Made by a program: the position numbers and the translations under genes. A stretch of DNA of 63,554 nucleotides, the filler included, from Reclinomonas americana ATCC 50394 (lineage: Eukaryota): NCBI GenBank assembly GCA_048213135.1. It is 15 parts of 15 records of this genome, joined end to end, with 100 filler letters (N's around TTAATTAATTAA, not from the genome) between each part and the next. Parts side by side here need not be neighbours in the genome. Positions count along the whole stretch, not along the records: positions 25,607 to 32,885 come from AFZH01024259.1; 14 more parts are not named here. One strand, given 5' to 3'. The notes beneath the pieces are model-generated. The model worked only from the letters and a program-made list of their open reading frames with translations. It did no database searches and had not been told where the DNA came from. Shown in pieces: positions 1 through 63,554 of this stretch. How positions within the stretch are numbered: the first letter of the stretch is position 1; each line of letters begins with the position of its first letter.

Positions 1-390
1 CTTCCCCCTTTGCTTCCCTTCGCTTCCGCTTCCCCTTCCTTTCCTGTGCTTTCCCTTCGCTTCTCTTCGCTTCCCTTCGTTCCCCTTCTCCTTGATTCCC
101 CCTTCGCTTCCCCTTCCCCTTCCTTCCCCCTTGTCCCTTTCGCCGAGTGGCCGTTGCTGGTGAGACACACGAAAGAGCACAGGCAACGAAGAAGGCAGTG
201 AGGTGGAAGTGCGAGAAGATGAGAGAGTGAGTGGATGTGGCATGCAGTACCATTTTCTCGAAAGAGCAGAATGACTGCAATAGGGCTGTCGGTGCGCACC
301 TCCTCAACGGCTACTTTGCTTTAGATCTTGCTTCTCTCTCTCTCTCCTTTCACTTGTCTTCGTCGCTGATCGATTTCCTGTTGCCTGCAG

Positions 391-1768
391 GCGACTTCAC
401 CACACGGCGATCGATCCCACTGCGCCCCGCCAGTCGGTGGATGATGGTGAGGCCGGATGGACTGTACGAGTCGCGCTACTACCACACCGTGAACTATGTG
501 GATGGGCACGGCTTTGTGGTGGTCGGTGGCATCAACATTGACGGCGCCCTCTGCCCCGATATCACCGTCATTCGCAACGATGGCAAGGTAACCACACAAA
601 CGCCGATATCCCTTTTCCGCTTTCGATCTCATCGCCTCCACCAACGCAGGCGGATCGCATCGGCCAACTGCAAAGACCACGTCGTGCACACGCAGCAGTG
701 ACTGTCGACAAGACCGTGGCCATTGTCGCGGGCGGTCACTTCTACAACCAGGCGCTGGACATGTTTTACGACGATCTGGTGTTTCTCGACTTGAGTTGCG
801 TGCACAATTGTAAGCAGCGTGCATGCGATGTGCTCCCGTCTCATGCATGCGACAGAGTCCAAGAAGCAACGAGAGCACAACAAGAGTCGATTCTGCCCAC
901 CGCCCAGACGCCATCACACGGCCGTGCTCATGGGCAAGCAGATTGTCGTCTTTGGTGGTTGCTACAAGAAGGACCGACGGAACGATGTGCACCTGTTCGA
1001 CATTGAGACGGAGCAGTGGAGCACCGTGTTTGTGGCCGGCGAGGTTTGCTTCTCCTGGATGCTTGCTTCTCTCTCCCGTTTCTGCGATCTCACTTGTTGG
1101 CGTCAGGCTCCTTGTGGTCGCATGTCGCACGTCGCAGTACGGCTGACCGACAATCTCATGCTGGTGGGCGGTGGCAACGAGCGCGGCGGTCGTATTCTCG
1201 ACGATTTTTATGTGCTGCACTTGCAGACCACGAATCGTCCTCGTTGCGTCGCCCAGGCCCTCATTTCTTCTCATTCTTTGCGCTCACGCCTATCACAGCA
1301 CTTGGTGTGTGGCATCACGTACGACTGCAGGGCGAGGTGCCGCGAGTGATGCACGCCACGGCGTGCGAGTTCAACTCGTATGTCATTCTCTTTGGCGGCT
1401 ACGACGGGGAGAAGTCGGTCAACGACATTTTCGTGCTCGACTTTCGCGAGTTTGTGCACATGGTGACGCACACGGCGGCGGGTGGTAGCCTGGAGACGGA
1501 CGTGACGGTCGACTGCGCGCGATACGAGTTCCCCACGCCACTGCCAGAGAACCGACACACAATCATACCGCCGCGTTTCGGTCACACGGCGCTGGTGTTG
1601 CCGGGCGAGCCGCACTTGTGGGTGTTTGGAGGGCGCGACAAGAGGAGGTGAGTGGGAGTTGCAGAGGGGCACAAGACCAGCTCGTTGCTGACTTGCTGCG
1701 TGCACAGAGCGTTTGGCGACTGCTGGCGAATCGACCTCGAGCTCGTCACCCAGACGCCGAGAGCATGA
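391..1768 (+). CDS. Kelch-repeat beta-propeller protein (multi-exon, 5' incomplete)
   Basis: Spliced exons give repeated Kelch motifs: RYYHTV..VVVGG, PRRHHTAV..VVFGG..NDVHLFD..W, RMSHVAV..LVGGG, LFGGYDG..NDIFVLD, PRFGHTA..WVFGG. GT-AG introns; stop TGA at 1766-1768. Confidence 0.9.
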
Positions 1769-1835
1769 TGAGACTCCCGCACACCTATGAATACTTGTAT
1801 ATCTTGTTGAGGCATTGTGTAATAGAATTCTGTTA

Positions 1836-1861
1836 TTGTTGTTGTTGTTGTTGTTGTTGTT
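1836..1861. repeat. (TTG)n microsatellite between convergent gene ends
   Basis: Read directly from the sequence. Confidence 0.9.
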
Positions 1862-1867
1862 ATCGCG

Positions 1868-3270
1868 TCATGCCCGTCCGTCCTCGATCATGTACATGCG
1901 AACAGCAAAGAGCTCGGCCGGCCAGTTGCGCTGTTGCGAGTCGGCCACCAACCGCACCTCGGCGCGCTCAAACAGCTTGCGCATGTACTCGTCACTGCGC
2001 GTCACCGATGTGTCCTCGCGGTCGAACACAAAGCCGGCGGTGCAGTTGTTCTCTTTCAGTACCACGGCGCCGCCGGGTCGCAGTGAGGTCACGCAGCGGC
2101 GGAGGAAGGTGATGAGGTCGTCGTCGGGGAGGTGACCGATGACCCATTGGATCCATATCTGGGGGAGGGGGAAGAGTGGGGGAAAGGGGAGGGGGAAGAG
2201 AGGGGAAGGGAAGAGAGGGGAGGGGAAGGGAAGAAGGGGGATGAGTAACTTGCAGACAAGGACGATAGAGTGAAGCACAACGATAGGAATAGAACAGAGC
2301 GGAAAGAAAGGGATAGAAAACAGCAGGAAGACGAACAGATTGGGATGCGAAGCATGCAGATGTGAACGAAGGTACAATGGCAGAACGAAGAGGAATAGAA
2401 CAGAGCGGAAAGGAAGGGAAAACAGCAGGTGGAAGACTAGCGGAGGGAGATGAGCACAATGTAGACAACCGACAAGGGATAGAACTGAGTGGAAAGGAGA
2501 CGGGATGGATAACAGCAGGAATGAGGACGCTGGAAGACAACCTGCAGAGTGACATGAAGGAGTGCGATGGAATACAGCCAGCAAACAAGCACTGCACCAC
2601 ATAAGAACAACGTGAGGAGAGAACGCTCGCATGGAAGGATGGACCCAGAGTGGCACAGCATAGTGAAGAACAAGACACGCGATGAGAGGTGCCACGCATC
2701 AGAGCGACGCGACAACTGCAGAGCAGCGAGGAGAACATGACACGCGAAGATGAGAGGAGAATGAAGACGAAGTGCAACAAACAGATCAACAGCAAGTGCC
2801 AAAACGAAGAGAACTGCAAGCGAATGACAGACATGCGAAGCAGACCCATGACAACCGGCAGAGATATGACTTCTCCTTTCCCTTCTCTCTTCTCCCTCTA
2901 CTCACCACATCATACTCCGCCGGCGGCGCCTCAAACTCCTGCAACCCTTTGTTCATGTAGTGCCGCGCGCGATCGCCCAGCGTCGCCCGCGCCTGCTCCA
3001 AAAAGTGCGCATCCTGCTCAATCAGGTCCACCTCGTCAAAGTAATCGCACAGCAGATCGCGACTGATGCGCCCAATGCCAGCTCCACAATCTGCATGCAT
3101 GCATCACTCACTCAGCAAGCCCAGCGTGAGTGTGTGTGACAAGAGTGAGAGTGATACCTAGTGCACGCGTCTTGGGAGACTGCAGGCGTGGTTTCACATG
3201 AATGTCGAGGAAGATGCGACTAAAGGCCACGTCCTTGGCCGACAAGTGCCCAAAGCCGCCCAGCACACCG
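1868..3270 (-). CDS. NTMT1: Alpha-N-terminal protein methyltransferase (NTM1/Tae1 family), 5' truncated
   Basis: Exons encode GGFGHLS..D, ALDCGAGIGRIS, LQEF..YDV|IWIQWVIGHLPDDD, LKENN..FDREDTSVTRS. Contains a 747-nt intron at 2159-2905. Confidence 0.93.
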
Positions 3271-3370
3271 NNNNNNNNNNNNNNNNNNNNNNNNNNNNNN
3301 NNNNNNNNNNNNNNTTAATTAATTAANNNNNNNNNNNNNNNNNNNNNNNNNNNNNNNNNNNNNNNNNNNN
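3271..3370. other. Artificial contig linker (N44-TTAATTAATTAA-N44); 14 copies in the window
   Basis: The same linker, with stops in all six frames, starts at 3271, 6871, 12106, 15548, 25507, 32886, 34712, 43157, 44739, 47261, 52069, 56382, 58001 and 60756. Confidence 0.99.
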
Positions 3371-5408
3371 AGGCTCGTCGAGCACTCACCGCCCTTGGCA
3401 TACCACCGCTCATCGAGCTCCTTCTCCCACAACTCCTGTGCGTTCTTGTACTCCAACGAGTCACCATCCCATCCCTCCTGATCCATTCTGTTGCTTTACT
3501 CTCTCAGACTCGTGCTTGCAACAATCAAACCGCGTCCAGCAGCTGTCCCGTGGACGACGATTGCACCATCGATCCGCTACCTCTCGGGTGGTGCAACAGG
3601 TCGAGGCTGGTGCGTGCGCTGCCAGTGGAGCGTGGTGGTGTGCGCGTGCCGTCGTCGTGATGTCTGTCGGCCAGACTGCTCAAGGCAATTGCTGCACCAC
3701 CGGTGCTGTTGCGGTTCGCCACGCTCGGCGTGATCTCCGTGTCGGTGCCGTCCCAGTAGGCGCTGTTGCTGTGGCCGCCGTGGACGGGCGAAGGGGCGGG
3801 GATGTCGTACAAGTCGCCGCGCACGCGTCGGCGTGTGACACTGCTGCCGCCACTGCTGCTGGAGGAGCTGCCGGCGCAGCGCAGCCAGCGTTCGTGTGGC
3901 AGCTCGCCCTCGCGGAACGCATGTGCGGTGCTGATGCGCGACGGCAACGTAAAGTTCCACACGCGGGCCAGGCCCTCGGTGGGCGTGCGACGAAGCGCCG
4001 TGGTGCCCGACAGCCAGCCGCCGAGATAGAGTATGCCGACGGCGGCGTCGAATGCGGCAACCAGCGCGGCGACCAAAAAGCTATGCAGCAGCAGCAGGGG
4101 TACCACGACAAAGACCACCACCAGCACCTTGCTGGTCGGCCCTAATGAGCAGTGCAGCTCCAGCACGCGCGATGCTCGTCGGAAGCCGCCAATCATCGTC
4201 ACCACCATGAACATCACCACCGTCACCGGCACAATCACCAACGAGAACTGCACAATGCCGGCAATGCCCACGAGAATGGCTGCGGAGGGGGAAGGGAGGG
4301 GAGGAATAATTGTCAGTCTAGTCAGTGAGCGGGGAGAGGGAATGGATCTCCCCGCACACCGACTCCGAGGAGGGCCAGTGGCGCCGCCCACTGCATCAGT
4401 TGCACCATGGAGGGTGCGTGCGTACAAACACAACAGGTACACGCGGAGGAGAGCACAACAGAATCGGTGTGTCGACGGAAAGGAACCTCGGAAGAACGAC
4501 AGCAGAAGCGAGCGAGAGCAGTGGAGTGAAGAGAGAGGAAATGATCAAATACACACTTTCTCTCCCCCTTTTGTCGCCCGCCTCCCCAACTGCCCACTGG
4601 CCAACAAACGAACCTGGAAGCAGACACGCCCACCGCGGTGGCGGCTCAAACGACACACTGCCCCCCGAACCCGGCACCGCACTCCCCACCAGCACCTCGG
4701 GCGGCACAAACCCATTCGACGACGACGGCGCCACAGGCGGTCGCACCGCCACACCCTTGACACGCCCCGCTCGCTTGGCCGCAAACGCCGCCAGCGACTG
4801 CCGCCGCGTCGAAATCGCCGGCGGCGTGAACGCCTCAGCATCCTCACGCAACTCCAAATCATCGTCGTCCGAGTCACCATCGCCACGCTCGTGATTCCGT
4901 TGATGTCGATGCGATGAAGGCTGCAGGCGATGATGCGAGCGATCGACTGCAACGCAAACGATCCTCATATAAGCGACAACGGTGATGTACAGCAGCTTGT
5001 ATATCGCTTACCGGCAGTGGTCAGCGGAATTGTGACGGCCGATCGCACGGGCGATCGCAGCACGGAGAAGCTCAGGCGTCCCTTGCTCGCCTGCTGCTCA
5101 CCGCTCTCCACAGTGGCCGCAACGACCGCCGCAGATACCGCTTCGCCATCATCATCGCCGTCATCATCGTCTTCTTCTGGTGGCGGTCGATCGATCAGTT
5201 GCCGCACACGAGGAGTAGTCGACGAGGAGGCAGGCGCAGTGGTGCCGGGTGGTGGCGGTGTGTCGTACTTGCGCTGCTCGCTGTTCAATGTGAGCATGGC
5301 GACGGCGGGGGTCAGCGCGAGCGGCTCTGGCGGCTGCGTGCGCGGGAAGCCGGGCAGCGAGGTGGGCGCCGGTGAGTCGGGGGCGGGGAGGAGCACGTTC
5401 GTGGCCAT
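3371..5408 (-). CDS. Hypothetical membrane protein with Pro/acidic N-terminus (multi-exon, 3' truncated)
   Basis: Long ORF segments with hydrophobic helices (AILVGIAGIVQFSLVIVPVTVVMFMVV; VLVVVFVVVPLLLLHSFLVAALVAAF). No family recognised. Confidence 0.55.
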
Positions 5409-5429
5409 TCGATGATTGAGTGATGAGTG

Positions 5430-6766
5430 AGAGCCGTCGTTCCGTCAGTGGATTGGCCAGTCGACGGAGCATTCGATCGTTCGCAAAGGTGTGTGGAGCG
5501 CGCGTTGTGCCTCTGTGCATGTGTGTGTGAGAGAGAGTGTGTGTGTGTGAGTGAGTGTGTGTGTCGCGGGACGGAGAGGCAACGAGTGACTTGTTATGCA
5601 TTGAGTACATTGTGTGTGAAAAAGAGACAGACATGTGATTGCTTGCGTGTGCAGTGAGGCGCCAGTGGAGAGAGCGCGCGCGCATGTGTGTAAGATAGGC
5701 ACAGCAGTGCGTGTGTGTGTGCATTGTGAGTGTGCATTGTGTCGTGGAATGTGCGACTGCGAGAATTCTTCGCGCAATGCATTCTCTCAACTCTTCTCAC
5801 ACACAGTCTCACAGAAGCAAACCATGGGCCAGCAGCAGTCATACCACGTCTCCGCCACCGCCATGGGCACCGACAACGATGTTTCGTAACAAGCAACAAG
5901 AAAGAAAAGAGAGACACACAAAAATCAGTGTTTTGCTTACTGACTGTGTGTGTGCGTAGGTGCAAGTGCACTCGACAGGCGAGAACGTCAACGCCACTGC
6001 CATGGGCACTGTTGCGTAAACACACACACGCGCACGCAGAGAGAAAAGAGACAGACATTCTCACTGTTCTCATTTCAACAGGACAACAGCGTTGCTGTGG
6101 ACCGTGAGCAGCCCGAGGTGGAGAGCGGCTTGCCTTCTCTCTAATAAGCACACGCGCACGAGTGTGCGCCTCTCTCTCGCTGACAATGAGAAAGAGTGAA
6201 CGCGTTTTGTTGACATATAATGCTGAAATGATAACATCTCGCATGGTCAAGCACGCACAGTGTGGTGCCTCTCTCTCTCACACACACACACACACTGATG
6301 AGAAGAGTGAACGCGTTGTTTGACATGATGCGTTCATTACATGATAACAAAGGCATCTCTCTCACTCTTTGTGAGTGAGTGTGTCATTCTTGAGTGAAGG
6401 TCATGTGGTCCTCGTTGCCGACGCAGCCCATGTCGACACCAGTGCTGGTCTGGCCCACAGTCAGCTGTGTGTGTGTGTAAAGAGAGAGAGTGAGAACACG
6501 AGTGTGTGTGTTATGAGAGACGCTCATGCAAGACGCAACAGAGTCGTTCTGTGTGTATTAGTGAACGAGGCAGAGATGAGTGAGTGCATGTGTGTGTGTG
6601 TGTGACAAGAGCAAGAGGGTGAGCAGACCGCGCCACACGCAGAGACCTGTGTTGACACAGAGAGAGAGAGAGTGAGTAATAGACACTCGTGTGCGTTCTG
6701 TGCATTGTTGTGTAGTGAGCACGCAACGTCGACAGTTGGAGGAGGAGCAGATTGAGCGGCGCCCAT
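5430..6766 (-). CDS. Probable small-exon hypothetical gene starting MGAAQS (possible N-myristoylation)
   Basis: ATG at 6766 is followed by short exon-like segments separated by CA-rich intron-like tracts. Structure not resolved. Confidence 0.3.
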
Positions 6767-6970
6767 TTGTTTGTGTGTGCGTGAGAAGTAAAGACGGTGA
6801 GTGAGTGTGAGAGTTTCTCGCACTTGAAAATTCCACTTACTTTATCACAAAAGAAAAGGTGCGCGAGAAGNNNNNNNNNNNNNNNNNNNNNNNNNNNNNN
6901 NNNNNNNNNNNNNNTTAATTAATTAANNNNNNNNNNNNNNNNNNNNNNNNNNNNNNNNNNNNNNNNNNNN

Positions 6971-7444
6971 CCGGCTGACACGGAGATGCCGGCACCAGCC
7001 AGCACCATAATGCGCTTCTTGCTGCGCACCAGCGCCGCGACGTCGGCAAACTTCCGCACCTTGAGGTCGGGCAAGCGCAACCGTGGTGGTTCCGGCGCCC
7101 GCATAAGGATGCTGGCCAACCGCCACTGTATTGACACCGGCAGGTGCTGCACCGTGTTGAGGAAGGGGCTGATAATGTCGATCGGATCCACGCCGATGTG
7201 CATGGCGTCGGCCACCATTGGGTCGAGGGCGGCAATGGGAATTCTCATCACCCTGTGTGCATGACGAGTCGGTGAGTGACAAGGGATGAAAGGAGACGGA
7301 GAGCGGGGGGGGAGAGAGGAACGCAACGTCTCGTACAACTCGTCCGGCTGCATCGACGGCGACTCGGCCGGCCGACCCATGCTCGGCACATGTGCCAAGC
7401 TGATCAACTCGTCGGCACTGATTTCTCCGATATCCTCGTCATCG

Positions 7445-7476
<32 letters not shown>

Positions 7477-8006
7477 TTCGCCATCCTCGTCCTCGTGCAC
7501 ATGGTCTCCGTCGGCCGCATCATCCTCCTCCTCATCCTCCTCACCCTCACCGTCACCAGTGTGATGGTGATGGTGGCGGTGATGACGATGGTGGTGGTGA
7601 TGATGCCGATGCCTTCGCGACCTTGCTGCAGCGCACTCCTCTGCAGCAGACAACTCGTTGTGAAAAAGGGGGCAAGTTGTTCTTTGCTCGCGCAATGGTG
7701 CAATCTCGAACTGACGGAATTCTCTGCTCTGCTCACACACACACACTCACCATCGTCCCCATTCTCCTCGACCCCCTCGCCCAAATGATGGTGCTGGTCA
7801 ACATGCAACCGCCCCACCGTGTCCTCCTCGCCGTCAACAGACGTTGGTGCATGTGTCACATGGCCGCGCGCGCGGCCATCTACCCCCAACCGCGCCCTCT
7901 TCTCCGGCGGCGCCCTCACATCGCCATGCGAATCCACATGTCCATTCACATGCTCCTCGCGCCCGCCTTCGCCGCCTCCAATGCTACCCTCGGCGGCTCG
8001 TTTCAT
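6971..8006 (-). CDS. SIR2: Class I sirtuin (Sir2/SIRT1-like), N-terminal part, 3' truncated
   Basis: RLRLPD..FADVAALVRSKKRIMVLAGAGISVS matches the start of the sirtuin NAD-binding fold. It is preceded by His-rich and acidic tracts. Confidence 0.88.
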
Positions 8007-8125
8007 AGTTGTTAGACAGACGAGGTGGTGCGCTCTCCCAGAGACAATAGCGAGAGTAACGATTGTCCACATGCGGCGTGCTCGCGGATATCTTTGCTTT
8101 TCAATCACACAAGGGAGAACAAACA

Positions 8126-10571
<2,446 letters not shown>

Positions 10572-10635
10572 GTCAGCGAGCGTGCGTGCTGTGTGTGCTG
10601 ATACATAAGTGGCAATGGAGTAGTGTGAGTGTTCA

Positions 10636-12105
10636 TTACATCGGTGTGGGTGTGGGTACGGTCGAGGGTTCGACTCGCCGCAGTAAGTAGAATACAAAGC
10701 CGGCGAGCACAAAGCACACGGCCACGGCCAGGCCAACGCGGAATACTGTGGAGGCGTACCGCGTGTACTTGGAGCGGCGAGTCTCGGATGCTGCGCAGGC
10801 GTGGGGGATAAGTGAGCGCGACGAGAACATGATATGTGATGGGCGATTGCGCACCTGCTGAGCGCATCACTTTGAAGACGTCCTTGCCACTGCACGCAGG
10901 CATGTGAATTAAACGTTTGCATCCAACAACACGCAGCGCACGAGCGCACAAACGTACCGATTCACAAGCCGGCCCTGCGCCTGGAAGAACTGCACCCACG
11001 GTCTCCGCAGCACGACATTGCCGTGGCTCGCCGACGACGAGCGGAACAGAATGCGGCCCAGTGGCGACACCACGGGCGACACACTGTTCCACAGGCTCGT
11101 AAGCAGCGGCCCAAGGAAGCGACTGAGGAAACGGTTCCACACAAAGTAGACGGGCGCCACCAGCACGTCCCACAAGGAGCGCAAGTGGCGGCCGACAGAG
11201 GACAGGAGCTGCGTGATGCCCTGCATGAATGCACGTGGTGGTGGTGTGTGAGAGAGAGGTGGGATATGGACATGGGCTGTGTGCGCGCGCTCTCTCACCG
11301 ACAGGCGCACAAACGAGCTCAGCGATCGCACCACGTGCCGAATGGCATAGTATAATGGAACGACGCCCACGGCCTGTAAGAACTGTGGTGCGCAAGTGAG
11401 CTCACCAGTCGCCTCCCTGCGAATCACAACATCCCCCTATGGAACCTGCGATATGTGCTGCACGGCGCTCACATACAACGGCAGCAGCAGCAAGTCCCAC
11501 AGCCAGGCAACGTATGGTGACACAAACTGCATACGGCACGCCAGTCAGTCAGTCAGTCAGCGAGTCACGCTCTCTTCGGTGGTTGCGGTGGTACTCACCG
11601 AAAACGCCGATCGCACCCACGGCAGGAGGTTGGGGAATGCGTCGTGCAGCTCGTGCAGACCGCGGACCAACAGCGACAACCACCAGATATAGAGGCTGAG
11701 TTGCCACAGCCGACGCCACACAGGATTCATTCGGAAGCCAGCGTGGATGGCCAGCCAGCACATCCACAGCGGGAGTCCGCGACGAAGCAGACCGCGCAGT
11801 CGCAACTCCTCCTCCAACCAGGCGTTCTCGATGCGATCGCAGCAATCGATCTTGTTGGCCTCCAGCCGGATCACGGTCGAGTTGCCGAGCGTGTTTTGCG
11901 CACGCAGCAGCCGCTTCCGCAAGTCTGCACCGTCACGCATGAGCTGTCGAGCGAGGAGGAGAAGAGAGGAATGCAGAGTCATGTGTGCAGCCAGACCCGG
12001 CGGAAGGCTCTCCTCGGCGTACTCGTGCAGCGGCAGCCACGGTGCGCCACTCTCGATTTGCACCAGCAGCGGTGGCGGTGGCTTCAGTCGCCGCAGCTCC
12101 ACATA
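10636..12105 (-). CDS. Hypothetical membrane protein (5' truncated)
   Basis: Exons with Trp/Leu-rich amphipathic and hydrophobic helices and a C-terminal TM (GLAVAVCFVLAGFVFYLL). Confidence 0.55.
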
Positions 12106-12205
12106 NNNNNNNNNNNNNNNNNNNNNNNNNNNNNNNNNNNNNNNNNNNNTTAATTAATTAANNNNNNNNNNNNNNNNNNNNNNNNNNNNNNNNNNNNNNN
12201 NNNNN

Positions 12206-12623
12206 CACGCTGGATCCGCTGACGAATGAGGACCGCCACTTTTCCGAGAGCAAGGTCCACCCGGTTTCGGTGCATCCGCGATATGGTGGCTGGTTCGCCT
12301 TCCGTGCCGCCGTCATTCTGCACGATGTGACAGTGGCTCCGGGAGCGCTGGAGAGGCGCGCGCCACCGGATCCAGTGCCCGACATGGAGAGCCGCGTGCA
12401 GCTGCTGCGCCTCTTCAATGAGTCGTGGCGCACCGGCGAGTTCCGCGATGTGGGTGTGCCGAGTGACGCACCGCCCGGCGACCGCTACTCGCCCGAACAG
12501 TTCCTGTACTTCCACACACACGACTCGGTCGTCAAGCAGGCCTACTTGCGCCTGCTGTACGGTGCGCCCATGGTCCACGATCCGCAGAAGGATGTAGAGT
12601 CGCCGGGGCATGCAGATACGTGA
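12206..12623 (+). CDS. MMACHC: Cobalamin-processing protein CblC (MMACHC), C-terminal part
   Basis: VHPRYGGWFAFRAAV..FNESWR...RD...RYSPEQFLYF parallels MMACHC IHPRFGGWFAIRG..FNFHWRD..RYSEEQ..YF. Confidence 0.88.
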
Positions 12624-12766
12624 TACTTGAAGTAAAAAAGAGTACACACATTGTAGAAACAACCAGGGGGGAGAGTGGGGGGAGAAGCAACAAACAAACT
12701 CTCCGCTCGGGTGCTTTTACATCTCTCCGATATTTTCCAATTCTCTCTACGTAGTCATACCCGTAC

Positions 12767-14393
12767 TCAAAGCGCATTGAGTTTTGTGACAATGCCCACG
12801 CGAATGCACTGATCGAAACCGCCCATCACGCACAGGCCGGGGCGGTCGGGGCTCCAGTCGAATGACGACACGGGTTGATCGCCCACGCGCGCCTTCATGA
12901 GGCAGTCCACGGAGCCGACCACACCCATCGATCGGCCCTCCGAGTCCTGCTTTCGTCGTTGCTCGGGGTACTTGCTGCGAGTTGGAGAGGAATGGGTAAG
13001 CACCGACGACTGCGCATGGATATGTGTGGTGGGCGGGCACGCAACTACTTCCAGAGCCACAGCGATCCGTTGCCGCCCGTGGTCATGAATACGTCGCGGT
13101 TGGACGGCAGATGGCGGACGCACCACACGGTTGAGTCGTGCGCCTGTTCTCGAGCAGTGAGCGAGAAACACGAACATCCACACAGAGAGACATTCGGGGC
13201 GCCGCACCTTTTCCTCCAAGCAAGCAAAGCCTTCCTCGGGGTGCATGGTGCGCATGTCAAACAGGTTGAAGCGACTCTCCAAGCACGTGGCCACCAGCTT
13301 GTTCATCTCCACAATCTTGCGATCAAACTGCAGTCCGCACACCTGCATGATTGCACGTGATGGTCAGCAACCGCACTCTCGCACTTGTGTGAGTATGTGT
13401 GCGCACGCAACTCCATTGCGGATGTTGGTCTCCCATCGCAGCGTGTTGGTGCGCAGGTCAAACAGCTTGATGTCTCCATTGTCGTAGCCGGCGGCCACAC
13501 ATCGATCCTCGTCCGTGTGCGAGTTGCCTGCCCCAACACGCGTCATTAGTGCGCGGGGGAGACAAGGAGCGAAAACAAAAAAAAAGACGCACCAAACGCC
13601 ACACTCCAGCAATCGCGCGCCCGTGTGGCATCCTCGGGCTCCAAACTCGCCACTGGTCTGTCGTCTTGTCGCGGATCCCACACTCGCACACACCCTGCGC
13701 GCGCGCGCACAAAACAACATACGTGTCAATATGTGGTGGCGGGCGAGGGAAGAGCCACTCTACTCACCATCGCGTCCACCAGTGACAATCTCTGGCGGCC
13801 CCTTGTTCGTCGTGCCACCACCGCACCCATCAATCGCATTAATGATCTTTTCGTGAGCGCGCACCGTGTAGATCGGCAGCTCCGCGTCCTCCAGGTCCCT
13901 GTGCGACATAGCATATGAGGAAACATGTGGGCAGAGAAGGAGGAGAGCGAGTGTACTCACCATACACTCAGTCGCCCATCAAAATCACCAGTCGCCAAGT
14001 GTGCTACGTCATTCGATGATGCGCCAAACGTGCCACACTTGAACGACGCCTTCTTCTCGTGCTCCACCACCGTCTCCAGCTTTCCGTGATTCATCTCATA
14101 CACGACCATGCAACCTGTGTGTGCACAGAGAATGTGAGTTGTCTCTCGCACAGTGTGTGTGTGCGTGTGGAGCAAACGACAGTCACCTGTGGCACGCGCG
14201 TAGGCGCCAAGTCCCACAAAACGCACTGTCTCAGGCACCCATTTGACATCAAACACCGTCCATGCGATGCTGTGTGTTTGACAAGAGGTGAATGAGCGCG
14301 CGAAACGCCGAAAATAACGCTCACAGACACAGACCTCTTTGTGATGTGCTCGATGAGCTGTGGTGCGTCGGGTGAGGTGTGCAACTGGCTCAT
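12767..14393 (-). CDS. WDR92: WD40 protein WDR92/DNAAF10 (axonemal dynein assembly, R2TP-associated)
   Basis: Spliced model reads [82 protein letters not shown]. Confidence 0.93.
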
Positions 14394-14720
14394 GGTGTGT
14401 GTGCGCGCGCGCAGAAGACGAGAGTGAGGAAAACAACTGCTGGCGACCTGCAGTTTGGCGTTGTCCTCTGACGTCGGGCGTTTTTTCCCTCTTGCATGCA
14501 CGCCGCCTGGCGAGTCGATAGGCGAGTAGAATTCCCAACCGCCACATCAGCTGCAAATGCAGAAAGATCAACAGCAAAGAGGAAGAGGAGGAGGAGCTGC
14601 GGGAGTCATGAAATTCCGAACATCTGTGCGACGTCGTCGTGTTGTGAAAGAGAGCAACAACGACGGGATGCAGAAGAGTAAGAGCCTGTGTTTCCGATTA
14701 CCTTTGTGCGTGTACGTGTG

Positions 14721-15441
14721 TTACATTTCCTGCATTTCGATATCTTTTGGAGAGACTGCCGACCTTGGGGACGACGAAGCGGACGGTGTCGGTAGCTTGG
14801 TGTTGTCGGCCGACGGCGATGAAGGCGACGATGTGCGGGAGGTTGGAGCAGCGCCAGCACGCACTTCGATCCATGTGAGGTGCTGCATGCAACGAACCCG
14901 AGGTCAGTCAGTCGACGATATCGAGAAGCACGAGGTACCCACCTCTTCATCGCCTCTTCTGACCACCATGTGCACACTGCAAGCGTAGTACAACAAGAAG
15001 CACATGAGCGTGGCGCGCAACACTCTGTGTGCGACGATGGATGGAAAACACCTCTTGTTGAGCAACACGGTTCTGTTGAACCTTTTCAGCAGCTTGCCCG
15101 TGGCCTTGCGCTGCTCCTTGAACGAGCGATACCACTGCCGATCCCTCCTCGTCGCGTAGCACAGGAAACACAACAGCGGGAACAGCCTACGCATGCCGGA
15201 CATTGTGAGCCACACTCTATTCCACTCTCCTCCGCTCGTGCACGTGCAGCCGAACGCAACAGCACAAAGGAGATAATGAGCACGGTCTTGAAGCCACATC
15301 CCGGGTATAACCTCTCCGCCTGCTCATCAAACGGCAAACGCACTGCGTCCAGCTGATCCATCATGTCATCCCACTCCGCACTGACAATGACACTGATGAG
15401 CAGCCGCAAAGACACATACACATCACCATGCTCACCGCGAC

Positions 15442-15527
<86 letters not shown>

Positions 15528-15547
15528 CGTTACGACCGTACGTTACG
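14721..15547 (-). CDS. Hypothetical protein, weakly Golgin A7/Erf4-like (5' truncated)
   Basis: Exons: SAEWDDMMDQLD.., Cys/hydrophobic segment, KLLKRFNRTVL.., LTWIEV. The family call is weak. Confidence 0.35.
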
Positions 15548-15647
15548 NNNNNNNNNNNNNNNNNNNNNNNNNNNNNNNNNNNNNNNNNNNNTTAATTAAT
15601 TAANNNNNNNNNNNNNNNNNNNNNNNNNNNNNNNNNNNNNNNNNNNN

Positions 15648-18600
15648 AAAATCTGCGAATGAAAAGGCAGACGCACAGTCAGCATGCCGTTTGTCAGAAC
15701 ACTGGATGCACGCATACCCGCAGTGTGCCGGGCAGTGCCGCCAGCAGCCCTCCACCGCCATTGGCAAACCCGGAGGCATCGCCACGGTTGAAGTTGCGCG
15801 TGCCACCGGCCGCAGTGTGCCGCACCGTGTTGCCGACAAAGTCACAGTTGGTGATCTCGGTCTACAGTCGAGCCACGGTATGATCAGTCAACCGCCGCGA
15901 CGCGTCACACGAGAGGGGAAACGGTGAACACACACCACCGACGAGTCTTGCACGGTTTGCATCAGCAGGCCACCGCCGCCACTCGCCAGCGCAGCTGTCT
16001 TGCCATCGTATCCATCGTGGCCGCCAAGTGCCACATTCTCGACCACATTGTTCACAAAGCGCGAGTTGCTAATCGTCTGTAGAATGAAGCCATGAGACGT
16101 GACACAGACATGATCAAGCATCTGTGTTCGTGCCCTCCACCTGCAAGCTGTTCTTCGAGTCAATAGACATCCACAATGCGCCGCCACCATAGTAGGCACC
16201 CGCACAGCTGGCATCGCCGTCAGTCACATCACCTGTTGAGGAGAGTGAGCAACGAGGGCTGCGATCCACTCTCTCATCCAAACTGTCCTTCATCCTCCTT
16301 CTTACCTCCGACGCCACCATTGGCCGTGTCGGTGACCGAATTCTCCACAAACGTACAATTGTTGACAAGCTGGCGTACAGACGATCGAGTTCAGCAAACA
16401 CTGATGCGCTGACAGCGGATTGCACGTGCGACTAACCATCACAAAATTTGTCGAATAGTACACCAAAATGTACAGGGCGCCACCACCAGTGAACCCGCCA
16501 ACAGAGACCGCCTGACCGCCCGCATGTGCTGCGATGGCATGAAAGCAACGACCAGACTCGTCAACAACGCACAGTCACAGGTGGGCCGCGCGCGCGAAAT
16601 AAAACGCAACAAGCGAGACCGCCATTGTTGTTGCCGACGACATGGTTTTGCGAAAACGTGCACCCATCAATCGTCTGCGTGGCGCTGCTCGTGGCCTGAA
16701 ACCACATCGCGCCACCACCGTGGAAGCCTCCCAGTCCATTCGCACTGCCATAGTCGCCCCCTACCTCGGAGAAGTGAGAAGAAAAGAGAAGATGGAATTA
16801 CGACGACTCGTGTTCTGTTCGACTAGCGCCGCACCAGCGCTTCCTCCACGGCCGTTGCGAAGTGACTCGTTCGCCACAAAGTCGCACTGCGACAGGACCT
16901 GCATATCTTGCTGTGAGATGGCGCGACTGCAACGGAGGAGTTACTCATGCGACTCTGCAGTACCTGCCGTGAGAGAGCGCCGGCCATGGAGACCCACAGT
17001 GCACCGCCACCGCCTCCCAGAGTCGACCGCATGCTGTCAGCTGTGCCAACAAAGCCATCTGAAGGGAGACAAAGAGAGAGAGATGCTAGATCAGGCGCGA
17101 GAGAGGGGCACACAGCAATGTCCACGCCCAAGATTACCGCTGACTCCGCCCGTCAGGTTGTCGCTGGACTTGTTGCGCTGAAACAGGCACTGGGTAATTG
17201 TCTGCGTCGTCGCTCGCCACGTGAGCAGCACGCGCAACAGGAATCACGAATGTAATTCTCACCTGGTCTCCCTTCTTCACAAAATTGACAAACACGCCAG
17301 CACCCCCAGCATGCGGCGACACGGCGTTGGCACTTGCGCTGTCTTCCTCTGCACCGAGAATGAGAAATGTAACCACGCAGTCACCATTTCCACGCGATTA
17401 TACTTACCAGAGGTGCCTCCACTTCCGAGAGCGCGTGCCTCGTTGCTGGTAAACTCACACTGTGCGATCACCTGCAAGCCACATCACGGGGTGTTCATAC
17501 ACGAAATCGAGTCGCTTGCACGCAGCGCACACGGCTCACCTGCACTCCATCATCCGCAAAGGCGACCCACAAACCCCCGCCACCGTGATTTCCGCCCCAC
17601 GAGTCTGCAGTCCCTCGCGCACCTGCCCACACACCTGCTGAGTCACTCCTTCTCTTGTGCGCACGCCGCGGTGATGCATACCGTCAGCCGTGCCCCCGTT
17701 GCCACTGGCGGTGACTGCGTTGCCCACGAACTTGCAGTCGTTGATGTTCTGCATCTCGCGTCAGTCAGCAGCGGTGTACGCACGCCCTATGTCGATCCCA
17801 CTCGCTCACCTGCGAGGATCGAGCAGCGAACATTGAAAGAATCGCCCCACCACCACAACCCCCACCGCGGGAGTCGCGAGAGCGCATGCTTTTTGTGCCA
17901 CCGTTGCACGACGAGTCGACCACGTTTGACGTGAAGGTGGAATGTGTGACCTGCGCTCGCGGAAGTGTCAGGTAGATCGAGTATGTGGAGGAGCGCGGTG
18001 CGGCCTCCATTCTCTGGTTCGCAAACTCAAAGCACATCGCTCTTTCCCTCTCCCTCTCTCTGTCCCTCTGTCTCCCTCTCACCCTTATCTTCCCTTCTCT
18101 TCCACCCAATCCATTCATCCCTTCCTCGTCCCTTCCCTTCTTCTCCCTTCCCTTCCACCAACGCACCTCGACTGCCGCCTGCACGTTCGCGGGAAAGAAC
18201 GACCACACTGCCCCGCCTCCCGACAGGCTCATCTGCGCACCAAGATCGGAGAATGCATCGACGCCGATTGCATCGCCGCTGCCAGTGTTCCCGTCGCCAC
18301 CATTCGCCACGCCGGAGACTGTGTTGCCGGTAAACACGCCTCTGTTGATGTGCACACTTGCGCTCACCGCATCACCGGCGCCATTGTCATCGCCGCCTCC
18401 GTGCAGCCACAGAAAGCCACCGCCACACAGATACCCGCTGTTGCCGTCGCCAGTCAGAGCACTGCCACCGCGACAGCTGTCGACAACATGGTTGTCGGTG
18501 ACCGACACACTCTACATGAACAGGCACGCAAGACGGTGAGAGAACAAAGGAGTCTCGCGCGTTGTCGACCAACAACAAAACCTCGAGGGTTACAACAACG

Positions 18601-20307
18601 TCGGAGGACGACATTCCTCCTCCGCCGCCGCCAAGGCGCAGCCACACAGCTCCGCCACCGACGTGGACACCACCTTCGGCACGCGCAACGTTGCATAGTG
18701 GCGCGTCGGGGCTGTTGCACTGGAGAGCACTGCCGCTGCCGGTCACGCTGTTTCCCGACCACACTGTGCCTGATTGAGCCATTGTGTCGATGTTGAGCGC
18801 CCACAGCGCACCGCCGCCCACATTACTCGCACCACTCGGCGAGACCATGTCTCCCACCCCACACTGCTCGACGTGGTTGTCGCTCCACAAACTGTTGAAG
18901 TCCGCCAACGACGCCGGACTCGTCGTCGGCGACGCGACAATGTACATGGCGCCGCCGCCGGTTTGATCGCCGGCAAGCCGAGTGGCTGAGTTGCCAGATA
19001 ACACGCATCCGCTGGTGGTGACGGCGAGAGACCCTGTGGCGACACTGATGAAGACGGCACCGCCGCCAGCGTGACCGAGTGAGGAGCTCGCGTCGCCGGA
19101 TCCCACCACCGAGTTGTCGACAAACGTGCAGTTTATCATGTGGAGCTGTATGTCGTCGTCCACTGCCACGACATCTGCCGTCGCAGCCGTCGCGATCACT
19201 GACACGGCCGCCCCCGAAGCGTCCTTGCCGTGCTTGGCGTTGTCGCGCCAAGTGGAGTTCACCAGCGTCACAGCAAGGGAGCTGCGGGAGCCGGGAGAAA
19301 CACTTGTGTGGACGATGGTCAGCGCCGACAGATCGCGGTGCTCGGCAAACACCGTGTCTTCGATGTGAACGCGCACGTCGCTGGCGATCACCAGCGCCAG
19401 ACCCGCTGCCGATGACGATGTATCCAACAGCACGCCCACCGTGCCCAGGAAAGAGGAGCCAGTGATGGAGACGACACCACTGACTATCGTGGCATCTGCG
19501 CCGCCCGTCACTGCCGGTGTCCACAAGACCGCGGGTTGCAAAACGGCAGGTGCGGGGTCAGAGGCACTCGCGTCGCCGGCCTTCAGCACGAGGTTGATGA
19601 GGTGAAAGTCGGCGCAGTCTTGCACGTGAATGACGGTGCGGCCGGGTGGGGTCCACAGCACCACGGCAGCCGACGTGGCGCTGGCCTCCAGTGTCGTGTT
19701 GCGCCCTGTGTTGCGATGAGGAAGAAGAAGAAGAAGAAGTGGAATCAGTAGTGTATATGTGTGTGCACCTGTCACCTCGAGATGCCAGGAGGAGGCGGCG
19801 TACGGGGGCCCATCGTCGGCCAGCAACACATGGAGGGCCCAGTCGGGCGAGTCGCCATCGAACCCTTGTGCCGTGACACACGAGGATGGTGCATCCTGTA
19901 GTGTGCATGGGTGGACGTCATCGACGCCGCACGCGTCAACAGGTGTGGAGCCAGTGGAGGAGACGTGCACTGCGAGGCAACACACGAGATCAATCACCTC
20001 AATGATCAGAATACGGCCAAATAAAAAACAGGAGGAAATTAAATGTCGCAGCGGACACAGCGCGCTCACCAACACACAGGGCGGCTGTCGACGGCAGCAG
20101 CTGCTGTGAGAGCGGAACCACTTGGAGACTCGTCAGGTACGCCGACGCACTCGGTGAGTTGGCGAGAAGCGCCACAACCACCACCAACACGTGTATCATA
20201 ATCAACACAGTGACTGCCGACTCTCGTCTCCCACATCGCCACCGCCACCACCTGCTAGTGTCAGTGCATGCGCCCCCTGACTCGAGAGTGCACGGGTGCA
20301 CTCGCAT
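15648..20307 (-). CDS. Large secreted/surface right-handed beta-helix protein (Pmp-like GGA/FxxN repeats), 3' truncated
   Basis: Signal-like N-terminus and many GGGA(V/L/M) plus (F/W)xxN repeats (CTFVDNSV..GGGAVF, WSDNHV..GGGALW, FTGNTV..GGGAVW). Confidence 0.8.
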
Positions 20308-20727
20308 CACTCGTGGCACCGCCCGCTCGCCGTTGAAAACTCAAATGAAACAAAAATGGCAACCACTACGGACACGCCAACTCCGGGTGCACCAGGCACT
20401 CTGCCGTCACTCACTGGCTTGCTCATGTCGAATGCAAACTCGGCGCACTGCTGGTGAACTGTGTTGTGTGTGCGGTAATGAGGCGCAGCGCTCATGAACG
20501 TGAAGTTTCAATGGCAAAGTTCCCACTTCCGGTATGTTGTTTAAATTTGCAACGTATTCCGTATGCAACGCGGATGGAACTGACACCGCGCGATGCGTCT
20601 CACGTAAAAGAGAGACAAGCGGCAAGACACCGATGGGAATAAAGATGAAAGAGAGTCGAAACATCCATGGCCAAAGATTCACTCCAAATTTGGCATGCGC
20701 ATGCGCAATGCGATTCTGCACACGTTG

Positions 20728-21316
20728 TCACTCGTCCGTGCCCGCGGCCATCGAAGCAGCAAGCTCAGCCATAAAGCGCACTGTGGCGAGGACCACCTGT
20801 TTGGCCAGTGCCTTGAATTCGTCGAGCTCCAGTGTGCCTGAATGTGCGGTGAGGGGTACTCGTCATTGCGCACAACACACGCGCACTCACCCGAGCCGTC
20901 CTTGTCAAACTGTGTGAACACGTCATTGACGACCTCCTCGTTGACAGAGGTCACAGTTGGCACCATATCGCTACTCCTGCAGCAAGCGCTCCACCTGCGC
21001 GCAACGAGGGGGAAATGGCCGCCCGCACGCACATGTGAGAAACAAAACAGAACCCAACACACGTGCACACATCTCGCTCAATGATATGCTGTTTCACACC
21101 TCTGCGCGATCGAGCTTCCCCGAGTCGTCAGCGTCGGCATTCTTTAACTGCTGCTCCAGCTGCGCCTGGCCATCTCCACCTGCAAGTGCAAGTGGGTGTG
21201 AGTGTCGTGCATGTCCAACAGCACACACTACTTGCATGCTGACACCAGCATACGCAGCTGTCAAAGAATGACTCCACTTGCGCCAGCGTAGCGTTGAGCT
21301 CCTCCTCCAGACTCAT
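20728..21316 (-). CDS. Small two-EF-hand calcium-binding protein
   Basis: EF loops DADDSGKLDRAE and DKDGSG|TLELDEF. An apparent frameshift/stop lies near 20970. Confidence 0.8.
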
Positions 21317-21564
21317 TCTCTCGCAGGCAGACTGTTTGATTGTGCGTCCAAGTCCTGTATGTCCGACAATGTTGATGCACCTTTTTTTCGCGAACTGACA
21401 CACACCTGTGAGAATTCTGGAAGACAGAGAGGCCGATCCCCGTGCACCTGCAACGAGTGGAGTGTGCTGAGTAAGCCTGGGAACAAGAAACACAAGTCCT
21501 TCATCGATACAGGTGTCCGCTATTCTTCAATTTCCAGCACTGTGTGAGAGCGAGAGATACGGGA

Positions 21565-24500
21565 ATGTCGCAATTATCTCACGACGACACCGCCTCTGCC
21601 ACCTCCTCTTCAACGACGCCGTCTGATCAACCTCGAGCGCCACCGCATGTGACAGCGGTGCAGACGGCAGCAGCGGAGGCTGCAGAGACCACCCGCTACC
21701 ACGGTTGCGTATGCTTTGTGTTCTGTTTCTCGTGTGGGCTCACATGTCACACACTCGTGGCACCGTTGACGCACGCACACGCACACACACACGCGCGCGC
21801 ATACATGCAATCATGCAGCAGAGAGGGAGGGGGCGAGTCAGTGTTCACTTATTCTGCATGCTCACGATCAGTAGTGTGTCGCGTTGTCCTCCAACCACAG
21901 TATGTCAACGTTGCCGTTAGCTTTCCTCTTCATTTCTATCTCTTTCTCTCTCTTTCTTTCATTCTCACAATTCCGCTCTGACAGAAGGGGGATGGGCACA
22001 GCATCCTATATACTGACACACACATTCTCTCTCTTTCTTTCACTCACAACAGTTCGCATACGCCTCCCGCAACTCATGACCCCGCCGAGCAATACGGCGC
22101 TCTCCATTCCCCTCCCACCTGCTCACACACCGATTGCCTTCGAATTGAAGGACATTGTGCCACCGGTGAGTGCCCGCCACCACGTGCACCCTGGGGCGAC
22201 GTAACTCATCTCTGTCTTGGTTCTCTTGATTCTGGCGCAGTCGGAAAAACAGCAGTACCTGCTCCCGCCGCGTCCACCACGGCTTCCAGTGCCACTAGGC
22301 CAGCAAGAGCCGGCTGCCGTCAGTCCACATGCTCTGGCGATCATGTTTCCGGCCTCTGTGAAGCGTTTCCGTGCCCCATCATTTTCACCGCCGGTACTCA
22401 TGCCGTCCATGGCCTCGCTTCCGTCACCGCCAGCTACTGGCCTTCCGCCACGTCCAACAGCGAGTCCGCTCCAAGGCAAGTCCCCGTCTCCCGCGAATTC
22501 GCCGCGGACGCGAACACCAGCGGGCACGCCACCCTCATCGCCCTTGCCGTCACCGCGCACGCGGTTCGCCAGTCCAGTGGCATCCGTTGCTGCCGCACCC
22601 TCCGTAGCGACATCGGCTGCAAGCTCCGACACTGCAGGAAGCAGTGGTGGCAGCTTGCTGGAGACGCGCATCGTCATGACCAACAACAATAACACCAACG
22701 ATATCGCCAGTCGACCGCCTCAGACGGACACTTGGACCACCGCGGCGGCGGCGACGATCACGACGCTATCCGCATCCCCGCCACCACTGCAGTCGGCACC
22801 TTTAGCGGCTGCAGTCGTCATGAATCCGGTTGTCATCAGTACGGGGCTGAGTGAGGAGATGCCGTCGACGGAGCAAACCATGGACGACACGGACACGGAG
22901 GCCTCCCAGCCGGCCGCGGCTGAAATGTCGGTTCGCGCAAGCGCTGCGCGTCAGCTCGGCGACGCACTGCGCCTGCCACTGCCACTGGCGGATGCGACCA
23001 CAGCTCATCGCGAAGTACTGGCGGTGCACCCTGCCTCGGTGACGGTCGCTTCCGCCTACGAACACCGCCTAATGCCACCAGCTGCCGCAATCAAGCCGTA
23101 CCGCCCTCCGTCCCACGATAGTGGCGAACTCGATGCCCCCGGCGGCACCCCGTCGCGCCCAATTGGGCTCACACACTTGGAGCTACGTATTGGCGACCCC
23201 ATCTCTCGCCCGCGTGTTGCTGTCGGGGCACTTGCCGCATCACGCGACCTTCCTCCTTTGTCCCATCACAATCAGCAGCCAGCGCCAGCAACGCAAGCTG
23301 TCGTGCACGAGGCAATCGTCGCGTCCGCCGCTGCTCAGCGCAAGCCGTCTCGACTTGGGACCAGGAAGGTGACTTGACCATCGAGTACTGGGGCGAGAGA
23401 GAAAGTGGCGCTCAACATCCTTGCTCTCGCCACCCCGCAGCATGTCGCGCTCTTGTGGACAGCTGCAGCGACACTCCTCGCGCTCCTCTTGGCCGTGTCG
23501 CTGACGCTGTACTTTGTGTTGCGCCAAAAGACGAATGTGACGGCGGAGGGAAACCTCTCCTCGGTGGGCAACACCATAATCACTGGCGACCTTCGTGTAA
23601 GACAAGGTTTGCGTGTGAGAGAAGATGGGAGGGAGAGGGAGAGAGGGAGGGAGGGAGCTTGTGCGCGCTTAGCTTGTGCGTGAGTGTGTGTGAGTCTGTC
23701 CTCCCCCCGCTGACGTTCTTTTTTAAAATTTCAGATCTCCTTTGCACCAACTCAACAAGCAGTGGCAGTGGTGGTATGGTGGGGATTAATACGTGTACCA
23801 CCGATCGTTCCATGTCTGTCCTCGGCGGCATGCGAGTGCTGTCGGGTGAACCAATCTCCAGCAGCAGCGGCGACGATGCCGACGTCGGATTGGTGTTTGG
23901 TCCTCCAGGAGTGAGTGGGACGGGCATTTTTGCCGCGACCACCTCGGTGACCACTGCCGCTGCACGGGAAGCACGTAATGTGCAGCCGCGTGGCCGGAGC
24001 ACCGTCTCGTCTCTGGTCTTCTACGCCACCTCCAGTAAGCGACTGGAGATCCCCGGCACGTCCACGAGTGCAGCTGTGGTGTACTCTTCCTTCGATGTGC
24101 GTGGAACGTTGCAGTTGGACAGTGTGAATGCCATGGTGCGGAGCGGAAACATGCTCTTAGGTGCGTATGAACGCACTTGTGGCTGCTCTCTTGTTGTGCT
24201 GTGTGTGTGATTTCTCTCTGCATCTCACAGTGAATGGCGACGGCTCCTTTGCAAATGGCGTGAGCGTGGGCTCGCCAGCGTCGGGCCTGTTGGTCACCAG
24301 CTCCACTGTGGCAGTTGGCAGCACGCTGCTACTCGCGACAGGCAATGTGCAGTCGGTCACTCAGCAAGTGATCTTTGGTGACGCTTCCGGCGCCACGTTT
24401 GTGCTGCGCCGGCTGGGTACGAGCGGCAGTGGCGCCGACCTTCGAATTGAGCCTGGACAGAGCACGTCGGGTGGCCTTGATGGCAACCTGATCTTGGGCG

Positions 24501-25506
24501 CGAGTTCCTTCCGCACGAACTCGATACAGACGCAGTCGCGTTTTGTGTCTGTGCTGGCCGACAGTGGGATAACACTCACCACCAACTCGGGCAACGTTGC
24601 GGTGTCGTCGTATTACGGTGAGGTGCAACTGGCTGCAGCTGGCAAAAACACACGAGTCATGGGCCCGCTTCTTGTCAACGAGTCCGCCACTGTGCTCGGC
24701 AGCACCCTCACGTGCAACACGGCCGTGGCCAGCGTAACAGTCTCAACGCCCTCCGTGACAACGCAAAGTGGAGATCTTGCGCTCAGTCCCGCCACAGGTC
24801 GAGTCAATTTGGTGGCTCCCGACGGGATCGCCGCTGCGTTGGCGCGCAACGCACGGGCTTCAAACGGCGCAGGCAGCGATCTCCGAATCAGCGGTCAGGA
24901 TGCGCTCGGTGCCAACAACAACGGTGGCAACGTACTGATGGACGCAGGCGCCAGTGTCGGCGGTACCGGGGCTCACGGCAACGTGCTTATCGGCACGCTG
25001 ACAGCGAACATGGTGCAGCTGGGAAACAGTGCGAACTCGTCGGTGACGGTGTCGTCAACTGGCGCAGTTGTGCGAGCGATTGGCTCCACGGTGTCAATCG
25101 AACAGGCTCCTTCCACTGCGTTGGCGGCAACGCCGGCCCGCATTTCGATGAGCACGGGCCTCATTCAGTTGTCCGATGCAGCAGCCGCGCTCACTGTGGC
25201 GCTCGACAGTACGGCTTCGGTGCTGACCTTGAAGTCGCCGACGGTGGTGGTGGACGCAACTGCCGGCGCCGGTTCCGTTTCATTGAATGCCGGGAAGACG
25301 CTAAATCTCGGCGTTGGTACCGTCGGCACCGTTCGCCTGGGCGCATCAACGGCACTCACCAGCATCACCGGCAGCAGCGTAACCATCACTGGCAGCGTTG
25401 CCGTCGTAAACGACCTGGCGGTCGCAGGTCCTTCGACGCTAAGCGGCAATGTCTCCATTGTTGGCGGCAGCTCGCTGACTGTGTCGGCGGGCGCCACTAC
25501 GCTGGG
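21565..25506 (+). CDS. Type II membrane protein: Pro-rich cytosolic N-terminus, single TM, long beta-strand-repeat ectodomain (3' truncated)
   Basis: TM HVALLWTAAATLLALLLAVSLTLYFVL follows intron 23369-23440. The ectodomain is rich in G/S/T/V with GMVGINT and repeated GxGxDLRIxxGQ..GN(L/V) motifs. Confidence 0.7.
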
Positions 25507-25606
25507 NNNNNNNNNNNNNNNNNNNNNNNNNNNNNNNNNNNNNNNNNNNNTTAATTAATTAANNNNNNNNNNNNNNNNNNNNNNNNNNNNNNNNNNNNNN
25601 NNNNNN

Positions 25607-27614
25607 ACCGCAGGAGGAGAGCGCCGGTGGAAGCCGCAGCGATAGTGGTGCATTCCACTTTTACTTGCGTGTTTCCAAGGCAATGGAGGGAATGAGGAAG
25701 ATGTTCCACAAGATAAGAAACAAAAAAGCGGATCCCGATCGGAAACAAGAGACGCCCGCGGCCGCGGCCACGCGCGCCGCCACCAAGGACTTTTGCTCGA
25801 CCGCTGCTCCCATTATCCTCTTGTGGCAGTGTGTGCAGCAGCGCAAGTTTATGTTCGGAACCACCATTTGTCGACAGTGCGCGACAGCGCGCGACAAGCG
25901 CACTCCGGCGGTGAACGAGTTGCTCGACAGTGCAGACACCATTCTGGGCAACACGATGAAAAGTTTCTCGACAATGATTGGAGAGCGCATGGCACTGCGC
26001 AGGTATGAATGTCCTCATTTGTCTAGATCTGCAAAATTAGCATTTTGTATTGACAATTTTTTGATTCGAATTCTGCAGGGCGCTTGCACAGTCGATTCAA
26101 GACACCGTCAGGAGTGTGCTCCAGACTGTCATCAGCATGCACTTTGGCACGTCACCTGCCGAGAGACGGTACTATTTGTGGCATTGCGCGTGCTTTCGTT
26201 CGCTGCGCTTTTTTTCACTTTCTCTGCTTGCAGGGAGATAATGCTCCATCTTCGCTCCATGGATTCTATGAAGACAGGAGCGCAGGTGCGCCGTCTCTTT
26301 CGCGAGAAACATGTCAAGCAATCGTTCGATCAGCTTCTCGAGTTTGGGCTTGTGAGCAAGGAAGACTTCAAGTTTGAGAAGGCGGCCGGTGCAGAGAGTG
26401 GTGGCGGTGGTGGTAGCGGCAGCGGCAGTGCTAGCGGCAGCAACAGCCAGGCAAGCGGAGTGTCAGTGCGTGTGGAGGTACCCAAGGTGAGTACTCGTGC
26501 ATGCCTGCAAAGCAAACTTGCCCTGGTAGGATGAGCACCAGTTGCTCCATGGTAAAAGTCTGGGAAACCCATGGAATTTCCACGAAATCCAGCTTGCGCA
26601 CCAAACAAAACTTACCGTTGTTAACAAGTTGGAGAAAGCTTGGAATTCTTCGATCCTGGAATTCCCCTGGATCGGCTCCAACTGCAATCCAGTCGTTCCA
26701 GGGGCAGTTCCACCTGTTCCAACGATTGCACCATCGTGAGCCAAGCGAGAAAAGGAAGGTGCATCCAACGTAATTCCAGCCGTTTCCACTCCGTGCTCCA
26801 GGGTCGTTCCAGGGTGAATCCACGTTCCGCCCATCGTACGTTCCACCCCCGGTTCCTGCCCCATTCCACCCTCGTTCCAGACTCGATTCCACCCTCGTTC
26901 CAGACTCTGCTCCACCTCCGTTCCACTCTCGCTCCCACAGCCCACCACCCGCCCACCCCGCCCCGTGCACCCCACCCTCCCAATCAGCTTACGCACACAG
27001 TTGTGGATACATGCATTAAGTGCTCATTCTTCTGCAACACGCACTCCCAGCCCCACCTCGCAAGCCTCGGCGCTTGCGTCACTCAGCTGGTGGCGGAATC
27101 CGCCTCCACCACCGGTGCCTGAACGGTCCCTCCGTGCAGCAACGTCGCCGTGCAATGCGGGCACAAGCAACGCTGGTGCGGCGTCCACCGATAGCGAAGT
27201 CGATCGGCGACTCGGGACGAGGAGAGGCAGAGGAGGCCGCTCGTCTCGTCTCGTCTCAATCTCGTCTCGCGCGCTTCGTGTTCGAGCAGCACAGTGCAGT
27301 CGAGCTCGAGCGGAGAATGCCGACAGCGGCCGCTGTTCTCTGCGCATCACGGTCGGTTAGACGCACGACAATCGACGCAGCGATGAACAGGCACTGCAAG
27401 GTACTAACCGAAGCAAGCAGGGCGCCGGTGTGATGCGACGCATGCGACTCGTCCGCGTCCATCACTTCCGCCAAAAGCGAAACCTGCGCGGTGCGATGCA
27501 GTTAGTAATGACCCGAAGAGGTGCGGGAGAGAGAGAGAGAGAGATGATGATGATGATTGATGATGACGCATTCTCTGCGTGATCGCTCGCTTCTCTCTCT
27601 CTCTCACACACACA

Positions 27615-27646
<32 letters not shown>

Positions 27647-30600
27647 TGCGCACGCACGCGAGGCAATCGCACCTTCACGTTTGCGTCGTGGTGGACGGTG
27701 TTCACGCCACCTTCGTCGCCGCTGCTGCACCGGCCACTGTTGCCGTGTCAGCGGTGTGCACAACCAGCTGCATGGGCGAGCCCGAGTTGGTGATGGCGCC
27801 TGCCTGAGTCAGTGAGTGAGAAGGAGGTCGGAAAAAATGACGAAGTCTTTTCCCGCAGCGCACAAACAGTAAAGCAAACCCCACCGCACAAAACGCCAAA
27901 GCGCGCGCAAACTCACCTTCAGTGTCGCGCTCCGTGTGCCGAGTTGATGGCAGCAGAGGAGAGCGCAGTCAACACAGACGAAGCTGGAGCTATTGTGGCG
28001 GAGAGGAGAGTGAGAAAGGGAGTGGCGGAGGAACAGGAAACATGTTCCGCGCATGTCACACATGTTGCACAGCAAGAAACACACGCGCACGCACGCACGC
28101 ACGCACGCGCCACAACGGCACACAGATGACAGCAGACCACAGAGTGGGGCACGCAGAGAGACAAGAGCACGAGCAAGAGGCACTCACTTGGGAGAAAGTT
28201 GTCGGCGAGACAACCATCCGAGGGTGGCTGTGATGCCGAGCCTGCCTGGCAACAAAAGCAGTGAAACCCTCATGCGCACATGAGAGTGGAGGCCATGGCG
28301 CCGCTGATAGCAACCGAGAGAAGATGAGGCAACCTCCGCTCTCGCAGACAAATGAAGAAATGTGTGTGAGAAGATATCCGACGAAACGGAACGTGAGTGC
28401 GGGAGATGCCACCACCTCCGCCGCGGCCGTCGATGCTGCCTGCTGCGCAGTTGACTGGAGTGAGTGGCATTGATGGTGGGCACACGCAGCGTCAAGGCCG
28501 CAGCGGCGTGGAGGCGTGACGGCAGACATCTCAGTGCGGAGTATTGACCCGGACATGCAGACAGACAGACTCTGCGTGTGTGTGCGCGTGCCGCGTGTGC
28601 ACTGCAGTGCCTGGCGCTGTCGACTGTGCACTCCAGTTGTGTGCAACACACGCAGTCCGCGTGCAAGGCCAGGCAAGGTGATGGCGCTTGACAGGAGACA
28701 GAATACGACAATCGAACATGAGCGACACGGACGACTTGACACAGCGCTTGTGCGTGCTGCTCGTGGTCGCCAGTGAGCGCGCGACGATCAGTGTGACGAG
28801 CGCGACAATGCGTCGAACACCCTCACTGCGGCGGCGTGCAACATTGACACAGACAGCGTACAGCGCAAGAACACATGTTCAATCAGACACCAGAACGAGA
28901 TACCGCCACTCCCACTCAGACGCAAAGTCTGTCGCAGAGGCACAGCTTGTGCGCACTCAACGCCACCGAGTAGGATGACTGCCCACCCATGGTTTCCCAG
29001 CGAAACACACTGCAGAGCACCACGGTGGAACGCACACGCCCATCAGCGCGAAAATCAGACCCTTCGCAGACACGCACTCGTCGAGGAAAACACGAAACCC
29101 TTGAAGCGTGCTGTGCAGTCTTGGGGAACACAGTCTGGCCTACAAGGTGCACCATGTTGGAACGCAAGAACACGAAAGATGCGTGTGCAGTCGCGCAAAC
29201 ACTGCAAATCATGTGTTTGCGATGCCCAGCACGTGGGTTGCGTGCGCGACGGTGGGACTTGCGGTCAACATCAGTGCATATGCATACCTCAACACCTCCG
29301 GCTGTTGGTGGAGTGCAGTGCACACAGAGGCGGGCCACAGCAGACATCAGGAAACAGTGTCCACTGGGAACAAAACGCACCGTTGCGTGCACGCCCCGAA
29401 AAAACACGTTGCTCCACTGCGAAACATGTTGACACACCCTCTGGCGCACAGAGCGCAGTGTCAGCGCACTGTGGCGTGGCGGTGGCGCCTCGGCAACACG
29501 CAAAACTTGACTGTCCTCCGACTTCGGGCAACTTCCAGCTGCGTCCTAAAAGCCCTAGCTCACTACCAAGATGTTTTCTTGAGCCACGGTGAGCGGTCAT
29601 CAGTAGCCAAGGGTGTGCTCTCTCGGCTAGTTAGCTCAAAATGCTTAACGGACCACGCAGAAACGCACACTTCGCAAACAAAAAATCTTTCGGAAAATCA
29701 ACTCGAAGTCCATGCACTTGTCAAGCTGCTTGCCCTCAAAATCAGCTCTGTTCGTTTTCTGCTCGTTGGAAGGTCCGAGAAACTTTCTGTTAGGTGCCAT
29801 GCACACTTTTCCTTCGTCTGGCTTCGCTTGGCTCGAGTTGGCCGGTCTCCCAGAGGCCTGGGCTGCCCTCCGAAGTCGTCGTCGGCCTCCATAGCCGTCG
29901 CAGTTCACCATCCACGCCGTCGATCAGCCGTTGGATGAGCGATCGCACTGTGCAAGACACGCAGCGGCACGACCAGCGCGCGTTCGTGCACCGGCAGCAC
30001 AGTGACTCTCCTCTCGCTTCACCGTGTGGTTTCGTGTGCAAGTGAGTGTGTGCGATGTGGCAACGCTCTCACTGGCACTGGTGCTAGTGCTGCTCCACGC
30101 ACGCTCGATCGCTTTTGAGTGGGGCGCTCATCCAGGCAACCCGTGTCTATCCCACGGCACGGCGCTGCACGATCGCCTGCGTGCGCGTGACGAAGGCCCA
30201 CCGCGTGTGTTTGTCTGTGTGTGTGCACTGCGAACTGCCTCGCCGAGTCGATACCGCTGCAGCGCAATACCGCTGACAGTCGCCAGTGGGGTAGGGTAGA
30301 GAGTGAGCGGCGTGGTGGCGCGCGTGAGTGATCACTGGTCGTCGCTTGGTGTCACACACGAGAGCCGTCGATTTTTCCGATCGGCAGTGGCGCGATCACT
30401 CGCGCAGCGAGTGTGATCATGGTGGAGTGTTCTCACCACCACCACCACGACAAGCAAGGGAGCGAGTGGGAAGCTGTCAACAGCTTGCAGAACGCGCACA
30501 AGCCGCTGCAAGCGAGTGTGATCAACTTGACGAGTTTCCACCCGGCCGACTGATCCTTCACAGCTCTTCGTTGATAGCAAGCCGAGCGGTGACGCATCGA

Positions 30601-30957
30601 GTGCTGGTATCCTTCGCAGCATGCGACAGGAGCCGTGTTAACTCTGCCACACACTGCAATGCCGCTGCGTCACGCACACACAGATGCGTGACGCGTGCGC
30701 ATCGGAACAATGTCAATAGCGCTGTGCTTGACACACACGGTGCATCTGTGTGTGTGTTGGTGCGTTCACACGTGTGGCTGTGTGTATCTATGTGCACGCT
30801 TGCGCGTGCGCGTGTATGAGTGCGTGTGTGTGAGTATGCAACTCACGACATGGCTGGTTTTGTTGGCTTCACCCACGCAGTGATGCAAGCCTTGTTTGTG
30901 CCACATCGCCACCGTGCGTTCCTCACTTGGCGGCAGTATCTCGTGGAGCGAGTTGTG

Positions 30958-31007
<50 letters not shown>

Positions 31008-32885
31008 GTTTGTATGTGTGTGCATTTGTGCAAGCATGTACGTGTGCACGTGTGCAGAGGTTTGCATGTGTGTGTGCATGTGTGTGTTGACGTGCATGTT
31101 TGTGCATCAGACTCCACCGTCGACATCGACCTCGCACACCATCGGTGCTCCAGGGTTGTTCCAAGGCACTCCAGACTGGGGTGTCCCGTTCCAACGCGTG
31201 ACCCAGGGCTCACTGGAACCACATGTCCGGCTCCATCCGTGTGCCCTGGAACTGCTGGGTCGCGTGTTCGGTTCCAGAGGCACTTGGAAACCGAGTGGGC
31301 AGACAGTGGAGCAACTTTTTTTTGTCGCCAATCGTGGTTTTCTCGTTGGGTACTGTGTGGCGACACTCTCCAGTGCACAGTGATGCCAAGGAAACGAGTG
31401 TACGCACTCAGGAACGATGTTTTTCTGAACATGGGATATATTCTGGATTGGACTGGGTCGGCAATTCCAGCGGTTGGATCCTGGAACCGCTGGGTCAGTC
31501 GAACACACTCCTACCAGGGTTGATCGCTGCATGAGTGTAATTCTTTTGTTGATTTTTTCAGTCCTCGGCCGCAAAGGACGGCGAGGAGGAGAAGAAAGCG
31601 AGTGCTGCAACTGCCCTTGGGAAACGAGCGGTGAGTTGGGTCGTGGTACGCGTGCTGACACTAGAATTCTATAGCTAATCTGCTTTTAATCTTGAAATAG
31701 ATGGGCAAGCTGAGTCTCGGGAGAGTTAGCCACGCAGATAGGAAACGCCTCGTCTTCTTCTCGGTGATGGCGCTGCATCTGCTTCGCTTAATTATCGCCA
31801 TCATTACCACCCACGGTCGGGTGGAAGAGGTTGATATCGACATTTTTGTCTGTTTTTTTCAATTTGTTCGGTTACTCATGTGCACACACACACACACACA
31901 CAACGCAGGGGCAAGTGACTATCGACATTAGTGTCGCTAACGACGTGTTCCAGGCCAACACCATCGCTGGCTTGCTGAAGAAGATGTCTGCGCGTCAAAT
32001 GATGCATGTTCTCGATGAGTCTTGCTTTCGGCCTTTCTTCGAGTCACACACTTTCCGCGCGTTCCTGGACAACATTCTGTGTGATGAGAATAGCAGCAGG
32101 CAGCATTTTGTTGCTTTCAATTGGAAGACGAGGTGAGAACGATACTGGCAACTGCAATTTTTGATTCATTTTGCGTAAATTAAATATTCTCCGCACGCAG
32201 CGACGGCAAGGAGAGCGTTGTTTACATGCCACCAGACATCGCACGGAGAAACGAGGTTATCAAGCAGATTCTTAATGCGTATGCGGTTAGTAGGCGCGGC
32301 GATTTTTTCTCTTTTCATGTCTATTTTTAGTACTAGTCACAATTTTGGTTTTTTTTGCACCAGTCACATGCTACCGCGGCTCGAACCAAGGGAGGAGTGT
32401 GCGTAGCGTTCATCCGTGTCTTGCGTGCTGCGCGTGCGTTCATCCTTACATGTTGATCAATGTTTTTCGTTTTTTCGTTTGTGTGAAGTGCTGGAATCTA
32501 CCAATATCGCCGAAAGGTGGCCGAGGCAATGGTCGACATGCCGGTCAACGCTCGCGAAGCATCTGGGTTTCAGCTGCAGTTTGACAAGTCGGGCGCCGTG
32601 ACGAGCGCCATGTGGGTTGCATCTGCGAATCTGCAGGAATTTCCGGGCCACCGTAACCCACTGCATCTTTCCTCCCTCCTCTCTCTCTCTCTCTGCGCAG
32701 CCTCCTCCCGTATTCATTTCGGCTGGATGTGAGCGAAAAGGCTGCACTCTTGACATCATTGTCAGACAGCGATCCCCTGTTGCGCTTATCGGCGGACATT
32801 CCTTCGTCGTCGTTCTCCTGGATGGATTCAGAGCAGCTGGAGGATGTCGATGCTGCAGAAGCAAGCCACTTCTTCGAGGAGATAA
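25607..32885 (+). CDS. Hypothetical multi-exon gene whose intron hosts the transposon (both ends truncated)
   Basis: Exon ..VRVEVPK|gt (26487) joins in frame to ag|SSAAKDGEEEKKA.. (31562). Further exons run to 32885; introns are comparatively AT-rich. Confidence 0.65.
26540..26935. repeat. Left subterminal array of TCCA motifs
   Basis: TCCA starts at 26677, 26688, 26697, 26709, 26718, 26764, 26775, 26785, 26797, 26808, 26819, 26842, 26865, 26876, 26888, 26899, 26911, 26922. Confidence 0.85.
31110..31500. repeat. Right subterminal array of TCCA/TGGA motifs with a hairpin
   Basis: GTGCTCCAGGGT(C/T)GTTCCA is shared with the left array, motifs occur in mixed orientation, and a 9-bp stem CCAGCGGTT/AACCGCTGG lies at 31467-31493. 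Confidence 0.75.
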
Positions 32886-33017
32886 NNNNNNNNNNNNNNN
32901 NNNNNNNNNNNNNNNNNNNNNNNNNNNNNTTAATTAATTAANNNNNNNNNNNNNNNNNNNNNNNNNNNNNNNNNNNNNNNNNNNNACGTAACTGTTCAGT
33001 ACACTCGCACACACACA

Positions 33018-33066
<49 letters not shown>

Positions 33067-33299
33067 CGAGAGACATCAGAGGGGGGTTGGGACATGGCAC
33101 GCTCGAAATGTCTTCAAACTTTCTCGTTCTTTGTCGTTGCTCTCTCTCTCTCTCTCTGTCTCACGCACACACTCCCACACAACCTGTCAGGAGTGATGAA
33201 CTGTTTGAATCAAGAGGGGCACACACATGCACACACAACAGAGAACGCAAGCGCGCACAAAGAAATGGGTGAAAAGATACGCGCACATGCACTGGGAGA

Positions 33300-34711
33300 C
33301 ATGCAGCAGGAGAAGTCAGAGCACGCCATGGCCAGCTGCTGCAGCCTCGTAAGGCCTTGTGCTTGGCGGCTGAAATCTGGATTTGTTTGCCTTGTTTGTG
33401 ACAAATGAGGGACAAATGACTTACGAACTTCACCCCGCGATCGTCGCAGGTCTTGGAGCGGTGCTTTACTTGCACCAACTATTGTGCAAAGGCAGTGCAC
33501 AAGGTGACCAAGTTGCTCGCAGCCAAGGCTGTGTTCTCGCAATTGAAGAGCGAGGAGAAGCGTATGTCGCACGGTGTTTTTTTATCTATTTGCCTCGTTT
33601 GTTCTCACTCTCACTCCACCGTCGACTTTTGTGCCTTCACCAGCGATCTGGAGTGCTGCCACGGGTGCCACCGACCAGCTTGTTGTGTCCCTACGCAAGC
33701 ATATCAACGGTACGGACAGCGGTGCGCCGCCGCAGGCTGGGGCCGCTGCTGCTGCGCGAGAACCACAATGCACACCAGACAACATCGACGATGCGTTGGC
33801 TCAGTTTCGCACGACGTTGGTCGGACTCGGTGAGCTCATGCATGAGGAGGGGAGAGTGTAGTCGACGTGGCAGTCTCAATCTCTGATTCTTACTCTCACT
33901 CTCCACACGCCTGCAGGTTCTGGGCGATGCGGAGTGTTCAGCGTCCTCAGTGGCAACCGCACTGCAGCTGCTTCGCGATCATTCTCAGCGGGCGACCAAG
34001 CAGAGCGAGGTGTGTTGTTTTTTCCCCCCCTCCTGATCAGTGCGCGTTCTTGAATTCATGAACTCTTACCCTGTGTAGATGCACTACTGCGAAACGCACA
34101 GCGAAATGCTCTCTTCCTCGCTTTCGCTGTCTGCTACGTAGATGGTGGCGTCGACGACGGCGACGACGAGCTCGATCACGAGGCCGCGATTGGACAATTC
34201 TTGCGTGCAATCCCCGGCATCGCGGAGCATGCTAGAGTACGCAAAGCAGTGGCGGCTTTCACACGCGCTCACAACTCGTTTCGTCTTCTCTTGGACGTGA
34301 TAGGCGATGCATTGTTGGTTCAGACTGGTGCGTTGTGCCTTGCATTTTGATTTTCTGCTCATACTCTGATCTCACACTCCGCGCACAGAGTTTGGGCGAC
34401 CGCGTATTCAACGGCTCCCCGCCGCCAATTTCGCAACAGAGGCCAAACGCATGCAGACTGCGTTGGTGGCCATCACTGACCGCCTTTTTCGCGCCCTCGA
34501 CAGCGTAAGTTGCGTGATCGATCCACGACAACCACCCGGGGCCCGCTGCGGGAATGTCATGGCTCATTTTGCCGCTCGTGCAGAGAATGAGGATCGCACT
34601 CTCTCCGGTGCCATGTTCCCGAAGGAGAAGAACGAGACGACCCCCGCTCCTGCGCCTACCAAGAGCAAGGCACGACCAACTAAGGCTCCCGGCCGGCCGG
34701 CCCCGGTCGGC
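33300..34711 (+). CDS. Hypothetical helical protein (multi-exon, truncated)
   Basis: Chainable GT-AG exons (..DALAQFRTTLVGLGELM.., ..IGQFLRAIPGIAEHARVRKAVAAF..). No family recognised. Confidence 0.5.
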
Positions 34712-34811
34712 NNNNNNNNNNNNNNNNNNNNNNNNNNNNNNNNNNNNNNNNNNNNTTAATTAATTAANNNNNNNNNNNNNNNNNNNNNNNNNNNNNNNNN
34801 NNNNNNNNNNN

Positions 34812-37800
34812 CGTCACCGTCACACCCGTCGCCACAGTCGGTGCAGTCGACGACGGCGTCGTGCAGCTCGCCGCAATAATCACCGCCGACGCATCATATG
34901 CCGCCCCAAGACTACTCGACAGCAGCGTCACAAATCCCGCTCCACTCAGCGACACCGTCTGTCCCGTTCGGTTGTTGATCGCAGGCACCGACAGACTCGT
35001 CACATTGGCTGTGACGCCACACACACGAAAGACAATCACACACGAGTCAGCCGACACTGCTCCACCACTCACATCCACATCCACCACACACACATATGCA
35101 CTCCCTCTCCCACTACCACTCACCAACTCCAAGGCTCCCAACTTGCGTGTACTGCGCAAACGCGGCATTGCTCCATCGCACACACAGCACATACGATCCC
35201 GCCGCCACACTGCTCGCATTCACCGAGAGCACCATGCTCGTCGGCGGCGTCGACGACGACACACTGATCACGGCAGTCGTTGCTGCCGCCGCACAACTCG
35301 TCGAAATCACAAACGCCGCCGTGTCGCCGCTCACATTCACCAACGAGCTTCCCGTCAACGCAATCGTCTGGCTCGGTGTCGTCACCGTGAATACGGCTCG
35401 AGGAACCTGAGTTGACCACGTGGCTGTGCGTGCACACAAGCAGTGTCAATCAATCAGTCACTCACTCACTCGCCCCACCAAGCTCCTTCCCAAAATACTC
35501 ACCAACATTCAGAGTCGCCGCTGACCCACTCGCCGTTGTGTATGCACTCGTCGCCAGCCACCGCACACACACCGTGTACGCCCCGGCTGCAGTCGCGCTG
35601 GCGTCAATCGTCAGTGTGATCAGAGTGTCCACCGTCCGCACGCTCGTCATCGTCACCACACTCGACGGCGTGCCAGTGCACGTTCCCGACGACAGCACAA
35701 ACGCCAGCGGATCGGTGCTCACGTCTGGCATCGCAGTGCCGCTGATTTGGATCGTTCGCCCAGACAGCGCGGCCATCGCAGGTGGATTGACACCACTAGC
35801 CGACGCCACCACCAGCTGTGTGACGGCCACAAGCGAATAGTTGCCAGCGCCGCCAAACTGGATGCACACTGCACAGTACCCGGCACTCACAGCCGCCGGC
35901 GTCGCACCCTGTGCCGTCACGACCAACACATTCGCTCCAGCCGTGCTCACCAGAGACTGATTCACCATCACCGGGAAGCTGCCGCCGCTCGCCGTGCACG
36001 TCATCGATCCCACCTCCAGTCGCACATTGTCCGACATGCTCAGCGCACGCCCAGAGACAGAGAACACCGCACCCGCACCGCTGATGTTGATCACACTTGG
36101 CGCGTATCCAGTTGCCGAAGAAACTGCAAGAAGGCGAACAAATCATCAGACGGCTGACCCATCGAGAGTTCTCTCGTTCGCGTGCGTACTCACCAACAGT
36201 GAGTGTGCCACCGACTTTTACAAACGTGCTCGTTCCGTTGAACTTGCCGCACACCGAGTATGCTCTGCGCATGCACACGTGTCAGAACAAGATTCATCGC
36301 TGCCAAAGAGTCATGAAGAGCAGCAAAGACACACCCGCTGCTCATGATTGTGTTGGCGGCAGCTGTGCTCGCCACTACAGTTCGCGCGCCAGCGACGCCA
36401 CCAATACTCGCCGCAGTCACCAACGGAATCGTTCCACCAGTACCCGGACACACCGCTCCCGATTGCAGACTGAACACGTCTGTCGTCGCCAATGCCAGTC
36501 CAGTGATCGTCACCTGCGCACCAGCAAACTGCGCGAGAATCGACGACGGCGAGAACGACGTGCCGCTTCCCACTGCATTGCAAAAAAACATATGCATGAG
36601 AGGGGAATAAGGTCTACGCACGCAGAGCCACCACCGCCGCACTCACCGACACTCAGTTGAGTCGCGCCAACAGTCGTGAATGTTGCAGTGCCAGTGAACT
36701 GGATGCACACCGCATACAGTCCCACCGTAGTCAACGTCGACACAGCTGCCGGCTGCACTGCTAGCGTGCGTGCTCCCGCTACGCCAGCGTACGTTGGCGA
36801 TGACAACCCAATGCCGCCGCCACCCGACGCACACGTCGTCACGCCGAGTTGCAGCTGCACAGCATCGGTGGCCAGCAACCCAGGTCCGGTCACTGTCACT
36901 TGCTGTGATGTTGACTCGGCAAGAATCGTCGCAGGTGTGAAGCCAGTCGTCGACGGCACTGTGTGAAGAATGCACAGTCACAACCACACAATGTTTTGCG
37001 TGCCGACACACCAAAAAAAAACATACCAGCAGCCAGCTGCGTGACGCCGACACGGACAAATGATCCTCCACCACCATACTGGATGCTGCGTTTGAAGGAA
37101 AAGGGAGAGAAAGATCAGCATGAAAGCGCTTCGTACTCCAATACACACAATACACCCACCACACAGCATACACATCCGTCGGTGCAGTTGTCACAGCCGG
37201 AACCGATGCAGTCAGCGTCCACGCTCCTGCGGATCCCGTCCGCGAAGGCGAAGACGACACCAGGTTGCCGCCACCAGAGCACACTGTTCCCGATTGGATT
37301 CGAATCTTGTCGCTGGTGCGCAACCCCAGACCCGATATCGTGATCACCTGTCCAATGGTTTCCGCCAGAATCGACGCCGGCAGGAACGATGTCGCATTCG
37401 CCACTGCACCGCACTCGCAAGTTAATCGATTGCTTCCACAGAATTCTCTCTGATTCACACACACACGCACACACGCACTCACCTCCTGTGAGTTGTGACG
37501 CAGATACTTGCACCCACGTGCCCGTGTTGGAGACGTACTCCACACACACAGCAAACGTGTCGGGACTCGCTGACGGCAACGCGAGACCCGTGCCGCCCAC
37601 GGTTGCCACAATTTCCGTCAGAATCACCGAGTTGAGCGTCGCCGCAATCGTCTGACCCGATCCAGTACAATTGCTGCCCGGCATGAACATCACTTGATTG
37701 ATCGACAGCGTCGAGAGGCCGGCGCCAGTGATCGTCACTTTCTCCGTCGGCACCTCGGCCATGATTGATGATGGACTGAAGGCCGACACCGTTGCTGCAC

Positions 37801-40800
37801 CGCCACGAAACACACTGTCAGCTCAGACACTCATGCGTGGCGAAAACAAGGGATCGACAAAAATGAACGAAACGGACGAGCAGCTGGGTCGAGCCGACCT
37901 TGAAGTACGAGCCAGTCGCAGAGAAGCGCACACACACACTGTACGCTCCACCCACCGTCACACCGCTGCCGCCAATACTCTGGTTCATGCTTGTTCCACC
38001 GCCACTTGTGCCACCAGACAGAGTCACGGAGCCCATCGCAGTACCAGCCGGCGTGCACGTTGTGTTCGGCTCGAGTAGAATTGAAGTGGTGGCGGCCGTG
38101 AGGAACAGACCGGTAATAGTAACTCTCTCGCCACTTACTGACGACCGAATCATGGCGCTGCCGTTTGCTCCACCGAATGCTGTTGCGTTGCCTGCGAAAG
38201 TGAAGTAAAAATTTGAGACTGATCGGCACTCGTCAACCCACAAATATCTGCTAAATGTACCAATCTGGATGCCAATGGCATCAATGTACGACTGCGCCGC
38301 GCTCCAGCGCACACACACTCGCTGTGCGCCGACCGCACTCGCACCCGACGCATCGACTGTCATGGTGATACTCGTGCTGCTCACGGTCGTGATTGCTGTC
38401 ACAGGGGCCACCGCAGACACGGTTGAGCAGTTGGCCGAGATCACCACGCCAGCCGCATCGAGAGTCGGGAATGCAATGCCAGTCAGAGCCAGAGACCGAC
38501 CAGTCAGTGGCTCCAGCGTGGCTGGCGTTGTCGATGTCACTTGGACTGTGCGACGGTATCAAGCGTGAGGTAATCTTCACTCACAGCTCAGTGAACGGCC
38601 AGACATAGCGCACCAACGTTGATGGATATTAAGGATGCATAGTTTCCGCCGCCGGCAGTACGGCCACACAAAAAGTAGTTGCCACCAGAGCTTGTCCCAC
38701 CATTCACAGTCAATGTGGCCGTTGTGTTGCTGGTGTATGTCACCATGCTCACGCTGCTGCCAGTCACTGCAGTGGTGCACGCAGATGTGGTGCCAAGTCG
38801 AAATGCAGTCCCGACACCGGTCAGATCAATCAGACCCGCCCCGGTCGCAACAACACTTGTCGCAATCAGTTGTGCGACCGTGGGCTGGGACAGCGATGAC
38901 ACAGTGCCTGCGCCGCACCGAAATCGAGTGAGTCGGTCACACATATACGGTAAATCACAATCAAGCACGCAAACACGCACCGATGCTGAACGGAGACAGA
39001 ATCTGATTGTACGCCGCCCACGAGTCGTTGCTCAGACGCATACATACTCGGTACACGCCTCCTGGCGATGTCGACGATACCACCGTCATCGTGATTGACG
39101 CCGCCGAAATAAACGCGTTCGTTGTCGATGACCCAGCCACTGCTGTCGGCGATGCTGCACTGCAATTGGCGCTGGCGGTGATCACAAACGCCAACGTGTC
39201 GGTCGACACATCGATCAGGCCAGTGCCGCTCAGAGTTGTCGGGTACGAGGCCGAGGCGAATACACCAGTCGGATTCGAAGAAGTCACCACAGCTGCGAGG
39301 CAGGTTGAGAAAAACACTTTCTCAAAGTGCTTCATCCAACTCACTCACCGACAGCAAATGGAGGCACGGCCAGTGCAAAGTACGGTCCGGTGCTCGACCA
39401 CCGCAAGCAGATAAGGTACGCCGTGCCGGTTGGCGTCTGCGATGTGTCGCCCTGGTAAGTACACCACCAACACATTCCACTTTGTTACAATAGCAACAAA
39501 CCGCCCCCGTCGTGGTGATAAACAATCGAATCGTCGATGACGAGCTGAACGTCGTTGTCACCGTCGTTCCAGCCGCCGCGGTGGGTGTCGACGTACAGCT
39601 CGTCGTGATCACCACCGCACTCGCATCGCTCGCGATGTTTACCATACCGGCACCAGTGAGTCGCACTTCCTGCGATGCCGCTCCACGATACACCGCCTGC
39701 GGAGACACGCCCGTCGCTTGGCCTGCACATGCCACACACGTCAAATAAAGCAACACGCACACACATGACATCAACGATGGTCACACACCAATCGAGAACA
39801 CGCCGCCCGCAGAGTCAGCAGTTCCGTACGACACGGCGCTCGACCTGTTCGTCCACAAATGTCAGCGATTTGATGACCGCTGCCTGTCACTCCAGCGCCC
39901 CAAGCACGCACCATCGCACACACAGCTGGTACACACCGCCGCTGGCCGTCGACGCATTCACAGTCAGCGTGATTGTGTTGCCCACGGGCGCCGCCGACGT
40001 GATGGAGGTGCCCGACACCGCCGTGCCAGAGGCGCATGACGCCGAGATGATGAATGCGGCCGCGTCGCCGGTGAGATCACGCAAGTAAGTACCTGTCACC
40101 ACCACCGACTGCGACGCGAGTGGGGCGACAATCGCCGGCGAAAAGCCGGTGAACACGGGAATCACTGAGCGCAAGGAAGGAGGAAGGATGAGCGCCTGGG
40201 AAACAATAACACGCACGGCGTAAGAGAGTGCGCTTACCGGCAACCAGCAGCGTCGGCAGTTTCATGACAAGTGTCTGATAGAAACGAGAGAAAAATGAAT
40301 GAGATGTCTGCTACAAACAAGAGACCCACTTGCGGTTCGCAACAAACCGTGTACGTTGTCAGCTTGATGTAGTCCACTGAAGTGTCCTCGCCAATAGCGA
40401 TATCCAGCTTGTTGTTGGCATTCATTTGAGCAAGGACGTTGCCGGCAACCGTGATGGTGAACTTCTGAGACTGCGTCGCCGAGTACGATCCCTGGTTCCA
40501 GTTCTTATTGCAGCAGTTGCCGACGTATGTGTCCAAGACGACATGCTGCTCTGCAGCTCCTCCTCCGAAAACGTTGCCCGTCATATCGTCGGCGACGAAC
40601 AAGTAAATTTCGTCGTTGTCAGGAAAGTCGCCCACAGGTCTCATGACAGCCTCGATAACAGCGATGTCAACGCCAGGCGTATCAGCAATGCCAATGAAGG
40701 ATATGGCAACCACGCTGCAGAAACACAGAGTGAGAGTGGCGAATCACATCAGCGAGCAACAAGTCAAACTACAACGAACTGATTGCCAACGTCGTCATAT

Positions 40801-41648
40801 TTTGCGAGCGGTCTCTGGTCGAAGCTCAGCGGGGGATTCTTGGCCGGCGTCAGCCATTTGGTGAGGCCGGCGCTTTGAGCGTTCATTGGGTCGTTGCCGC
40901 CGCCTGTGAAGTTGTTCACCACGCCATCAAGGTCCGACGTGATGCGATAGCCCTGCAACCCAGAGACATAAGCACACTCAACCCCACTACGCTGCACAAC
41001 AATCGATCCACTGGGCAAACCGCGCGCGTACCATGTTGACGCACACCGCATACGATCCATTCACCAAGGTGTTATCCGGCGCCTGCAACACCAAGGGACT
41101 CGTCGTCGCGCCGCTCGCCACTGTCAGCGAATACGCAGAGGCAGTGGGAGTGACTGGGCATGCCCCAGACGGCTCCAGGCGCCCCGCCACGGTGCTGGCC
41201 ACGGTCGGTGTGCCAGTGTACACCACTGAGAAGCTCATTGTGCTGTCATACGCATTGACAGGGTTCGGCGAGAACGAGGTGGGATAGAACGGCAGCGCAG
41301 CATTCGGCAGCGCCGCCTGCACCTTGTCAGTGTGGAAGCGACTGCGCCACACAACACACACACCGCAACATGAGGTGATTAATGATGCAATGTCTAACTC
41401 TTTCTCACAGACTCACACACTCACCCCACGCTCGTCTGCTCACTGTGTAATCTCAGCTCGTCGTCGTCGACCATCACGCTTGCCTCGCAAAGCATCACAC
41501 TGGTCGACACTGATGCATCGCCAGAGTCGCATTTTCGAACACGGACCAGTGCAGGCGGCATCAAGTCGCACAACACCGCAAACGCCAATAACGAGAGAAA
41601 CACTAATGTGTGCCACACGCGCACAGGCGACGATCGACGCGCTCTCAT
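34812..41648 (-). CDS. Giant secreted/surface protein with ~15 tandem ~100-aa Ig/IPT-like modules (3' truncated)
   Basis: Signal-like N-terminus. Repeated module F.P....VT(I/V)TG.GL...(F/V)....C.....G.Y.VC(V/I)(R/Q)(W/F)....Y..VG..L.V. Confidence 0.85.
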
Positions 41649-41954
41649 TTTCTCTTCACAGTGAAAGAGTGTGTGTTGAGACCTCTCAAAACTAGACAAA
41701 ACGAGATGCGCGGTCCCAGGTGACAAGCAGACACACAGACAGCAACGCACTGTGGAGTCTATAGTGTGTGCACTGGAGAGAGCGCACTTGGTGGAGAAGT
41801 GCAAGCTCAGCGCGTGTGTTTGGAAAAAAAGAATAAAAAGTTCGGTCCGACGGAGTTGTGCTGGCCGTGTCCGCACTTCCACGCACTGACTTACAGCACG
41901 TTGATTTTTTCCAACACAAACAAGTAACACCTTAACATTCATTTAGCGAACACC

Positions 41955-43156
41955 CTATTTGTGAGCTGACGGTGGTGCGCCTTGGACTTCATCGCCCTGC
42001 AAACTCTCGCGAATGCTCGCCAACCGAGCCAAAGGCAGCGGTGGAATTGATGCAACTCGCGGCGACGACGGTGCGGATGCCGAGCCACCACCCTGTCCAC
42101 CACTCAACCCGGCAAGTCGCAACGGTGGCACCATTGGCACACCCGCCGTGCGCGCACTTCCCGGCCGCAGTGCCATGAACCGCGCGTCTGCCGGCGACAG
42201 GGCATTAAACAGATTCTCGTCCACTGCGCCATCGGCAGGCACATATCGCGGCACTGGCGGTGGCGCAAGAGGCGGCGGCCGCGGCGACAGCTCATTAAAC
42301 ATGGGTGGGGATGGCGGGCGGCCCTGAGGAATCGGAGGCGGAGCATGGCGCGGTGGTGCGAGGCGCGGAGCCAACTGCGCCAATTCGAGTTGCTGCTGCA
42401 TGCCGCGAGCGATGACAGGGGGAAGCACAATAGCCGGCAAATCTTGAACAGTTGGCGAGCCCGCAGGTGCTGGACGCTGAGGGGCGAAAGCGGTAGGCCC
42501 CGCACGCGAAGTCACCAGGTGCGCAATGCTCGGCGGCAACAGCGCAGCCGGCGGCGGCGTCAGCGGCATGGACCCCAGCCGCGCACTGTTGTACGCCCCG
42601 CTACCGCTGTTCATCACCGACGCCAGCAGCTCCAGGTTCAACTTCGGGATCCGCAGCGGCACTGGCGGCGACATGTATTCCATGGGCTCGGCCGCCATGT
42701 CATCCGCCTGTAGCACCCGTCGTCGACCATCGTCATTGTCGCGGTCGTCCTGAGGCGCCGTCAACATTGACCGCAAAGCCGGCATCTGATGCTGTGCGCT
42801 CGGCGCATTGGCAAATGCGCCCACGCTTTGCTGCTGCTGAAGTCCGCTCCACACACTGGCAGAAACAGCACGACGATCTTGCACAGTCTCGCCGCCTAAA
42901 CAGGCGCATTACTCATTTTCAGCACCACTCGTCACAATACGTAAACAAGCAATAACACTAACACACACACCTGCACCACCCCGCCCACCTCCCTCGCCTG
43001 CAAGAGGCACCAACGGAACCATCCGTTGCAGACCAACCGCCGCCCTGCCATCATGGCCACCAACCACGCTTCTGGCACGCACTGCACACACGCACACACC
43101 ACCCAAGTCAGTCTCAGCCAAGCCAACAATCGCCACCTCCCGCATTCCACCAACTT
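41955..43156 (-). CDS. Pro-rich C-terminal tail of a protein, likely continuing the gene on the next contig
   Basis: 309-codon Pro-rich ORF ending in TAG at 41955-41957, on the same strand as the truncated TM gene at 43257-44738. Confidence 0.6.
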
Positions 43157-43256
43157 NNNNNNNNNNNNNNNNNNNNNNNNNNNNNNNNNNNNNNNNNNNN
43201 TTAATTAATTAANNNNNNNNNNNNNNNNNNNNNNNNNNNNNNNNNNNNNNNNNNNN

Positions 43257-44738
43257 CCGACGCAACTTGCACTGCCACTCAGCGTCTGCTCCTCGTCGCC
43301 CTCCACCGCAAAGTCCACCGTCGTCGTCATTGCGCCACCAGCCACCCCAAACAATCCATCTCCGCTGCCACCGTGCACGGCACCCTTCGGTTGCACGATC
43401 GGGAATCCACGCAGTGCACCCAGTTGCAGCTTGTCGGCCGGAACATCGTCCGGTGGCAGGTACCGACATCCAATGAACCACAGCCGCGGCGACATCATGA
43501 ACCTCATGTACCCTTCGTCACCCAGTTGCAGCCGCTCGGGGAATCCCACCTCCTTCTTCACGCGTCGCTTGCGACGCCGAGCACAGCCGTACAGCACGCC
43601 ACACGTCGCCAGCCACACAATCACCGCACCACCGCAACACAGCAGCAGCAGCCAGTACCAGCATCGTATCGAGTTCGGACACGAGTTGTTGACCACCACA
43701 GCATCTACGCAACACGCATATACACACACACATACAGGCGATGAGCAACAACAATGAGGGATCTGACGAGTTGCCGATCCACTCACCAAAGAACCGGAAC
43801 GACGCTGTCGGTGAGATCTGCACACGCACACACACCAAGATACATCCCATTCAGCAACAACAAGAACAACAACCGCTTCCTCTTCTGCAGACATTTTCTC
43901 AACACGACGCACATCATACACAGCCACATCGTCGTCCACAGGCGCCACATACAACTGGTAGTTGCTGCCGTCTTGCAGCGACTCGGTCTGCACCACGTTC
44001 GTCGGCACAAACGTGTACGCGTTCGTGCCGTTGAACGATGCCACATCCAACAGCCGTCGCACGCCACCACCACCTCCGTTGTAAATGCTCTGACGACTCG
44101 AGCTCGTCTGAGGCGCACACGATCCCGTCACATTGCTCGCCACTTGCCCAATATCCCGCACAGCTCCACTGCTCAGCAACTCGCGCAGCTGTGTCGTGCA
44201 CACACACGAAAGCAAAGCGCACCAATAACCGTCAGTACTAAAATCACAGCGGCTAGCTAACCCAACCGCACAAACTCACCGCAATCGAGAACATTCGCGA
44301 CGACGTCGGTCCATCGCACACCCAGTTGAGCGCAACTGCCGTCCCGCGACTCACGTGCTGCTGTGTTGACACTGGCGTCGCGCTCACCACACTCGGGTCT
44401 GTCGTTGTACATGCACCCTCCATCAGAAAAAAACACAAATCTCACAACAACCCACGCGATAACGACGACGCAACAGCGCAGCAAGAACGGCTCCGTCTGT
44501 CCCACCACATTATCGGTCGCCGGATCGCGCACAACAACACGCAACGGCAGCGAGGTATCAATCTGTCCCTTCAGCCGCTTCAGCGACGCGTCAATATCCG
44601 CTTGCGATTGTGCGCGGTCCAGATTCGTCAGCAGCGTCTGCAGTTTCACTGCCATTCCTGTTCATTCAACAAGGACCATGCACACAAATGAGACAAGAGC
44701 AACGCTGTCGACAGCTGAACAAGCGACATCCATGCCCC
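43257..44738 (-). CDS. Membrane-proximal part of a type I surface protein
   Basis: VRRLL motif, then TM WYWLLLLCCGGAVIVWLATCGVLYGC followed by the basic stop-transfer RRRKRR. Confidence 0.65.
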
Positions 44739-44838
44739 NNNNNNNNNNNNNNNNNNNNNNNNNNNNNNNNNNNNNNNNNNNNTTAATTAATTAANNNNNN
44801 NNNNNNNNNNNNNNNNNNNNNNNNNNNNNNNNNNNNNN

Positions 44839-45040
44839 ATTCCTCAGGGTTTCCACAAGTCACAGCCGTGTAGTTCCTTACTCGCGTCTGCTTTCCACCG
44901 AGTTATCCACAGAATCCACAGCGGTTAACACCGTTAAGGAGTTAACACTGAGAAGCGGCGATCCGATCACCAGACGATGGGGAGAACGCTGAGCGGATCA
45001 CAAAACCTCCGAGCGTAGGGATACGCGGGACTGTGGGGCT
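44839..45040. promoter_or_regulatory. Bacterial oriC fragment (dnaA-dnaN intergenic region) with DnaA boxes
   Basis: Perfect TTATCCACA at 44903-44911, degenerate boxes at 44849, 44891 and 44912, an AT-richer GTTAAC tract, all directly upstream of dnaN. Confidence 0.85.
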
Positions 45041-45108
45041 AGCATGGGAAGCCCTGCACCGGCAGGACTGACGACGACATGTCACAGAACGACGACAAGG
45101 GAGCACCC

Positions 45109-46251
45109 GTGAGGTTTCAGGTCAACCGCGATGTCTTCAGCGAGGCAGTGTCGTTCGTCGTCAAGCTCCTCCCGCAGCGGAACCCGCAGCCGATCCTCGC
45201 CGGAGTGCTGATCGAAGCAGACGGTTCGGGCCTCACGCTCTCCGCGTTCGACTACGAGGCATCCGCTCGCACGACCATCGAGGCCACCGTCGAGACACCG
45301 GGCACGATCCTGGTCCACGGCCGTCTGCTCTCCGACATCGCCAGCCGCCTCCCGAACGCTCCGATCGAGATCGCCGTCGAGGACGACGGTGGGATCACCG
45401 TCACGTGCGGCTCCGCCCGATTCACCCTCGCCGCCATGCCCGTCGAGGAATATCCGTCGATCCCCGAGGTCTCCGGATCGTCCGGCGTGGTTCCCGCCGA
45501 CGACTTCGGCACCGCGATCGCGCAGGTCGGCTTCGCCGCGTCGCGCGACGACGTCACCCCGGTGCTGACGGGTGTGCAGCTCGCCGTCTCCGGTCACAAC
45601 CTCAGCCTCGTCGCGACCGACCGCTACCGGGTCTCGATCCGCGACGTGCCGTGGGACGGCGAAGAGGTCGAGGCCACTGCCCTCGTCCCGGCGCGCACCC
45701 TGGTGGAGGTCGGAAAGACCTTCGGCCACGCCGGCACGATCCAGATCGCGTTCTCCGGCGCCGGTGAGCGCGAGATCATCGCCTTCACGGCGGGCAACAA
45801 GACCGTGACGTCGCTGCTGATCAAGGGCAACTTCCCGCCGGTCCGCCGTCTCTTCCCCGAGCAGACCGATCACTATGCCGTCGTCAACACCGCCGACCTC
45901 GTCGAGGCCGTCCGCCGTGTGTCGCTCGTGCTCGACCGCGCTGCCCCGCTGCGGTTCACGTTCTCGAGCGACAACGTCACGATGGATGCTTCGGGCAGCG
46001 AGCACGCTCGGGCATCCGAGTCGGTCGACGCGATCCTCTCGGGCGGCGACGAGGTCACCCTCGGCCTGAACCCGCAGTACCTGATCGAGGCGCTCGGTGC
46101 GGTGAAGAGCGAGTTCGTCCGCGTGACCTTCACGTCGAGCGACAACGCCAACAAGCTCAGCCCGGTTCTCATCACGAGCCAGACGTCGGTGGATCAGGCC
46201 GGTCTCGACTCGTTCAAGTACCTGCTGCAGCCCAACCTCCTCCTTCGCTGA
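45109..46251 (+). CDS. dnaN: DNA polymerase III beta clamp (Actinobacteria, Microbacterium-like)
   Basis: Full-length; VATDRYR, GNFPPVRRLFP, LNPQYL, KYLLQP. GTG start preceded by AAGGGAG. Confidence 0.97.
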   Translation: MRFQVNRDVFSEAVSFVVKLLPQRNPQPILAGVLIEADGSGLTLSAFDYEASARTTIEATVETPGTILVHGRLLSDIASRLPNAPIEIAVEDDGGITVTCGSARFTLAAMPVEEYPSIPEVSGSSGVVPADDFGTAIAQVGFAASRDDVTPVLTGVQLAVSGHNLSLVATDRYRVSIRDVPWDGEEVEATALVPARTLVEVGKTFGHAGTIQIAFSGAGEREIIAFTAGNKTVTSLLIKGNFPPVRRLFPEQTDHYAVVNTADLVEAVRRVSLVLDRAAPLRFTFSSDNVTMDASGSEHARASESVDAILSGGDEVTLGLNPQYLIEALGAVKSEFVRVTFTSSDNANKLSPVLITSQTSVDQAGLDSFKYLLQPNLLLR

Positions 46252-46273
46252 CCTCCTCCGCCAACCGTTCCGG

Positions 46274-46374
46274 CCCCTTCGACAAGCTCAGGGACCCAGC
46301 GAGGCTCGGGACCCAGGTCGCGCGAGGATGCAGTTCCGCTCCGCGTTTCGTCTCGCTTCGCTCGCTCAACGACC
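46274..46374. repeat. REP-like extragenic repeats
   Basis: CCCTTCGACAAGCTCAGGGACCC and GCGTTTCGTCTCGCTTCGCTCGCTCAACGACC, motifs I recall as common in Microbacteriaceae intergenic DNA. GCTC(A)GGGACCCAG is locally duplicated. Confidence 0.7.
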
Positions 46375-46463
46375 GGGCTACCGCGGATATCGCACGCAGT
46401 CGGAGAGCGGAGCGAGCCGCTGCCACCCCCGTACCCACCCGTTCGTCGATGCGTACAACGCAA

Positions 46464-46555
46464 GGGAGTCGGGTCGTTCCCGGAGTGAGCATCGGGAGGG
46501 GCCCGCGAAGCAGGAGGGAACCCGCTCTGCGAACGAAGGGAACGACCCGACTCCC
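46464..46555. repeat. Perfect 18-bp inverted repeat enclosing 56 nt
   Basis: GGGAGTCGGGTCGTTCCC (46464-46481) / GGGAACGACCCGACTCCC (46538-46555). Confidence 0.9.
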
Positions 46556-46621
46556 GACCCCAGGACCAAGACCCAAACCCAAGAAACCATGACTGTCCGA
46601 CCCCGAAGATAGGCTGATCCC

Positions 46622-47260
46622 GTGATTGTGGAGCACCTGAGTCTGGTCGATTTCCGCAATTACGCGACCGCTGAACTCGCCCTTCACAGCGGCCCGAACG
46701 TTCTCGTGGGCCGGAACGGCCAGGGGAAGACGAATCTCGCGGAGGCCGTGGTCTTCCTCGCGACGCTGGGTTCGCACCGGGTGTCGTCGGATGCGCCGAT
46801 GGTGCGTGACGGTCAGGAGTACGCGATCATCCGGGCTCGTCTGTCCCATGGTGAGCGCAAGGTCCTCGTCGAGGTGCAGCTGAATCGACAGGGGTCGAAC
46901 AAGGCGCGCATCAACGGCTCTCCTTCGAAGGCGAACGAGCTTCCGCGGTATGCGCATGTGGTCCTGTTCGCTCCCGAAGACCTGCAGATTGTCCGCGGGG
47001 ATCCGTCGGCACGTCGTCGTTTCGCGGATCAGCTCCTCATCCAGCGCACTCCGCGGATGGCGGCGGTCCTGGCGGACTACGACCGAGTGCTCAAGCAGCG
47101 CAATGCGCTGCTGAAGTCGGCGCGTGCGCGCGGCATCCGTGGGGAGGGTCTCAGCACTCTCGATGTGTGGGACGACAAGCTCGTCGCGCTCGGCTCGGAG
47201 ATCATCACCGCGCGTCAGCGTCTCGCCGCGGATCTGCAGCAGCCGGTGGCCGATGCCTAC
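46622..47260 (+). CDS. recF: DNA replication/repair protein RecF (3' truncated)
   Basis: FRNY, Walker A GRNGQGKTNL, GSHR, LFAPEDL..G.PSARRRF, QRNALLK. Confidence 0.97.
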
Positions 47261-47360
47261 NNNNNNNNNNNNNNNNNNNNNNNNNNNNNNNNNNNNNNNN
47301 NNNNTTAATTAATTAANNNNNNNNNNNNNNNNNNNNNNNNNNNNNNNNNNNNNNNNNNNN

Positions 47361-50300
47361 ATGTGAGGCGACTTTCGGCTTCTGCCCTGACGCTCGAGTG
47401 GTGCTGCCTGATGGTCGTCGTGCCACTGTGTTTGGTGAGCCGTGTGTATCGTGTGCAAGTCAAGAAGCCACTTGCAATTGTTGAAGATGTGTGGTCGTTG
47501 TGTGTGTGTCTCCCTCTCTCTGCAGGCGTGGCGCGTGGCGAACTGTTCTTTGCCGTCGACGGCCAGCAGGAGTGCTCGACATGGAACGGTGCGCAGCTGA
47601 TCGCCGCGAATGACGTGGATAAGGTGCTGGCCGCAGTGCACGTTGTCAACAGCAGTGCCGACGAGGATATCGTACACTTGCTCGCCAGGCACGTGTTGGC
47701 AGTGGTTCCCGATGGCTCGTCGCTTGTGGACTACCCGCTCTTGTCGGGCCATCGGATTACGCTGGACACGTCCCTCTCAGCACTGTCTCCACACGCATTG
47801 TATCCTGGGCAGCGGGTTGTGCTCCACCGGACCTCGTTGGAGGACGATTGTGCGTCGTGTGTCTGTCTGTGCTTCACCTTGTCGCACTAAACTGTGTCTG
47901 CTGCAGGCACGGCCGATAATGCCGGTGCCATTGTTGTTGGTGTCAGCGACGGTCGATTGTACTTCAACATGTGGACTGAGCGCGGTGCGATATTTAGCAG
48001 TGCACTCCGTTCTCGTGACGCCCTCGACAATCTGGTTGAGCCGTTGGACAGCGCACGTCCGACCGACTCGTTGTCGCAGTCGCCTCTTCTCTTCTGCAAC
48101 GGTGGCGACAAGAGCCCTCTCGGAACCTGCTGTGTGAGCCTGCGTGGACTGGAGGCAACTGGCTTGACCTTTGGCGCTACGGTGTGTTGTCTTGTCTGCT
48201 TGTAGATGTGTGTGCGTGTGTACCAACACGTGCTCAGGCGCATCACTCGGAGTATCGACAAGGCACGCTTTACGTGGTCGGTGTTGACAGCGACAGCGGC
48301 GAATTGGTATTCCTGCTCGTGATGAACGGTGGTTCCGAGTCGCCGGCGGCCGCCAGAAGCACCGCTGCAAGTGATTGTTTCCTCGTGAGTTTCGAAGAGG
48401 TCGTCTCGGCCGACGATCTGCACCCGAGACACGGATTTGTGGCGCAACACTCTCGCGCTGCGCGCGCTGTTGGCGAGGATACCGATTCCGTGCATGACTC
48501 GGACGAAGAGTCGGATCGACAGATGCGTGCGGAGCGTGCCAACAGACGTACCTCCTCCAGTTTGCGACACCATGCGCATGATGATGATGAGGAGGATGAT
48601 GAAGACGAGGACGAGGACGAGGACGAAGACGAGGAGGACGAGGAGGACGATGAGTCGGAAGACGACGATGTCCCCCGTGGCAGAGTGCGGCTTGGTCGTC
48701 GCCGAGTTGTCCACGAAAGCGACGGTGATGACGAGGATGAGGACGACGAGGACGAGGACGACGAAGAGGATGATGGCGATGATGAAGATGAAGATGAAGA
48801 CGATGAGGAGGAGGAGGAGGATGAGGATGAAGACGACGAGCATGAGGACGACGACGAGGAAGATGAAGACGACGAAGGAAACAGTGACGAGAGTGGAGAA
48901 GACGTCTCTTTCAGCGGTTCAGGTGCATCGGATGCTTCATTTGCCAGTCGACTGCCCTTACTTTGACTCACTGCGAAGTGGAACAGGAGAGGAGCAGGAC
49001 GAGGGCCGAGAGCGACAGCGGCGTGCTCAGGCAGCCGAGGCTGCACGTCAGCACTTGCGATACGTGCGCCTCAATGCCGTGCAACCGGGTTCGTGGGTGG
49101 AACACCACCTATTTCGCGTCAGCACACCGACCACTGAAGTGCATGCGCGTGTGCTCTTCTTGTATTGTAGGTATGATCTTTGGCGTGCATCCAGAACTGG
49201 AGGAATTTGGAGTGGTGGTGAGTGTCGACTCTGTGGCTCAGACAGTTACTCTGGCCGTCTCGTCGTCGGAGCGGCGCACGCACTTGCGTGTGGTCCACAT
49301 GCGAGATGTTGCGTCAACGTCTTGTGCATTCACAACCAAAGTCCGTGTACGTAATACCCGCGGTCGAATTCCATGCAGGTGCGCTCTTTGGCTGCACCAG
49401 TCAGCTTTGCCGAGCGTACTGCGTTCTCGTACCGCTCGGCCGTGATGTGCCAGCGAAAAGTGCAGCTGGCCCACGAGCAAGTGTGCCTGCTGCATCTCCG
49501 TGACATTGTCCGCAACATGGTCGATCACTGGCCGCAGAGTTTCCCGATGCAACCGCGCCTCGTGTACAACATGCTGGCTTTCTGCGCGCCCAGTGTGGGG
49601 ACTCAGTCCATTCTGCAGACAGTAGAATCGCTGCTGCGCACCGCTGGCGAGCAGGTGTGCGCTGCGATCTCTGGCGCCGCAGCTGGTGACACACTTTTCT
49701 GAAGCGTTCTCGCGGTGTGTCTCGACAGGGGTTGCTGCAGGAAATATTGGTGGGCCTCCACGATGCGGGTGTCGAGTCGCTGTCTGCGGCCTTGAAAGCA
49801 GCCGCGGACTGGTCGCGTGGTGATACCAAGGGTCGGCGCATCGCCAGCGTATTGGCTGATGCCAGTGCTGGGCACTCTGCCGGCCTGCAAGTGATTCGCG
49901 CCGTCCTCGGTGCCATGTTGCAGGATGAGCACGTCACCGACCAGCTACTCTGGTCGTTCATGTCGCCTTCGGTAGCGTACACAGTCATCATCTTCTTCTT
50001 CTTTTCGTTGCGTCACTCCTTGCGCGCTCGGATTTACAGCTGTGGAGTGCCTTTGTCAAGCTTCTGCGTGGCTTCCCGATTCTTTTCCTGAAACCGCAAA
50101 CCGTGCAAGTGTCCTCCATACTCACCATCCTGAAACAACTGTTGGAGAATCGCGAGCGACTGCCTCCCGCCGCCCGTGCCGTCTCTGTGTGGAAGGGCGT
50201 GCAGACAACGTTGATGCGAGTGCAAGACATGTCGTCGTTCGATGTGTCCATGTTCCAGCACCGTCCGGCACGCAAGGTTGGTTGTCTTTCGTTCTGCTCT

Positions 50301-51818
50301 TGCTTGCACTCTCTCTCTCTCTCTTTCTGCTCAACACTGCCATGCAGGTCTTCGCTGTCGTGATGCTGCTGCTGCGATTGTTCTTGCCGCACGAGGTAAC
50401 CACCGACAGTGGACGAGTTGTGGATTTGAACAGTCCCTCGTGCGAGCTGTGGCGGAAGGATATTTATCCACTGGTGTGGGACATGTCGAGTAGCGATCTG
50501 GGCGATTTGCTGGCATCCATGGACTCGTTGTGGCACCTCTCCGAGGTCCTGCTCGGTCCCGACCGCACGCCACGCAACGCTCGGCTGGTGGCCGAGTTCT
50601 TGATTGTGAACAACATTACGGCGTCGCAGTTCGAGGTCTCTCGCGAGCCCATGTACGCTCCGCCGGTCTCGTCTTCCTCCACGTCCACGTTGCCACTTCC
50701 CAATGTGTTTCGTTGGTCGCCGCACCGCTCACGTTTTCTCCATACTGCTCTTTGTCTCATTGGTCACTCACGTGCAGCGGTGGATCATCGGCCACAGTGG
50801 AAGTTGCACCGCGCAAGCGCGGTGGTGCAGGCAAGGCATCGTCTGCGCCCAGTTGCGTTGTCGAGTTTGCTGCAGCCTGCAGCGCTCATTGTGCATTCAT
50901 TCCTTGGCTTCTCGCAGAGCCCAAGGCACTCAACGCCGAAGAGCAATTCCGGTTTGAACTGTTCTCCCGTTTTGTAGAGGACGCACCGTCGTGGACAGAG
51001 GAGGCCGACCGAGACTTGCTTTCTTTGATGCAAGTGGTAGCGAAGCGCACCGACGGAGTCGGCAACGGTGCGCGCCACTTTTGTGTGTGTGTGTGTGTGT
51101 GCGTTTGCCACTGCGTTCATGCAGGAACAATGTGTGTGCGTGTGCGCGGTGCAGTCATGGAACTTCCAGTGTCGCAGTTTTCACCAAACAAGCACGAGGT
51201 CGGCATGTTTGAGACGCTCAAGTATCGATCCCCGTACGACTTGCGTTGCGTGCTTCAGTGTGTCTGTTGTGTGCGTGGTGCGGCCGCACACCCACATGTT
51301 GTTTTTTCGTGCGCATAGGGATTCGATTTGTCATCATTTGCGCACTGCACACTACCGTGGGAGACTGTCTGGGTGCCATCGATTTCAAGGTGAGGCGGCA
51401 AAATGTTGGTTGGCTGGCTGGCTTACGACTGATTCCATGTATTTTCCTCGCGCAGGAACGCCACTCGCCAAACTCGCTGGCTTCTCGAGTTGTCGCTCTC
51501 CGGTCGTTCCTCGACCCAATCGCCAAGGACGCCCTGCTGCAGGAGTCGTTGGAGGATACGGAGCGCTTTGCGCATCCGACATTGCGATTGCGTCGAAGAG
51601 TCTGTGCCATTGCTGAACGTACACCATCTTCACCGTCGCTGATGTTGTTTTGTGTTTGCAACCGCACGTGCAGATACCGCTGTCGCCGAATGCCAGCGCA
51701 GAGCAAATTCGAGAGTACAGTCGTGATTGCATTTTCATGCAAGCGTACCGCCGGCTGCATCCGCTTCCGGTGCGCCTCTGTTGCTGCTCGTGCCTGCCCG
51801 TCATGCGTACGTGTGCCA

Positions 51819-51860
<42 letters not shown>

Positions 51861-52481
51861 TTCGGCAGGCATTCCGACTACGGAGCAACGATCGTGCGTG
51901 GACGGCAGAATTCCTTGGCGAAGGTGGTTTCGATGGTGGCGGCTTGTATCGTGAAGTTCCGTGCGCGCTCTTTCGCTCACTCAAACACTGTTTGCTGTAC
52001 TCAAAAAATTTCACTGGCAATCAGTCATTGTCGCTGATTGGCACCGATCTGATGTTTGTCGGCCTTTTNNNNNNNNNNNNNNNNNNNNNNNNNNNNNNNN
52101 NNNNNNNNNNNNTTAATTAATTAANNNNNNNNNNNNNNNNNNNNNNNNNNNNNNNNNNNNNNNNNNNNCCCCCCCCCCCCCCCCCCCCCCTCGGTTTTTT
52201 TCTCATTGCTGCCTCTGATTCTCTCCCAGCGTACACGTCGGAAGAGGTCATGCGTGAACGACTGCTGTATGCCAGCGAGAATACCGTGGCCATTGAGTTG
52301 CGCAGTGTTTCTGTGTGTGTGTATTCATCGCGTGACCCTCCACTATGCTGACTCCCTCGTATCTCGCAGCACTGGTGTGTGAGAGCTGTTGTCGTACAGT
52401 GCTTTACGTTTGTTGACGCACTCACTTCCTGCTTCGTTGTTATCAGACTTCAACTATCACGGAACATACGACTTTGAATAG
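47361..52481 (+). CDS. Large HECT E3 ubiquitin ligase (multi-exon; spans a linker; 5' truncated)
   Basis: HECT start FLGEGGFDGGGLYRE near 51910-51955, C-terminus YTSEEVMRERLLYA..AIDTDF after the gap, and a long acidic tract at 48580-48890. Confidence 0.85.
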
Positions 52482-52593
52482 AGAGAATAATAGAGTTGGA
52501 TAATGCATTCATTGTGAAGAATATCTGTGCGACGTACGAGCAGTAACAACACAGTGGAGAGACAGGACATGCAGATGACCAGTATTTTGATCG

Positions 52594-54500
52594 ATGAGCA
52601 AAGCCGACGCTGTTGGGCGCCTGCCGACCAACGCAATGGAGCTGGTGGCCAGCATGTGCACCCGCGAAGACTTTTGTCGACTGTGGCGGTTGCGTGCAGC
52701 ACAGACGACTGGCATCGCATCGTCGATCATTGCTGCTGACTGTCACGCTCGCACAGAGTCAGCCGAGCATTCATGAACCTGCTTGCTCAGTTGCGACTCG
52801 GCGGCACTCTCTCTCGTTGCCCGCAGCGTCTGCTCTTCACTCTGCGACTCATCATCTCGCTGCGATCACGCAGACACTTGGTGGAGATTGATGTCGATCC
52901 CATCACGCTGCACTACGACCCGGCGCACGCACACGAGGTGGTGCGAGAGGCGGATCAACGGGCGATCCGACTGCTGCCGACGCTGTTCCCGCGACTCCGT
53001 CGCATCGCCTTTCAGCGTTGCGCGACTCCACATTTCGCGATCATGATGATGAGGGTCTCACTCGGTTGTGTGTGTTTGTGTGCACGCAGCACAATGTGTG
53101 ACGAGTAAGGGCGCACAGCAGCTGGGCGCCATGCTTCGTGAACACCGATCACGAACTCTGCGTGAGATCGATTTCTCCGGTGCGTCGCGCCTTCACGCGC
53201 CTCCGTGCGTGCCCTCGCACTCTGACATGCGCTTCGGAGGTACAGAAAACAGTCAGTTGACGACACATGGGAGCTGGAAGGCCATCGCGGCGGGGCTTGC
53301 GGCGGCGAGAGTGCGCGTTCACGGCCTGTGCTTCCGTGGTTGCGTTGATCAAACATGAGTACCTGTGTGTGTGTGTGAGGGGAAGGAGTGAGCTAACCGA
53401 GGAGCGAATAGGGTGTACGCTGAATGCCGCAGCGCTCAAGACCCTGGCACTAGATGGCTTGCAGTTCTGCAGTGAGCTGCGCGTTCTCGATCTCTCCAAC
53501 AACCGCATGGATCGAGCTGCTGTTCAGTCGCTGCAGCAAGCGCTCCGCGCACTGCCGGCGTTGTCGTTCCTCTCCGTTGACAGTTCTGTTGCAATCGCTT
53601 TCTTATTAGCGCGCGCGATCTGCAGCAGCTGACAGTCGCCGACTCCATGCAGACAATCCGCTCGGACCTGAGGGTGTCGCCGAGTTGTGTCACGGGCTGC
53701 GCTTCTTGTCGGCCGGCCTCACCGTCCTCTGTATCGCTGGTGCGCCTCCTGTCGAGCGGTGTGATGCGTTGCGTATGCCAACCAATCACAACACCTTCTT
53801 TCGTCTTCCCAGGCTGTCAGGTGGGCTACGAAGGCACGGTTGCGCTGAGCGCAGTGGTTCGTGATCACCGCGACCTGCGCTGCATTCGCCTCGGCAGTTG
53901 CGCCGCAATCTGTGGGGATCCTTGTGCAGTTCTTGCGTGGCATTGACCATCATGAGTGCAGGCAATGGCATCCGTGGCGACGCTGTGTTTCATCTGCGGC
54001 GAGCACTCGACGTGAACACGTCGGTGTCGCACATTGATTTGTTTCGTCTCGATGATGTCTCTCTGTGTGGCGATGACGAGCTCGAGTCTCACCATGGCCA
54101 CGTCGCAGAGCGTACAATCCAATCGGGAACGAGGGTCTCAGCGCACTGGCACTCACCGTGCAGTCGCACGCCGCACTCGAGTGCCTGCAGCTGGTACGTG
54201 TCCGTGGGATGCCGTGAATGAGCTGTGAGTTGTGGTGTTCATGTGATGCACTTGCAGACGGCGTGTGGCATTGACGGCGAGGGAGCACTTGCGTTGGCGC
54301 GTGCACTGTATCAGCGGGCTGATCGAGGTCGCCCGCTGCATGTGGCGCTCGGGATGAACAACATTTCTGCGCTGGCTTGCCACCAGCTGCAAGAGGCCTG
54401 CCATGCTACCAACTCCGTGGCCGATTTGTTTCTGCAGAAACGTGCACCCTTACGAGAAGCAGAGCGCCTCATGAATGCAGGGCCGGCCACCTGCTCATAA
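52594..54500 (+). CDS. F-box-like / RI-type leucine-rich repeat protein
   Basis: N-terminal LPTNAMELVASM..F.RL, and LRRs LREIDFSG, LRVLDLSNNRM, NGIRGDAV..L..N, LGMNNI. Stop TAA at 54498-54500. Confidence 0.72.
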
Positions 54501-54583
54501 TTAATAATCACCGCAATTGTTTAAGTGCATCTCCTTCACTCTTGATGAGAGAGAGAGGGAGAGAGAGAGAGAGAGATATGAAG

Positions 54584-55666
54584 TTACCAGCAACCTTCTT
54601 GCTTGGTGTACTGTGGAGGCGGGTGTCAGTTGTGCGACGGGATCGAGGAGAGCAAGTGCGAAGCACACGACACATACCGATGGCGGCAAGTTGTCTTCGT
54701 TGAGGCCGAGCACTTTGACCGGATACTCTGCCACACAACTGTGTCACACACTGCAGGCAAGCACATGCACGTATACACAGTGAGGTCCACGTACCGAGGA
54801 GTGAGTCGACGACATCTCTGGTCTGCAGCGGCTGACGCGACAGCACATGGATGCAGTAGTTTCGGATTCCCAGCGGAGCTGAGCAGTCAAACGTGATGGC
54901 ATGCTCGTCGCCCATGTACAACACCGTGTAGTCCACCGCCGGCGTGTACACGAGGATCTTCTCCTTCCAGTGACCCGGTGGGTTGGGGTCGCGCAAATGG
55001 CCCAGAGCGTTCCTGCGCAGCACATTGTTGTGAACATACGAAATCAAGGGTGACAGACACAGTGTGCATCCACCCAGCAACTCAACGTGACAGGTCCATC
55101 GGGGGTCTTCTTGCGGCAGCTATTCAACGCATTGAGGTCCTCTGTGCACGCGCCAAACGAACCTTCGTCAACAGCGCAGCTCACAGCGGTCGAACGACGG
55201 GGGTTAACAAACCGGGGTTTGGGTTGGGGTCAGTGGAGTCTGTGACGTTGAGTTGCGTGCACACTGCCACGCACAGAGACCACCACGTGTGAGTGCTCAT
55301 CCTGCAAAAAATGCCAAAACTAACAGCTTGGCGTACCGCAGTCGCGCTCAAAGTATGCGCCACCCGCGGTTTGAATCTGTGCAGAAGGAGTAAGAGTGTG
55401 TGAGAGAGAGAGTGAGTGCACTCTAGATCTCATGATCACACCTTGCCGATCTCGTACCACGTTCCCATGAATGCCGATCGTGTGTAGTTGGTGCTCACTG
55501 CCCTCCCGAGACGTGTGTGTGAGATGGAGATCAGCGTGACTCTGCGTGCAATGCATCACTCACCTGGCGGCACAGGGCACTGTGCGGCGCTGGCTTGCAG
55601 TGGAGTCAGTGTAAGCATGGAAGCGGCGCCGATGACGCACAGAAGGAGCACGACGAAGCGGCGCAT
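54584..55666 (-). CDS. Secreted lipocalin (ApoD-like)
   Basis: Signal peptide, GTWYEIGK (SCR1), VDYTVL, YCIHVLSR (SCR3), and terminal Cys (..QEGCW-TAA). Confidence 0.8.
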
Positions 55667-55764
55667 GGTGAGATCACAAAGAACAAAAAACGAGTTTGTG
55701 GACAACAACAAAAATCTCCGTACGCTTTTAGACGACATACACAACAACAACAATGTTTACAGGA

Positions 55765-56381
55765 TTATGAGGGGGGTCTGGCCGCCGCAGCAGCAGCAGT
55801 GCTCCGTGGAGGCGCTGCCGCGCGCGCCGAGACCGAATATCTGGCGGCGGTGCCAGGGGAAATGGGTGGTGATAGCGAGGCGTGGTATTGGTCAGCTGCT
55901 TGTGCGGCCGCCTCCTGCACTTCGCGCTCCAGTCTGCACCACAAAAGTAAGTGAGCAACTCCTCCATTTAAGCACACGCACACACACACACACACACAAG
56001 TACTCACCTCTCTAATTGTCGCAAGCGTTCGCGGACTTCGGGGTCGGTGACGAGATTGTCGTACTTGCCCTCGCGATACGACGATGCCGTGGACGACGAC
56101 GACGTGAACGATGATGTCGCGGAGGACATGGTAACGGTGGTGCTGGACGATCCTACAGTCGACGACTTGGAGCTCGCGGCGCCGTTGGTGGGCGGCGCTG
56201 TGCGCGACATGTGCGGATCGACACGCATCCTCGATTGTGGCTGCTGCTGTTGTGCGACCGACGAAGCCAGAGTCGGCGGCGATGTCGGCGACGACGCAGT
56301 GGACGACGCGAGTGACGACGGTGAGGGAGAGCGAGCCGAACCAGCTGCTAATGGTGGAGCTCTGGACTGTTGTGGCGGCGG
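55765..56381 (-). CDS. Low-complexity Ser/Ala-rich C-terminus of a truncated gene
   Basis: Two exons with a short coiled-coil segment (EVRERLRQLER..EREVQE); stop TAA. Confidence 0.45.
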
Positions 56382-56481
56382 NNNNNNNNNNNNNNNNNNN
56401 NNNNNNNNNNNNNNNNNNNNNNNNNTTAATTAATTAANNNNNNNNNNNNNNNNNNNNNNNNNNNNNNNNNNNNNNNNNNNN

Positions 56482-56745
56482 GGCGAGAGCCTCCCTGTCG
56501 ATCTTGTCCAGCCCGGCGCTGTAACAGGCGACGAGCTCGAGCGCCGGCAGTCTGGCGAGTAACGCACGATCCAGCCGCGCCTTGCCCGTCGTGGCGATGC
56601 CGCGGATGCGGGCACCATGCGCGGCAACGAACGCGTCGATCTCGTCGGGATCACCTGGCCCGAGCAGATCGAAGCGCTCCGCCAGAGCCGCGATCGTCGC
56701 CGCGGGTATCCCGGATGATAGAACGAGGACGGTCGCGCGCCGCAT
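56482..56745 (-). CDS. D-2-hydroxyacid dehydrogenase, N-terminal part
   Basis: IRGIATTG..LLARLPALELVACYSAGLDKID. The start overlaps the SBP stop (TGATG). Confidence 0.85.
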
Positions 56746-58191
56746 CAGGCCTTGGCGAGCCAGGCTTCGGCGAGCTGCCAGGCGCCGCCGGAATCGAGCA
56801 CGATGTTCTGCAGCTCCTTGCGCGCGACATGGCGCGCCTCGCGGAAGAACAGCCAGGAATAGTAGTCGTTCCTGTTGAGCGCGGTCTGGAGCTCCTTGTA
56901 GATCGCCTTGCGCTTGGCCTGCTCGGTCTCCTCGCGGCCCTGGTCGACCAGGCGGAAGACCTCCTCGTCCTTGATCCCGGACCAGTTCTGCGCTGCGGTT
57001 CGCCCGAAGAACGGGCCGAAGACATGGTCGGGGTCGGCGCGCGGGACGTTGACGCGCCCCATCGCCAGTTCATGCTGCAGGCCGAGCACCTTGGGCACCC
57101 AGGCCTGCCGCTCGAGGATCTCGATCTCCATGTTGATCTTGAACGGCTTGAGCTGGGCCTGGACGATCTGCGCGACCTGCGTGTCGGGATCGCGCTGGAT
57201 GATCGAGAGCTTGCAGGTGAAGCCGTTGGGCTGGCCACCCTCCTTGAGGAGGGCCTGGACCTTCGCCGGATCGAGCTTCGGCTGCGGCACGCTCGCGTCA
57301 TAGGACCAGTCGCTCGGCGGCACCCAGGTCGGCGTCACCGCGCCGAAGCCGCGGGTGATGCCCTTCATCAAGACGTTGCGGTCGATGCCGTGGTTGACGG
57401 CAGCGCGTAGATGCGGATTGGCGAAGATGCCCTTCGAGACGTTGAAGGTCAGCCATTGCGCGATGCCCGGCGGCACCGCCACCAGCGTCAGCGCCGGATT
57501 CTTCTCGACCTCCTCGAAGTCGCGCGGCGTCACGCCGTCGACGAGATGCACCCGCCGACTTGACCTCGACCATCTTGACCGCGGTGGTCGGGATGATCCG
57601 CAGCGTCACCGCATCGGCATAGGGCAACCTCTTGCCGTCGGCGCCATCACGCCAATAGCGCTCGTTACGGATGAAGCGGATCTGGCTGCCGCCGACCCAT
57701 TCCGCAAACTTGTACGGCCCAGTGCCGACCGGCTGGCGGCCGAAATCCTGGCCGAGCTTCTTCAGCGCCGCCGGCGAGCACATCATGCCGGCCTCCACTG
57801 CGAGTGAGGCCAGCGCCGCGCCGGAGGGCTGCTTCAGGTTGATCTTGACCGTCATCGGCCCGGCCACCTCGGCTCCGGCGAGGTCGGCGAGATCGGGAGT
57901 GCGCGGCGCGGTCGAGTTCGGCGCCACGACGCGCGCGATGTTGAACACCGCCGCCTCGGCATCGAAGGGCTCGCCGTCATGGAAGACGACGCCCTCGCGC
58001 NNNNNNNNNNNNNNNNNNNNNNNNNNNNNNNNNNNNNNNNNNNNTTAATTAATTAANNNNNNNNNNNNNNNNNNNNNNNNNNNNNNNNNNNNNNNNNNNN
58101 CCCCCTGCGCAAAGGCAAGCTCCGGCAGTCCGGCGATGAGTCCGGCGCCGGACGCGCCGAGCAGAAGACCGCGACGTGAAATTAGGGCCAT
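56745..58191 (-). CDS. Peptide/nickel-type ABC transporter substrate-binding protein (family 5), Tat signal; spans a linker; apparent frameshift ~57553
   Basis: MALISRRGLLLG signal, RBS GGAGGAG, REGVVFHDGEPFDA, PVGTGPYKF, RAAVNHGIDR. Confidence 0.9.
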
Positions 58192-58243
58192 TGGCGTGAT
58201 CTCCTCCCACGGCGCTCTTGATCCGGCGCCGACAGAGAGGTCA

Positions 58244-58263
58244 CCTATCAGATATGTTATGAG
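58244..58263. promoter_or_regulatory. Putative GntR operator, copy 1
   Basis: CCTATCAGATATGTTATGAG, 19/20 identical to copy 2, with palindromic core TATC-N-GATA. Confidence 0.65.
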
Positions 58264-58390
58264 ATAGGCAAACGGTTTTTCTCGACCGACGGAAAGCCGC
58301 ATTGCGTGGCGATAGGGCTTGGCACTCGGACCGCCGCTTAACCGCAAGCAGCAACGCTGAGAATAGCCCCTGCCGATCAGCTTGTTCCTG

Positions 58391-58431
58391 TTGACGCGCT
58401 CTTCAACCAAGCCTATCTGATATGTTATGAG
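58391..58431 (+). promoter_or_regulatory. Putative sigma70 promoter and operator copy 2 overlapping the regulator start codon
   Basis: TTGACG at 58391, 17-nt spacer, TATCTG at 58414. CCTATCTGATATGTTATGAG at 58412-58431 includes the ATG at 58427. Confidence 0.6.
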
Positions 58432-59164
58432 TGAAATCGCCGCCCTTCAACCCGACAAGCAGCGCCTGACCGAAGCGGTCACGCAGTTCGTGATCGACCG
58501 CGTCGCCGAGCGCGTTTATCGCCCGGGCGACCAGCTTCCGTCCGAGTCCGAGCTCGCCAGGCGGCTCAATGTCTCGAAGCCGGTGGTGCGCGAGGCGCTC
58601 GGGCGTCTCTCGGCGCTCGGCATCGTCCAGATCCAGCAGGGCAAGCCGACTACGGTGAAGGGGCTCTCGGTCGCCCCGCTCGACCAGTTCCTGCGCCTCG
58701 CCGTCCGCGTCACCGACAACGGCCTGCGCGAGGCGGTCGAGCTCAGGCGTGCCATCGAGGTCGAGGTCGCGGCGCTTGCCGCCGAGCGGGCGACGCCGCT
58801 CCAGGTCGAGCCGGTCGAGGTCGCGCTGGAGAAGATGCGCGCCAATATCGACGGCGATTTCGAGCGCTGGCTGCAGGGCGACCTTGCCTTCCATGTCGCC
58901 CTTGCGCGCTGCTCCGGCAACGCGCTGCTCGAGCATCTGGTGAGCGCGCTCGTCGACACCATCAAGTTCACCCAACGCGCGCTCGGCATGCAGCGCGACC
59001 TGCGCGACCCGGCCGCAACGGTCGCCCGTCATCAAGCCATCGTCGATGCGATCAAGGCCCGCGACCCCGCGGCGGCGCGCATCGCCATGACCACCCATTT
59101 CGCGGTGTCCGACGCCGTCATCGCCGAGATCGCCCGCGACCACCGCCGGCTCGATCGCTACTGA
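58427..59164 (+). CDS. GntR/FadR-family transcriptional regulator (FCD domain)
   Basis: PGDQLPSESELARRLNVSKPVVREAL wHTH; D..FH..LA..SGN; H..I.DAI...D. Confidence 0.95.
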   Translation: MSEIAALQPDKQRLTEAVTQFVIDRVAERVYRPGDQLPSESELARRLNVSKPVVREALGRLSALGIVQIQQGKPTTVKGLSVAPLDQFLRLAVRVTDNGLREAVELRRAIEVEVAALAAERATPLQVEPVEVALEKMRANIDGDFERWLQGDLAFHVALARCSGNALLEHLVSALVDTIKFTQRALGMQRDLRDPAATVARHQAIVDAIKARDPAAARIAMTTHFAVSDAVIAEIARDHRRLDRY

Positions 59165-59176
59165 GGGATCGCGTCC

Positions 59177-60118
59177 GTGCTGCCCTATCTGGCCAAGAAG
59201 CTCGCGCAGATGCTGCCGGTGGCGTTCTTCGTCACCATCATCGTCTTCGCGCTCACCAACCTGCTGCCGGGCGACCCGACCGTCACCATCCTCGGCGAGC
59301 AGGCGAGCCCCGAGCAGCGCGCCGCCGTGCGCATCGAGTACGGTCTCGATCAGCCGGCCCCGGTCCGCTACGTCACCTGGCTCGCCCGCGTCGCGCAGGG
59401 CGATTTTGGCCGCTCCTTGCGCACCCGCGAGGATGTCGGCGCGATGCTGGCTGCGCGCATCCCGGTGACGCTCGAGCTCGGCCTCCTCTCGATCCTGATC
59501 GCGGTCGCCATCGGCATGCCCGCCGGCATCCTGGCCGCGCGCTTCCGCGGCAGCCTCATCGACGTGGCCGCGAGCCTCATCGCCATGTCCTCGGTCGCAG
59601 TGCCCTATTTCTGGATGGGCGTGCTGCTGATCATGCTGTTCTCGCTGAAGCTCGGCTGGCTGCCGCCCTCCGGCCATATCCGCTTCCTCGACGATCCCGG
59701 CGGCAACCTCCGGCTCATGGTGATGCCGGCGCTGACGATCGGCACCGCCTTCGCCGCGCTGGTCATGCGCCAGACCCGCGCCTCGATGCTTCAGGTGCTG
59801 TCGATGGACTATATCCGCACCGCCAGGGCCAAGGGGCTGAGCGAGCGCCTCGTCCTGATCCGGCACGCATTGCGCAACGCGCTCATCCCAATCGTCACCG
59901 TCATCGGCCTGCAGATCGGCGCGCTGCTCGGCGGCGCGGTCGTGACCGAGACGGTGTTCGCCTTGCCAGGGCTCGGCCGGATGCTGGTCGACGGCATCTT
60001 CCAGCGCGATTTCCCGGTGATCCAGGGCGCGATCCTGTTCATCGTCATCGCCGTCTTCGCCGTGAACCTGCTGACCGACCTGCTCTACCGGGCCTTCGAC
60101 CCGCGCGTGAAGGCGTGA
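59177..60118 (+). CDS. DppB/OppB-type ABC permease
   Basis: LPGDP, GDFGRS, DYIRTARAKG, HALRNA, RDFPVIQG, DPR. Confidence 0.95.
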   Translation: MLPYLAKKLAQMLPVAFFVTIIVFALTNLLPGDPTVTILGEQASPEQRAAVRIEYGLDQPAPVRYVTWLARVAQGDFGRSLRTREDVGAMLAARIPVTLELGLLSILIAVAIGMPAGILAARFRGSLIDVAASLIAMSSVAVPYFWMGVLLIMLFSLKLGWLPPSGHIRFLDDPGGNLRLMVMPALTIGTAFAALVMRQTRASMLQVLSMDYIRTARAKGLSERLVLIRHALRNALIPIVTVIGLQIGALLGGAVVTETVFALPGLGRMLVDGIFQRDFPVIQGAILFIVIAVFAVNLLTDLLYRAFDPRVKA

Positions 60119-60122
60119 GGCG

Positions 60123-60755
60123 ATGGCGGCCGTGACCGGATCGATGCCCCCCGCCGCCGCAGCGACGCAGCGTGCTCCCCGCTCCCCCGGCGCGATCATC
60201 CTGCGCCGCATCCTTGGCTCCTGGCAGGGCCGCTTCGGCACGATCGTGCTCGCCGTCATCGTTGCGCTCGGCCTGCTCGCACCCTGGCTCTCGCCTTATT
60301 CGCCGGTCGATATCGACCCCGACGCCTTCTCGATGCCGCCGAGCGCGGCGCATTGGTTCGGCACCGACGAGATCGGCCGCGACGTGCTCTCGCGCGTGCT
60401 GCACGGCGCCACGGTCTCGCTGCAGGTCGTGATCTTCGCGATCGGGCTAGCGCTGATCGCCGGCTCGCTGCTCGGGCTGGTTTCCGGCTGGCTCGGCGGC
60501 CGCTGGGACGCGCTGATCATGCGCGTCATGGACGCCTTCCTCGCCTTTCCGCTGCTGGTGCTGGCGCTCTCGATCGTCGCGGTACTGGGTCCTGACCTCG
60601 TCAACGCCATGCTCGCCATCGCCATCACCAAGATGCCCGGCTTCGCCCGGCTGGTGCGCGCGGAGGTGCTGACGCTGCGCGAGGCCGACTATGTCGTGGC
60701 AGCGCAGGCCTGCGGCGCCCGGCCCTTTCGCATCCTGTTCAGGCACATCTGGCCG
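60123..60755 (+). CDS. DppC/OppC-type ABC permease (3' truncated)
   Basis: HWFGTDEIGRDVLSR, RVMDAFLAFP, ARLVR..L..YV.AA..G, RHIWP. Confidence 0.95.
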
Positions 60756-61556
60756 NNNNNNNNNNNNNNNNNNNNNNNNNNNNNNNNNNNNNNNNNNNNT
60801 TAATTAATTAANNNNNNNNNNNNNNNNNNNNNNNNNNNNNNNNNNNNNNNNNNNNAAGGAAGGAGAAGAGAAGGAGGAGAAGTGAAGAGAGGAAATGAGG
60901 AGAATGTGTGAGAGGGGGGATGAGAGGAAAGATGAGAAGAAATAAAGGAATGTAAGAGAAAGGAGAGGGAAAGAACGGAGAGAAGAGAGGAGGCGAGAGG
61001 TGAGATGGAGTGAATAGAAACTGGGACCAATGAGATTGTGCGGTTGATTTCCGTGTGCGAGAGCTTGTCCAGTGTGACTGTGTGTGTATATGTGAGTTTG
61101 TGAGCGAGGGCGAGAGAGTGAGACCAGCTCAGCCGGCAGGGAAAAAAAGGAGGTGGAGGGAGGAGGAATGGAGAAGCAACGGTGAACAGAATGAGTGAGT
61201 TGTAAGACGCGTTATGTGGCCAGAGAGACACTTAGAATGGAGCGAGATGCACGAGATTACGCTGGAATGGAGCCTCGTATTGCAGAGGATAGTGGATGGA
61301 CTTTGTAGACTGGAGACATTTGCATCGACTGAGCATTCCTGGTCGTCGGCAGTGGTTTCCTTGCTTAAAAAGCTCATTTTCCTTTCTGTTACTCTCTGCG
61401 AGAAGCGAGCTTGAGTCAGTGTGAATGTATTCCTTTTACTCACACTGTGGATTACAGCATTCAATTTGGTGGCGTCGGATCGTTTACTGCCGTCACCGGT
61501 GGCCAACTTACCGTCTGTGAGTACGAGCGGAGAGTGCAAAGAGTGCAGAGTTCAAA

Positions 61557-63554
61557 ATGAGTTGCTCATGGGCTTGTTGTATTTCGGCAGTACCATTGCC
61601 ATCATTTTCAATCCCAACCGTCGCGTCGTCATACACGGTGACAATCGGCAACACGACCACTGTTGGTACGGTCACCCAGCATGTCATGCTCACATCCATC
61701 ATCCTTCTCATTCTCCTGCATCTGTCTGTAGTCACTGGCGCGACAACATCGAGCACAATCGGTCTTCGCGTCGGTTTGTCCGGACAAGTGGTGGTGCTGA
61801 CGGTGCCAGTGGCCTCATTCCCCTTTGCCACGCCGTCATTCACACTGTTCAAGAACGCCGACTGCCGCGGAAATGTGGCCACCATCATCAGCGGCTTCAA
61901 CAGCGCGTCTGATGGCACGACCTATACCATCACATGGACATTCGACACGACTGGAGAGCCAACACCTGCGAATCAGCAGTTGTGCCTGTCATCCACTGAT
62001 CTGGCAGGCTACTGAGCATGGCAGTTGTCTCCATTTGTTGCGTTCCTGCTGAAGATGTAATGCTGTCAATTTTACTTCCTTTTTCTTCTAACGAGGCGAC
62101 CGTGCAGATCGTGTCAAGGGCACTTCCGCGCCTTCCATATCCCAGGGCATCAAGTCGCAAAACTGTTGTCTTGTCGGGTGGTGACTTCCCGTTGCTGGCT
62201 ACAAGTGCCGCCAATGGCAGTAAGCCAGCCACACCTGGCGGCGCACCACTGGCATTCTTCCTGTCACTCACCACCGACTGTTCGTCGATGGACTTGCGGG
62301 CGGCTGCCTTTGTGGTCACTGCGGTGTCGCCGACGCGTATTACGGCCACGGTTTCCACTATTTCTGCGGTCTCACTCGCCTCGTGCACGCTGGATCCGTC
62401 TGGCACGTATCGAATTTGTGGTCGGTGTGTTACGGAGGGAAGGAGGGAAGGGAGGGGAGGGGGAGAAGGGGAAAGGAAGGAACGACGGTGAAGAAAGAGA
62501 GACTATGGGAGAGAGAGCAGTGCCTTTGAGAGAGATATGGGCGAGGGGAAATGGTGAAAGAGAATTGGCGTGAGAGTGGATGGTGTGAGGCAGAAAGAAC
62601 AAAGCAGTGGGTGCCGGGAGGAGAGATGAAGGAAAGCGGAAGAGGCAGGTGAGCCACGAAGTAGACCGTCTGTATGTGCGAGAGACATGGGAGGATGTGA
62701 ATGAGAGGGCAGTTGCGAGAGGCAAGAGGGCAGAGGAGCAGTAGGAAAAATGAGTGAGATGCTGCAGGTGAGCCACGTATGTGCGAGAGATGCTCGAGGA
62801 TGTGAATGAGAGAGCGGTTGCGAGAGGCAAGAGGACTGAGGAGCAGTAGGAAAATGAGAGTGAGAGGCTGCAAGTGAGCCACGTATGTGCGAGAGATATG
62901 CGAGGATGTGAATGAGAGGGCGGCTGCGAGAGGCAAGAGGGCTGAGGAGCAGGAAAAGTGAGGGAGAGGCTGCAGGTGAGCCACGTATGTGCGAGAGATA
63001 TGCGAGGATATGAATAAGAGGGCGGCTGCGAGAGGCAAGAGGGCTGGGAACAGTAGGAAAATGAGCGTGAGAGACTGCGTGTGCGAATGAATGGGATTTT
63101 TTGTCATTCTCTTTCATGTTCAACGAGAAAAGTGGAAGGATAAGAGAGAATGCGATTGATCTATCGACGTTACACCACCGTCGACTATTCCACTGACAAA
63201 ATATCTGCGCACAGCTTCCAAGACGGCTCGTATGCGCCTCTCGGTGTGCAATTGACCATCACGACCGTCACCGACCCCAATGTCGGCTTCATTTCTCCAA
63301 AGTCGTTGCCTCTCGGTGTGCCAACTACGCTGGTGTTGCATTCGCCTTCGCGTACGCTGTCGAGTTGCTCTCGTTTCAAGGTGGTCGACGCTGGATCCGA
63401 CTGCAATTATCCGGCTTCGGGTGAGTGCTGAAAATGAGAAGATTCTGCGCGGGCGGTGGATGAAGGAGATCTGTACTCACCATTTTTGTGCCTCTCTCTC
63501 TCACATCAGCGGCCCTTGCGCTTACGGCCTTCCAAGACGGCGTGTTTGATGCGT
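61557..63554 (+). CDS. Fragment of another surface protein with the same ~100-aa Ig/IPT-like modules
   Basis: LAFFLSLTTDC...SPTRITATV...SGTYRICGR|FQDGSYAPLGVQLTI matches the module consensus of the 34812-41648 gene. Confidence 0.7.
62640..63070. repeat. Intronic minisatellite, ~4 units of 102-119 bp
   Basis: GTGAGCCACG starts at 62649, 62768, 62874 and 62976. Units share TATGTGCGAGAGA..GAGGAT(G/A)TGAAT..GCGAGAGGCAAGAGG. Confidence 0.9.

Follow-up and report, generated by a model that had tools for sequence, protein, structure and literature searches.

A probable non-autonomous DNA transposon within a former 73-nt intron of Reclinomonas americana

Results

The window analysed in this work is a stretch of 63,554 nucleotides, filler included, in which 15 parts of the Reclinomonas americana ATCC 50394 assembly (GCA_048213135.1) are joined end to end. 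The locus described here lies in the part at positions 25,607 to 32,885 (AFZH01024259.1), and holds a host gene interrupted by a very long intron, with the following features:

25683 (ATG)-26002, 26079-26168 and 26234-26486, + strand: upstream exons of the host gene; open frame across GT..AG junctions
26487-31561, + strand: host intron, GTGAGT...TTTTTCAG; 5,075 nt, or 73 nt without the putative element and one TTG
26518-26520: left copy of the target-site duplication (TSD), TTG; exactly 3 nt, because the 4-nt comparison (CTTG vs TTGA) fails
26521-26531, + strand: left terminal inverted repeat (TIR), CCCTGGTAGGA; complementary to 31509-31519 at 11/11 positions
26532-26970, + strand: left subterminal region; 16 TTCCA/TGGAA motifs, C-rich, GC skew -0.31
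26971-31069: internal 4.1 kb; no detectable coding capacity by Pfam scan of open reading frames (ORFs) and codon periodicity
31070-31508, - strand: right subterminal region; 8 TTCCA/TGGAA motifs, 4 per orientation
31509-31519, - strand: right TIR, TCCTACCAGGG on the + strand; exact reverse complement of the left arm
31520-31522: right TSD copy, TTG, directly outside the right arm
31562-31630, 31701-31763, 31909-32132 and 32201-32285, + strand: downstream exons of the host gene; the same frame continues

The host gene is modelled on two features, an open frame and codon periodicity, and probably extends on to the contig end at 32885. Its seven joined exons, of 63-320 nt, contain no stop in the gene frame as opposed to 13 and 12 in the other two, and codon periodicity is found on both sides of the insertion, the upstream exons having a purine at position 1 at a frequency of 0.67 and A at position 3 at 0.12. 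The five sister introns measure 76, 65, 70, 145 and 68 nt. No Pfam family was found for the 293-aa upstream frame, the word-indexed protein search with the host protein gave no match and Atlas no usable one, and exon 6 (74 aa), submitted to HMMER in an exhaustive search, had no match among 1.84 billion representatives. A protein without family, homologue or Atlas lead could mean that a real element sits in a dead or mis-modelled gene, i.e., that the flanking exons belong to separate genes, or to a pseudogene with no need of splicing; yet the frame open across all seven exons, the canonical splice sites and the codon periodicity on either side make this hardly probable.

The insert bounded by the inverted arms is 4,999 bp long (26521-31519) and is flanked by TTG at both ends; it starts 34 nt downstream of the intron donor and ends 39 nt upstream of the acceptor (42 nt with the TTG copy included). 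The arms stop at 11 nt, the next bases being TTG vs CAA outwards and, at base 12 inwards, T vs G. A blastn comparison of the left 1.3 kb with the reverse-complemented right 1.3 kb detected no TIR beyond these 11 nt, its other matches being CA/GT microsatellites and motifs of 9-15 nt. Taking the element and one TTG out of the intron (5,075 - 4,999 - 3) leaves 73 nt, and the empty site is predicted to read ...AAACTTGATCGCTG... The original prediction had proposed an 11-bp perfect TIR with a 3-bp TTG duplication, whose removal together with one TSD would reduce the intron 26487-31561 to 73 nt and join the flanking exons in frame, and all of this holds: neither repeat nor duplication can be extended, the restored intron is of the size of its sisters (65-145 nt), and the open frame runs through the junction.

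By themselves, an 11-nt TIR and identical 3-nt flanks are at the level of chance in DNA of this length. Within the contigs of the window there are 1,279 perfect 11-nt inverted pairs, four of which have identical 3-nt flanks: two are CA/GT microsatellites, one is the element, and one is an unrelated pair at 36515-37322. The number of such flanked pairs expected analytically is 0.79. When each arm must also lie no more than 50-100 nt from its splice site, the expectation decreases to between 1e-5 and 5e-5. It is therefore the position of the arms near the splice sites, together with the motif clusters found just inside both of them, that sets the element beyond chance.

These clusters are made of the pentamer TTCCA and its complement TGGAA, and lie directly inside both arms, which bears out the subterminal repeats of the original prediction. 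The outermost 450 nt hold 16 motifs at the left end and 8 at the right, where 0.64 would be expected per 450 nt (Poisson P of 2e-17 and 4e-7, respectively, both overstated because the motif was picked after inspection of the same ends, which does not affect rank order). Among the 450-nt windows of the whole 63 kb the two ends rank first and second, the next best having 5 motifs. Elsewhere the motif occurs 5 times in the 4.1-kb middle of the element, a density (1.2/kb) at background level, and 82 times in the remaining 57,323 non-N bases. At the left end 13 copies point inwards and 3 are reversed, around a consensus cgTTCCA[g/c], and a 23-nt tandem array occupies 26841-26935; the window has 37 forward [GAT]TTCCA[GC] sites in all, of which 12 fall within 26577-26920. 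The right end is G-rich on the + strand (GC skew +0.18) and so mirrors the left. Both ends share further detail, with GTTCCAG present four times at the left and three times, reverse-complemented, at the right, and on neither strand of the middle, and with TGGAATT located 51 nt from the left terminus and 50 nt from the right in the same relative orientation. In all, the motif-packed zone takes up about 400 nt at each end.

The element seems to be alone in the sequences searched. Its blastn search against the window returned the self-match only, CCCTGGTAGGA at up to one mismatch matches nothing in the whole window but the two arms, and the other contigs (57 kb) have neither such a match nor a comparable motif cluster. 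Exact 24-mers of both ends are absent from metagenome_contigs and from genome_contigs, which says little, because only near-identical copies are detectable this way and the collections are mostly prokaryotic. In the literature, the TIR string or its complement occurs in 15 papers, and the ten of these that were listed belong, by title and opening of the abstract, to unrelated biomedical, yeast or plant work. The element was assembled whole, all 5 kb of it, inside a 7.3-kb contig of an assembly whose contigs are of 1.5-10 kb, which suggests that its copies may be few or diverged. The lack of a second copy in the window and in both collections, the roughly 0.8 flanked pairs expected by chance, and the existence of the unrelated non-microsatellite pair at 36515-37322 are all compatible with an ordinary long intron, in which TIR and TTG are coincidental and the stretches rich in TTCCA have nothing to do with them, being of low complexity or regulatory. 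Such an interpretation is improbable, however, given that the distances of the arms to the splice sites, 34 and 42 nt, leave a 73-nt intron typical of this gene (1e-5 to 5e-5 expected), and that the 63 kb contain no strong motif clusters other than the two adjoining these very arms, with mirrored skew.

Inside the element, none of the 76 stop-to-stop ORFs of at least 45 aa reaches the Pfam cut-off, and no transposase figures among their 13 weak sub-threshold listings (up to E = 1). None of the 17 longest ORFs, most of them in 26971-31069, has codon periodicity, the profile being flat, unlike that of the host coding sequence. A self-trained codon score, a weak and circular test, does not exceed 13 within the element, while the exons score 15-23. 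The interior, with a GC content of 0.54-0.63 like that of the other eukaryote-like contigs of the window, contains microsatellites in inverted orientation, (CA)21 at 27605-27646 and (TG)34 at 30954-31022. Rfam gave no matches at gathering score over the whole window, which also has no tRNAs; a MIR1507 match in the element's contig, which scored 25.5 bits where the gathering score is 73, was dismissed as chance.

The absence of detectable coding capacity in these 76 ORFs fits the non-autonomous element that had been proposed. A length of 5 kb is, on the other hand, that of autonomous elements, the autonomous consensuses of PIF/Harbinger averaging about 4.1 kb in the accessible part of one survey (PMC4482050), and ORF scans could miss a split gene if its exons were as short as those of the host gene. 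One might thus think of an autonomous or recently autonomous element, with a transposase gene that is split by many short introns, or divergent or decayed past detection by Pfam at the ORF level. We give this little credence, considering that no ORF reaches the cut-off and no transposase appears even when listing goes up to E = 1, that internal ORFs lack the host's codon periodicity and score below the exons in the codon test, weak as that is, and that the interior is full of microsatellites and skewed low-complexity sequence.

Discussion

The best explanation of these results is that the 4,999-bp insert is probably a non-autonomous class II DNA transposon, of the cut-and-paste kind with TIRs, that entered a former 73-nt intron. 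The generic signature of the class is present, in form of arms that match at 11/11 positions and are directly flanked by TTG on each side. In such a scenario, a transposase encoded elsewhere would bind the subterminal motifs, pair the ends of the element and cut at the TIRs; integration would then proceed through a 3-nt staggered cut, whose repair would generate the TTG on both sides. Provided that the host is able to splice an intron of 5 kb, the element would now leave the transcript along with it. There is nothing unusual in an insertion of this sort, and the element at its site makes an ordinary case of a transposon in an intron. The assembly is fragmented and includes bacterial contigs, and a chimeric contig, with foreign DNA lodged between two gene halves, might come to mind. 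This is very improbable, since a mis-join creates no perfect inverted ends, no flanking duplication and no clean 73-nt intron, and the GC content of the interior resembles that of other eukaryote-like contigs.

To which superfamily could such a transposon belong? By way of background, dSpm and I-type elements are non-autonomous derivatives of En/Spm, the transposase of Zator is ISAzo13-like and that of Academ carries a nuclease, piggyBac duplicates TTAA, and MITEs are often found in introns and reach high copy numbers. The superfamily descriptions compared in what follows are those in the accessible parts of the cited papers.

The original prediction had assigned the element to the CMC (CACTA/EnSpm) superfamily, and this is not established: the duplication and the arrays fit, whilst the termini, 5'-CCC..GGG-3', are not CA(C)..(G)TG. 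EnSpm termini are described as 5'-CAC..GTG-3', with 5'-CA..TG-3' common to the wider CMCT group (PMC12730594, PMC6004678), so that the element differs here from En/Spm (CACTA), with its 5'-CAC(TA)..GTG-3' or CA..TG, and no CMC terminus of the form 'CCC' was encountered in the accessible literature. The likeness to En/Spm lies in the 3-bp TSD, the short TIRs and the subterminal repeat arrays. CMC elements duplicate 2-3 bp, and the wider CMCT group 2-5 bp, and the subterminal regions of CACTA elements extend over several hundred nt with closely spaced short repeats, both direct and inverted (PMC8978399, and PMC12730594 for the duplications). Arrays of this type are thus present, and are typical of that family, yet not exclusive to it. 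No CMC DDE transposase with C(2)C and H(3-4)H motifs was found within the element (0/76 ORFs at the Pfam cut-off); non-autonomous En/Spm derivatives are non-coding inside and are served by a transposase in trans, and the present element is likewise non-coding.

Zator, AcademX and PHIS elements likewise duplicate 3 bp of their target (PMC10045372). Zator resembles the element in this length and differs from it in the described TSDs and TIRs, which in amphioxus Zator-1 are TAA/TTA and 33 bp (PMC12905397), as opposed to TTG and 11 bp, and a Zator transposase is absent from the element. The duplication of AcademX, of 3-4 bp (PMC10045372), accommodates that of the element, which has no proteins to compare. 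PiggyBac shares the 5'-CC..GG-3' termini, but its duplication is of 4 bp (PMC10045372), which does not fit the 3-bp TTG, the flanks reading ..CTTG before the element and TTGA.. after it, with no TTAA at either junction. PIF/Harbinger (PHIS) has a 3-bp duplication and TIRs mostly below 60 bp; the PIF duplication is TWA, however, and PIF TIRs usually begin with A or G (PMC4482050), whereas the element has a TTG duplication and a TIR starting with C. MITEs are, like the element, non-coding, bounded by TIRs, flanked by a short duplication and intronic, but at 4,999 bp it lies far above the size ceiling of some 800 bp applied to them (PMC6004678) and was not counted among them.

Judged from the sequence, the element may belong to CMC, to Zator or AcademX, or to an undescribed family, and a single copy does not suffice to name the family. 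The combination of CC..GG termini, a 3-bp non-TWA duplication and cgTTCCA arrays had no match among the superfamily descriptions compared, within their accessible parts. It is tempting to speculate that this combination defines an undescribed family, possibly even a superfamily, from a eukaryotic lineage that has been poorly sampled, and that a host whose introns measure about 70 nt can live with one enlarged 70-fold, although we regard this reading as rather unlikely.

If further copies confirm the element, its ends and the cgTTCCA motif could serve as a probe for its family and for the corresponding transposase. As things stand, the main import is for annotation, where the two halves of the host gene need to be linked into one model spanning the insert. 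As a separate observation, the genes of the host organism are largely orphans. An NTM1-like exon on contig 1 had a single match, to a plant protein at 52% identity, and its Atlas clusters were uninformative. The locus also allows one to ask, in a natural setting, if a spliceosome accustomed to introns of 65-145 nt can remove one of 5 kb.

The probable insertion and its host gene

The element at 26521-31519 (4,999 nt) is likely to be a transposon inserted in an intron, a reading that is well supported by its position and internal architecture. Its left terminal inverted repeat (TIR), CCCTGGTAGGA, occupies 26521-26531 and has an exact reverse complement at 31509-31519; TTG adjoins the element on both sides as a direct repeat of exactly 3 nt, the inverted repeat is no longer than 11 nt either way, and a search allowing one mismatch matches the TIR in the window at the two arms only. 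The perfect 11-bp TIR and 3-bp TTG duplication of the original prediction are thereby seen in the DNA. The window of 63,554 bases consists of 15 contigs of 1.5-9.9 kb each and is not a single molecule, and reading features across its linkers (44 N, TTAATTAATTAA and 44 N) is invalid:

3271-3370, linker, 100 nt
6871-6970, linker, 100 nt
12106-12205, linker, 100 nt
15548-15647, linker, 100 nt
25507-25606, linker, 100 nt
32886-32985, linker, 100 nt
8 further sites, linkers, 100 nt each

The element and all host exons fall within one contig, 25607-32885 (7,279 nt, GC 0.559); this work draws on that contig, the window's remaining 57 kb, published papers and public collections. The host gene, the open frame surrounding the element, has seven exons:

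25607/25683-26002, + strand, exon
26079-26168, + strand, exon
26234-26486, + strand, exon
31562-31630, + strand, exon
31701-31763, + strand, exon
31909-32132, + strand, exon
32201-32285, + strand, exon

Joined at canonical GT..AG sites, these exons give a frame without stops (the other frames have 13 and 12), so the predicted in-frame join across the insertion holds over all seven. Codon periodicity in the joined exons is clear, with purines at 0.67 in position 1, A at 0.12 in position 3, and GC at 0.45 in position 2 versus 0.66 in position 3; Pfam and protein database searches returned no family and no homologue for the host protein. The introns measure, in order, 76, 65, 5,075, 70, 145 and 68 nt, and removal of the element and one TTG from the long one leaves 73 nt, as had been predicted and within the 65-145 nt of the others. 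Inside this intron 34 nt separate the donor from the left arm, and 42 nt, TTG included, separate the right arm from the acceptor.

The inverted repeat and its flanks alone are not significant. Perfect 11-nt inverted pairs separated by 100-20,000 nt in the same contig number 1,279, and four of these have identical 3-nt flanks (two in CA/GT microsatellites, the element, and an unrelated pair at 36515-37322), and the analytic expectation for such a flanked pair is 0.79. The unrelated pair, TGCGCACCAGC / GCTGGTGCGCA with ACC flanks 808 nt apart, is in coding-looking sequence without motif clusters, and we take it as the chance case predicted by the expectation of about 0.8. The element is far above chance because of two independent features, its position in the intron and its internal architecture. 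For the first, flanked TIR pairs with both arms no more than 50-100 nt from two given splice sites are expected 1e-5 to 5e-5 times.

Subterminal arrays and interior

The second feature is the subterminal repeats, likewise predicted, which take the form of TTCCA/TGGAA arrays at both ends: 16 copies in the first 450 nt and 8 in the last, compared with 5 over the 4.1 kb between them and 82 across the 57,323 non-N bases outside the element. With 0.64 expected per 450 nt, the Poisson P is 2e-17 (left) and 4e-7 (right), values inflated by picking the motif from the element's own ends, which does not affect the rank order: the two ends are the densest 450-nt stretches in the window, and the next has 5. 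With neighbouring bases included, the consensus reads cgTTCCA[g/c]. Of the 16 motifs at the left end 13 face inward, and the 8 at the right end are split four and four between the orientations; one TGGAATT sits 51 nt from the left terminus and another 50 nt from the right, the two having the same relative orientation, a 23-nt tandem array of 3.7 copies includes several of the left-end motifs, and GC skew is mirrored (-0.31 left, +0.18 right).

The interior is read as non-coding, and the element therefore as non-autonomous, a part of the original prediction that is supported. None of its 76 stop-to-stop ORFs of at least 45 aa reached the Pfam cut-off, even with listing to E = 1, where 13 had weak entries (best E 0.017) with no transposase among them. 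Host-type three-base periodicity is absent from all 17 longest internal ORFs, and a codon score that takes the host exons as its training set, a circular and weak test, gives 15-23 in exons and at most 13 in the element. Rfam returned one match only, below threshold. What the interior does contain is (CA)21, (TG)34 and further simple repeats, together with stretches of strong skew. The (CA)21 (27605-27646) and (TG)34 (30954-31022) are inverted relative to each other, at distances of roughly 1.1 and 0.5 kb from the respective element ends; comparable microsatellites occur outside (e.g., 31883-31902), and this symmetry may be coincidental.

In the mechanism we propose, a transposase encoded elsewhere would recognise the cgTTCCA arrays and the TIRs, excise the element and then integrate it with a 3-nt stagger. 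The insert would leave the host transcript together with the intron, which would mean that a spliceosome accustomed to introns of 65-145 nt handles one of 5 kb. Host splice sites and frame are intact around the element, and the 39 nt kept between insert and acceptor include a pyrimidine tract and presumably also the branch point.

Relation to known transposon families

CACTA/EnSpm elements are defined by CACTA ends, by a 3-bp duplication, and by TIRs accompanied by subterminal repeats, direct and inverted, that span several hundred nt (PMC8978399, excerpt). EnSpm termini are 5'-CAC..GTG-3', those of the wider CMCT clade mostly 5'-CA..TG-3' with 2-5-bp duplications (PMC12730594, excerpt), and 5'-CAC/GTG-3' has been termed 'invariable' (PMC6004678, excerpt). 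Of the CMC membership originally predicted, the duplication length and subterminal architecture stand, but the termini are 5'-CCC..GGG-3' and CMC is not established; the literature searched, which did not include the CMC-defining paper, gave no support for CCC as a CMC terminus. Judging from its sequence, the element would work like an En/Spm-type non-autonomous element while failing one defining CMC feature. Its CC..GG termini are shared with piggyBac, whose duplications are nevertheless 4-bp rather than 3-bp (PMC10045372, excerpt). PIF/Harbinger has TWA duplications and TIRs usually starting with A or G (PMC4482050, excerpt), unlike TTG and CCC here. Duplications are 3-bp in Zator and 3-4-bp in AcademX (PMC10045372, excerpt); the Zator ends described for amphioxus Zator-1 are 33-bp TIRs with TAA/TTA (PMC12905397, excerpt), compared to 11-nt TIRs with TTG here. 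Since the element is without a transposase, we assign it to no superfamily.

Exact 24-mers from both ends had no match in metagenome and prokaryote genome collections, and the literature matches listed for the TIR string were, by their titles and abstract openings, only unrelated papers. The presence of an intact 5-kb repeat in a 7.3-kb contig, in an assembly this fragmented, hints that its copies are few or have diverged.

Other observations in the window

Three contigs (44839-47260, 56482-58000 and 58101-60755; GC 0.65-0.68) have bacterial gene content, namely a dnaN that has each of the three beta-clamp domains and precedes a RecF/SMC_N start, an SBP_bac_5, and a pair of ABC permeases with a GntR/FCD regulator; they probably belong to a bacterium that entered the assembly as a contaminant or associate. 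The SBP_bac_5 match (56748-57999, minus strand) is divided between two overlapping ORFs in different frames, with profile positions 24-168 in 57301-57999 and 170-366 in 56748-57605, which suggests a frameshift or sequencing error. One contig opens with 20 or more consecutive C (52169-52188), probably an end artefact of sequencing or assembly. The first contig carries Kelch-repeat exons (795-1648, + strand) and an N-terminal protein methyltransferase exon (1871-2698, - strand; Methyltransf_PK, E = 1.6e-34), whose sole database match is a plant protein, 52% identical.
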